From: Neoconidiobolus thromboides FSU 785
Taxonomy: Eukaryota > Fungi > Entomophthoromycota
Length of the DNA stretch: 64,000 bases
NCBI GenBank assembly: GCA_025603075.1
Contig: MU626282.1
Location: 62,001 to 126,000, forward strand
Direction: 5' to 3'
The notes under the pieces are model-generated. The model made no database searches. It saw only the letters and a program-made list of their open reading frames with translations, and was not told where the DNA came from. This document shows, piece by piece, positions 1 through 64,000 of this stretch (positions within the stretch are counted from its first letter, which is position 1; every line of letters starts with the position of its first letter). Position numbers and translations under genes: made by a program.

Positions 1-285
1 ATTACCTTGCTAGTTTTTTTATCAACATTCGCAAATGGATCAACATCATGATCTATTAAATCATCTTCCCCTGGTAAAGGTAAACTGGTTTCATAATTAG
101 AACGATCCTCAGTTGTATAAATATCTTGATCGAAACTCACCTTCCCCACCATAGAGACTCTATTAAGATTTTCTTGTTGCCTTTTATTGGCTTCTCTTTC
201 GAGTTCTTTAGCCTTCACTTTGGCCTCAAGATCTATTAAACTTTTTAGTACGTTTTACATTAATAAATATTAATTTACCTTCCAT
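1..285 (-). CDS. SF3B1: Splicing factor 3B subunit 1 (SF3B1/Hsh155/Prp10), 5' end; gene runs off the window start
   Basis: Not in ORF track. ATG at 285, exon 279-285, 46-nt GT-AG intron 233-278, exon 6-232, next GT donor at 5. Translation MEDLEAKVKAKELEREANKRQQENLNRVSMVGKVSFDQDIYTTEDRSNYETSLPLPGEDD resembles the SF3B1 N-terminus (EDIEAQIREIQ...YDQEIYG...YVTSI...EDDDD). Confidence 0.6.
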
Positions 286-1428
286 TTTCAATAAAAAAAA
301 TAATTTTTTGAAATGACTTAGGTTAAGATTTATGCTTATTCAGCTATCCAATAGCATTCGAATTTAGTATCGCGTAGTTCAAAAAAAAACCAATGATTAA
401 AGCCTTTACGGGTAAAAATTAGAAACTTACCCAAATGAACAAAGATGGAAGGGAAGGCGTTTCAATTAAAAGCTTATTTTGGTTTTGTAGATGATAGTGA
501 CCTTCCTTTCAGCGTTTTGCTCACTTTTATAGCTAAAATTTAAAATCGCTGAAGTAAAAAGGTATTCTAACATTTTAGTTAATTAATGGTACTAAATTAT
601 AGCTTCAATAGCAATGAAATTAATAGAGCGTAAGAAATCCTCTTTTATTATTAGGTATTATAGCTTATGATTTTTAAAGTTACTTTAAAGAATGTTTTAA
701 TGGACAGTGGTATTAATTAGGTAATTGAGTTGTGGATGAAACAATATTTTTTGTCACTTTGTCGTGGTAGATAGTGTAGCTTAATGTTTAATCACTTAGA
801 TTGAAGTGGATACTCGATCTTAAAATATGTTCCCATCAAACGGTCTATATTTTTGAAGCCAAGCTATAGTCGATAATAAGTCCTAATAAGTTCTAATAAA
901 TGAAACATTTTTGCTTGCGAACCCTGTATTATGTTTTACAATCTTTGATCTATTGAAACTTTATTTTAAGATTGTAATCTGAGCTATTGATTAAATTATA
1001 GTCAAAGTTTAAATACACAATAGTAAAATTTTAATTAAACTTTAATTTGCTAAATCTGAAGATAAAATAAGATGTTTAAAAATCATCACTATATGTGGTT
1101 ACTTAGAAAAATAATAGCAATTTTGATTTTTAAATAATCTGAAATATAACCAAAAAACAAGTAAATCGTTTTGATTTATAGTTAGCTATTTACAAACATT
1201 GAAGATAGTATTTACTATATTCTAAGATAGGCTAAATAGACCAGATATTAAAAAAGCTTATAGTCAAATCAATCACTCTGAATCCTTTAAAACAACCTTT
1301 TTAACCAATGAATTTTATAATATATGTTTCTTAAAGTACAATAATCTGCTAGGAAATGCTGCAGCCCATTTTTACAATAAGGCTTTATTTTAATAATCTT
1401 TATATCATAGTCATAAAATTCAAAGTAT

Positions 1429-1526
1429 GAGGATTTTTTTTTGACTTCATCACTTTTTCCATCTTTCAAGTGCGCTATTTGAGTGGAAAAATTGTTAGTA
1501 AAATTCAAATACAAAAATACATTCTC
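1429..1526 (+). mobile_element. MITE family copy 1 (~97 bp)
   Basis: AT|GAGGATTTTTTTTTGACTTCATCACTTTTTCCATC...CTATTTGAGTGGAAAATTGTTAGTAAAATTC...AAAAATACATTCTC|AT; matches family consensus, AT on both sides. Confidence 0.85.
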
Positions 1527-1530
1527 ATAT

Positions 1531-1622
1531 GAAGTGTTTTTGATTTTATCAGTTTTTCCATTTTTTAAGTGTTATTTGAGACGAAAAATTGTTAAAATTG
1601 TTAAACAAAAAGACACATCCCT
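1531..1622 (+). mobile_element. MITE family copy 2 (degenerate, tandem with copy 1)
   Basis: GAAGTGTTTTTGATTTTATCAGTTTTTCCATTTTTTAAGTGTTATTTGAG...ACACATCCCT directly after copy 1. Confidence 0.75.
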
Positions 1623-2006
1623 ATATATACATTTGGAATGATTTCTTTATAAAGCTAAGATTCAATAACGAAGTTTTTACCCTTTAATTTAACGTTTTGA
1701 TTTTCTTTAAATGTATTAACCCCACAGATTTAATATTTAAAGTATGATAATTGAGGTTGCTCTTTATTTAATTTGTCTAGCCAATAATAGCATAACCTTG
1801 TTAAGTGGCAACTTTTTTTAACAGTAGCACAAAACAATGATCAGAAGCACATGTCAATAATCTAAAATAGCTTACAATTTTAAGTTTACCAAATTATGGA
1901 TTATTTGATATACTTGGAATGTACATCATGTTATGTATGGATGATTATGTATATTTAAATTGAAAAATTCACAACCTTTTTTTCTTTATCGATTGTCAAT
2001 TATTAA

Positions 2007-2597
2007 TTGAATATGAATTTTAAATTTCTTATAAGCTTAATTTTATTATCCTTTGTATTATCTCAAGTTTATGATGACTCTCAAAGAGGTGATGTTTGTG
2101 ATAGAAACCTTTCTACTTGTATAGTTATATGTTATAATCATGATAAGGGACAGCCATTAACAAACACATGTGATCCAAATACATTTAATTATGAATGTGT
2201 GTGTGCCGGAGACTACAGACCGCCACTAAACAGTAATTTTAATCCATTTTACAATGCTTATTTTAACATATTTTTAGATAACACATTACCAGCTGCAACA
2301 GCAAAATGTCAAATAGAAGGTCAACAATGTAAAGCTGGTTGCAATGGGGCTCCGGGATGTGCCGAAAAGTGTAATTTAGACCATATTTGCCTTGGGATCG
2401 AAGAAAGAGCTAATAATAATACAAATTCTGCAAACTCAACTTCAACTTCAATCTCGCTTACTATCACAGCAGTTAATGCTGAAACCTCAAAGCCGTCTAT
2501 TTATTCTGATACTACTTCTTCCTCCTTTAAAGTTTCTTCAAACTTTATACTGTGTTCAATTCTGACCGTATTTTCTATCTCTTTCTATCAAATATAA
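2007..2597 (+). CDS. Secreted cysteine-rich, probably GPI-anchored cell-surface protein (196 aa)
   Basis: Intronless ORF: hydrophobic signal peptide, 10-Cys domain (C..C...C...NTCD...YECVC...TLP...C...C...C...C...C), Ser/Thr-rich stalk, hydrophobic C-terminal tail typical of a GPI signal. Confidence 0.8.
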   Translation: MNMNFKFLISLILLSFVLSQVYDDSQRGDVCDRNLSTCIVICYNHDKGQPLTNTCDPNTFNYECVCAGDYRPPLNSNFNPFYNAYFNIFLDNTLPAATAKCQIEGQQCKAGCNGAPGCAEKCNLDHICLGIEERANNNTNSANSTSTSISLTITAVNAETSKPSIYSDTTSSSFKVSSNFILCSILTVFSISFYQI

Positions 2598-3327
2598 TTA
2601 AATTTTTTCAAACTAACCCTAAATAAACAGTATTTTAAATTAATTATTTAATATTTTTATTTCGTTTTACATACATAGTACTTTTCTGTTTTAAAAATAC
2701 TATTAACAATGGATATTTCTAAATTTTAATTTTATTCAAACTTCATAAATTTGTCTTATTTTTAATATTACGAATTGGAATAGGATGTTGTTTGAAAACA
2801 TATAGCTATTAAGCTTGAATAGTAGTGTGATAATTTTTATCTGATCAAAGTTATCATTTTAATTGCAGAACAGCTTGTAGTTGAATGTCTTTCATGTTTT
2901 TTTAATTTGTGGTCAGTTTTTTCCAATATGGATTTTGAGGGCTATAGCTTTTGAAATATCTTAAATTTTTAAATTTTTTTAGCCCTAAACTAAAAGCAAT
3001 AAGGAGAGATTTAACTACAAATTATGCCATCTAAATAAAAGCTACTTTTTGCACAAACGGATATCATAAATTACAATAGTTTTTCATGTACAGTAATTTT
3101 TATTTTGAATATTACTCTAGAATTGAATCTAAAATTTCTTTAATATATTGCAAAAATTCTCAAGTAGTTTTTGCAAATATAAAATTAGTTATCAAATCAG
3201 AATTTCGAAAAATATTTTAAACTGCAGGGGTTTTGAGAATTTTTGACCAAAGTTGAAGGTATAATAAAAACAAGCCAATCACTACTTAACTCTTCCTTTA
3301 CACTTTTTACAAAAAAAATCAGTCAAA

Positions 3328-3835
3328 ATGGGTCGTATGCATGCTCCTGGAAAAGGTATTTCTGGCTCCGCCACTCCATTCCGTCGTAATCCACCAAGCT
3401 GGGTTAAGACTACTTCTCTTGACTTAAACGAGCATATCTGCAAATTAGCCAAGAAAGGTCTTACTCCATCCCAAATTGGTGTTCTTTTACGTGATAGTCA
3501 TGGTGTCCCTCAAGTTAAGGCCATCACTGGTAACAAAGTTTTACGTATCTTAAAATCCAACGGCCTTGCCCCAGAAATCCCAGAAGATCTTTATCATCTT
3601 ATCAAAAAGGCTGTCGTTGTCCGTAAACATCTTGAACGTAACCGTAAAGATAAAGACTCTAAATTCCGTCTTATTTTGATTGAATCTCGTGTCCATCGTC
3701 TTGCTCGTTACTACAAAAAAGCTGGTCAACTTCCACCAACCTGGAAATAGTAAGATTATTATTTTTATTTCTTCAAGAGTTATTTAACAATTTTTTTTTA
3801 GCGAATCCTCAACTGCCTCCACTTTAGTCTCATAA
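3328..3835 (+). CDS. RPS13: 40S ribosomal protein S13 (uS15), 151 aa
   Basis: [12 protein letters not shown]... is unmistakable. Exon 3328-3749, intron 3750-3801 (GTAAGA..TTAG), exon 3802-3835 restoring the C-terminal [11 protein letters not shown]. The ORF-track TAG stop is the splice donor. Confidence 0.98.
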
Positions 3836-3899
3836 ATGTGCAAATAAATTGGTGAATATTTAGTTATTCAGTGGTAATTATTTTATTTATTTATTCAGT

Positions 3900-3989
3900 G
3901 GCAAATGACGACAACCTTATATTTACTAACCAAATAATATAATTATTGGTAATGAAGTAGATAAATTTGTATTCACACTGTCTGATGCC
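3900..3989 (+). ncRNA. Box C/D snoRNA, snR51/SNORD41-like, predicted to guide 2'-O-methylation of LSU rRNA U (yeast Um2729 equivalent)
   Basis: Terminal stem GGCA/TGCC, C box ATGACGA (3905-3911), D' CTAA, internal hairpin, C'-like ATGAAGT, D box CTGA (3982-3985). Guide TTTGTATTCACACTG (3966-3980) is the exact complement of conserved LSU rRNA CAGUGUGAAUACAAA (rRNA sequence recalled from yeast). Confidence 0.85.
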
Positions 3990-5272
3990 TTATTGTATTT
4001 TATAGTACAAATTACAGTAATTAATTACATTTAAATCATAGTTAAATTTGTGCTCTTCGCATTATTTATTTTAAAGGTACGATGGGATATTTCTGTCTAA
4101 GATGTGGAATCTTTTCAAGGTACGGGTACCTTGGGCAGAATATCACCAAGCCTAATTATTTATTTTTTGTCTAATAAACTCTTTAATTAATCTATTATTC
4201 CTTAATCTTTTATAACCATAATTTTAAAATAATACTTTTTTTATAATATTACAGTCTTCACATAAAAAACTTGTATATTGCAAAATCATTATTTAAGTAT
4301 CTGAAACAAGATCGAAGAACATGAAAGCCTATTTACAAATTTAATACAACAAATAATTTATTTCGATTTAGTTATTTGTTAAAAGGTTTTAATTAAGCTA
4401 AAACAATATATTTATTCAAACTTGATATCAAATATATACAAATAAACATTAATTAGTTTACAAAATTCTTAATTAAACCTCACTTTAATCAACTATAACA
4501 TTTTCAGAAAAGTAATATTAATTTTTTTTAATATTATAACAATAGACATATTATTTAATAAGGTTTATCTTATTTTTAAGAAAAATAAGACAATTTAGTA
4601 TAAAGAATTAATCCACCGATTTAAATATATTAAGACTTATTTAAAATAACTCAAAATCTAATTAACTATGTAATATGTATTCTTATAGTTTCAATAATAA
4701 ATCTATTAAATAATATGAGATAATTATTAGAAAATGATAGTTTTTAATTAAATTTTAATTAATTAATTTCAATTTTTATATAAAGTAATTTTAGTTGAAA
4801 TAATATACTATTTATGGTTAATAAGATATTACTTTCATTGAACGTTGATAAAGTATATTGTAAATATACAAAGTATATAAATTAAGTTGATAAAGATTAA
4901 ATTGATGTGCTTTGATTATAACTTGGTAAGTAAAGTGATTAACTACACTTAATATAGAAAGTGATTGGGTAAAATCTCTTTCATAAAATGAGTCTTAAAG
5001 TAACCAAGCATAAACTGTACCCTATTATACCATGATCTAAGAGCGAAATCCAACATGATTGGATTATCTAAATATGGAAAAAACAGTGGAGCTTTCGATT
5101 AATACCAGTTCTAACAATTTCTACAAGAGGTTTAAACTGATGTGGATTGTATTTTATTAAACATAACAAATCTTTTGCTTTATTTAACTAGTGAAATTAT
5201 AGAATTTTATTTATTATAATCTCATCACTTTAATAACTTTTTACTATTTTTTGCTTATAAATTAATTTGCCA

Positions 5273-7744
5273 ATGATGTCAAGGTATTAATGTAAAAGTA
5301 TAGTTAATATTTTAATATTTTAAGATATGATAACAATGATAACAATGATAACGAAAAGAGCTCAGATCCACTAGAATGGGTTGAGATAATGGATCCACAA
5401 AGTCATAATATTATTTACGCTAATCCAGTAATTTCTTATCAAACTAAATTTTGAGATAATAACTTAATGTTTAGGTAACCGGTGAATGTTCTTGGGAAAG
5501 GCCAAAAAAGGGATTTATGTAACTATTGTTAGGTTTAAGTTTTTATTGAAATTAACATTAGTTAGTAAAGAAAGATCACCAGAAGGAGAATGGTGGGAGT
5601 TATTTGATAAAAAACACAAATTACCATATTATTATAATACTGTATCAAAAAAAACTGTTTGGGTTAGACCAAAAAGTGGGCTAATTATACCTTTGACAAA
5701 AATACAAGTAAATTTTATATGAATAACAAAAGATAAACAGTAACCAAAATCTAGAGTGTTGCATTAAATAATAGAGAATCGACTCAAAGTGTAGAGAAAA
5801 CCAAAAAAAACGAATCGAATCAGAACAAATTAAGAAATGAGAGCCCCAGAACACCAAAAGAAAGTTTTAAGGATAATGGTCCTTCAAGTCCTTCAACAAG
5901 AAGTATAAATAATCCAAGTCCAAAAACTAAAAGTGTTCCAATTTCTCCAAAAATGACTGATGGTTCAAGTGTTGATGCCTCACCTAAATCTTCGACTTCA
6001 AATATATCTGGAAGATCATCATGTCAATTTAAATTAAAAGGCGTACAACCTGCGAAAGAAAGCCCTAATAAACTTAAAAATGGATCAAATTTAACGATTG
6101 ACTTGGTAAATGATACACAATTAATTTTGATCTTGTGATTTATCTTTATTAGCCGAAAAATGAAGAAATAAGGCCTGAAAGTATGTTCAGTCCAGCATCT
6201 CAGAATGAATTGTCTGAAATAAAAGCTGAAACCCCTACCAAAAATCGAAATTCCTATTTGGAAACAGCTACCAAATCTTCAGCAATAGCAGAGATCGCAA
6301 AGAAACGCGGGATCGGTAGCCCTAAACTAGATCTAGGTAAAAAAACATAAAAAAACATAAACTAAAACTAGGTTAACACTTTAAAATAGAGGCGGCTAAA
6401 CAAATGTCACCATTGATAGTAAAAGATGATGACAAAGGATCTACTCATACCTCAACGTAATTTAATTTGTACCTCTCTTCTTTTTAATAACATTAATTTT
6501 AGTCCAAAATCATTACCACCTGGATTAAAACAAGATATAAACCAATTTCAAATTGATGGCTTTGCCAAAAGGTTCTTCTCGACTCATAAAAAAGGATTGT
6601 TTCGTAAAAAGGTTCCTTTAGAAAAAATGCTTACATGGACTGATGTAAGTCAACTAATAATGCATATATATATTATACTAATATATCTTAGGAAAGCATC
6701 AGTCAACCTTTAATGGCAATAAATAGAGGTTTATACAAGGATGCCTTAAAGAGCTTTAAATTAATACAAAGAGTTATGGGAGATCGTAGCAAAGGGAAGA
6801 GTAATAGTGATAACGGAGACATACAATGGTTAATTGAAAGGGGATTAAATGAAGGAGAAATCAGAGATGAAATTTATGTACAAATTGTAAAACAATTAAC
6901 AGAAAACCCCAGTTTAAAAAGCCAAAAAATAGGATGGGAGTTGATTTCTGTATTACTTCTATGTTTCCCGCCATCAAAAAATTTTGAAAATTATTTCAAG
7001 AGCTTTGTTAGTTTAGGCAGATCGCACGAATCTGAAGAAATAGTTACAATAGCTAAATATTCATTAATTAAACTAGATCGTATATGTAAAGTTGGACCCA
7101 AAGGGAAAGCATTAAGTCTGCCTGAAATTGAACAAGCCAGAATAGCTGCTTTCCATCTTTCTGTATTTGGGGAATCTTTAGACACTATTATGGAACATCA
7201 AAAAGAATACCACCCAGATTTAACATTGCCAAGGGTTTTACCATTCTTGACAGATTCAGTTATGAAGCTAAACGGTCATCGTAGCGAAGGTATATTTAGG
7301 GTACCTGGTGACATGGAAATGGTAGCAGAGCTAAAGCTTAGGATTGATAAAGACAATTATGAAATTGAAGGAATCACGGATTGTAATGTTCCAGCCTCAC
7401 TGCTCAAACTATTTTTAAGAGATTTAGAAGAGCCATTGATACCTTCTAAGTATTATGATGATTGTTTAAAAGCAAGTAAAAAGTGTGAAGATGCGATTAA
7501 GATCATCGGAAGCTTACCAGAAGCAAACAAAAAAGTTGCCCAATTTGTAATTAAATTTTTACAAAAATTTACAGATCCAGAAGTAATTTCAATGACCAAA
7601 ATGTCTATACAGAATCTAGCTATGGTGTTCGCACCTTCATTTTTAAGATGTCCTAGTGATAACTTGACTGAGGTATTTGCTAATTCCAAGTTGGAGCAAG
7701 AATTCTTAAAGGAGTTATTAGTCAATTATACTATTGAAGAATAA
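5273..7744 (+). CDS. WW + MyTH4 + RhoGAP protein (ARHGAP39/Vilse-like), multi-exon
   Basis: Spliced start MMSRYDNNDNNDNEKSSDPLEWVEIMDP (WW1), second WW (GEWWELFD..PYYYN), MyTH4 (RDEIYVQIVKQLTENPS..GWEL), RhoGAP (EGIFRVPG..ASLLKLFLRDL..NLAMVFAP). Confidence 0.9.
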
Positions 7745-8127
7745 TCAATTCATTTTGTCATTGTTCTATATATATCTAATTAATGTTTATAAATCTTTTA
7801 TTTTCTTGTAAGATTCATTTCCCTTTCTTTTCATTTTTGTTGTCGTTTGTTTGAGTTCACTTTTCTGGTTTAATTGCAATGGAAGCTATACAATAAACTT
7901 TTTAGTATATGTTAAACGATAGCATAGTGAGCTAATATAGATAAAATAGTTCATTAGAATCAGATATGAAGAATAGTTAAAAAGATTAATAAAGTTCATA
8001 AAGTAGTTGAAATTTATAAAAACAAATTTGCGATTTTTTATTTCATATTAATAATAAAGCTTTCTTTTTTGATAAATAAGTTTATTGAATCACAATAAAA
8101 AGGATAAGCACAGACATTCATCCACCT

Positions 8128-8483
8128 TTAATTTTTAACAGCTTGCTTTGCAGCTTCTTCTTTGGCGGCTTGAGCTTTCTAATAATTGTTAAGAAATTTC
8201 AATAATGATGAATTCCACTTACTAGATTTTTTTCGCGCATGATAGCAGCATCTCTAAATAAATTTTTAGCTTAATTTAGTCTACGTTTATATTATAAAGT
8301 CATCTTACTGTTCTTGGCGAGTTTTAAATGACTTTCCATCCTCTGAGGCTTTCTTTTGTTTATTTAATTGTGCTTGCTTCTTTTGGTTTTTGGCCCTAGC
8401 TAATTCCCTTTGGTTTCCTCCTATTATATAAAGCTATCTTAATATCTAGTTTATCTTTGTTTAATAAACAATATACTTGTCAT
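8128..8483 (-). CDS. Small EDRK-rich factor (SERF/4F5 family), about 66 aa, 4 exons
   Basis: Not in ORF track. Spliced product MTRGNQRELARAKNQKK...KTRQEQDAAIMREKNLKAQAAKEEAAKQAVKN*; GNQRELAR and DAAIMREK are SERF hallmarks. Confidence 0.9.
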
Positions 8484-8814
8484 CTTAATTAGTGATATAC
8501 TCTAGTCTTGCAGTTTGGTGTTAATTGAATAAAATACAATTGTTTAAAATTTAAAAAAGAATGAAGTACAAAACAATTCAAAAATTCTTTTTAGTTCCAA
8601 ACTTTTACTTCATGTAACAAAAATTATCTTATTAGTGTTTTAAGTCAACTCACAGACTCAACTGATTAATTTTTTTTCCACAAAATCTTTAATTTTAGGT
8701 TTGTTAAATGAAAAAATTTAATAGGATAGATATTAGCTAGTAAATATAAAGCAATAGATTTTACTGTTTATCCAATGGTTTAGTAGTTTTAGCTTAATAA
8801 TTTGTTTTCTACAT

Positions 8815-8911
8815 GGGGATGTATTTTTGTGTTTAAGAATTTTACTAACAAATTTTCCATTCAAATAGTGCTTAAAAAATAGAAAAGTAATGAAATCAAA
8901 AAAACATCCCC
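8815..8911 (-). mobile_element. MITE family copy 3 (near-perfect TIRs)
   Basis: AT|GGGGATGTATTTTTG...AAAAAAACATCCCC|AT, 97 bp. Confidence 0.9.
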
Positions 8912-9848
8912 ATGTTATTTAATCGAAGGTATATTATTTAAGATAGTTCTTAAAAATGAGAGTACTCAATTTCGCTGCTTAAAAATCATTTCTGATTTTC
9001 TGTTCATATAATTTAAAATACTACTAGAATTAGTATTTTTAGTAGTATCTTCTAGTAATTTTTCAAAATAGCTTTGTAATATATTAAATTTCTCAGCATT
9101 TTAGATGCTACAAACACATATAAGTAATCCCAAACCATCATCTGAATTTTAACCTGTTACACTCTTTTGTTTAGAATAACATAAATAAATATTGACAGAT
9201 TTAGTTAACTTGTGTGAAATCTGGTACTCAGTGATTGGATTCAAAAACAGCTATTGCCTGGTTGACTATACTATAATTCGAAAGGTCTAAGTTTATGTGA
9301 CTAAGATAGACTTGGGTTATGAAGAATAGCATGTAATAGGCTACGGACTATGTAAGACAAATAGAATAGACAATACTAACATAAAACCTACGTAAAATAT
9401 TATTAAGAAAACTTAGTGGCTTTATTAAATGTTCGAGATATCAGGGAATAATTCAGTTAAAAGCCTTGAACTATTATACCCTGTAAACTCTTTTATACTC
9501 TGAAAAATATAAATATCAAAATGGGAAGATAATATTCTTTGGGATGGAGCTAGAAATTCTCATAGCAAATCAAACTAAGAACGTGGAACTGATTTTCTCC
9601 GAACTCGAGAACACAACAGCTTAGGCGATTGTTATGCTATAATTAACTATGGAACTGACAAAGCGACATTTCACACTTGACACAAAGTGACCCTTCTGGG
9701 CCTTTTCAACCTAAATGGATCAATTTAAAAAGTACCCATCAATAAAATAAATGTTTACCCATACCTTAGCTTATAGAAGCATGGTTTGTGACTTCTAATT
9801 TAAAATTTTGGCCTTTCTATTAAATAAGTAGAAATATGATGGGAACAT

Positions 9849-9945
9849 GGGGGTGTTTTTTTGATTTTATTATTTTTTCATTTTCTAAACGCTATTTGAG
9901 TAGAAAGATTGTTAGTAAAATTATTAAACACAAAAACAAAGCTCC
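9849..9945 (+). mobile_element. MITE family copy 4
   Basis: AT|GGGGGTGTTTTTTTG...CTATTTGAGTAGAAAGATTGTTAGTAAAATT...GCTCC|AT. Confidence 0.85.
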
Positions 9946-10158
9946 ATATGATAGTTTTAGAATAATTTTACTATTTTAGTTATGCCTCAAAAGCTTTAAA
10001 TCAGTTGTTGCTTTTTAATGTTTATTTAATTAGGTTTACTTTTATAATTTTAATCTCTGCTCTTTCTTTCTGATTTCCTTTTATTGTATAGCACATTGTT
10101 AACAATTTTTGATGTTGATTTGATACTATATTATTCGGCACCTTAGTTATTAATATAT

Positions 10159-10257
10159 GGGAGTGTTTTTTTTAACTTCATTATTTTTTCCATTTTTTAA
10201 GCGCTATTTAAGCGGAAAATTTGTTAGTAAAATTCTTAAACACAAAAATACATCCCC
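10159..10257 (+). mobile_element. MITE family copy 5
   Basis: AT|GGGAGTGTTTTTTTT...AAAAATACATCCCC|AT. Confidence 0.9.
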
Positions 10258-11003
10258 ATATAATTCTTTTTAATTACATGCTATTTAGATAAAGAAAATT
10301 GATTTTAAAATAAAAATAATGAAATACAAAATAGTTTATTAAAATCATAAGCAAACTATGAATCATCAATTTTAATAAAAGAATCTATAAACAAAGGAAG
10401 TTGTAAAAGTGGCTAATAAAATTTTTTTAAAGTGTAATAATAGTAAATTAGTAACAGTGTAGTTCTATTGAATAAAAACAAAAACTAAACACTTGTTTTA
10501 TAAATTTAAATCTAGATAAAAAGCAAATATAAGTTACCTCCAGTTATTTACTAAATATTTGATTTGTTAAGCATAGCACAAGCTATCAAGATGTATTAAA
10601 AGTTATTGATATCTTAAATAATAACGTATATTTAATAATTGTTATAAATGAAGCTTTATTTTTGTTAAATGATAGTTCAATTATCTTAGTTGATGTTAAT
10701 ATTATTTTGAAGAACTGCTATCACTGAAAATCTAGTTTTTGTATCAAATTACAAAGCAAATATCCCAAAAGCGTTATTTATTTATTTCTATTTATTGATT
10801 TATAGCCAAAGGTATCGGAAAATTAAAGCTACTATTCATTATAACAATGATATTTTTTAGGAGTTCTCTATTCTATGATTTTAAATATTTGCTTTCGAAC
10901 TTTAACGTTATATCGTGTCAAGATGTAAGTTGACACCTATAAAATCAATTATGTTATTTCAAACAGAGTAACAGTTAATTCAATGCTTTATTAATTTATA
11001 TAT

Positions 11004-11095
11004 AAAGATGTCTTTTTGGTTTCATTACTTTTTCCATTTTTTAAACACTATTTAAGTGGAAAACTATTAGCAAAATTCTTAAAAAACACATCTTC
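11004..11095 (+). mobile_element. MITE family copy 6 (degenerate ends)
   Basis: AAAGATGTCTTTTTGGTTTCATTACTTTTTCCATTTTTTAAACACTATTTAAGTGGAAAA...ACACATCTTC|AT. Confidence 0.8.
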
Positions 11096-11463
11096 ATATC
11101 CAAAAGATCTTTATTCCTTTCATCTGTTTACTTTAAAATACTACTGTTATTTATTATTAGTGTTTGAACATATGTAAATAATTGAACTCAATTCTTTAGA
11201 ATAACAAACAATTGAAATTCTGATTTTACCCAACTGACTCAATATTATATTAGCATAAAGTAAATTAGTAACTTTGATAGATTATTTTAAATTATATGCT
11301 CCAGCTTTTAAAAATAATGATAATAATTATGAAAACTTAATGCCAATTAAATTGAATTTCGCTATGATTTATATAAACTATAAGATCAAAAATTTTGTTT
11401 TATCAAATTTAGCTGTAGTTAAATAAACATTATAGTAAAAGTAACCTAAAGTATTTAATATAT

Positions 11464-11563
11464 GAGAATGTTTTTTTTTGACTTCATTGTTTTTTCCATT
11501 TTTTAGGCGCTATTTGAGCGGAAAATTTGTTAGTAAAATTCTTAAACACAAAAATACATCCCC
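11464..11563 (+). mobile_element. MITE family copy 7
   Basis: AT|GAGAATGTTTTTTTTTG...AAAAATACATCCCC|AT. Confidence 0.9.
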
Positions 11564-14500
11564 ATATGGTTAATCGGAGAAATAAAGCTCAAAGTTAAAA
11601 AAATCAACTAAGAGGTTAATAAAATATAGATCGAAATGTTCACCATTAATGTTTACAGTAATTGCAAGTAGCTTGAAAAAGAGGTAAATGTTATTAGAAT
11701 TATAGTAGTGTATCAAAAAAGTAAAGCTCAAGTAGGTTTGATTAGAGTTACTCAAAGGTATATTGGAAGTAATCAAGAAACTACATAATTGATAGCTGTA
11801 TTTTTATAAAAGACCATTGTTGGTAGCAGATATCAATTAAATGAATGAAACAAAGAGGTAACCCTGTGATTGGATGACGTGGCGCCACTAATAAGCTTAT
11901 TTCTGCAATTTAACAGCCAAAAAAGACAAAATCAACCTAAGTACTCTTATATCATTCAAGAGAATGAATAGTTGGGCAAACATCAAAAGCTTTTTTATTT
12001 ATGGAGACCTGAAGCAAAATCTAAAGAGTCAGAAAAAATATTAAATTTTATAATAGTATAAGTAGATAACTACTAAAGTCCTGACTGTTAAATATCGGAT
12101 GGTTTCAATTATTTAAATAAATAATTCAAACATATTTAGAATACATTCTCATATACACTAAAGAAATAGTTGACACAATTTAGCTGCCTCTTTCCTTGAA
12201 GTATGTAGATAATAGAGTCTACTTGGTATACATGGATTAAACTAGTAAGTGTGTATCCTCAAGGCAGGGGCACTTCATAATTTCACTGAACATGGTTATT
12301 AGAACAGAAATAGAAATAAGTAAACTAGAGAAAAACTACAAAATCTACACACTTTCAATCGTACTATTTTTTAAGTTTTTTATTACTTTGTAAAGTTTGA
12401 TTTAAGCAATCCCACTAAAACATATCTTTGATAAAAGTAGGGTTAAAGTCAATCAATAAAAACTTTTAAGTGTGACTTTGTAACTTTTATTTATAAAATA
12501 GAAAGTATCATAAATAATTATAAATATCGTTAACAAAAACAGTAGAAAAGAATATAAAAAGATAGATGACTTGCACCAAAATAGCAATATATCCAAGGAG
12601 ATAGAAATATTGATTAGTAATCAATATTAAATAATAACATTTTAAAGTACTTAAAATGATCTAATTATCATAAATACTTTACTTTTAAAGTTATACTCCT
12701 ATATACCGTCATCATCCTTTTATTATTTAAAATTATAAAAAGTATAAAATAAATTATAAATGAAATGGTAGTACAATAACTAATTCTTTTTTGTACCATA
12801 GGCATTTTAATTCAAAATTAGAATTATGTAAGCATTAATGTAATAGCAATCAATAAACAATAAATGTTTGGAATCAATAAAAACGGAATTAGATATAACA
12901 ATTTAGTTATCAATACATTTAAATAGTCTGTTTAACATAGTTAAACAATATAACTTATCAAAGTTATTATATTTTTTTGAAAACAACTGAACTATAAACG
13001 TTTTAGGAAAAAATATAAATAATATCTATATGAACGTTGATTAAAAATTAAAAAATATCCGAGAATCAACCTAAACATTTTTGAATGGCCATGGCAATTA
13101 CTGTTTTGTAACGTTCTTACTCCTCAATTTCTATAACAATTTTGTAGTACTTGAAGTTTTATTAAGATGTAAGCTTATGCTGCTTTTTTTGATATAAATG
13201 ATTATGGTTTCTTGAGTTACGTTTTAGTACCCCTAATTTGTTGAACATTAATTACTCCATTAAATTAAGTTTGAAGTTATAATTACTATTCAAAACAATG
13301 ATAATTTCATTATCAATAGCTTTTATAATAGAAGCTTTGTATTTTGATGAAACTGGTATTTAATGAAATGTTTTATTAATGGGTTTTTTCTTATCAATAA
13401 ATGAATTGATAAAACTATTAAGGTTGATAGTATAAATAGTTATTAACTAAACATGAAAATCATAATTGTAAAGCAATAAATTTGATACAAGTACAATGTC
13501 ATCTGTTTGTGAAATTGCTATACTTTTAGTGTTTATTTTAACCTTGGTGTTATAGAAAGTTAAAGAATTTGTGTTTTGTTTTGAATATGTTATGGAATTG
13601 AGAAGAGAACAACTATAAATAGCCTATTAACTTGTATCAATATACTTCGGCAGCTACTCATTTACTTGACTTATTTATAAACCGTGTTACTTCTAATATT
13701 GGTATTTAATCTAGATATTAAAACTAGTTTCAAAATCCCACAGAGTACTAAGCTTTGCTATTATCCCGATTTTTGTTACTAAAAGTTGAGTATCCCTGTT
13801 GAATAAGTGAGTTGATAAAATCCAACAGGCTATTGATCATCAGATATTACAATTAAAAACAATAATAGTAAAATTTAACAATATCTGAAAACAATCATAA
13901 TAAAATGGAATGCTAAAATTTCAAAGTTATTAAATTCAAAATTTTACTATGATTTTTAATTGAAAAGCCAAATATCTACACTATTATTGTTTTCATTACA
14001 AAGCTAAATAGCTAACATGATGAAATATATTTAGATCCTTTAGTGTAATTTAAGGTACCAGAAATAAAGTTTATAGTTATTAAAGCAACAGTGAGATCAT
14101 AGGATCACATATCAAAGCCTTTGAGCTGTTATATTCAGATTGTCTGTAAACAAACTCAAATAAGCAATGAACTGTTAAAAATACTTTAGTAGTATTTGAA
14201 AAATAAAAGTTGGAAAATTAAAATAGTATGCCAACTGGTATTATATTTCTACAGAAGTATATTGGCCAATATCAATTTGTCTAATAAAAAAACTATATAA
14301 AGTTGAGACATTATGTTAACCCTATTTCTTTAAGTTATTTTATCAAATTATTGAGTGAAACGCTTACTAATTTCAAGTGAATAGGGATTTTTAAAGTTAT
14401 TGATATCAAAAAATAGCCAATATATTGCATCATTATCCCTTATAACTCATAGTTCTCCCAATAATCATTCCCTATAAAAAATAATAACAAAATCTAGTTA

Positions 14501-14799
14501 TCCTTTAGGCTAAAAGCAGGACAATTAAGGGAGAGTAAGTTCTTTATCCCTGACTGAGCAAATTTTGAGTTATCAATCCAAAATATAGAAAGTTGCAACG
14601 TCATGGCCAATAAAATTTGGTCAGTTTAACTTATTATGCAAATTGGAATGACTCATTAAGCTTAAGTTTTATGCAAAACCCATAAAAGTTTCACAACAAA
14701 TTAAAGGATCAAAAGAATTGTTCAACTCAGTTCAATCGATTTTATAAAACGAACTTAACAAACAAGCTTGAGGACAACATAAAATTTTTACAGAAAGCT

Positions 14800-17352
14800 A
14801 TGGACTCCCTTCAAGCCAAATTTGAATCCATTGGGTTATCTGAAACGAAAGCCAAAGATACTTTAAAAAACAAGAAGCTTGCCCCTTTATTAGATAAAGT
14901 GATCGACTTGGCTTCCCTTTCTCCCGAAACTTTAAGTGAAAAAAAACATATAGGTAACAACTTGTATAACTTAGCTACTACAATTACTCCAGACGCTACC
15001 AATCGATTGGAATTTTTGGTATCTAAAGTAGCTAATGAGGACTTAAGAACTTCAGAACAAATTTCAGCTGCTATTAAATATTGTGATAAATTATTAGTTG
15101 AAGAAGAGATTGATATTAATAAGTTTAATGAAACTTGTGGGGTTGGTAAGTTATTCTTTATTATATTATAGTTTTCATTTATTTACGTATTCCTCTAGGT
15201 GTTGTTGTTACCAAAGAACAAATAGAGCAAATAGTAACCAGAGTTATTGAAGAAAATAAGGAAAAGTTGACAACTGAGCGTTATCGCTTTGTATTTCCTT
15301 TGCTTGCTATTTTACGTCAAGATTTTGTTTTAAAATGGGCTAATGGTGGGGATGTAAAAACTGAACTGGACAAACAAGCTTTAGCTTTACTTGGTCCTAA
15401 AGACGAAAGAGATGTTATTGTTAAAACTAAGGTAAGATATAACCATCCATTGTAAAGTAGTAGTTGATATATTATTTGTATAGGGAAAAGCTAAAGGAGG
15501 AGAAGGTAAAAAAGAAGCCAAAAAAGCCGAAACTAGTAAAATAGAAGAAAATAAAGATTCTAAAGTTATCGAAAAAGATCCTTCTCTCGCTTCTTTATCC
15601 ATGTTTTATGAAGGTGAATTATCACGTTTACATAAGCCTGGAGGTAATAAACAAATCAAAGCCTCTATTATGGAAGAACATCTTAAGCGTACCAAGGGTA
15701 AAGTAATTACTCGATTCCCACCAGAACCAAATGGATTCCTTCATATTGGACATGCTAAAGCTATTAATGTTAATTTTGGTTATGCTCAAGCTCATGATGG
15801 TATCTGCTATTTGAGATATGATGATACTAATCCAGAAGCAGAAGAAGAAATTTACTTTACTTCAATTTTAAAAGCAGTTGAATGGCTTGGGTTTAAACCA
15901 TTCAAAGTAACTTATTCTTCCGATTATTTTGACCAACTTTACGAATTAGCAGTTAAATTAATTAAAGTTGGTAAAGCTTATATTTGTCATTGTACTGGAG
16001 AAGAAATCCATAAACATCGTGGCGGAGATGAAAAAGGACCTAGGAGTGAGTGCATTCATCGTAGTCGACCAATTGAAGAATCTTTAAAAGAATTTGATAA
16101 TATGAAGTTAGGTAAATATAAAGAAGGAGAAGCTATTTTAAGAATGAAAATGGATATGCAGAGTGGCAATCCCCAATTTTGGGATTTAGTAGCTTATCGT
16201 GTATTATACACACCTCATCATCGTACTAAAGATAAATGGTGTGTTTATCCAACTTATGATTTTACCCATTGTTTAGTTGATTCTTTTGAGGATATTACCC
16301 ATTCTTTGTGTACTTTAGAATTTGTACAATCTAGACCTTCATACTATTGGCTATGTGATAGCTTAGAAGTTTATAAACCTGTACAATGGGAATATGGTAG
16401 ATTAAACGTATCTAGTACTATTTTATCAAAGAGAAAGATATTAAAATTAATTACTGAAAAATATGTCAATGGTTGGGATGATCCTAGGTTATATACTTTA
16501 CCTTCTTTGAGAAGAAGAGGTGTACCACCAGCTGCTATTAACACTTTTGTTAGAGATGTTGGTGTTACTACCTCAACTACTACAATTGATGTTAAACGTT
16601 TGGATAATTATATTCGTGATCATTTAAATGAAACAGCACCAAGAATCATGGCTATTTTGGATCCAATTAAAGTAGTTATTGAAAATTTACCAGAAAATTA
16701 TTATGAAAGTATTACTGTACCAAATAAACCTAGGGATCCTAAAATGGGAGAACATCAAGTACCATTTACAAATACCTTTTATATTGACGCTAGTGATTTC
16801 AGAGTTGAAGATAGTAAAGATTATTTTAGGTTGGCACCAAATAAAACCGTAGGGTTATTATATGTTAATTGTCCGATTAGTTGCACATCTTATGAAGTAG
16901 ATGAAAAAACTAATAAAGTTACATTAATCAAATGCCGTTATGAAAATGAAGGACAAATTAAAAAACCAAAAACATATATTCAATGGGTAGCCCATGCACC
17001 AAAACATCAATCTCCAGTTTCGATTGAAGAATTAAGAATATACAATCCATTATTTTTACATGAAAATCCACAAGATAAGACTTTAGTACCAAATGGTTTC
17101 TTATCTGATGTTGATCCTAATTCATTAGAAATTAAAAAAGGCGCTATTGTTGAAACAGGTATCTTCCAAGCAATTGAAAATGTTTTGAAGGAAAAGAAAG
17201 AGAAAGATTGCCTTGAAGAAGTTCGTGCTCAATTTATTAGAGTTGGTTATTTCTGTTTAGATAAAGATAGTTTAATTCAGGATAAGATTGAAGATAGTAA
17301 ACTTATCTTCAATCGTATTGTTACACTTAAAGAAGATACTAAAAAAGATTAA
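14800..17352 (+). CDS. GLN4: Glutaminyl-tRNA synthetase, 3 exons
   Basis: Eukaryotic N-terminal extension (exons from 14800 and about 15199) joined to the catalytic exon with TRFPPEPNGFLHIGH (HIGH), RYDDTNP, LSKRK (KMSKS-like), and an anticodon-binding domain ending FNRIVTLKED. Confidence 0.96.
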
Positions 17353-17542
17353 ATAAGTATTTTTAACAAATTGAATGTTTTGCATTTTGTATTTACTTTT
17401 ACTTTTACTTTTACTTATTTTGAATTCTTAATACAAAATACTAAAATGATTATTTTTTATTGAAAAAAAATAATATAAAAATTAAATATGACTAAAATAC
17501 TAAAATTGTCTTCCAAAATTAGTAAATTGTTATTGAAATATT

Positions 17543-19204
17543 TCATTCCATTTCAGGAGTTGGAAAAGCAATTGATTGACCTTTCAATTCACCATCTGTA
17601 TAAAATAATAAAGGTCGAAAAGATGGCTCATGATTAAGTACACTATTATATTATTATATTATTATATTGCCATTTGTATCACTATATTAAATTACCTTGA
17701 ATTTTGAAAATGATTAATTAAAGCATGAATGCCTTGAATAGTAGCATAGGCTAAATCGCATCTTTTTTCAGATTTAAAATGTGGCCTAAACAAATATTAT
17801 AATTATTATTGTTGTTATAACTAGTTGTTTATTCAACTTACCACCGATTACCAACATAAATTTGAATAAATTTAATAATGGCTCTTTAAATAAAAAGATT
17901 AGTTTAGTAAAAATAGTATATATAATACACTTACTCCTTACTAATAAAATTAATAAATGCGTAGCCCACATTACACTTATTAATAAAATCCATACGAAGG
18001 TATAAAAAATTAAACTCTCCTAAATGCGTTTGGTTTAACACATCTAATAGCATGGACTAAAAACGTTATCGTTAATCTATTATAACAACGTATATAAACT
18101 GAATTATTACTTGTGTATATTTATTGGGGATGTTTTTAATCATAAAAGTAGTTCGCTGATCCAAATCTATTTACTTATAAACGTTATATACATAAACAAA
18201 AATTTCACTTACTTGATAAAACCTTTTCAGTGTCTTCTATTTTCCAGCTACCTTTCCATGAAGTACTTATACCATTTTGATTTCTTTGATTTTTATTATT
18301 TATTCTTGACATTGTGTTTTCAGAACTTGAAGAAGTAGCAGTTGATATTTGTCTATTATACTGAGATAATAGTCGATTTTTTTCGGCTCTTAATTTTATA
18401 GTCATATTAATATCTCCCATATTTTTATCATATTCATAAAAACAGGTAGCTGTTATGGACTATAGCCATTATTATTAAATAATAGAAACAAAATTTGGTT
18501 TAAATATAATACTTACCTTAAGTGTATTAAGCCAAGCTTTAACTCTATCACATACACGTACATCATAAAAATTAAGTAATAATATATGAATTTCATCATC
18601 TTTAATTGATTTATAATCCTTAAAGCCATCAATTATTTTTAAATGTCTCTAAGAAAAGACTCTCAATATATTCTTCTTTAATATTATAGTTATATCAATT
18701 GCTTACTTTAAACGCTTCCAACTCTACATTATCAAAATAATGTAAAATTACAATAGAATTATAAAACTTATGTAGTACACTATTATTGCACAAAATCAAT
18801 GGATCTTGATTGATTTGTTTAATTAACTACAAAAATACATCAACATCAATTAATAATACAAATAATAACAATGATAAACTTACATCTCGATAATATAAAT
18901 CATTATAGAAATTAATTGTATATAGTTTTGGATCTAATATTTCCATAATACTTTGCATAATACTATTAGAAAACCGTATATCGTAAATACTTACGAGTAC
19001 TGTTTGATGTATCATTAATACTTGTACATCCGAAAATTGAAACTTAAAGTTAGATGAGTAGTTATAAAACTTAGCAATAACAAAAAAGTTAGATACCTTT
19101 AACCTCTCATATAAAGGTGATAAAAGTGTATGATCTGGACTTGAAATCATTATATGATGAGTAGAAAGTTGTAATGAAAACGGTTGATAGATATTTAATG
19201 ACAT
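17543..19204 (-). CDS. mei2: Mei2-like RNA-binding protein (3 RRMs; RRM3 conserved, RRM1/2 divergent), about 8 exons
   Basis: Hand splicing links the small ORF fragments to DQRTTFMIKNIPNKYTQSMLL...FLYLRMDFINKCNVGYAFINF...WPHFKSEKRCDLAYATIQG..LINHFQNSS...FRPLLFY..G, the Mei2 RRM3 signature. YDIR and FYDVR motifs mark RRM1/2. Stop TGA at 17543-17545. Confidence 0.88.
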
Positions 19205-19747
19205 CGTTTATAGTAAAATTGTACAAAATATATAATAGGTTTTCAATAAAAATGATCAAAATACAAAAGGCTATTGAAAAAAGAAACTAACTAACAATTA
19301 TCTATTAATGATACTATCCTAAATGCATTTAATAAAAAATTTAATGCATTTCGTTTTATTAAGCTCGGTTTATAAAAGCTTAATAAACAAATCAAAAACT
19401 TAATTTCATTTTCAATTCATTTAACTTTTAAACTCCTATTAATAAACAAGATATAAATTTATTTCCTGGTGAATCAAAATTTCCTTTTATTTCAACCTAG
19501 ATCATTGCCAAAATCAACAACTTCATCTTAAACCAATATAAAAAAATCCTATTAAAAACTATTGTTTACTTTATTATTATTATTATTATAATATAAAACA
19601 TTATTATTTTATTATTATTATCTCCACCTAAAATTATATATAAACAAAAAATTTACAATTAAATCCCTATCGTCACCGCTTTAAATTTTATCTACTGATT
19701 AATCTTCATCCATATCCTAAATTACTTCACAAACACTTTTTACTTCT

Positions 19748-22389
19748 TCATTTCCTAAACGAAAGATCATCAATTAATTGAGTATTTCTAGCACAAGTGA
19801 TCAACATATCTTGCGCTAATATTGACATCTCTGGATTATTTGGCTAATGAAAAAAATCATTATTAAAAGCTATATAAAAAACTCTATAAAGATTCAACTT
19901 ACTGGTATTGTAACTTCCAAACAAGTAATTGAATAATTTAATTTGGCTGATACTGAAAGGGCTAATAAACCAGCTAATGATACTTTGGAGTTCAAAGAGA
20001 TATCTAAACGCGTCAAGCTTTTGGTTTCTGGTAACACTTCTGCTAATGCTATGGCCCCTATTATTTTATTAGAATGAAAAAATATTACCAATAAACAAAT
20101 GTTTTATAATTTATCATTACCTTCTGATGTCATACATGTATTTGATAAAAATAGGGATTTTAAACTATTGTTTTGTCCAAAGCAGGATTTGATGGACCAT
20201 AACTAATAAATAAATAAATTTGTTAGAGTATAATTATATAAACTAATAGCTTACTCCATCAATCGAAGGCCCACACATTGGATTTCCTGATAAATCTAAC
20301 GAATGTAACTTTCTATTTGTTTTCTATCAAAACAAAAAATTAGTATTATATTATTATAAATATTATGTTATTATAAATTACCAAAGCTTCAAAAAGACGG
20401 ACCATACCAAATTCATCAATTAAATTGCTACCAATTTTAAGTTCTTCTAATTGTGAATTTGGACTAGATAGCGGGGATAGTATACAATACAATCCTTCTG
20501 TCTATAAAAAATAATTTTCATATCAAAAATATTTCTCTTGATTTTCCTAATATTTACCTTCAATGAATTTTGACTTAAATCTAGAATCGACAATTTAGAC
20601 GATAGAAACATTTTATCTGGCTAAAAAAATAAAAATAATTAAAGAAATAAAAAAAATACAATATAAATTACATCTTCACTGCCACTCAATAACATTGAAA
20701 TATACTGAGCTCCTTGCGAGGTAATATTATTCCCACACAATGCAAGCGATCTTATATTTGATTTGATAATACCTTGGCCTAATAAATATTCATTAAATCA
20801 ATAACTTGCATCTCAAAGCGTTGTTTAGCTTACATAATATTTTTAACTCTTGCAATCTAATAGAACACTCATTTAATTTTAAATCCTCAAATGAGGACAT
20901 ATTTGTATCCTGTTCACCGTTAAACCTCGGAGATAATGGAGAAGTTAATGGAGATAAAGGAATTTGTGATTCATTTGTCGAATTATTACTTGAATCTAAA
21001 TGAATGATTCCACGTGCTAAAAACTTTGCGGATCGATATGTTATTGGTATACCAGATAAATCAAGTGATTTTAATTTTTTTGACTAAAAAATATAAATTA
21101 ATTAATATCACTGCTATGATTATTATTATGCTATTGTTATCACCTGACTTATGTAAGTAGCAATATATTTAACACCGTCAGATTTTATTTTTGGATTATT
21201 GGCTAAACTTAACATACAAATACGATCTTTTGTTAATAAATTACTCACCAGTACTTTGATACTCTAATAAAAATTGAATTCAATATTACTAATATAATTG
21301 CAAGTAGCCCAATATTTACCTCATCATCTAAGCTGCAATCTTCCAATTCTAATCTTGTTAGATTACTAAATAAATCTAATACATCTGATATTGGTAAAAT
21401 ACTTTTCAATGGGAAAGATTCACCTTAAATAATGGAACATATATAATCATAACTTAATATAATACAAATAAACCTTACCAGTCAATATGATACTTTCAAT
21501 ACATTGATTAGTACCAATAGCTTCCTAAAAAAACATAAAACATAAATAGCATTCTATTAAAAAACTACGATAACTTACCTCCAATATCTGAAGAAATCTC
21601 CCGTTAGGATGTTCTTCTCTTGAATTACAAATAGATAAATACCACTCCAAAATATCTTTACAACTAAATTTCGCCCCCTCTCCTTTTCCTTTTAACCAAG
21701 GGCCTTCCAACCCCATATATTGTTCATAACGATTATCTTCGCTTGGCATTAATTTAATAGAGGAAGGAATAATATAAGAAGTGGACCTTAAAGGTACAGA
21801 AAATCGAACTCTTTTTAATTTATTGGGATTTAATTCCGATGTTTTCCCTTCTTCTTCTTCATAGTATGAATTTTTGCTAAATGATAGGAATCGATTCAAT
21901 AACCGTGTACTTTGTTGTTTAAATACTAAACTGGAACGTCGGGCATAACTACTAGGTGGTAAAGAAGGTTTTAATATCCCTTTTGTCGGTTTTTTATGGG
22001 GTTCTTTTGAGTAAAAAAGGCTTAGTATTATATCATGTTTTTATGTATGTTTATTATCAGTTACCTGTTACTTCTATTTCTAAGTCCTTAATATTTTTAC
22101 TATCTTTAACGTTTTGTTCTTTCAACTGCTTTACATCCACCATACCTTCTGGCTCTTCGGTTAAAATGAAGCTATTGTCTGCTTTTAATATTGGCTTATT
22201 TTCATCCCCGTTAATATTCCCATTAGTTAAATTATTATTACTTATTGGTGTTTCCAATATTCTAAGTTTGGTCAATTCGTCTACTAAGTCTAAATGATCA
22301 AATTCGTCTAAACTAAATCGAGTGGGATCAAAACGTAAGCGTTTGTTCATTTCACCTATTAATCCCTTAACGGGGTCTTCGTTCTCCAT
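19748..22389 (-). CDS. RNI-like leucine-rich-repeat protein with PP1-binding RVxF motif (PPP1R37/Gip3-like), multi-exon
   Basis: KRVRF motif, then Y..IC..REEHP, then many short exons encoding LxxLxLxxN repeats (LTRLDISLN, LSLAGLLALSVS..LNYSITCL). The 3' end is less certain. Confidence 0.7.
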
Positions 22390-22489
22390 TGTTTATAAAT
22401 AAAAGCGATAATTTTTAAAATTGAAGTTAACTTTTTTGATTTTAAGTTATATTTAGCTATATTTTTTTTTACTGTGAGGTTCTACAGGC

Positions 22490-22790
22490 ACTAAAATCAA
22501 TGCTAGGTGTTTTAAATTAAAGCGTCAATTTTTTTTAAATTTTCGCTAAATAATTGATGTTTTGAACTTAATATTATTTGCACTAAGCTTTAAAAATCAA
22601 AAATACTTCTGGCGATAAATTCTTAAGACTTTAACGCAGTTTATAATAACTTTGTGAATTATACTTTTGTTCAAACACAGAGGATCTTTGAGAAATCTTA
22701 AAGATAATTTTGCCCATGAAATTTTTAAGAAAACTTGACGATTCAGTTTACATAAAAGATCTAGCACTGGCTTTTAGCAATTATATGACT
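22490..22790 (+). repeat. Left arm of ~300-bp inverted repeat flanking the NADPH oxidase gene
   Basis: e.g. ATTTTCGCTAAATAATTGATGTTTTGAACTTAATATTATTTGCACTAAGCTTTAAAAATCA aligns to the reverse complement of 25200-25262; boundaries approximate. Confidence 0.85.
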
Positions 22791-23097
22791 CCAGTTAGGA
22801 ACTCAAACCTCTTGATGTTTAATAATATTTACCTATCATTGCTAAAGTTTTTATTTTACTAAGATAACTATTGATAAAAGTATCAGTGGTAATAATTAAA
22901 GTTATTATATTATATGCATATGCATTCAATGAGTTTAACATCATCGGTTATCAAATAATAGTATCCATAAGAAGCTTTTTTGATCATTATTATATTAATA
23001 TTTTGAAACCTTTGTAATGTATTATAGATTTAATACTCTAATATAAACTCAAAAACAACAACCGAGTTATTGTTATTTATTAAAATTAAAAAAGACT

Positions 23098-24814
23098 CTA
23101 AAAGTTTTCTTTGTTGTAATGGAACTTAGTACCTTCATTACCTGGCTGCGAATACTGATTGCAATACATATGAAGAGATTTAGACAAAGGTTTGGGTCCG
23201 CAGAAAAATACACCAATATCTGTAGATTTGTGTCTCTCCACTAACTTTTGGAAAATATTATTAAAGTTAGGTCTTCCAAACTGAGTTGGCGATCTTAATC
23301 CTGTTAAAGCATCCTCCTTACCCGCTTCATAATTAAGAGTAAGATTAAGAATCTCATCTGATTTTAATTTTCCTGTTAAAAAGGTGTTGATCTCGATTAT
23401 ATGGGAAGTATCCTCTTGTTCAATCACACTTAGCAGTGATTGAAACCATTCAAAAGCTTCTTTATCACGACAAGTCCATATGAAATATACCTTAGATAAT
23501 CTAGTTTGCTTACTTGGGGTATAAAGACGATACCAAATAGATCTAAGGATAGAAGCGAATGGATTTATACCAATACCTGCGCCAACCAACACAGATACTT
23601 CATAATTGAATACATCTTCCGATGCGCAACCAAAAGGCCCGTCAATCATAATTGAAGGTAAAGCTCTATCCAACAACTCATCGGTAGCAGCCTGTGGAGA
23701 TTTAGCATTTACATCACAGCCCAAACGTTCTGCAAGCGATTTAGTAAAATTGCCAGCCATTCTTATATGTATCGAAGCATAATCGTCTTCTGGAGCAGAG
23801 GTTAAAGTAAAAGGATGCCATTGATGTAGGGAAACTTCTGGGCAATTTAAAAAGATATATTGCCCTGCTTTCATTTTGAAATCCTTCTTTTTAAACTGAA
23901 TTTCTACTACTCTGGAAGGATGATGTACGACCCTAGATATAAAAGTCTCTCTAGACCCTCGCCATTCTCTCATAACTCTTTCATAAAGATATAAAACACC
24001 AGAAAATGTCCAATATTTCCAAAAGGAAGCACCTGCACAATAAGGTGGATGGTCTCTCCTAATTAAGCAAAAACCACCATGGAAACTATACATTAAAAAG
24101 TAGATAGCGAATAGATGATGTGTATACCAAAATAACTCAAAATTTTGTCGACGTACTTTACTAAGGGAAGTGGTACTTATTAAAATGAGACACAGCAACA
24201 TAATGCAACCTGACCATCCAGGTCCTGTTAGAAAAGTATAATGGACCCAACTTTTTCCGGTAATACCACCCACATCGAGGTTGGATAATTTATAAAAATT
24301 GATGAAATGAGCGATTGAATGAGTAATAGAATAAAAGATAACAGTCCAAGCAGTAAGTTTATGAAAAGTCCTATTTTTGTCAAAGGGGATGACATGGTTT
24401 AAAGGGGTAGATCTCAATAAGGAAATAGTAGTACGGCACATTGGTAGAAGGATTAAAGCGGTGTTGATTTCAATTGGTAATGAAGTTGCTCTAGCAACAA
24501 GAAAAGACTCTTGTAAAATATTTCGTACCATACTAAACTCACTGTTGTATTTGTAGTTTACGAAAGCAAACCCAAAGATTAAAATTTGACTGATACACCA
24601 GGTAACCATAAATACAAAGATTGAGGCTATAAATTATATATTATTAGGAGTTATGATGAAGATGCATAAATCGTTTACTTTCATTTTTAATATATCGTGA
24701 TATCTTAGCAACTAATGTTAGTTTACTGTAATCTAATGGAGTTGTCGGTGTCATATAGTTGGAGTTATTATCCAACGACTGGTACCCAGATTTACCTTTA
24801 GCAATTCTGTCCAT
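23098..24814 (-). CDS. noxA: NADPH oxidase, gp91phox/NoxA type (554 aa, 2 exons)
   Basis: Exon 24679-24814 (MDRIAKGK...KNE), intron 24627-24678, exon 23098-24626. Heme-ligand His pairs (FHKLTAW..H.IAH; FWYTHHLF..HG), FAD site QWHPFTLTS, NADPH sites DGPFG, VLVGAGIG, GVFFCGP, and a C-terminal KENF. Confidence 0.95.
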
Positions 24815-24999
24815 TTTATAGTATTTTATTTAACAGTATCAAACTAATTGTCAAGGACAAGGACAGTGGTAGTGAAAGTTGAAAGTCACTTTAAACAAAA
24901 ACAAATATAAAGATTTAAAAATTTTAAAAGATGGGCTTTTATATTCAAAATGTTGTAATTTACTAATGGCTCTTAATTTATTGACCTTAAACCACTCAT

Positions 25000-25310
25000 T
25001 AGTACAATTACTAAATATCAATGCTAAATGCTTTCCATAAATTCAATAGCTGAGTTTATTACAATTTTCTCTAAATAATTGTTTTTGAGATTTCTTAAGA
25101 TCTTTTGTATCTGAAAAGTACAATTTTAAAGTGCAATTGTATTTATTCTAAACTTAAACTGCGGTAAAGGCTTGTAAGGGTTTATTAAAAAATATGTTCT
25201 GGTTTTTAAAGTTTAGTGCAAATAATGTTAAGTTTCAAGACATCAATTATTTAACGAAAATCTAAAAAAAGCTACACTTTAATTTATGTAAAATATTCAG
25301 CATTGATCTT
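25000..25310 (-). repeat. Right arm of ~300-bp inverted repeat flanking the NADPH oxidase gene
   Basis: Reverse complement reads ATTTTCGTTAAATAATTGATGTCTTGAAACTTAACATTATTTGCACTAAACTTTAAAAACCA...CTTTACCGCAGTTTA...AAGATCTTAAGAAATCTCAAAAACAATT, collinear with the left arm. Confidence 0.85.
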
Positions 25311-25715
25311 TATTAACTATCTAAACATTAAGTGGAGGATAAATTTGGTAACTTAACGGCTATTAAATTTTGTCCATAAATTTTATCAAATCAGTAAGAT
25401 GAACGTGATATTTGAGTACTCTAGTAACACTTTAACACATTAATACATTATAAAGAAATTAGTTTTTATGTTTTGCTTTAATATGTTAAATCACCTATAA
25501 AATATAGTTAACAATTTAAAAATAATAATAAAGCGATTATATAAAATAAAACAAATTCTACTGTCTTTTTTATTATTTAGCAATACATAACTCATTACCA
25601 CTTTATCTTAAAATTGCGTCATTCATTTTTTTACATAGTATTTGTCATAAAAACAAATATAAAAACCATCCCATCTCAACCATATTAAACAATTTAACCT
25701 AAAAGTCAATAAATA

Positions 25716-26362
25716 ATGCATAATCTACTATCCTTGAGTCTAAGAAGATTGATGAAACCTTCAAGTTTATTTAAGCCGTTAATTGCTAACAATACTCCAG
25801 CATTGACTTCCATCACAAGACAATTCACTTTAACTTCCAGAGTTTTAGACACTAACAACTCAATAAAACCAGTGGATGTTACTCTTTCAGAGTTATTAAA
25901 GTTAATTCAAAGCGATTCAAAAAAAACTAAAGGTAGTTTTAACTAAATAAAACCATATTATAGAAATAACAAGTTGTTAGATTTTACTTTAATTGACGTA
26001 CGTGAAAAGCAAGAGCGTTTAGAAGGTGCTATACCAAATTCGAAATGGCTGCCCTTAGGCGAACTTGAAAGCGCCTTAAAATTAGACCCTCATGATTTTA
26101 AAGCAAAATATAAGTTTGAAAAATTTGAAACAGATAAACCAGTTATCTTCCACTGTAGATCTGGTGTTAGATCTGGTAAAGCACAAGATATCGCTATTCA
26201 ACTAGGATATAAAAAGTAAGTTTTATTAGTTGTTTTGAGGCTGTATTAGTGGTATTAACTTTATCCTTTTATTGTTATAGTGCTAGAAATTATAAAGGTA
26301 GTTGGTTAGAATTCTCAAAAGAAAAACCAGAGCTTGTCTGGATTGACCAAGACCTTAAATAA
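25716..26362 (+). CDS. Single-domain rhodanese/thiosulfate sulfurtransferase (Rdl1/Rdl2/TSTD-like) with mitochondrial-type presequence, 3 exons
   Basis: LIDVRE..E...G.IPNS, active-site loop FHCRSGVRS, and a last exon encoding NYKGSWLEF. Confidence 0.9.
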
Positions 26363-26476
26363 AGTAAAGCTTATATGTTATTATAGTAATTTTATGTCAT
26401 CCTATTTTAAAAAGGTTAATAAAAGTAAAAAATAATAATAATACTTTTTATAATAACATCTAATTTTATTTATGAT

Positions 26477-27475
26477 TTATTTAGTTTCATTTTCATTTTT
26501 AAAGATATCGGACAATAAAGCTTTATTATTAGCCTTTTTGTTGTCCTCAGTTTGATTTCTATTATTATTGTTGTTATTATCCTTCTTTCTCAAAAAACTA
26601 GCACTTGAATTGTTCTTGTTTCTAAAATTAAATTGATTATTCTTCACATCTGATCTTAATAAGGAGTCAAACACCTTATTGAAGTAAGTCATATTAATAG
26701 AGTTGCTGTTGTTGCTAGCTTCGCTTAAACTTTGATTACGATTGTGTTTAAATAAGTTTAATGTAACTCTAGGTGCTCCATCTTTATCAATATAAGCTTC
26801 TTGTACATAGAATTGACGTACTTCATGATTGAATGGATTAATCTCATTATCATCTCCTTTATTACCACTTTGCCAGTTACGACCAACGGATACTTTAGCC
26901 AAATAAGATACCACGCCGTTGACGCCCACGGCATGGGCTCCAAATTTAACTCTACCAAGTATTCTACCTTCCACAACTTTCTTTTCTCCACGAGTACTAC
27001 GGTACATTGGGGGAGCTTTTACGGCCAATTGATGAGTATCAAGTAAATTAAAAAACTCATTAATAGCCGATATTTGATTATCCAGTTTTCCATATCGATT
27101 CTTGAATTCTACTTGGCGCTCTTTGGCTTTAGCTAACAACTGTTGGAATTGTTCTTCACTCAACTCAGTTAAATCTATTTTTCTATCTGCCGAAAAACCT
27201 GTCCAATTCTTTTCACTTTGATTACCAAAGTTTTGATTCCATCTTTTGAGGAACAATACATCATGCAGAGCACTATCAAATGGTGTTTGACGTTCTGCGG
27301 TGTCAATTGCTTTTACTGTTATTACAGGTGAACGCCATGCTTTTGGTAAGTTTCTTTTTAATCCCCAATCACCGATCTTTTTGGCTGAACCATGGGTGGT
27401 ATACACTTGCTTGATGGTAGGATCGTAAGTGGCAAACTTAGATGCTCGAAATAATTGTGCAAATGATTTAGACAT
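26477..27475 (-). CDS. MRP51: Mitochondrial small-subunit ribosomal protein Mrp51 (bS1m)-like
   Basis: FAQLFRASKFATYDP..QVY......GDWGLKRNLP and IDT.E.QTPF match the Mrp51 family N-terminus; intronless 332 aa. Confidence 0.8.
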   Translation of the reverse strand: MSKSFAQLFRASKFATYDPTIKQVYTTHGSAKKIGDWGLKRNLPKAWRSPVITVKAIDTAERQTPFDSALHDVLFLKRWNQNFGNQSEKNWTGFSADRKIDLTELSEEQFQQLLAKAKERQVEFKNRYGKLDNQISAINEFFNLLDTHQLAVKAPPMYRSTRGEKKVVEGRILGRVKFGAHAVGVNGVVSYLAKVSVGRNWQSGNKGDDNEINPFNHEVRQFYVQEAYIDKDGAPRVTLNLFKHNRNQSLSEASNNSNSINMTYFNKVFDSLLRSDVKNNQFNFRNKNNSSASFLRKKDNNNNNNRNQTEDNKKANNKALLSDIFKNENETK

Positions 27476-28046
27476 TGCTTTTATGTCAGTTATTGAGTTT
27501 TGATTTTTGTCTTATTTAAAATCTCAAAATTTAAAAATTTGGTTAAATTTGGGATTGATTTTTATGGGTTGGAAATTGACTATTTCTATTTGCAAAAATT
27601 GAATTAGCATTTGAGTTTACATTTGTGCATCTAATTAATGACTTTACCTTTGAAACATGGAAATTTTAAAATCCTGGTTAAAAAAATTCCATTTCATTTT
27701 TTTGTCCATTTTATATGTAGTGTATAAATTTCTTAAATCTTAGATAATGAATAAAACGCTCTCATGGAGTAATTTTAAAAAATGCAACTAATTTCATAGT
27801 ATGTGGTTAGTTTGCAATTTTTACTAATTTAAATTGGACAAAAATTGAGCTGAGCTCTTAAACTAATTCATATAATACTGTTTTTGATCTAATAAGTGTA
27901 TAAAAGCTATACCCAAGAATGTCTTTTTTCTACTGTCATTTACTATTTTAATACAAGTGTTATAAAAGATTCACTATTATGCTGAAAAAGTTGAAAAGGT
28001 CACGTATGCCTCTATTAAAAATAAAATTAACTTTTAATTAAGATGT

Positions 28047-28138
28047 GTGGATGTATTTTTTTTAACAATTTTACTAACAGTCTTTCCACTCAAACAGTGC
28101 TTAAAAAATGGAAAATAATAAGTTAAAAAAACATTCCC
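28047..28138 (-). mobile_element. MITE family copy 8
   Basis: GTGGATGTATTTTT...TTCCACTCAAACAGTGCTTAAAAAATGGAAAA...AAAACATTCCC|AT, about 60 bp past the HOP2 stop. Confidence 0.85.
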
Positions 28139-28197
28139 ATATAATTATATTATCAGTAGTAATTGAGCATATGTTTATTTAATAGATTTAGGATATA

Positions 28198-29149
28198 TTA
28201 TAATTTTAATATTTCATAAAAATTTATATTTAACATAGAGTCATCCTCAAGGTTAATTTCATCCTAAAGCTAATATTAATTGATTTTTATTTAAAAAAGG
28301 ATAAAATACCATAAATTCGGACATTTTCTTATCACTGTTTTCTAAAATTTTATTTATAATAGAGTAAAACTAAAAACTAAAAATGTGATAAAGATAAGTC
28401 AAATAAAATTACCAGCTTTTTTCTATTAACATAAAGATTTTTATATTTAGCAAATTGCGTTTGTATTTCTGGTGCTTCATTTAAATATTCATTTTCGGAG
28501 GAGTCATTTAACAAATTGTTTATCTTTTCTATTTTATTGTTTAAATTGTTTATCTAATATTTTTTAGTATGACTATATATCTGTTAAATAAGATACATTT
28601 TCATTTAATAATTTGATGTCTGACTCAATCTTGTCAATAGGCTCCAAATTTGCATACTTTTTGTATTCTTTATCTAACTCTTTATTCAACTCCTGCTCTT
28701 GTTTAAGTACATTAGATAGTCTTTCGTTCTCATTCTCAATATCTTCCATTTCTTTTTCACTTGGCTTATCTTCATCCTCCTATCAATATTAATTTCTAAT
28801 AACTTCATAACATTTAAGCAACCTGTTTTATACAATAAATAACAGTTTTATTGTATGTTTTACTAATAAGTTTATCCTCCAATGCTAATTTAGCTATTGC
28901 TTTCTGGATTGTTGCTTTACTGATTTTATCCGCTAGGTTATTTACAATATCATCTACAATATTAAAATATTAAGTTAAATTAAATTAAGCTAAATTGTTA
29001 TACTTATTCCATATGGTCGATTTTGAAGTTTCATGTAGTTTAAAATGTGTTCATCTTAATAAAATTTAACTATCATCTTTTTTATTAATGTTTTAAATAC
29101 CTGCTTCTTCACCATCAAGTCCATTAACTAACTTTTTTTTAACAGCCAT
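28198..29149 (-). CDS. HOP2: Homologous-pairing protein Hop2 (TBPIP/PSMC3IP), about 7 exons
   Basis: Missed by ORF track. Spliced: MAVKKK...EHILNYMKLQNRPYGINDIVNNL...KATIQKAIAKLALEDKLISKTYNKTVIYCIKQ (winged helix), coiled coil, then YVNRKKLFYSIINKILE...KKMSEFMDEINLEDD. Confidence 0.85.
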
Positions 29150-29832
29150 TGTATTTAAATATAATTCAACTTTCGAATTTTATACTTTTATTTATATATA
29201 TATCATAAATGCATTATATTGATACTATATAAGAAGTGTACAATAAACTAATTTGATTTTGTTATTAGTATTGTATTTTTGAATAACTTTAAATCTTTGA
29301 AAGAATTTAATAATAAATGCATTTTAGATAAATTAGTAAGCGAGGGAGCATTTTAACTAGGAAACTGTAGTAATCTTCTCATCAATAATCTTTTTCATCA
29401 TAATTAATATGCGTGAGTTTAGATGAGGCAATAGATTATAACTAAATTGTATATTCGACTATTTTAAAGCATAATTTAATATATTTACAACTCTTAGAAG
29501 TGAGGCTTTGAGCTGATTTTAAGCTTTAAAGATAAATAGTATAGTTTGGAGTATATCAATTGCAAAATACTTCTTATATTTACTCATTCAAAGTTGTTTT
29601 GAATTTTGTAATATTGAATATCAAAATTATTTCTTAAAGCATGAACCTTAACCTATATGCTTTGTAAAAAGGGCTTCTAAATATGGAGAATTTGATTGAA
29701 TACTTTATGCTTACGTTGCAATATCAAATAAAATTAAAAGTTTAAGGATAACCTTATACGAAATTAGAATTAATCTTTTAAACCTTCTTTAATTAAAACG
29801 ATTTCATAAACTACATAAGCTAATATTTAGAT

Positions 29833-31026
29833 ATGAGTTTCAACAACATAAACGAAAAAATCAACATGATCATAGATACTGATCCTGGCGTAGATGATAT
29901 CTTAGCTTTATTATTAGCTTTTAGAGCTCAGCATGTTGATGTTAAATCCATCTGTCTAACTCATGGTAACACCAACTTAAACAACGTAATGCGAAATTTT
30001 TGCTCTCTATTTCATACTTTGACTTTACAACATAACTACAACTTGGCTAAAGATCAAAACGCCAAAGATTTATTTTCAAAGCCAAATTTACCGCGTGTAG
30101 CTATAGGTTCAACTGCCCCTATGAAAGGAGATTGTTTTGCGGCTGAAGATGTACATGGTAGTGATGGATTTGGTAACTTAACAAATACACATCCCCATTT
30201 TATTGATAATGAATTCAAATCCAAGTTGTCTAAAGAAGTAGCATTTGAAAATAAAGTAAACGATACCGGAGCAAGATTTGAAGTTAGTGAATACAATGCA
30301 GTAGATGAGATCCTTTTTCAATTAAAAAACAATCCACCGTTCACTATTACTATTGTTACTTTAGGGCCTTTAACCAATCTTGCTAAAGCGATACAAAAGG
30401 ATGCTTATACTGTAGGTTTGGCAAAACATATTTACATCATGGGCGGTGCTTGTAAAGTACCTGGAAATGTAACCACTGAAGCAGAATTTAATTTCTTTGC
30501 TGATGGGTATGCGGCAAAGGTAGTACTTGACGCTACCAGAAATTTCGATGAAGCAGCTCATTTAGAAAGGATAAAAAATAGCTCAATTGATACCAAATTT
30601 GATACTATATTACCACTAGCTATCTCTTTAGTGCCATTAGATATTACAATGAGTACTTATTTGCTTCGTAAAACAATTGAAAATAAAGTAGGACTGAAAC
30701 AGGATATACCGTTAGCTAGCTTTTTCAAGAATTTGTTAAATGTTGCGATTGAATGGTCTTTAGAATTTGAGAAAGTTGATGGGATTGCGTTACACGATCC
30801 CTTGTGTATGGGCATTGCTATAGGATTAGTAAAACCAAAAACAGAGTATGAGACTATAGATGTACACTATGAGCATGAGCATTTACTCGGTAAATGTGTG
30901 ATTAAAACTACCTTAACTGAAAGCCCAGATGTAAAGAAAGATTGTTCTTGTGTTAGAGTTTGTTATTCTTTTGATGAAGCTGATGGATTTCAACATTCCT
31001 TAATGAATTATATTTTTGAAAATTAA
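29833..31026 (+). CDS. Inosine/uridine-preferring nucleoside hydrolase (Urh1-like)
   Basis: IIDTDPGVDD, VHGSDGFG, LGPLTNLA, MGG..GNVT.EAEFNF..D, LDIT, ALHDP; intronless 397 aa. Confidence 0.93.
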   Translation: MSFNNINEKINMIIDTDPGVDDILALLLAFRAQHVDVKSICLTHGNTNLNNVMRNFCSLFHTLTLQHNYNLAKDQNAKDLFSKPNLPRVAIGSTAPMKGDCFAAEDVHGSDGFGNLTNTHPHFIDNEFKSKLSKEVAFENKVNDTGARFEVSEYNAVDEILFQLKNNPPFTITIVTLGPLTNLAKAIQKDAYTVGLAKHIYIMGGACKVPGNVTTEAEFNFFADGYAAKVVLDATRNFDEAAHLERIKNSSIDTKFDTILPLAISLVPLDITMSTYLLRKTIENKVGLKQDIPLASFFKNLLNVAIEWSLEFEKVDGIALHDPLCMGIAIGLVKPKTEYETIDVHYEHEHLLGKCVIKTTLTESPDVKKDCSCVRVCYSFDEADGFQHSLMNYIFEN

Positions 31027-32206
31027 ATATTGACACTCTTAATATATCTCACTATAGTTAATTAAATTTTGATGTCTTTATTTCGATTATTTTATCTTTA
31101 TTTATAAACCAGCCTCAAGGCATTGACAATTATATAATAGTTAAAGAATGAGCTTTCAGTAATATTTAATTTTAATTCTTGAAAATTATCTTCTCATGTG
31201 AATGAATTCCTTATAAACAAAACTTTACTTAACTTATTGCTGATTTTAAAATGAATCGAATTTTCATCTCCAGAGTTCCAAGAAATTACATAAGTTCTCC
31301 TCCAATCATATATATAACAATAAAAAATATCAAACTAATGTCATATTCCAATATAATTAATTTTCTGCAAAAAATAATCATATTAAAAATTGAAACAGAG
31401 AATTTTTTATAAATTAAACCACTTTTAGCGGTAAATTTTGAAATGTTCCAAAAACCGAAAGAGTACATCATATTGGCTTGATTCGGATAGTTTATCTCCC
31501 CAAAAAATAATATTTAACAAATATAATTTGGAGTAAGATATGTTTAATAATATGTTTTATAACATGCGTTAGATAGTATATTTTTTAAAGTTATCTTTTA
31601 TACATTTTAGTTAAAATATTTAACTTTAAAATTTTTAACAAGAAGCTAACGCTATCAATAAATTAACTACAATTGTTATTTTTGTAACTTAAAGAAATTA
31701 AAGTTTAGGCCAATTACAGTCTTTTAATTTTATACTTGGTAATGATGAAAAAATCCTATCTTTATTCCCAATATTTATTAATAGCTGATAACAATTTCGT
31801 AAAGTAGCTAAGAATTGTCACCACATGTAGCCAAAAAAATAAAATTAATTAATAAGGCCGATTTTATTTAATGATTATCCAAAAATTGACCCAAAAATTC
31901 CGTGAACTGAAAATGATGGAGCCAATCATGATAATTGAAATTTCCCAAAATCAAAGTTTCCTAAACTAAAAGTGGCAATTTTTCACTATTTCCATTACCG
32001 TTGCTTTTAAAAAGTTTTTGTATTTTTCTTTTATTTATTTCTTTACTCTAAGCTTTTTTATACTATTTATTGATTAAAGTTTGAGTATCATTATCTCATA
32101 GTGAATAGTGTTTAGTTATAAAACATCCTTATTCAATACTAATTTAATCCCACCCTCTTTCACCCTTTCTATTTAATAAAACTGACATCTACCCGATAAC
32201 TTCTCA

Positions 32207-33229
32207 ATGAATATGTTTGCTGAAAAAGAACTTAGAGAATGGAATAAGACAGAGTATTTTAAACAAAACCATAAACAATATGTTAAATCAAAAACACAAG
32301 TCAACCCGATAAACAACCCGAATGAACTACCACCATTGTATAAATATCCATTAGATATACTTAAATCTCATCTGGCAAGAAATGAAAAGATGCTAAACGA
32401 TAGGTAAGATAAAGTAGTAAAAACGTGGTCGATATGAACTAATTATTTGAATAGAGAGTTTGTTGAAAAGCTTCCAGATAAAGGAAAAAAGTTATACGAA
32501 TCAAACAAATTAATTAAAGAAGCAATTAATATAAAGTTAAAATTCAGTGCCGTTCCACCACCATCAGTGCCCAATAAAGTGACCAAAAGCTATAACCATA
32601 CTCAAACACGATCTTTAAGTGATGCAGAAATAAAAGCATTGCGAAGTCGGATGCTTAAACAAGGCAATCGATCTCAAGATGCAAGTATGGATTCTATTAA
32701 TGAACAGATCAAAAAGTTGTCAATTGGTAACAAGTCGTATACCAGTAGCTCAGAAACCAGTAGTTCGTCTAGAGAAAGTTTATCCTCAATATCAAGCTTG
32801 GCCAATAGCTCTGAAAATATAGCAAAGCTTCGAAATACAATAAATAGAACAAATCTAGAAGTACAAGACATCAGCTATAGCAGTAGAAAATATCCTGCCT
32901 CCTCTAGGAGTCATACGGCTAGTAGAGAAGACATTTATAAACAACAATCTGAGCAGGAAAGAAGGCGTCAGGTAAACTTGATTGTAGCTTTGGTTTAATA
33001 GATATTAATTTGTTTTTTAGCATGAAGTTATGTTACATAAAATGGCCAACCAGCCAAAGGGAACTAAACCGAAACATGTACAGCAATCACAAAGGTAAGA
33101 TATCATATATTATGTAATAAGATACAAGTACTAAAATGTTATTATAGACGCCCATTGTTTACAGGGTTTGATTGTGACGATGATGACTCCGATGACTTTG
33201 ATGGCTTTAGTGAGGATGAATACTGTTAG
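32207..33229 (+). CDS. Protein with Gdown1/GRINL1A (POLR2M)-like LPDKG motif, 4 exons
   Basis: Exons 32207-32403, 32455-32971, 33021-33094, 33148-33229. [39 protein letters not shown] parallels human Gdown1 [39 protein letters not shown] (recalled); acidic C-terminus. Confidence 0.7.
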
Positions 33230-33850
33230 AGTTTAACATCATTGACTTGTTTTAGTGGTATTAGGTTTTAAAATTGAATAATAACTAACTTATTTTGGCA
33301 ATTATCTCTTTGTTTGGGTGCTATGTTTCATTTAAATAATCTTGCTTATCTTGGACCCTTTTTTTACATGCATTGAAATAAAGTTTACATCATTTGTATA
33401 GTTTTAATGCGATCTTTCTCTTATCTCTGTTTAAACTTTAATCTCAATTTATTAATAAACAAGTTATTTCTTCTTCGAGTAGATATCCCCTACTTTTATT
33501 CTTAGTAAATTCAACTTTATGCTAGCTAATTAATTAATAATACTTTCGCGCTAACCAAGATTTCATTAATTTAAATTAATTAAATTAAATTTTGATAAAA
33601 ACATCAATTTTTTATTAAATGTCTTATCATCATCTATCAAATGATGTATGTGTCTAAAACTAAAAAAAAGAAAGGTTTAAAAAATAAAAAGATTTAAAGG
33701 TATATATGGCATAAATGGAAGGTATTTTTAGTTTAGAATAGACTAGTAATTTTAAAGCTTAATTTTTATAGATAGAAGCAAAGCTTTATTCTTTATTCTC
33801 AAAATGACGCTTTTTTTGTTAAAAGCAATACTAGATTGATGAACAATATT

Positions 33851-33947
33851 GGAGATGTTTTTTTGGCTTCATCATTTTTTCCATTTTTTAAGCACTATTT
33901 GAGTGAAAAATTGTTACTAAAATTCTTAAGTACAAAAATACATCCCC
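33851..33947 (+). mobile_element. MITE family copy 9
   Basis: GGAGATGTTTTTTTGGCTTCATC...AAAAATACATCCCC|AT. Confidence 0.9.
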
Positions 33948-34544
33948 ATCAATAACAATATGAGCTAAAATTAAAAATAAGGGTTAAGGATCTCTTATCT
34001 GTATTCTATTTTTAAAAAATGATATAAGTTATTATTAGAAATTAGCAGCAAGTGTCTTTTGTTTCTTTGTACGCTTTTAAGCTGTTTAAAAAATGGTCAA
34101 AAAATTAAACTGAGTACAAAAATAGTAGCATTTCTATAAAATACCCCTTTGTTATATTGACATTTGTGAAAATTTTTCATCTAATTATTGTTTATTTCAT
34201 GTCATATTTATTCTGTATAAGTCTCAGCACTTTCATAAAGACAAAGAGATTTTTTAGTGTAGAGATTATATTACTGCTACTATTAAATGTACTATTAACA
34301 ATCTATTTTTAAATATAAGAAAAGTTTGAAATTTTTTTATAATAAATTGCTGCTTTCAAACAATGTCCACACCATATGCTAAAAAATATTGTCACTTTAA
34401 AGTTAAATTTTGAGCAAAAACTATTGGTTCTAAAATTTAAATTTCACAATTACAAAACGATGTCCTAATTAAAAATTTAATGTTTTAACCCTTGTAATTA
34501 AAACAACAGCTACAGATATAGGATAAGGTACGAGTAAGGATAAG

Positions 34545-36598
34545 ATGCAAAAAGAAATTATATGCATAAGTAGCGACTCGGAGGAAGATAAAATTAAGAA
34601 TAAAGTTATATGTTTAAATACTGATTCCGAAGATGAGAATAAAAATCCTGCAATTGAAATCAAATCACCATTTAGTGATGAAGGATCATTTCATGGATCC
34701 GATGATATCTTTGATGAGGACAAGTTTCCTTTTTTAGGTGATAAAAATTTTCTAAACGATTCAATGGAAGAAACGCCTAAGAAAGTAAAAGCAAAAAAAA
34801 CTACAAATAGGAAAATTAAAGCTAAAGAAGTTAAAAGGCCAAAAGTTGAAGCTAAAAAAGTTAAAGGAAAGAACCCTGGAAAGAAAAACGCTGAAGAGAC
34901 TCTTAGTGATATTGATTGGGAACCGTCAGTTGCTAATGTAGATGCCAATCCCCTGGAAAGTCAGAATAATAATGGGCAAGAAAATGAAAATGTAAAGAAA
35001 AGAAGGATCATGAGACCAAAGTTAGAACTGGATGACTTTTTTGTTAATAACTGTAAGTTGTTAGGTTACTTGTTTTGATTATTAAACTGATATATATAAG
35101 TTGCGATGGATTACATTGAAAGTGAAGAAGAAGTTATGCCAGATACTAAAACAGCTGATACTGCAAAAGATGATAGTATATTGGACTCTAGTCCATACCA
35201 GAGCTCTTTAGACAGGTAGAATTTTTATTATTACTAAATATAAATTATAAAGCTTTAGTTTAGTATTGATAGAGAGCTTGGTATTTCACCATTAATAACT
35301 AAAAAGAAGAAAAAACGTAAAATAACTGGCCTATCTGATTCATCAAAATCGTCTCTCAGTAGTCAATTAAATGACCTAGAAAATGGGTAAGAAAAGACGT
35401 TTAGTTAAATGGACATCAAATTTTAATCATAAGATAATAGAAATCAACTTTTGCCACGAAAAACATCATCTTCTATATCGACTTCTATTACTAAAAACAA
35501 AAGGTAAAGGGTTCTACTTTAATCTTCGAGAAAATTAAGTTATGTATTTAGTGAGCAAGAAGATAATAGTAAAGCTATAAGCCCACCAGCAAATGATAAT
35601 GTTTCGAATAGCAATAAAGAAAGGTAATAATAAATGTAAACAAATAAATGAATGTTTATTTTTTTTCTAGTTCAGGAATAGAGCTAAATGATGAATTTAA
35701 TGACCAAACTAAAAGACAAAACAGGCCTAAACCCGACCCGATAATCGATGGATTAGACCCAGAATTACAAGCTATCTACGAAGAAATGTTTAATGAAGAT
35801 GGAGGTAATGCAGCTAAAGATAAAAATAATGTGAACGGCGGCAAATGTCATATACGTTGTAATTTCCCAATAGTCCCAGATCAACCAATATTAGCCAGCA
35901 AAAATAAGTGGCATAGACCTATTGAGTTTATACTTACTTTGGTAATTATATAATATTTCAAATTTACTAATGCTCAATTCATTAAAACTATTAGAATGAT
36001 GATTTTCAAATAATGTTACATTCTTTAGCAGATAAGAAGAAAGTCAACTATCAAAAAATATGTATAGAATATCAACAGGTAAAAGTATTCCCTTATACTA
36101 CTCCTGAAGGCTTAGGTATCAAAGAAGGCGATACGATACAATTTGGTAAATGATAAAGTAAATTAATTTCGATAATAATCATGTATTAATTGAATTCTAG
36201 ACGTTTATTTAAGTGAAATTTATGAAAAAGTATTGGAAAACAGAAAGAAAGAAAAAGAAGAAAAGATGATAGAGCTCGAGAAACAAGAAATAGAATCTAT
36301 CTGGAAGCCAGAGCCTGTCGATGAGGTTGTAAGATATTCTATTTTTGTCAAACCTCCAAAAGGAGAAGTTATAAAGTTTAAAATGAATTTAGTAAGTAAG
36401 ATAGGTTTATTAATATTATAACTAATAAGCAATTAGGAATCTACAATTCAAACTCTTTTAGATAATGTGAAACAAAAATTAAATAGTGGAGAAGCAAAAA
36501 TGAAGCTAGAGTTTGATGGAATACTATTAGATCCTACATTAAAGTTAAAAGAAACCGAGCTAGAAAACGAAGATATGGTTAATCTATGGATTGAGTAA
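34545..36598 (+). CDS. Rad60/Esc2/NFATC2IP-like protein with C-terminal SUMO-like domains, multi-exon
   Basis: Acidic, low-complexity N-terminus starting with a SIM-like EIICISSDSEED, then two ubiquitin-fold segments ending KMKLEFDGILLDPTLKLKETELENEDMVNLWIE*. Confidence 0.75.
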
Positions 36599-36654
36599 AA
36601 ATAACCATGAAAAAATAAACTTAATTAGTAATGCCCTTTAAATAACAGCTTTAT

Positions 36655-37534
36655 TTATTTGCGAGAATGTTGGCTTAATTTTAAGTTTCTTATTTTAATC
36701 AAATTCTGATGAATTTTAGCTTTAAGCTTCTCTTTAACTTTAGCTAACTTTTCAAATTCTTCTTGTTCAGCTTGTTCACCTTGATAATTACAAATGAATA
36801 TAAACACTTTTATAGAAATATGTCTTACTATATGGCTGTGCTGGTGTTTTTTTGGCGGGCAGCGTAATCGTAGGCTGCTTTAAATAAGTTTGATAAAAAG
36901 CTTCATAGGGTTCGTTGAAAACCTTAAAAATTAAAGTTTAAATAAGATCAAAGCAGATGTTAAGCAATGTTACCAGCTCATCGTAGTGAAAAGAGTGTAC
37001 AACCTTACCTCTACTCCATGTTGTATTTGAAACATCATCCAATGGATACAATCTAAGGTTATGATAAAGCGTAATTAACTTTTCGTTACAGGCTAATGTA
37101 AACAATAATTTAATCACAATCTCAAACTCTCCCCACCCCGTTTCAGTAACTTCAAAAGGGTATTTTTCAACTGAGCGATTATTATTATCGTAAGTGTCAT
37201 GTAACCTGAAGGTAACCCTTCTTAGCATAAAACTTAAATCTTCTCCATTAACACCACGGACAAATACAGTCCAACGATGTGTATGGTTTTCCGGTGCTTC
37301 TGACTTTTCTTTTGCTGATAATGGGATCGCCTGGCTTCCATATACAAATGGTATGTAAAAACATACATCCTAATTTGAGGTATTTAATGTTTAGTATCCT
37401 TTTCTTTTGGTTTATGATGTCTGCTACCTTTGCTCTTCTTCCACTCTATTAATAATAAATATTTTACTAAATTATTTTTATTTTTTTACCATTACTTGGA
37501 TTGATTCATTGAAATTAATTTTTATCGTTTGCAT
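36655..37534 (-). CDS. YAF9: YEATS-domain protein Yaf9 (NuA4/SWR1 subunit), multi-exon
   Basis: PFVYGS...HTHRWTVFVRG..GEDLS.ML.RVTFRLHDTY.N..RSVEKYPFEVTETGWGEFEI...YDEL, followed by a coiled-coil tail. Start exon inferred. Confidence 0.92.
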
Positions 37535-37604
37535 TTTAAGAGCACCCTTTTATTTTTTGGGCAAAGTTCGATTGTACAATAATTTTGGAAAAAACGCTAA
37601 ATAT

Positions 37605-37690
37605 AAGGTGTTTTTTTGGTTTCATCACTTTCCATTTTCTAATCATTACTTAAGTAGGAAAGCTGTAAGATTTTTAAAAAATAGATCCCA
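37605..37690 (+). mobile_element. MITE family copy 10 (degenerate), in the YAF9 promoter
   Basis: AT|AAGGTGTTTTTTTGGTTTCATCACTTTCCATTTTCT...TAGATCCCA|AT. Confidence 0.7.
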
Positions 37691-37770
37691 ATATGAGTAT
37701 GTCCAAATTAATTTTATTTTTAAAAACCCTACCTAAATTCTATAAAAATAAATTCTTTATTAAACTAAGT

Positions 37771-37860
37771 GGGGGTGTTTTTTTTGGCTTCATTACTTTT
37801 TTCATCTTTTAGATCCTATTTGAATGGGAAAGTTATTAGTAAAATTAAAAATACATCTCC
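37771..37860 (+). mobile_element. MITE family copy 11
   Basis: GGGGGTGTTTTTTTTGGCTTCATTAC...AAAAATACATCTCC. Confidence 0.85.
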
Positions 37861-38032
37861 AAGTACTTAACATAGTTTTAGGTTATTTTATTATAAGTTA
37901 TATTATAAATTAGCAGAATTTTTACTAAATTTAATAAAAATCCTTGGATTAACAAGACTTTTATTAGTATATTAAGTTAATAAATAGCTGCATAAGAGGG
38001 GGAGTAATTAACTTTTGTAAAAGTTAGTATTT

Positions 38033-38130
38033 GGTGATATGTTTTTATATTTAAGAATTTTACTAACAATTTTTCCACTCAAATAGTGCTTAAAAGACAG
38101 AAAAAGTGATGAAGCCAAAAAAACATCCCC
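38033..38130 (-). mobile_element. MITE family copy 12
   Basis: GGTGATATGTTTTT...TTCCACTCAAATAGTGCTT...GAAGCCAAAAAAACATCCCC|AT. Confidence 0.88.
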
Positions 38131-38213
38131 ATTTAGTAATTAGAGTTAAAGGCAGCTTTTGCTTAATTAACTAGTTATAAGTTAAAAAGACTTAAATTAT
38201 AAAGATAACATAT

Positions 38214-38312
38214 GGGGGTGTATTTTTGTGTTTAAAAACTTTATCAATAATTTTTCCACTCAAATAGTGCTTGAAAAATGGAAAAAGCAATGAAGCCAAA
38301 AAAACCACCCCC
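38214..38312 (-). mobile_element. MITE family copy 13
   Basis: AT|GGGGGTGTATTTTTG...GAAGCCAAAAAAACCACCCCC|AT. Confidence 0.9.
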
Positions 38313-38382
38313 ATATAATAACATTAATAAAAGTTACAAGACAAAGTAATATATAATATACTTTAATAAAATAAACTTAAAG

Positions 38383-38802
38383 TTAATAATAGTTTGACTT
38401 TTGGATATAAAAAGGCATCAGCTCAAGAGCAATCCCACGAGCAGCTATCATACAGTGTTCTCTTTCATAAGGAGGTAAAAAAGTAGAGTGGTATTTACAT
38501 AGTAAATAATATAACTCGTTAAATTTAAGGTATTTAAACTGATATTTGGGATTCAGAGTGCAATTATACTTAAAAAAATTGGAATCTCTTATAAATTTTA
38601 ATTTTTCTAAAAGAGCACTGGTATCAGTTCTTCCCATCACACTACGTTGATGATTTACTTGTACTTGAACATTGTGTAAACTATTTACTTCTTCTTCCTC
38701 TTCCTCTTCTTCAGTTTGAAATGGATCCAAGATGTTAAATTTCTTTTCACCTCTTGATCTGATAAAGCTATTGTCTTGAGCTAAATGGTAATTCATTATC
38801 AA
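38383..38802 (-). CDS. Hypothetical protein (about 139 aa), start uncertain
   Basis: Open frame of 420 nt in very AT-rich DNA with a poly-Glu run; no family recognised. Confidence 0.4.
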   Translation of the reverse strand: MIMNYHLAQDNSFIRSRGEKKFNILDPFQTEEEEEEEEVNSLHNVQVQVNHQRSVMGRTDTSALLEKLKFIRDSNFFKYNCTLNPKYQFKYLKFNELYYLLCKYHSTFLPPYEREHCMIAARGIALELMPFYIQKSNYY

Positions 38803-38967
38803 AAACCATTATTATAAATCCTTACTAATGTATTTATAGTTTTATTTACTACGTAATCTAAACTTGTATTTTTATGAAATGACTGTTTTTATGGTAAACC
38901 AATTAGAGAAAGGTATCATTTAAAGTAAATTAGATTTAAAAAAATTTAAAAAATTTGCATTTTTATA

Positions 38968-39612
38968 ATGGATAAACGTGCGAAATTAGAAGCCTTAGCA
39001 AAGAAGAAGAGAGAAGAAAGGGAAGAGGCCGAAAGAGCTAAAAAACGAACTAAACAAGCCAAACAAATTGAAAGTAAGAATAAAAAACAATAAAGTAAAC
39101 TGATTCATAAATTTTTAGGAAGTAAACCAATAGTCAAAAAGCCTGAAAAAAGTGACTATAAAGTAACAGAAAGGCCAAGTGGTAAGTGTTATTATATTCT
39201 AAGTGATAAATTTTAAATTCGACCAGGTATAAAAAGGCCTACCCCAATACCCAAAAATAGAGTATTTGAAAGGGTAAAACCAAACTCAGAAACTCTACAA
39301 AAGCCATTATTTGGGAGACAGAATGAAGACACATATGACGAAGGAGATGGGTTTGTAGTTGACAGTGAAGACGAAGAGGGAGAAGAGGAAGATGATTTCA
39401 GCGAAGAAAGTGAAGAGTCACCAAGACCAAAAAAGAAGGGCAAAAAAGTTAAAGAGGTAGCTAAAAAGAAAAAAAAGAGTCGACATTCCGACAGTGATGA
39501 AGGCTCAGATAATATCGATGAAGAAATCACGCTAGAGGATGAGTTAGAGGATTTAGATACCTCTGTAATTATTAAATCTGGGCCTGGTAGACGTACTCGC
39601 TCATCAAGATAA
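38968..39612 (+). CDS. Acidic/basic protein ending in a CHZ (H2A.Z chaperone Chz1/HIRIP3-type) motif, 3 exons
   Basis: Exons 38968-39073, 39119-39181, 39228-39612. C-terminus LEDELEDLDTSVIIKSGPGRRTRSSR* resembles the CHZ consensus E.D.SNII..GRRTR. Confidence 0.65.
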
Positions 39613-40278
39613 GTCTCCTAATCTATTTTTTAGTTCCGAACCAATTTAAAAGTTTAGGCAAAATAAGTATGTTTTTATTTTTATATTTTATATTTTTTAT
39701 ATTATAAATGTCTTGTAAGGATCGAGTACAAGTAGTTTGACTAAATCATTAAGATTCATTATTAATGCTTGAAAATGTTAAATAAAAATTAATTATAGAT
39801 AAACTAGAATAATTCTAAATCAAAAATCAAAATTTATAGTAAAAGATAAAATATAATGAAAGATGTTAGAATAAGACAATATCAAATATAAATGTAAAGT
39901 ATGAATATACATTTATTGAAAAAAGTACCAATATTTTATAATGAAAAATTATTATAAAATTTAAAATAGATGTATTGTGTGGTAATTTTAAACACAAGTA
40001 TTTTTGTCACTATTTAGATATTGCAACTTTGTTATAATTCAATAAACTGTTCTATATTTAGAGTTTTTTACTAAATAAAAAATTGTTTAACTATTTTAGA
40101 AATCATATTATTCAGATGATTCCGTATATGAAGACATACTTAATATAATATCACTATTATTGTATTTTAAAAAATTAACTAATTATGCAGATTTTGCATA
40201 TTGTTCCTTATGGTTTTAGAATAATACTTAAACTAGGAGTTTATAAGAATATTTTTTTAAAAAATTCACTCAGAGAGA

Positions 40279-40361
40279 TGATCAGGATGGGATTCGAACC
40301 CACGCCTCCGAAGAGACCGCGGCCTTAACACGGCGCCTTAGACCAACTCGGCCACCTGATC
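40279..40361 (-). tRNA. tRNA-Leu (anticodon AAG), 83 nt, long variable arm
   Basis: GATCAGGTGGCCGAGTTGGTCTAAGGCGCCGTGTTAAGGCCGCGGTCTCTTCGGAGGCGTGGGTTCGAATCCCATCCTGATCA; A and B boxes, acceptor stem, T-run terminator about 15 nt downstream. Confidence 0.97.
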
Positions 40362-41143
40362 TTCTTGCTAATTTAACATTGTCAATTATTTATTAATTTA
40401 TTTTTTGCGATCTTATCAAATCTATTGATTAACATCGAAGTAAAACTGGTTGTATTTGAATATCATTATTGCTTTAATTTATTATTGACTTTCTTTATGT
40501 GAATTTAATGATTTTAATAAATTTACTATCTTGACTTTACATAAGACATCAGCATTAAATTTAAATAGACACAAAAATTATTTCTACCAATTTTATAAAA
40601 ATAGTTTAATTTATTAAAGATACTCAATCTCAAATGTATACTGTATACCAAGTATTTATAATTGGCAGTTAGTATTATTACACTGATCCGAACTTTGATA
40701 CTTAAATTTTAATTATTAAACGAACAGTTGAATTTATTCATCTGTAAGTTTAATTTTTAATCTACTCCTTTTATCATCTGATTTTAAGCTTGAACAGTTA
40801 GAATTGTCGGAATTAAGCTAGTTTCCGAAGCTTATAAGCATCCCACTGACCCACGTACTTTTAACAGTGAACATAATATATTTATTAGAATTAGAATCAG
40901 AATAGAGTATATAAGTAAAATAACTAATTTACTTCATTATTTGTTTACTATTTAAAATAAATTTACATTATAAAAATGGTATTTAAGCTATAAATAGCCT
41001 TTTTAAAATAATAAAATAAATGGCTAATACCAAGAGATAGTGCCAAGAGTAAATATCATCCATTAATACATGATATATATACCTTAGAAATAAACAAGCT
41101 GCCTAATTATAATATTCGAGTAACAACACAATTATAGTCTCAT

Positions 41144-41743
41144 ATGAAATTCTTTAACACAATTGTTTTATTAACCAGCGGCATCTATTGCTCCAAAGAA
41201 GTCTATGATGGGGACTTTAATCAGCCATTGCCTCCTAGACTCTATGGGAAATTTTCTGCTAATTACATGCAACATAAGTGGAATAGTATCAATATGAGCC
41301 ATGTGTCTGCTGGGATGATTTATCATTCTTACAACGATAAAAAAATCCGAGTTGACGGTGCTAATGAAGGAGGGGTATTGATGAGCTCATCCTTTGATTT
41401 TGCTAATGTTACTAATGAAGGCGTTAGTAATCGAATTGTGGAATTAGGAAAGAAAGATGATCAATACTATCGTATTCCAATTCCAGCTTTTCCATTAGTT
41501 GATCCATCGTTACTTATCACTAATAATGCAATATTTACAGGCTATGGTATGGATGAGTTGTACGGAAAAGTTGAACAATGGAATGTGATTAAGAACAACC
41601 TTAATGTCCAATTTTTTATTAAAGATAAAAAATTTATACGTTATGACTTTTGGTCAGAATACAATCGCACTTACACTACTACTCGATTCTTTAATATTAA
41701 GTATGACGTACCTTCAAGCATCTTTAAATATGATACAAATTAA
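41144..41743 (+). CDS. Secreted beta-rich protein of unknown function (199 aa), possibly ependymin/LolA-like fold
   Basis: Intronless ORF with an N-terminal signal peptide; FSANYMQHKWN..G.IY.S....KIRVD pattern. Fold assignment is inference. Confidence 0.75.
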   Translation: MKFFNTIVLLTSGIYCSKEVYDGDFNQPLPPRLYGKFSANYMQHKWNSINMSHVSAGMIYHSYNDKKIRVDGANEGGVLMSSSFDFANVTNEGVSNRIVELGKKDDQYYRIPIPAFPLVDPSLLITNNAIFTGYGMDELYGKVEQWNVIKNNLNVQFFIKDKKFIRYDFWSEYNRTYTTTRFFNIKYDVPSSIFKYDTN

Positions 41744-42033
41744 CAAAACCACTAATTAGATGTTGGTTTATTTTACTATCTTAGATTTATCATTTTATAA
41801 TTAAACCACATATATAGCACTTTCAACCGATTATAACTATCTCAAAAAAATATTTGAACAAGCTGTCATAAAAAATTTCAATAATAAATATTAGGAAAAT
41901 ATAATATATATATTTATCATCAGTTTTTATAATTAAATGCGAATAATTTCTATTACTTTATTCTATATTTTGTTTTTTAATTATTATTGAAAAAATTTAG
42001 CTTATTCAAATTTTTAGAGAATTGTAAAATTAT

Positions 42034-42111
42034 GGCGTTTTTTTGCTAATATTTTTTCCGCTCAAACAGTTTAAAAGATGGAAAAAGTAATGAAGCCAAA
42101 AAAACACCCTT
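42034..42111 (-). mobile_element. MITE family copy 14 (internally deleted)
   Basis: TTCCGCTCAAACAGTTTAAAAGATGGAAAAAGTAATGAAGCCAAAAAAACACCCTT|AT. Confidence 0.8.
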
Positions 42112-42464
42112 ATTTGTTAAAAATTTTGCACTAAATAATCGAAATCAAGTTTGACAGATTTTCATTAAACTTTATAAGCAAGGATCACTTTTTTGATTAT
42201 GTAACTTTTAATATAATACCCTATTCTAAGTATTTAAACAAATTAACAGCTTTAATATATTTGATAAATGATAGTATTTTTTATTTGTATTAAACCAGAT
42301 TGAGTTTTCCTAAATTTAAATAGTCTTTTAAGCTTTTTTTAAATATATTGTATAACTAAAAACTAACTTTACATACATTTGATAATAACTAGCTTATTTA
42401 AATAACATAATTCAAACTTATGTACAGTTATATAGAGCTGTGCCATAATAAAAATAAAAATAAT

Positions 42465-42596
42465 GAGGATGTTCAAATTGGTTTTATTTTTCTATATAAT
42501 TTTTAAACATTTTATATTTTGAAAATTACTCCAAGTTCTATAAAAATAAGCCTTTTAGTAAAAACTGGAAATACTTAAACACAAAAATACACCCCC
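42465..42596 (+). mobile_element. MITE family copy 15 (clear right end, degenerate left part)
   Basis: CTTAAACACAAAAATACACCCCC|AT at 42574-42598; possible left end AT|GAGGATGTT at 42465. Confidence 0.6.
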
Positions 42597-42600
42597 ATAT

Positions 42601-42684
42601 GTTAAGGATTTTCCTAACAATTCTTTCTTCTGCTCAAATAGTGATTAAAAGATGGAAAAAGTGATGAAGCCAAAAACATCCCCC
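42601..42684 (-). mobile_element. MITE family copy 16 (one end missing)
   Basis: GCTCAAATAGTGATTAAAAGATGGAAAAAGTGATGAAGCCAAAAACATCCCCC. Confidence 0.8.
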
Positions 42685-43660
42685 GTGTTCTAAATTATTT
42701 TATCAAATTTAATAAAAATTCCTAAATTAATAAGATTTCTATTAATATAACTTATATATTAATATTGATCAAAGTTGTGATATATAAATAAATAAACATT
42801 TTTATAAAACCTCGTTAAAAAATATTTACTTACATACTACAACTTTAAAAGTTATATCAGTAAGTGCTCTGGTAATCCGGGAATTCCTATTAAATTTAAT
42901 ATAAATTATAATAAAGTAATTTAAAACTATGGTAAGTACTTTTATTTTTTAATAAAGCACTTATTTTTATAGAGTTTTAAGTAAAGTTTTTAGCACAAAA
43001 TATTTAAAAATTGGATAAAAAATCAAATTCAGATGTTCTCATATACTATCAATTATAAAACCAATGACAAAATAGCTGAATAAAATTGCTGATCCTCTGT
43101 ACTTTGCGTTATTTGCAAAAAGACTACATGGGATGGGCATTTCCACCAACAGCATTTAAGTCCATTTCCTTGCTACATCTTTCAGTTCTCACAGATCAAT
43201 AAAAAAATATATTTTTTGTTTCAATATTTTGTCTATTTTATGTAGAAAAGATTGGTGACTTATTAGTTGAAAAAGAGATATTCTCATGTTATACATATAT
43301 GATCTTTTCTATATTAATAATAAGTTGAATTATGTATGCAGTTGAAATAAAAATTTATAAAAACTCTACTATCCAAGTTTTTATAATAACTGTATAAAGC
43401 TACCTTGATTTGCTAAGCTTCTATACAATAATATTTATTTAATAACCCCATTTTGACCAACAACCCATTTAATCAGCTTTCTGCCTTATAAATCTAAGTT
43501 GGGATAATATTAAAGTGGTTCATTTAATTTTAAATAATTTATTGCAGTTGATGAGGAAGAGTATTATTATATTAGGAAAGTATATAATAAAATATAAGAA
43601 AAGAGTGTTTATTAATTTTATCGTTCTGTTTTATAAATATTATTGTATTGCGATTGCAAA

Positions 43661-44897
43661 ATGGAGATCTTTTCTTTAGTTGTTTCTTCACTGCAAGCAT
43701 TTATACAAGTAGCCTGTGTTTCTCTGTTTGGCTTCATATTAACGAGAAGAGATATAATTGATAAAGCAATTCAAAGTAAGTTTCAATAATAAAGGTTTAT
43801 TAGTATAACTTATTAACAGTCAAATTATAGGGATTATCAAAAATTAATGTACAGTTTTTTACCCCATGTTTATTATTTACCAAGATGGCATCAAATGCCA
43901 CTTTGACTACACATTTAAGTATGTGGCCAATCCCTACTATTTATTTCACCTTATTTTTAGTATGCTGGAGTATATCAAAGCTTGGCTCAAAGATTTTAGG
44001 TTTACCTGAGCCTATGCGCAAATTTGTTACTTTAGCTTCTATTACCCCGAGTGGTAACTCTTTACCAATATCTTTGATTTAAAGTGTAACTATTAGCTCC
44101 GTTGCCAACCATCTTCTTCGCAATGAAAACGACACCTTAAAATAGATAGGGGGAGAGGAATTATGTATATTGTTTTATTTGTTGCAGTTTCTAATATTAT
44201 AAGATGAAGTTATGGCATCACTTTAATTCAAAATCCAGAAAATAAAGCATGTGACACTATCGAAGATAGAAAAAATAACAACAGTATAGTTCATACTAAA
44301 CCACCGCCTATAGTTAAGAGTAAACCTCAAAGTATTCCACTCTATCAGAGATTTGTAAGTTTTATTAGACCAGTATTCTCAAGTATTTATAACTTTTTTA
44401 ATCCACCCTTAGTTGCAATTTTCGCTGCTTTATTAGTCGGGTCTATTCCTCAGCTTAAAGGATTATTATATGGTCCATCACCTATATTCGGAGCAGTTGC
44501 TAAAGCTTTAGAGGCATGTGGTGGGGCTGCTATTCCTATTGTTCTTATCAGGCTAGGATCTAATATATTTATGTTACTACAAGGATCTAAAAGTGTAAAC
44601 ATCCGAGTTGTAGGTTTAATTATTACAATTCGATTTTTGTTGGGGCCATTGGTAGTCATAGGTTTACTTGTTTTAGCAAAACCATAGTTCTACTTGGGTC
44701 ATGGCCCAGTGTTCATATTAGCTATGATGATAGTAGTATCTACCCCAACAGCTATCAACTTATTGAATATTTGTCAATCTGTTAACAAGTTCGAAGAAAT
44801 GTCTATACTACTTTTGTACTCATACATACTCTGTCTTCCTATCATGACTTTATTGGTTACACTTTATTTATGTATCATTCAAATTTTACAGTTTTAA
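43661..44897 (+). pseudogene. Auxin efflux carrier (AEC/PIN-like, Ecm3-type) membrane transporter pseudogene
   Basis: MEIFSLVVSSLQAFIQV...LSKINVQFFTPCLLFTKMAS...GNSLPISLI, RGIMYI..IR*SYG, FLNPPLVA, LLIMM...PTAINL. Interrupted by in-frame stops (about 44080, 44143, 44206, 44685) and a frameshift near 44150. Confidence 0.88.
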
Positions 44898-45182
44898 TAA
44901 TCATAACAATTTTTCATTTTACTTATATTAAATTTATAGTAAATTATTATTATAAACGCTATATTTTTGATTAAATTTGATATTTTCATTTTTTACCATT
45001 ATTTTGTAGTTATTACCAAAGCATAAAATTTGAAATTGTTAGTTTAATCAAGTAAAAACATGCCTATAAATTTTACTACCAGCTTGATAGGCTAAATTTT
45101 TTGAGAAATAAAAATTAGAATGAAGCTTTCAGTTTCACCAACTTTCATTTTCTATCTTTTTGACAAATAAATTAAACAAACT

Positions 45183-45830
45183 ATGATCATACAAGGCGCA
45201 AACGCGTATTGGAACAAAGTACTAAGCTCAAATCAGGAAGACATCAAAGATTTTACTCAATTATTGAGTCGAATGCATGCTGCAAGGAAAGAAGTTGAAA
45301 GGAATGTAGATGCTTATATTCAAAAAAAAGATGTTAAACAGCAATTTAAAGGAGAGAAGGCTGTTAACTCAACGATGATTACTAACAATAAAAACAGGTA
45401 AGTGTTGAACTTCATATATCCATGTAACAATGCATTAATTTATTTCATTAGTTTTGGTCTAGGAATGACTTTAGAAGAATTCAAGAAGAGAAAGACAACT
45501 CAAAATAATGCTAAAGCTCAAGTTGAACAAGAAAAATTGAATAATTTAAAACGAATTGTTGAAGACAAAGAAGATAGTAAATATAACAACCCAAAAAACG
45601 AAACTTTAAAGCCTAACGGTACACCTATAATCAATAATAAAAAGAACAAATGGAAAAAGTCGGTTAACGATGGAAGAGAGCTACAAGAGTTTTACTTTAG
45701 TAATACAAATCAACATAACAGTAAAGCAGATTCGGATGGAAGATATGTGAGAGTAAAAGCAAATAAGAAAAAGAAAAAGGCAAATGGTGTTAACAGTACT
45801 AGCCAAGTAACAGAACAAACTAATTTATAA
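45183..45830 (+). CDS. Hypothetical Lys/Asn-rich protein, 2 exons
   Basis: Exon from 45183 (MIIQGANAYWNKVLSSNQED..) joined through a GTAAGT..TTAG intron to the frame FGLGMTLEEFKKRK...KKKKKANG; no family recognised. Confidence 0.6.
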
Positions 45831-45953
45831 TATAATATAATAAACATATTTTTTTAATATATATTTTCCAACTTTACTAAAATACTAATAGTTCAAAAGA
45901 TTTTAATAATAAAATTTAAATTAAATAATTATTATTTTTATTTGCAAAATAAC

Positions 45954-46548
45954 TTAGTAGAAATAACCAAGAATTTTACCACCAGTGTGCTTACGACGAG
46001 CTTCTTCGTGGTCCATAATACCGGCAGAAGTAGTAAGTACAATATAACCTACGGAACGAGAAGGAAGTAAATCAGTAATCCATTTTTCAATTTCGGTGAT
46101 TTGAATGTTGAAACGTGGGGAAATAACACCACATTTGTTAAGACGGCCATTAAGTTGGATAACTAATTTACCGGAACGATGGTCATCGATCTCTTCGAAT
46201 TCCTCAATGTAACCTAAATTATGAATTAATATTTGTCATCTAATAAAAATTGTGTAATTTAAAACTAATATAAAAACTACAAATATTCTCACTAGAATAT
46301 TAATTTACCAAAGGCTAAAAGAAAAAGTAGGTGGAAACCTCTTATCATAAAGATAAAAGAATTACTTTCTCCAGTTATGCTTTGGCTGAACTTGATTAAG
46401 TAAATAAAAACTTACCATGCTTTTGCATAACGGTTAAGAATTTGATAATAACCTTGGAGGTTGGACGAACGAGAACTTGACGTTTTCCTTTCTTTTCAGC
46501 ATTGCTGATAGATTTAAGACAATCGTGTAATACGGAAATTCTGACCAT
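45954..46548 (-). CDS. RPS22: 40S ribosomal protein S22/S15A (uS8), 130 aa
   Basis: Missed by ORF track. Exon 46416-46548 [29 protein letters not shown]..., 202-nt intron 46214-46415, exon 45954-46213 [16 protein letters not shown]...GGKILGYFY*. Confidence 0.98.
46248..46392 (-). ncRNA. Intronic box H/ACA snoRNA, snR44-like, predicted to guide 18S pseudouridine (yeast Psi106 equivalent)
   Basis: Inside the unusually long RPS22 intron: hairpin closed by CCAAAG/CTTTGG, pocket arms ATAACT and TTTAG complementary to 18S UUAAA-UC-AGUUAU, H box AAATTA 14 nt from the pocket, second hairpin, ACA box. Confidence 0.75.
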
Positions 46549-47514
46549 TTTTTATATAGCACTACTAATCGATTTGTTAATATTCTTGTTCATTAAACTA
46601 AATAGAGTGTCGCAATAAAAATAAATAACAGTTTATAATGGTATGCGATTCTATATAGTTGTTATTAGCTTATGTAATATAAGCTAATAACTTATTCAAA
46701 GGTATCTTTGCTAAGATTTCTTGAATAATAATACAAGTTCACCATAAATTAGAGTTCATCTTCCCATTTAAATGTATTCGAGTTTATATTTTAATAGTAA
46801 TATAAACTTACCCTTAAGCAAGAGAGGTTATTAAAGTAAAAGGAGGATTTTTTTATAGAATTTCAGTTTTACTAGTAGCTTTTGCTATTCTAATAAAAAA
46901 TTTTAATCCCCTGCTTTTATTTGTCAAAGTTTTTTTTTGCACAATTTCTGCACTTACTTTTCTGGATTTCAAGCTTAATATTTATGGGATTTGTTGAGAT
47001 TTTTTAGAAGTTCCTGTAGTTTTTTCCTAAAAAGCAGAAAGTTATTGGTTGCAGCATAAATTTAAAATTATAGAAGTTTCTAGCTTAGTAAATCTTGCTA
47101 AAATTTAGAAATTATAGTAAATATTTTATCTGTTGCAGCTCTACATCCCTACCGGCTTTTCCTGCTAAAACCAATTTAGATACTTTAAAAAACTTAAACT
47201 GATAAAAAATATCGAAGTTATCAATAGATATTTAGAGTAGTATCACTTAAAGAATCCGGCTTTAATATTTTTATGAAAATGAGTCAAAATTAAAATCAAA
47301 CTATTCAAAACACTATTAAAATAGGTATATTTAAATTAAACTGATTCGACTCTTAAAATCTAAGGCTACTTACTATTTTTAGTAACTGTATTAAAATTAT
47401 AGTTTATTAGCATTCTAATATGTTAGCAACTTAAAAATGAAAATAAGTGGATTAGTAAAAGAGATCATGTTAAAAAAGAAATTGTTATTTTATTAAATAT
47501 AATCAATCAATAAA

Positions 47515-48576
47515 CTAAGGAATGAGTACTAATTTACCAGTAGATTTGCGACCTTCCAATTCATTATGAGCGTCAGCAACTTGTTTCAAAGGGAAAGTTT
47601 TGATATTAAAAATCTCTACTTTTTTATCAGCAAAAAGTTTGAATAGTTCCTTGTTATAGTTATCAAATGAATCATCTCCAGTAAAAAAGCTAAATAAAGA
47701 AGTACGCATAAGCTTAACACTTTTAGCTGTTAATTTAAATATATCAACTGGTGGCACTTTACCAGAGGCGTTTCCAAAAGACACAAAGGTGGCTAAATGC
47801 CCACATGACTTTAAGCTCCCTTCAAATGTATCCTTACCTACACCATCAAAGACAGCTTGTACCCCTTTACCGTTAGTAATTTCTAATACCTTTTCACCAA
47901 AATCTTCTTTGCTATATAAAATAGTATGGTCGGCACCAGCTTTCTTTACTAATTCTGCTTTTGCTTCAGTTGATACGGTTCCGATTACTTTGGCTCCAAA
48001 ATATTTGCTCAATTGAACTAAGAGTAAACCAACACCACCCGCAGCTGCATGGACTAATACGGTATCACCCTTCTTTACTTGGTAGGACTCAGTTACCATA
48101 GTGTATGCGGTAAGACCTTGTAAGGGAATAGAGGCAGCAACTTCAAAGTCTAAGTTATCCGGAACAATGGAGGCTAAATTTTGTGGCACTGGGGTATAAT
48201 TAGCATAAGAACCTTGGGTCATATAAGCTACTCTATCCCCTTTCTTAAATTTTGTTACTTTGCTTCCTACTTCTTCCACTATACCAGCACCTTCTCTTCC
48301 AAGTACAAATGGTAATTGAGTTGGATATAAACCGCTACGTTGATAAGTATCAATAAAGTTAATACCAATTGCCTTGTTATTAACTAAAATTTGATCGTCT
48401 TTAATTTGTGGCTTTTGTGCTTCTTTATAGTCTAAAACTTCAACACCTCCATTTTTTGTTAATTCAATAGCGTAACTCATCTTTGATGTTTTTCTTGTTG
48501 TTTGTTTAAAAGTTTGATAGAGTGGTGTATTTATATATCTTTTGGATAATAAAATTGTTGGAGTTAACCTTAACAT
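47515..48576 (-). CDS. ZTA1: NADPH:quinone oxidoreductase (zeta-crystallin/Zta1/Qor type)
   Basis: AIGINFIDTYQRSGLY, LGREGAG, VLVHAAAGGVG, VFDGVGKDTF, FGNASG, GRKSTGKLVL; possible mitochondrial presequence before MSY. Confidence 0.92.
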   Translation of the reverse strand: MLRLTPTILLSKRYINTPLYQTFKQTTRKTSKMSYAIELTKNGGVEVLDYKEAQKPQIKDDQILVNNKAIGINFIDTYQRSGLYPTQLPFVLGREGAGIVEEVGSKVTKFKKGDRVAYMTQGSYANYTPVPQNLASIVPDNLDFEVAASIPLQGLTAYTMVTESYQVKKGDTVLVHAAAGGVGLLLVQLSKYFGAKVIGTVSTEAKAELVKKAGADHTILYSKEDFGEKVLEITNGKGVQAVFDGVGKDTFEGSLKSCGHLATFVSFGNASGKVPPVDIFKLTAKSVKLMRTSLFSFFTGDDSFDNYNKELFKLFADKKVEIFNIKTFPLKQVADAHNELEGRKSTGKLVLIP

Positions 48577-49491
48577 TAGTAATTCAAAATTTCAGAGTTT
48601 TAGATTTTAAATTGATGACGAAATCTTATTAAAAATTTCAAATCATCTTGCTTTTAATAGATAATTTGTTGCTATTTTTAAACAAAGCTCAAATACTATC
48701 TAAATCATATAATGAATTACTTTATATGGCATTTACAAGAATGTTTGTTATTTCCATCACTGACAAACGTTTTTTCCTATAATCCGAGCTGTAGGGAAAT
48801 CGAATATTCGTTTTTACAGTAGAAATAGCCCATTTGTTTTTATAATAGAAATAGCTCATTTACAAAGTAAAAGTGTTACAATATTAGAAACTAAAAATCG
48901 CCTTCAAAACTACCAACTATTGACAGCCATCGAATAAGCGTTAATATAATTTTTTATAAAATAAATATTGTAGTTTAAAATTTTATTATTAATACGATGA
49001 AAAAATTAATGAATTTTAGATATATTTTTATTATCTATAACAAAATTAATTCAAATGTTGCTATTCTTAATTTGAAAAATAAAGTAAAAATAGAAATATT
49101 TTTATAGAAATTAATCAAAATATGCTATTTTCGTTAGTAATGTTAAACATTTGGTTTTGATAGTAACTTTATAATACTAAATTTTAAATAATAGAGTAAA
49201 CCTAAAAAATCAAATTAATAATTAAAATACCTTAAATTTGGACCTTACAATATCTCATTTACCTATTTTATCCAAAGCTACATTTTGATAAGCTTGGTAT
49301 TAGTAATATGTTAGCTATTGATTAAATAAAGCTAATAAGCTAACACTTATTCTTATTATTTTATATAAACGATTGTACAATTGTTATAGCCACTTTTGTT
49401 TTAAGAGATAAGCTAGTTTTATAAAACCTATGTTGCTAAAAATAGAATATTGGTAATTATCATGTTAAAATAAAATTATCAAAAAATAGAT

Positions 49492-49590
49492 GGGGGTGTT
49501 TTTTTTTGGCTTGATCACTTTTTCTATCTTTTGAGTGCTGTTCAAGCGAAAAAATTGCTAATAAAATTGTTAAATTTAAAAACACATGGA
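49492..49590 (+). mobile_element. MITE family copy 17
   Basis: AT|GGGGGTGTTTTTTTTTGGCTTGATCACTTTTTCTATC...; right TIR degenerate. Confidence 0.8.
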
Positions 49591-50077
49591 GATATATTTT
49601 ATTCAAATACTGATGAAAAAAATAAATAACGTCTAACATTTGCCCATGAAATAATAAGACTTCTATAAAAATAGGGCTATTTTTTTATAATAGAATTTAT
49701 ATTCTTAGCTATAAGCATCGGAATCGCAGTATTGTCTGAATTATAATGGTCTTATTATGTTTTCTATTTATTCTTTTTCATAATCCATCGTTCTATATCT
49801 TATTTAGCTTTCTTACTATTCTTTAAGCTCTATCTGTTGATAAGAATAAAGTACTATCAGTTTAAAGAATTTAGGAAAATTAGTCAATGATTATATAAGA
49901 GTGTAAATAAAATCTAGAAAAATGTTTTTTAGACATTAAACAAGCAAAAAATTAATTCTATTTTCATAGAATATCCTAACAAAAATGAAATTTCTACTTT
50001 TTGATTTTAGCAAAAAAGCACCACTAAATATTTAACTTTAGAATAAAGATAGAACTATTTTATCAAAGAACTAAGAA

Positions 50078-51747
<1,670 letters not shown>

Positions 51748-51867
51748 CCTAATAAATTATTTCAATGTTATATATCATTTATTATTATCACTAGTATTAG
51801 TCTTACTATTTAACATTTAATTTAAAACTCTCAAGATTATAATTTAAAAAATTTATTTTAAAAAGAT

Positions 51868-53004
51868 TTAACTGGTTTGGGCAAATTTGACACCTTTAGC
51901 AATGTTACCTTTAAGTTGAGAAACAGCTTCCTTAATTAAATCTTGTTCAAATGGAGTAATTTCACCAACTGGATGGATCTTTTCTACACCATTTTTACCA
52001 AGTTCAACATTGGTAGCAAAGAATTCAGCACCATCTTCCTTGAAAATTGGAGATTCAACGAAAGCAGGTTCAATGATACCTTGTTTACCATCAAGAGCTT
52101 GTAAAAGGGAAGAAGTGAATCTAGCACCAGCGAAAGCCATTGATAAAGTAGCTGAGCCAGTACCATTTTTAGCTTTAACAACTTCATCACCACCAAATTG
52201 AACACGGTGAGTTAAAGCTTTAAGCTCTTCGTCATTTAATTTAAGTCCAGAAACTTGAGAAAATAATGGTACAATAGTGGTACCAGAGTGACCACCAATA
52301 ACTGGTACATTGACTTCTTTTGGATCTTTCTTTAAATGTTCAGAGATGAATCTAGAAGCTCTAACAACATCTAAGGTAGTGACACCGAATAAACGTTTAG
52401 CATCATAAGCATTATGTTTCTTTAAAACTTCAGCTACAATTGGTACAGTGGAGTTAACGGGGTTAGAAATAATTAATAAATGAGCTTTTGGGCAATACTT
52501 AGCACAAGCAGAAGCTAAGTCTCTTACAATAGAAGCATTGATGTTAAATAAATCATCACGAGTCATACCTGGTTTACGTGGTACACCAGCTGGAATAACA
52601 ACAACATCGCAACCTTCTAAAGCATGCTTAAGACCATCGTTTTCTCCAGTGAAACCTTTAACCTTTTGAAAAAATTAAGATAAATTAATAAATTTTATAT
52701 TTTAAAAACTTACAGTTGAGTTAGTGTTGATATGAGCTAAATCAGCAGCAACACCTGGGGTATTAACAATATCATAAAGAGAAAGTTCAGTAACCAATGG
52801 GTTTTGTTTTAATAATAAAGATAATGGTTGACCAATACCACCAGCAGCTCCTAATACAGCTACTTTAGCAGCATTCTATAAAAAAGAAATATTTAATATA
52901 TTTAATAGTTCTTACATTAATAGCTAATAACTTACAGCAACGCTACTGGAAGAAAAGTTACGCTTAGATAAGCTAATAATGTTACGAAGACCAGTGTTAA
53001 TCAT
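51868..53004 (-). CDS. MDH1: Mitochondrial malate dehydrogenase, 4 exons
   Basis: Presequence, [65 protein letters not shown]. Confidence 0.97.
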
Positions 53005-53270
53005 TTTATGTAAGTTATTTTTATGAAAATGAAATTAAATGATTTTATAGTATGCTATTTAGCCTTTTTTTCGAATGAGATCACGGTTTTTGATTCTGTC
53101 CCATAAGTTATGATACGCTATCAGATGCTTAAGGTTTAGGAAATGAAATTTAAGCCACATTTGTTACTGTTTTATTTGTTAACTTCTAAGAATTATAAAC
53201 AGATAGAATATTCTATATAATACTTTGTCAATCAAATTTTATAAGATTATTATTGCAAGTTGTAGTATAT

Positions 53271-53367
53271 GGTGATATTTTTTTTGGCTTCATTACTTTT
53301 TTCATCTTAAGCACTATTTGAGTGAAAAATTTGTTAGTAAAATTCTTAAACATAAAAATACATCCCC
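53271..53367 (+). mobile_element. MITE family copy 18
   Basis: AT|GGTGATATTTTTTTTGGCTTCATTAC...AAAAATACATCCCC|AT. Confidence 0.9.
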
Positions 53368-53829
53368 ATATATTAAAATTTAATGTATAATATGAAATGC
53401 AATATACAGCTTATAAGCTAAATATAGTAATTCTACTATTATTTAAGGATAATCAGTGGTTAATCGAATATTGAATATATAAAAAATGATATAATTTTAA
53501 TATTCTGTTAAATAATAATTGTATTAATTCTAAAAACAGATAATCTATTTATTATATAAGGTTCCTTTTAATGCTTTGTTGTATTTAAAATTTACAAAAT
53601 TTGTCAATAACTATTCTCAATATATATATGTATACTCTTGAAAGTTAAAAAGTTATAACAATAATAAATTATAAACTCTATAAAACTCATTATAAATTTT
53701 ATTCCTAATTTTAATTCTTCTATCAAAAAATTAAAACAATTATCAAAATAGTATCAAAAAGATAGAGGGCAGGATGCAAAAGCATAGAAAGATAGATTTT
53801 ATAAAAAAGAAGCGTTAGAAATCAAAAAA

Positions 53830-55546
<1,717 letters not shown>

Positions 55547-56493
55547 ATTTGTTTTAGAAACTTGAAGTAAAAAAATAGGAATTTATTAACATCATTGCTT
55601 TATTTATATAACTTTTTCTCATCCTTTTTTTTTGTGGTGAACTTAAGCTTTATTGGCTCATCAAAATACTATCCAGTAACTGTTTTTTTACCAAGTTTTG
55701 TGAACTAAAAAGGATTTAGTAAAGTTTAATTTAAATCTTTGAATTATGTTAGAGTTACTAAGATTTATAAGAATAAATCACCAATTTTAAACTTATAAAA
55801 TACAGTCTACCATTTAACACCATCCTAATCTATACTTTCAACACAATATAATCTCATATACAGTATCTATTCTCCTCTTACTCCTCACTTCGAATATAGG
55901 CTATTTAATTTAAGCATTTAATTCCTTGTACCAATCAATTGTTATTAACTTCTATTCAGTTTTTAAGGTAATTTTATTAGATAAAATTTGTCCATGGTTA
56001 AGTGTTAATTATGAAATCATCAAGGATCAAGAAATTAAATTTCGGTCTGAAATAGGAACTTGAGTTTGAAATTCATCTTTTAAAGTGAGAATTACATCAC
56101 TATTTTGTTAGTATTCTCGTTCTAAAAAATTTAAAAGTGGAGAGGATAAAGTGTACCGATTAAATGAATTGGGTACTACGAGTTTAAGTTAATGTTCTTT
56201 GTATGGTTTAACTATTATACAAATCACTATATAATGTATTAATTATTATACTTTGTTCAATATTAACATTTTAAAGGACTGAATTTAAATCTATTTTTAG
56301 TATAAGCTAAGTTGAATATTAATATCTTTAATTAAATTAAATTGAGTCAAATATTTGATTATAAACATGTGTATTCTTATATTTTATAATGATGCAAATA
56401 TTAACTTTTATAAATGAATGGCTTAGCTTTAAAATGTTTATTTTAAATTTTAATTTCAATTTAGTTACTTAATATATTTGATTAATAGTATAT

Positions 56494-56590
56494 GAAGGAT
56501 ACTTTTGGTTTCATCACTTTTTTCATTTTTAAGCGCTATTTCTATTTAAGCGAGAAGATTATTAGTAGAATTCTTTAAAAATATATCCCT
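56494..56590 (+). mobile_element. MITE family copy 19 (degenerate)
   Basis: AT|GAAGGATACTTTTGGTTTCATCACTTTTTTCATTTTTAAGCGCTATTT...ATATATCCCT. Confidence 0.75.
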
Positions 56591-57855
56591 GTTAAACAAA
56601 CTTTTTTGTAAGGTAGAAATAAATTTACAGTTATAAACATATTGAAATCTCATTATTATTTTGGAGTTTATTAAAAAGTAGCATTTGTTATAAATTCTTT
56701 ATATCTACGAATAGATTAAACTTGTGAATGCTATTATTTTGAATGTTCATATATAAAATATGATAATTGAAATTAAATTAATTAAAGTACACCTTTTGAA
56801 TATAACATAATAAAACATGATATTTGAAATAAAGCATAATACAATATTTAAAATCATAGTACTTTATTAATATCAAATATTCATTTTATAAAACTTTATT
56901 TTAATTCAAATAAACTGGTCTAGACTTATCTTTACAAAGATAATCTTTTTATAAGGGATATATTTAAAGCCTCTTATACTTTTTTTCACTGAAGCTTTTT
57001 ATAGTCACTAACTTTTGGTCTGTTCATTATTATGCAATATTTTTAATACTAATGTATATTGGTCTACTGTTGTTTCCTTTTTGTTTCTTATTTGAAATAA
57101 TTTATATAAAGCAAAGCATAAAATTAGTAGTATGACTTGTTATAAACAAAAATTAGAACTTTTATATTAAAGTACTTTCCTCTAGTATATGAATTTTTTT
57201 TACCCTTTCTTATCTTAACTCAATCTTCTCCCTTTCTATTGTTAGATTTTTAATCAGCAATCCATTTAAGAATCCTTCGGTTTCTTCTAAGCTTTATTAA
57301 AAAATATATAATATTTTAGATAGTTTCATTGTTTTATAAATAAAATAGAGATTTATGATATTAGTTTGTGCTATTATAAGATCGAAAATCACGTTTCAAT
57401 TATTTTAATAATTACGATTGCTTTTATATAACGTTTAACAAGTGATTCTATTATTACTGACTTTGATTTTACTAGTCTTATTGCTGTTTTTTTAAGACAA
57501 GTCGATATCAAAAAGATATTATCACTTAATTCTATCAATTAGAGAGGAGAAATTGTAAGAAAATTACATAAAAAATAAAAGGACTGTTTCTAAATTTGAT
57601 TATTGTTACAACTTTATAGTATAGACTATCAATAAGCATCTTAATATGATTTAATATTTTCACATAAAATAACCATAATCACTCAAAAAAATAGTTTAAG
57701 GAACAACAAATCAATTAGATAATGCAAAAATTCCAACCCCATTATTTGTTGAAAAAATTGAATAAAATAGTCTCAATTATTCAATATTACTCAGTATAAA
57801 ATAAAATTAAAAATAATTTCGTTAAAGAATATTACTATTTTTTCTTAACATAGCT

Positions 57856-58533
57856 ATGATTTATCAATATTATCAACGTTTGGTTCACTTCTCCAAAACC
57901 AATCCCGTAATTACATTAACTATCACAAATATGGGACTTGCTGCTATAGCGGATATAACTGCTCAATCGGTCGCTAATTTAGATAAAGAGTTTAATATTG
58001 TAAGTCATCAACCATTTGATAGCTATCGTTTTATGAGATTTGTATTATATCAAGGAGCATTTGCGCCTATTTGTTACAAATGGTATTCTATATTAGATAA
58101 AAGTATACCAGTTAAAATGGCAAGTGAGTTACCTAGTAATACTAAAAAATTTAGTAGTTTCCAAAATATTTATCAGCCAGTATTAAAACGAGTGTTTGCA
58201 GATCAACTGTTTTTTGCTCCATTAGCAGTAGGTTGTTTCTTTTTAGTTATGCCATTGTTAGAAGGAGGTAATTGGTTACAGATTAAAACAAAATTTAACG
58301 AAGTAAGTAGAAAAAGTTCATAAATTTAATTAATAATAATTTTTATTTAGTTATACTATCCAACCTTGTTAGATAATTGGAAGGTATGGCCTTTATTTCA
58401 GTTAGTAAATTTTTGTTATGTACCCTTATTTTTCCGTTTGCCTTTTGCTTCCATTATGGGTATCTTTTGGAATACTTATCTTTCTATGGTTAATGCTCAA
58501 AGCCCACCATTTTCAACTGAAAATATCAATTAA
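57856..58533 (+). CDS. Mpv17/PMP22 family membrane protein (Sym1-like), 2 exons
   Basis: ADITAQ, FD.YR..RF..Y, KRVFADQLFFAP, exon 2 PTL..NWKVWPLFQLVNFCYVPL.FRLPF....IFWNTYLS. Confidence 0.92.
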
Positions 58534-58597
58534 ATTAAAAACAAAGTTTGATTTTTTTTAAATATTTTATATGGAATCAATAAGTTTTAATGTTAAT

Positions 58598-58970
58598 TTA
58601 TTTTTTAAAAAACATTCTTCCCCAAGTTTTCTTTAATACACTTTCTTTAACTTTATAATGCCATACCCATCGTGCTGCTTTTTGTAAAGCTAACTCATAA
58701 TCATGATATTCAAATGGAAAATTGAATTTGATAAAATTGTTGTCAATTAATTCCATATAATATTTAGATAACATTTCTTTCATTTGTCTATTTAAAAAAA
58801 ATACATTAACAATTTTACTTTGATGTAAAAAATAGAATTAAAACTTACAGATTAACATGTGATAAAACTTTGTTATACAAATCTAATACAAACGCTACAA
58901 CTATGAAGGTACCAAGTAACAAAGGAACTAGAATCAAGTCTAATGGACTAACGTAATACAACTGTATCAT
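58598..58970 (-). CDS. Hypothetical small membrane protein (about 105 aa), 2 exons
   Basis: Exon 1 MIQLYYVSPLDLILVPLLLGTFIVVAFVLDLYNKVLSHVNL, GTAAGT..ATAG intron, in frame with QMKEMLSKYY...WVWHYKVKE...; no family recognised. Confidence 0.6.
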
Positions 58971-59601
58971 TTTTTTTAAATATTGAGAAGTAAAAAGTAG
59001 TCACAATAGAATGCAAATTAGTCTAAGTTATAGCTAATAAAACTATTGGCTATAGAAAGGTTTGGCTTTCTTTAGATTATTAAAAGCTGTCATTATCACG
59101 GATATTTCGACATATTATGAAACTAGTTTTAAACTGTTTATTTGTAGAATTCTACAAATTATTTATAAATCAGTATTAATAATATTTTATAAAAGACCAC
59201 CTATTTTAATATGAATTATTGAATAATAAGATTTACGCTTTAATTCTTATTCAACTCAAATAAAGAATCATTTTAAGAATCTAACAAATTGTTTGATTTT
59301 TTCTATATAAAAAATGAATAAAAATGAAATTAAAAAACATCACCCCAGAATTAAGTTATGGTAGACTATAAATCGAACTGATCAAATCAAACTCAATTTA
59401 GATTTTAAATTCTCATTAAATCCCTATCACATGATACATATCGCCAACTAACTTGAATTGATTGGATTAGTTTTAAAGCATAAATTTAGTTTACTGGCTC
59501 AACTAAAGTTCGAAATTCAACGATTTCGTAAGTGGCATTTAAAATCAAATAAAATCAAATTAGCAAAAAATAAAACCTTTAGTTTTATTAATCTTATTTC
59601 A

Positions 59602-62428
<2,827 letters not shown>

Positions 62429-62941
62429 TTTAGTTGGATTTTATGGTTTTTTATAAAAAATATATCATAATTTTTTACCTGATTTATTTCTATAAGGTCT
62501 TATTTATCTTTGTTTGCTTTTTTTATACTTTCAAAATTGTATTTTATAAAAAGTTAAGACTTCATTTAAAAATTCATCGAATTATTTTAAAGTAGCTTTA
62601 AGCCCTTATAAATAGAACTGAAGTTAAATCCTCTAAAATATTAAATTATGAACATAAGTTTCGTACTTTATCTAAATAAAATTTAAAGTAAACAAGCAGA
62701 CGCATAGAATTTAAACAAGATATTAGTTCTATAAAAATTTATTTAAAATAATCATAATTTTATACTAAAAAAGATACAAAGAATAGATTACTGCTACCAA
62801 TAATAATGTCTCAAGGGTTTATTTTAATTCTATAAAAGAGTGAGCAATTGAATTCAAAGATAATTGAAAATATAAAAATCAAATTTTATAAACAACAATG
62901 TTGCTCATAAACCCAATATCAGGAACGACTACTTTATATAT

Positions 62942-64000
62942 TTAATGGTCAATTTTATCCACTATAGAAAATTAAATTAACAGAAAATATTAATATGAAA
63001 ATAGCTTACATTTCATTGGCATCTCATCAATTTGAGTAGCATAATATTGTTCAATTTCTCTTAAAGCTTTAACATCTTCATCACGAACAAAATTAATAGC
63101 AACACCTTTTCTACCAAATCGACCAGAACGGCCAATACTAAAAAAATAAATTTCTAATTGTAATCAATATATTAAAATAATTACCGATGGATATAATTTT
63201 CACGATTGGTAGGAAGGTCATAATTAATAACTAAAGAAACTTGTTGAACATCAATACCTCTAGCCCAAACATCAGTAGTAATTAAAACTCTTGATTTAGC
63301 TAATCGAAATTCAGACATAATATAATCTCTTTCTTTTTGGGGCATTTCACCATGCATTGAAGTAACTGAAAAATTAGCTTCCGTCATTTTTTGAGTTAAA
63401 AACTCAACCTTACGACGAGTATTACAAAAGATAACTGCTTGAGAGATTGTAATGGAATCATATAAATCAGTTAAGGTATCAAATTTCCATTCTTCTTTTT
63501 CAACGCTAATGAAAAATTGTTTAATCCCTTCCAAAGTAAGTTCATCACGTTTAACTAATATCCTTATTGGTTCTGTCATAAATTTACTTGTCATTGATAA
63601 AACATCATGTGGAAGGGTAGCGGATAATACAACAACTTGGCAAGAAGGTGGTAAAAAGCGATAAATATTATAAATCTGTTCTTTGAATCCTTGGTTTAAT
63701 AATTCATCAGCTTCATCAAGTACTAACATTTTTATATTTTTGACTCTTAAACTACGACGCTTAATCATGTCGTGTACACGCCCAGGGGTCCCAGATACTA
63801 CATGTTGTCCGTATTCTAATTTTTTAATATCATCCCCAACGCTAGTTCCTCCAATACATGCATGACATTGGACATTCATATAATCTCCTAAAGCCAAAAG
63901 TACATTTTTGATTTGTACAGCTAATTCTCGAGTGGGTGAAAGTACTAATGCTTGTGCATCTCTTAAAGAAGTATCGATACGTTGTAAAATTGAAATGGAA
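62942..64000 (-). CDS. FAL1: DEAD-box helicase eIF4A-III (Fal1/DDX48), 3' portion; 5' end beyond the window
   Basis: [73 protein letters not shown]; last exon LDKIDH*. Confidence 0.95.

Follow-up and report, generated by a model that had tools for sequence, protein, structure and literature searches.

How did a complete NADPH oxidase gene of Neoconidiobolus thromboides FSU 785 come to lie between two inverted repeats? The locus is on contig MU626282.1 of assembly GCA_025603075.1, and positions given here without a contig or extract name count from the start of the window, the 64,000-nt stretch of that contig that was analysed. A preliminary description had noted a single intact noxA gene enclosed by inverted repeats of about 300 bp, some 70% identical and with many transitions, and had read the arrangement as a possible transposon-captured cassette, Pack-MULE-like or composite, with two independent insertions of one repeat as the fallback. 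That transposon ends can enclose captured host genes is well established for plants and for a few ascomycetes, usually with gene fragments, or copies that soon decay, as the result. The question for the present locus is twofold: what the repeats are, and whether the gene arrived with them.

Results

The enclosed gene

The gene occupies positions 23098–24814 on the minus strand and encodes 555 amino acids in our gene model, with exon 1 at 24814–24679, a 52-nt GT..AG intron at 24678–24627 and exon 2 at 24626–23098. The public annotation begins at the second ATG (24754) and gives a protein of 534 amino acids. Like fungal NoxA, the product has the three Pfam domains Ferric_reduct, FAD_binding_8 and NAD_binding_6 (E-values 3e-17, 5e-22 and 1e-31, respectively), paired histidines in two transmembrane helices and the HPFT FAD motif, and it is 79–80% identical to a protein of Entomophthora muscae. 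Judged by its sequence this is a NADPH oxidase gene of the NoxA/gp91phox type with an intact frame, whose activity is predicted. It is the sole gene between the repeats, as the preliminary description had it, and no transposase lies there.

In one respect the enclosed enzyme differs from fungal NoxA. Codons 399–400 (23563–23568, minus strand), inside the glycine-rich NADPH-binding motif, specify Ile-Asn for the invariant Val-Thr, so that the motif is GIGINPF, against GIGVTPF in the paralogue described below. Among 119 homologues the threonine is present in 119/119 and the valine in 99%, and in an alignment of 121 sequences the window copy is the only one of the two paralogues to leave columns conserved at 80% or more. 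A run from the same organism labelled as RNA, a label that is presumptive, contains 93% of the 31-mers sampled from the window gene. Because the paralogues are 88% identical, the sampled 31-mers are mostly specific to one of them, and the enclosed copy is thus probably transcribed.

The inverted arms

With permissive scoring, blastn aligned 22493–22785 with the reverse complement of 25003–25310 at 70% identity over 314 columns (E 5.5e-38). MAFFT aligned 281 bases of the two arms at 72% identity, with 48 transitions and 30 transversions, so the length, likeness and richness in transitions first reported for the repeats are borne out. The transition:transversion ratio is 1.6 in the arms and 2–2.6 in paralogous non-coding DNA, values that are unremarkable as regards a RIP-like mutation bias. 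A repeat search in 21500–26500 recovered collinear inverted pairs joining approximately 22493–22709 to approximately 25077–25310, the strongest sub-pairs being 22530–22566 with 25234–25270 (92%) and 22565–22602 with 25197–25234 (89%). After refinement of the limits, the left arm spans 22491–22777 (287 bp, plus strand) and the right arm, an inverted copy of the same unit, spans 25011–25311 (301 bp, minus strand).

A gap of 101 bp separates the outer tip of the left arm from the start codon of an LRR/PPP1R37-like gene (ATG at 22389, minus strand), and the arm itself lies about 320 bp past the nox stop codon. The right arm precedes the nox ATG by about 200 bp, and 404 bp separate it from the ATG of a rhodanese gene (25716). 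Without 22491–25311, the two divergent neighbouring genes would stand about 505 bp apart, which makes a plausible empty site. The MAFFT alignment shows that the arms are not equally alike along their length: the outer 100 bp or so are 80–92% identical (about 86%), the inner part 60–69% (about 64%). This could stem from gene conversion, or from selection on the ends that face the promoters of the neighbouring genes.

Each arm is also complementary to itself. The left arm matches its own reverse complement with a blastn E-value of 2.5e-11 and the right arm with one of 3.2e-21, and as single-stranded DNA each is predicted to form one long hairpin (−33.1 kcal/mol, z −2.1, for the left arm; −36.6 kcal/mol, z −3.7, for the right). 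The right arm has its own 60-nt terminal inverted repeats (TIRs), 25008–25067 and 25257–25316, which are 73% complementary. Three of the four arm tips start with CTAAA(A/T)ATCAATGC: the left arm reads CTAAAATCAATGCTAGG at its outer tip and CTAAAAGCCAGTGCTAG, as reverse complement, at its inner one, and the third such tip reads CTAAATATCAATGCTAA. At the fourth, the outer tip of the right arm (AAAGATCAATGCTGAAT), the ATCAATGC core is shifted one base out of register. The arm terminus sequence is CTAAAATCAATGCTAG. A TA adjoins all four tips, which may fit a MITE of the Tc1/mariner type or may simply be part of the TIR itself.

Self-complementarity and related tips together make up the anatomy of an entire palindromic element, MITE or foldback, and each arm, a short non-coding element with terminal inverted repeats as MITEs are, looks like one in its sequence. 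Since the searches below found no other copy, it is from this anatomy that we infer the transposon nature of the arms.

Searches for further copies, target-site duplications and empty sites

A low-stringency search with nhmmer --max found no third arm copy in 86 kb, comprising the window and 21.6 kb of contig MU626267.1, which upholds the earlier statement that the window holds no other. Contigs assembled from four DNA runs, which show presence and not absence, yielded no further copy at least 80% identical. Weak blastn matches to the arm at 4334–4507, 10284–10388 and 42114–42197 are chance similarity between AT-rich sequences. Kinship with the 97-bp Sola2-type MITE was ruled out by inspection and by nhmmer, in line with the preliminary description, and no Rfam family matched 22300–25500 at E-values up to 1.

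That description had found no target-site duplication (TSD), and fixing the outer ends leaves this unchanged. Within 15 bp of flank on either outer side of the cassette, direct repeats reach 4 bp at most, and that 4-mer stands clear of the ends; only the ambiguous TA abuts them. Around the individual arms, likewise, no convincing TSD was found. At 80% likeness, the reads of the four DNA runs contained no join that skips an arm or the cassette, and hence no empty site, and no presence/absence polymorphism of the cassette was seen in the contigs of these runs, which can again show presence and not absence. Runs X2 and X4 carry a second haplotype, 6–16% divergent, in which the left arm is in place on a contig bridging 22393–22981; divergent contigs across 24954–25366 suggest that the right arm is in place there too. 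This haplotype repeats the difference between the outer and inner parts of the arms, at 6% versus 16% divergence. A close relative with an empty site was sought through orthologues of Mrp51, but the nearest was that of E. muscae, at 46% identity, so this route led to no close relative with a compact genome.

A second noxA locus and the limits of homology

The best protein match to the enclosed gene is another N. thromboides FSU 785 protein, which shares 95% identity across exon 2 and is one of the two members of its 90% cluster. This second noxA lies on contig MU626267.1 (extract L001) among Myb, Mito_carr, PEPCK and PGK genes, which are unrelated to the LRR/PPP1R37-like and rhodanese neighbours of the window copy. 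As both contigs belong to the same assembly and the neighbours differ, the genome has two close noxA copies at unrelated loci. The two have equal contig depth in the probable source run, and one of them is enclosed by arms. The paralogues and their flanks were a point raised in the preliminary description: a second copy does exist, but its flanks carry neither the arms nor any inverted repeat.

We compared window 22000–26000 with L001 8800–12800 under sensitive settings. The sole collinear similarity between these intervals joins 22784–25001 (minus strand) to L001:9757–12028, at 82.5% over 2286 columns. Besides the entire nox gene with its intron, this duplicated segment takes in flanking DNA, 187 bp on the 5′ side and about 314 bp on the 3′ side, and in boundary alignments clear similarity to the paralogue stops 1–10 bp from the inner tip of each arm. 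The limit is a sharp one: the paralogous stretch adjoining the left arm, the most diverged part of the segment, still scores z 19 against shuffled sequence, whereas the outer flanks of the window score at shuffle level against the corresponding flanks of L001 (z −0.8, −0.7 and 1.6), as do the arms (z 1.0 and 0.1). Both homology breakpoints thus fall at the inner tips of the arms, which therefore mark the ends of the gene duplication. Cargo taken up between transposon ends would be expected to show just such a pattern. Two unrelated insertions around a resident nox gene are very unlikely; the fallback of the preliminary description leaves the position of both breakpoints unexplained.

At L001 we found no insertion signature at the homology boundaries. 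Twenty base pairs beyond the end of homology, L001:12049–12065 agrees with the arm terminus at 13/17 positions and is oriented like the outer tip of the left arm; chance alone would give about 0.06 matches of this quality in the sequence scanned.

The junctions

On the left, the duplicated DNA begins 1–7 bp from the arm tip. The hexamer CAATTA (22778–22783, plus strand) abuts this inner tip and possibly also forms the first bases of the duplicated segment. On the right, a 9-bp filler, GTACAATTA (25002–25010, plus strand), stands between the end of paralogue homology and the inner tip of the arm, and within it a second CAATTA is found in direct orientation at 25005–25010. The probability of an identical 6-mer abutting both inner tips is about 0.002. 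The pair could be a 6-bp target, duplicated on entry of the nox segment into a pair of head-to-head elements, or it could be templated filler from end-joining or gap repair.

Age and direction of the duplication

Non-coding DNA of the paralogues is 80% identical in the 5′ flank, 80% in the intron and 75% in the 3′ flank (71% in its distal part), equivalent to Jukes-Cantor distances of 0.24–0.37. The distance between the arms, 0.35, falls within this range, which makes the divergence of the arms and the duplication of the gene similar in age. The coding sequences are 88% identical in nucleotides and 92.6% in amino acids, with a dN/dS of 0.05 and a dS of 0.5–0.68. On these sequence data the enclosed nox gene is under strong purifying selection, selection has retained both copies, and the event is an old one.

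In a phylogenetic tree the two copies are sisters with 100/100 support, on branches of 0.064 (window) and 0.013 (L001), the former being five times the longer. Relative-rate counts against the outgroup E. muscae assign 13 unique amino-acid changes to the window copy and 4 to the L001 copy (chi2 4.8); against P0004 they are 12 and 1. A relocated daughter copy typically evolves faster than its parent and departs from conserved positions. The faster branch, the altered invariant motif and the fact that one break would explain both junctions lead us to take the window copy as the derived one, which is what it looks like from sequence comparison.

Comparison with relatives, proposed at the outset as a check on synteny, was uninformative. 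Loci for nox were found in five more distant relatives (E. muscae, Massospora cicadina, Conidiobolus coronatus, Basidiobolus ranarum and a metagenome relative), but a six-frame tblastn search of them for both sets of neighbouring genes matched nothing beyond nox itself. Because these outgroup loci share neither neighbour set, the direction of duplication rests on evolutionary rates.

Discussion

We favour, at a probability of roughly 0.55, a capture of the whole gene bounded by transposon ends, or transduplication, with the window copy as the derived one. The source would be the canonical noxA locus on MU626267.1, duplicated at the level of DNA with promoter and intron retained. Repair of a double-strand break between two head-to-head copies of an element, or inside a single long-TIR or foldback element, would have used the noxA locus as the template for about 2.2 kb, leaving short microhomology or filler at the junctions and thereby setting the nox copy between two inverted, palindromic MITE- or foldback-like elements of about 290–300 bp. 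In a sub-variant of this scheme, arm, nox and arm would have moved as a single composite unit. We infer the direction of the duplication and the mode of its repair, as we do the transcription of the enclosed copy. Some observations count against capture: the cassette is without a TSD beyond the ambiguous TA, the contrast between outer and inner arm identity is not predicted by a simple single event, and the data searched held no other copy of the arm and no empty site.

The same duplication could have run the other way, with the window locus ancestral and its nox gene flanked by two palindromic MITEs, the DNA between which was later copied to MU626267.1. Templated repair synthesis, or a fragment freed at hairpin-induced breaks, would be the route, and the MITE hairpins would set the ends of the tract. 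Breakpoints at the inner tips of the arms are expected equally under this scheme, the arms do form predicted hairpins, outgroup synteny does not decide the matter, and the 13/17 terminus match 20 bp outside the L001 homology might mean that arm sequence was once copied there. Yet both ends of the tract would have to coincide exactly with the tips of two separate MITEs, which a break between the arms explains together; it is the window copy that evolves fast and has changed an invariant motif, as is usual for a relocated daughter; and the boundaries at L001 bear no mark of insertion. We regard this direction as unlikely, if credible.

The arms might also have been no transposons at all but an inverted duplication unique to this locus, made by the rearrangement that inserted nox through fold-back or palindrome-forming break repair. 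Such an origin would suit arms of which no other copy exists in the sequence searched (86 kb, and at 80% identity or more the contigs of four runs), which have no TSD and which have diverged about as far as the paralogous non-coding DNA. What makes it decidedly improbable to us is that each arm has TIRs of its own and that the four termini are similar, three of the four sharing the CTAAA(A/T)ATCAATGC start, so that either inverted duplication must have happened twice or a palindromic element must have been in place already; moreover the inner halves of the arms are more diverged than the paralogous DNA, which suggests that the arms differed before the event. A different history again would have MITEs inserting independently around an old duplicate, with the breakpoints due to gene conversion limited to the stretch between them, or to coincidence. 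Inverted repeats and gene conversion are both common, but this account calls for two insertions of the same family plus conversion, and it is very unlikely that both ends should agree to within 10 bp by coincidence. Outside the arms no similarity is left, though only 101 bp and 404 bp are available there before the next genes, and the inner non-coding DNA is 20–29% diverged, so any conversion must be ancient. We consider the account highly improbable.

Among known systems, the nearest include the Pack-MULEs and other Pack-type DNA transposons of plants, which hold captured gene fragments between long TIRs. The cassette resembles Pack-MULEs in its inverted arms of 287 and 301 bp, 70–72% identical and within the range of long TIRs (about 100–500 bp), in an interior that copies a host locus still existing elsewhere, in having no transposase between the arms and in its site, the 5′ region between two genes. 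The idea in the preliminary description of a gene carried as cargo between inverted transposon-like ends is therefore retained, homology to the paralogue covering exactly the DNA between the arms and nothing outside it, but its Mutator label is not: there is no TSD of 9–10 bp, or in the wider range of 9–11 bp, and no link to a Mutator-related TIR or an autonomous partner. Unlike Pack-MULEs, too, the cassette is single-copy in the sequence searched, it carries an entire gene under selection, intron and promoter included, rather than a fragment, and each arm is a full palindromic unit with its own termini and not a simple TIR.

By a published definition (PMC6710886), transduplication means that a copy of a gene is taken up between transposon termini and then amplified. 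In fungi it is documented for Dothideomycetes, where hAT elements of Pyrenophora tritici-repentis and Mycosphaerellaceae have taken up histone H3, some copies being putatively functional; these elements have hAT domains, TIRs of 18–20 bp, 8-bp TSDs and tens or hundreds of copies, and the H3 cargo in P. fijiensis is a retrocopy (PMC3538342; PMC6710886). The cassette resembles these cases in that a nox copy was, on our reading, acquired between transposon-like termini. It differs in having no transposase or TSD, a single copy of the cassette, a retained intron and a host in the Zoopagomycota, and the amplification that belongs to the definition is absent, there being two close nox copies of which one is enclosed.

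Composite elements offer a further comparison. In the Foldback-flanked transposing elements of Drosophila and the Ac/Ds macrotransposons of maize, two elements mobilise the DNA between them. Here, likewise, two complete hairpin-forming inverted elements bracket host nox DNA. For movement as a composite unit, however, neither a TSD around the whole cassette nor elements at the donor were found, L001 having just the 13/17 terminus-like 17-mer nearby.

A bolder extension is that an entire NADPH oxidase gene was captured and relocated by a pair of foldback- or MITE-like ends, its invariant NADPH motif being remodelled while selection kept the copy. We hold this to be distinctly unlikely. Were it true, the locus would record the transposon-mediated birth of a functionally shifted ROS enzyme, kept through about 0.5 synonymous substitutions per site, and the conserved outer 100 bp of the arms would be regulatory or protein-binding sites.

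What is unusual in this case is a cargo gene that is complete and selected, with an altered cofactor motif, in an early-diverging host of the Zoopagomycota, from a fungal phylum that has been little studied. If confirmed, it would provide dated junctions at which the mechanism of capture can be studied, and a natural pair of Nox enzymes for testing how far the GIGVTPF motif tolerates change. The duplication of nox may matter for the biology of N. thromboides as an insect pathogen, given that in other fungi both hyphal differentiation and infection structures are governed by Nox enzymes.

Coding sequence of the two nox paralogs

The 5′ coding stretch of both nox paralogs, at window 24754-24814 for the copy enclosed by the arms and at L001:9941-10001 for the copy on contig MU626267.1 (L001), taken as the donor locus, holds two in-frame ATG codons. 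The public annotation of both genes starts at the second, giving proteins of 534 aa. The upstream ATG, at window 24814 in the enclosed copy, and the 20 codons after it precede that start, and the frame is kept in both copies. Because this extension is conserved in frame, both Nox proteins are probably 555 aa in length. Further along the enclosed copy, Ile-Asn is encoded at window 23563-23568 within the predicted NADPH-binding motif GIGVTPF, in which, across 119 homologues, threonine is invariant and valine is present in 99%.

Arms, donor locus and related loci

The outer ~100 bp of the arms (window 22491-22600 and 25200-25311) are 80–92% conserved, compared with 60–69% for the inner parts and 71–80% for paralogous non-coding DNA. 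In both arms this better-conserved portion faces the neighbouring genes. At the donor locus, 20 bp beyond the end of the duplicated segment, a 17-mer (L001:12049-12065) matches the arm terminus at 13 of 17 positions and is oriented like the outer tip of the left arm. It could be what is left of an arm that has since been deleted, or the match could be due to chance (~0.06 expected).

The surroundings of the donor nox locus contain several members of this genome's 97-bp MITE family (L001:3885-3974, 8988-9107, 17324-17470, 17773-17918 and 18212-18366), three of them clustered within 1 kb. On a relative's metagenome contig (L004), which encodes a Nox of 71% identity, nox is followed downstream by a gene (L004:6738-7826) whose Pfam matches include HTH_48, a domain typical of mariner-type transposases. 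The NoxB-like homologue locus of Conidiobolus coronatus (L007:3366-4100 and 10001-11703) includes, 6 kb upstream, a separate 228-aa gene with a Ferric_reduct transmembrane domain only.

Over window 21600-26400, the window haplotype occurs with 0 differences in two DNA runs (X2 and X4) that carry the labels of other organisms, and both runs also contain a second haplotype that is 6–16% divergent. The presence of two haplotypes suggests heterozygous, heterokaryotic or mixed isolates.

Follow-up and report, generated by a model that had tools for sequence, protein, structure and literature searches.

A divergent Gdown1-like gene with a predicted RPB10-binding module in the fungus Neoconidiobolus thromboides

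The gene, its transcript and its annotation

The window analysed here is a stretch of 64,000 nucleotides from Neoconidiobolus thromboides FSU 785 (contig MU626282.1, positions 62,001 to 126,000 of the forward strand), and all coordinates given below count from its first letter. It contains a gene of four exons whose product carries, near its N-terminus, a segment resembling the RPB10-binding module of the animal protein Gdown1 (POLR2M/GRINL1A). The features of the gene are listed in Table 1. The G+C content of the window is 22-31% throughout, and the neighbouring genes are ordinary fungal genes.

The gene is transcribed and spliced according to the four-exon model. When the contigs of four public RNA runs, which come from two studies, were compared with the region 31900-33500 (1601 letters), all three introns were found to be skipped exactly (four runs, two studies), and a single contig of 1432 letters spans all four exons. 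Other RNA contigs reach further upstream than position 32151 and are unspliced there. The ATG at 32207 is the earliest possible start in this reading frame because an in-frame TGA is present at 32183-32185. Sequence and RNA contigs thus confirm the position, the quoted peptides and the spliced model that had been given in an earlier reading of this DNA, hereafter the preliminary description.

The protein predicted by the public annotation, P0001 (K502DRAFT_323366), has 146 aa and joins exons 2, 3 and 4 exactly as the RNA does. It begins at an internal methionine, and it is devoid of exon 1, of the first 77 residues encoded by exon 2 and of the LPDKG motif. It is because this internal start drops the motif that the gene has been missed by protein-database searches.

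Table 1. Features of the Gdown1-like gene, in coordinates of the window
Feature	Position	Strand	Remarks
Gdown1-like gene	32207-33229	+	four exons, 289-aa product
5' UTR, minimum extent	32151..32206	+	RNA contig of run X1 begins at 32151
Exon 1	32207..32403	+	65 codons plus 2 nt (AG) of an Arg codon; RNA joins 32403 to 32455
Intron 1	32404..32454	+	51 nt, GT..AG, phase 2; skipped in all four runs
Exon 2	32455..32971	+	final nt of the Arg codon plus 172 codons
Intron 2	32972..33020	+	49 nt, GT..AG, phase 0; RNA contigs
Exon 3	33021..33094	+	24 codons plus 2 nt; identical join in P0001
Intron 3	33095..33147	+	53 nt, GT..AG, phase 2; RNA contigs
Exon 4	33148..33229	+	RR pair, then acidic tail with aromatic residues; stop TAG 33227-33229
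3' UTR	33230..33400	+	ends at poly(A) addition site; 24 A's behind 33400 in run X1
Gdown1-like RPB10-binding module	32339..32527	+	protein aa 45-90, split by intron 1
LPDKG pentapeptide	32471..32485	+	protein aa 72-76
SINEQIKKLSI	32693..32725	+	earlier-proposed central match to human FIDRLQRITI
C-terminal helix start SREDIYKQQSEQERRRQ	32921..32971	+	helix 157-171, pLDDT about 90; ends at phase-0 intron

The N-terminal module and its intron

Gdown1 is a substoichiometric 13th subunit of animal RNA polymerase II (Pol II); it makes the polymerase dependent on Mediator and competes with TFIIF and TTF2. In the cryo-EM structure of cytoplasmic Pol II published in 2026, residues 19-73 of human Gdown1 form the RPB10-binding region, with R30, R33 and L44 at the interface (PMC13443923).

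A bird gene served as the animal comparator. It was found by scanning metagenome DNA for KLPDKGKK, which returned 82 loci, 81 of them chance matches that lie mostly in short or bacterial frames. The large exon of the comparator locus (L057, extended as L099) scores 127 bits against the Pfam family GCOM2 (PF15328), and its nearest proteins are bird GRINL1A sequences with 83-86% identity. The DNA is that of a bird, not human, and is most likely host DNA in the metagenome sample. The last 14 residues of exon 1 of this gene, which are used in a comparison described below, read LREMLRRQERLLAD.

Residues 45-90 of the fungal protein align with residues 11-56 of the bird and 17-62 of the human protein over 46 columns, without a gap and across the junction of exons 1 and 2. 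The last 21 residues of exon 1 (aa 45-65) match helix alpha1 of the RPB10-binding region, and the motif segment of exon 2 aligns to human residues 40-62 and bird residues 33-56. The human interface residues R30, R33 and L44 are matched by R58, K61 and L72 in the fungus, the first two in helix alpha1 and the last in the motif. KLPDKGKK occupies aa 71-78 and is immediately followed by a confidently predicted helix, as in the helix-turn-helix that is built around LPDKG in Gdown1. When exon 2 was modelled by AF2 with no alignment, helices were predicted at its residues 8-29, 56-91, 106-139 and 157-171, and the segment following LPDKG was among the confident ones (pLDDT about 90).

GCOM2 is the only Pfam family that matches the start of exon 2. 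The score is 19 bits (E 0.0018) for the whole exon and 22.6 bits (E 1.4e-4) for its first 50 aa, which cover positions 14-37 of the profile. This profile had been proposed in the preliminary description as a check on the candidate. In a six-frame search of the 24.6-Mb genome the locus is indeed the top GCOM2 match (E 0.002, 22.4 bits), but all scores (19, 22.6 and 22.4 bits) stay below the Pfam gathering cut-off of 27 bits, the gene having been scored exon by exon and the match being cut by intron 1. Positions 1-13 of the profile fall in exon 1, and position 13 corresponds to the first residue of bird exon 2. GCOM2 was absent from Pfam scans of exon 1, of its last 20 and 30 aa, of exons 3 and 4, and of P0001. 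The second GCOM2 match in the genome (C256, 17.4 bits) is a histone-fold protein whose leading part is acidic and rich in Ser, and it was rejected as a chance match.

Direct comparisons with the bird gene point in the same direction. The head of exon 2 matches the bird Gdown1 exon over 23 residues in BLASTP (E 8e-5), and it matches a profile of 20 birds in hhalign with an E of 4.8e-5, at a probability of only 68%. For the part of the module that is encoded by exon 1, the last 14 residues of the fungal and the bird exon were compared with the intron as the anchor, which gives a BLOSUM62 score of 29. Composition-preserving shuffles assign this score a p of 7.5e-5, and among 3689 windows taken from real peptides of the same region of the genome, not one scored as high. 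A free hhalign comparison of exon 1 with the bird profile finds the same register as the best one, with the alignment stopping exactly where exon 1 stops in either gene; this comparison (E 0.18) is not significant alone. Adding the anchored scores and the shared arginine gives 29 + 5 + 59 BLOSUM62 units over 39 ungapped columns, a sum that is arithmetic and not the result of a search. The similarity to the bird of the residues just past the LPDKG motif is, taken alone, not significant (p about 0.1). In the ESM Atlas, a search by language-model features ranks a GRINL1A cluster first (0.87, 185/256 features), which we treat as a lead only. The N-terminal block on which the preliminary description had relied, L..L.R.E..L....F..KLPDKGKK......K.AI, is therefore similar to Gdown1 above chance by GCOM2, BLASTP, hhalign and the anchored comparison of the exon 1 tail alike.

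The position of intron 1 is a further element shared with the animal gene. The bird intron sits between ...LLAD and KFIA.LPDKGKK and splits an Arg codon as CG|G, and fungal intron 1 splits an Arg codon as AG|A, at the same position and in the same phase 2. Both introns lie six residues before the L of LPDKG, after the second base of the Arg codon, and an intron thus separates helix alpha1 from the LPDKG exon in the fungus as it does in the one animal gene compared. With 3 introns in 1149 coding bases, the chance that base and phase coincide is roughly 0.003-0.01. Fungal intron 3 has no counterpart in the bird gene.

It should be noted that the LPDKG pentapeptide is meaningless alone, because it is also present in three unrelated enzyme-like open reading frames of the same genome. 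From the look of their sequences, we take these to encode a GH47 mannosidase-like, an acyl-CoA synthetase-like and a methyltransferase-like protein. KLPDKG is found in a single coding sequence of this genome, that of the Gdown1-like gene; a second occurrence (C32) was rejected, being in no open frame. The preliminary description had considered that the similarity might be limited to the pentapeptide. What was found goes beyond it and comprises 46 ungapped columns, the contact residues and the shared intron.

All searches made with the fungal gene used single exons or P0001, and those for relatives with single sequences returned little. With exon 2 as the query, a word-index search of 5.8 billion proteins gave nothing beyond the gene's own truncated annotated protein, and exhaustive phmmer comparison with 1.84 billion representatives gave nothing but a self-match. 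By single-sequence searches the protein looks like an orphan. The locus was not recovered when the bird Gdown1 protein was searched against the whole fungal genome; the family profile alone recovers it. In a search of the PDB with exon 2, human GRINL1A appeared only at an E of 9.8, through the motif. The top match of that search, a cytochrome c555 trimer, was set aside as a repeat artefact on an unrelated stretch.

The central and C-terminal parts

Downstream of the helix-turn-helix, exon 2 encodes a Ser-rich, mostly disordered middle part with three predicted helices. The preliminary description had proposed three ordered matches to human Gdown1, of which the N-terminal one is above chance; the central and the C-terminal ones are not significant.

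The central match paired SINEQIKKLSI with human FIDRLQRITI. The peptide is present, but the pairing scores 0.5 bits, which is not significant, and objective alignments pair it with another bird segment, ...NPVIKKSKF. The human block is the nuclear export signal NES1, with L191, F192, I193 and I199 (PMC9728996). SINEQIKKLSI would fit the spacing of a nuclear export signal, I-x3-I-x2-L-x-I, which is a fit to a pattern and not evidence of homology.

The C-terminal match, SREDIYKQQSEQ...HKMA followed by an acidic tail, is likewise present in the protein and did not rise above chance. The C-terminal half and the bird C-terminus give a Smith-Waterman score of 37 (shuffle p 0.23-0.57), and hhalign of this half (P0001) yields an E of 0.32. 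A feature search with P0001 gave no usable match, and its structural neighbours all have a TM below 0.4. In both genes a phase-0 intron follows 17 residues behind a Ser: in the fungus it is intron 2, counted from the S of SRED, and in the bird it is intron 3, the last of that gene, counted from the S of SIEES. Anchored on these introns, the 17 residues score 12, with a p of 0.018 against real peptides and of 0.084 against shuffles; an equally good gapped alignment places the two introns two codons apart. The matching C-terminal phase-0 intron is thus suggestive only.

Two further regions of human Gdown1 were looked for. To the external-binding region (human 224-255, the HY.EVLE.RAKNP helix) no significant match was found in exon 2 or P0001 by BLASTP, Smith-Waterman or hhalign, and no significant similarity was found to the protrusion-binding region (human 290-344). 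Within the latter, L303 and L304 are critical for the inhibition of transcription (PMC13443923), and under the alignment of the preliminary description this pair becomes T-A in the fungus and is not kept. The protrusion-binding region may still exist in a form too diverged for recognition, given that a helix and a phase-0 intron occupy the equivalent place. The human segments responsible for blocking TFIIF and for Mediator dependence are not recognisable in the fungal protein.

Descent, possible role and significance

Judged from the sequence, residues 45-90 share descent with the animal segment, because the alignment is ungapped across the exon junction, the contact residues are kept and the same phase-2 intron interrupts the same codon as in the bird gene. 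The score of the motif, the score of its flank and the position and phase of the intron are largely independent lines of evidence. It is for the RPB10-binding module only that homology to Gdown1 appears firm. The claim of a fungal Gdown1 homolog made in the preliminary description accordingly stands as regards the N-terminal RPB10-binding region; the evidence that it drew from the central and C-terminal parts is at the level of chance.

The overall plan of the protein also resembles that of Gdown1. Both have an N-terminal helix, an LPDKG turn and a second helix, with R30, R33 and L44 retained as R, K and L, and the fungal gene and the bird gene share the identical phase-2 intron codon. Both proteins are small and mostly disordered, with a Ser-rich middle part containing helices and an NES-like hydrophobic pattern, a C-terminal helix, and basic residues followed by an acidic-aromatic tail. 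The differences are that the fungal protein is shorter (289 aa versus 368-385 aa), has an extra N-terminal lead of 44 residues, scores under the Pfam cut-off when taken exon by exon and has external-binding (human 224-255) and protrusion-binding (290-344) regions that cannot be recognised, and that it comes from a fungus, while published work regards the family as restricted to metazoans. Taking this together, we consider that the locus is a divergent fungal homolog of Gdown1 (POLR2M/GRINL1A), and we assign this reading a probability of roughly 0.65.

The other known carrier of the motif is TTF2/lodestar, an animal Pol II termination factor of the SNF2 family. This protein has more than 1000 aa and contains a GRF zinc finger and an SNF2 ATPase, neither of which was detected by Pfam in any exon of the fungal gene. 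A search for a TTF2-like gene by way of GRF fingers gave two GRF loci in the genome, both devoid of LPDKG and with no SNF2 domain within the 3 kb read, a result that is not conclusive. In TTF2 the LPDKG pentapeptide is conserved and has been proposed to compete with Gdown1 for one site on Pol II (PMC4007455); the docking module is therefore not unique to Gdown1. This leads to the view that only the module is shared, and that the fungal gene encodes an otherwise unrelated disordered protein with an LPDKG-type segment for docking on Pol II (RPB10). On this view it could be a different Pol II-associated factor and not an ortholog of Gdown1, for example the descendant of an older module-bearing gene or a product of exon shuffling. 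Such a relationship would agree with a significant similarity that is confined to 46 residues, with middle and C-terminal parts that are not detectably related, with the lack of conservation of L303/L304 and with the occurrence of LPDKG in TTF2. However, the Pfam match is to the family model of Gdown1 itself, the flanks match helix alpha1 of Gdown1 and its contact arginines, and the size and layout are those of Gdown1 and not those of an SNF2 ATPase. Moreover, a second intron, in phase 0, is present at an equivalent C-terminal offset, and looking through the LPDKG and GRF sites of the genome brought up no TTF2-like gene with LPDKG. We regard sharing of the module alone as unlikely, though it deserves to be taken seriously.

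Very improbable, in our view, is a resemblance by chance, in which the Lys-rich amphipathic helix of a fast-evolving orphan protein happens to hold KLPDKGKK. The profile scores are sub-threshold, LPDKG occurs in three enzyme-like open reading frames of the same genome, chance copies of KLPDKGKK number about 80 in metagenome DNA, and the finding arose from a scan of very many genes, all of which would favour this reading. Yet three independent coincidences would be needed, in the motif region (about 7e-8 per protein-family pair), in the exon 1 tail (about 1e-4) and in the intron (0.003-0.01), and their joint product is small even when the whole set of Pfam families and the millions of proteins scanned are allowed for. 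Contamination of the assembly with animal DNA, or a recent transfer of an animal gene, has nothing but the animal-type motif in its favour. It is effectively refuted by the G+C content of 22-31% throughout the window, the short introns of fungal style (49-53 nt), the ordinary fungal neighbours, the presence of the transcript in runs from two studies and the low identity to animal Gdown1 outside the motif.

If the gene is a divergent Gdown1 homolog, the module would be expected to dock on the Rpb10/Rpb3 face of Pol II, as it does in the human cryo-EM structure. A complex prediction that paired N. thromboides Rpb10 (P0122) with the initial 50 residues of exon 2, and that was run without alignments, helix alpha1 and Rpb3, returned 0.00, to be read as 'no answer' and as evidence for neither side. 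The downstream helices and the acidic tail may add lineage-specific contacts. The fungal protein might accompany Pol II or an Rpb2-Rpb3-Rpb10-Rpb11-Rpb12 assembly intermediate, and might limit the access of other factors to the polymerase. In humans, newly assembled Pol II in the cytoplasm is accompanied by Gdown1 along with RPAP2 and GPN1/3 (structural papers of 2025/2026). To the factors of Pol II biogenesis and import in yeast, Iwr1/SLC7A6OS, Rtr1/RPAP2 and Npa3/GPN1, only a functional analogy is possible, as these families have no sequence relation and no Pfam match to the fungal protein and bind other surfaces of Pol II.

To our knowledge, yeast, the main model for Pol II, has no Gdown1. 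The preliminary description stated correctly that Gdown1 is regarded as metazoan-specific, since it is so called in structural papers of December 2025 and August 2026. A full-text search of the literature combining Gdown1, POLR2M, GRINL1A, GCOM2 and PF15328 with fungal terms retrieved no report of a fungal homolog. The probable new family member described here lies outside the accepted animal range and qualifies as such by its N-terminal module alone. It seems to us an evenly balanced question whether animals and fungi inherited Gdown1 from a shared ancestor, in which it would have been a Pol II-bound factor anchored on Rpb10/Rpb3. In that scenario at least one early-diverging fungal lineage, Entomophthoromycotina, has kept it, and yeasts and other Dikarya have either lost it or have a version too divergent to be recognised.

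In summary, if the fungal protein is a true homolog, Gdown1, or at least its Rpb10-docking module, would date back to the opisthokont ancestor, and its absence from yeast would be a loss. Such a protein, a short natural variant with the docking module but no recognisable TFIIF-blocking parts, would help to separate the two functions. If Gdown1 is ancestral, the fungal protein would provide a tractable minimal version with which to address the ancestral role of this factor, as an escort of Pol II assembly or as a brake on transcription.

Public gene model and transcript surroundings of the Gdown1-like gene

The public annotation of the Gdown1-like gene, P0001, starts at an internal methionine (MDSINEQ...) and lacks both exon 1 and the 77 codons that open exon 2, yet these missing parts are covered by RNA contigs. 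Because the model omits them, the Gdown1-like motif is hidden from protein databases. The 5' leader (window 32146-32165) shows what looks like strain variation: RNA contigs from one study depart from the assembled sequence at the places listed in the table, and those from the other study agree with it. The RNA contigs of the gene also extend upstream past 31900, toward an intronless ORF that carries a DTDPGVDD motif at its start and, judging from its sequence, looks like an inosine-uridine nucleoside hydrolase. Read-through or overlapping transcripts between the two genes are possible.

Features discussed in the text
Feature	Position	Strand	Remark
Public gene model P0001 (K502DRAFT_323366)	window 32688-33229		Gdown1-like gene
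C>T	window 32165		three runs, RNA contigs of one study
C>T	window 32150		one run, same study
ATT insertion	behind window 32146		two runs, same study
Intronless ORF, 397 aa	window 29833-31026	+	upstream of Gdown1-like gene
Histone-fold protein (LPLARVKKIIREDKEF...)	L002 1327-1644 = G000:C256	-	GCOM2 match
AlkB-like dioxygenase ORF	L101 1099-1686 = G000:C199	+	GRF zinc finger at its end
Rpb10 gene (P0122)	L003 1375-1732 = G000:C92	-
L057 / L099	JGI metagenome contig Ga0065711_1039465, 17.8 kb		bird genomic DNA

Further sequences in this and other genomes

The second-best GCOM2 match of the genome (17.4 bits) is a histone-fold protein with an acidic, serine-rich lead, which we rejected as a Gdown1 homolog, the match being due to chance and driven by composition. 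Of two GRF fingers, one ends an AlkB-like dioxygenase ORF and the second (stretch L100) sits within an asparagine-rich ORF; no SNF2 domain adjoins either finger within the 3 kb that were read. Four sequencing runs of another organism (organism C, X6-X9) contained about 18% of the words sampled from the Gdown1-like locus; these runs may derive from a close relative having the same gene. The metagenome contig used as comparator carries a complete bird GRINL1A gene of four exons; the contig presumably entered that data set as bird DNA from a host or from the environment.

Rpb10 of N. thromboides

The Rpb10 gene has three exons, and its product bears a C-terminal extension of 19 residues. The first helix (VWEHYKSRMAND) does not follow the KWE.YL.LLQ pattern, which is nearly universal; the Entomophthora sequence deviates from it likewise. 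In humans, this helix is part of the surface bound by Gdown1, and it is therefore conceivable that the deviant helix co-varies with its Gdown1-like partner.
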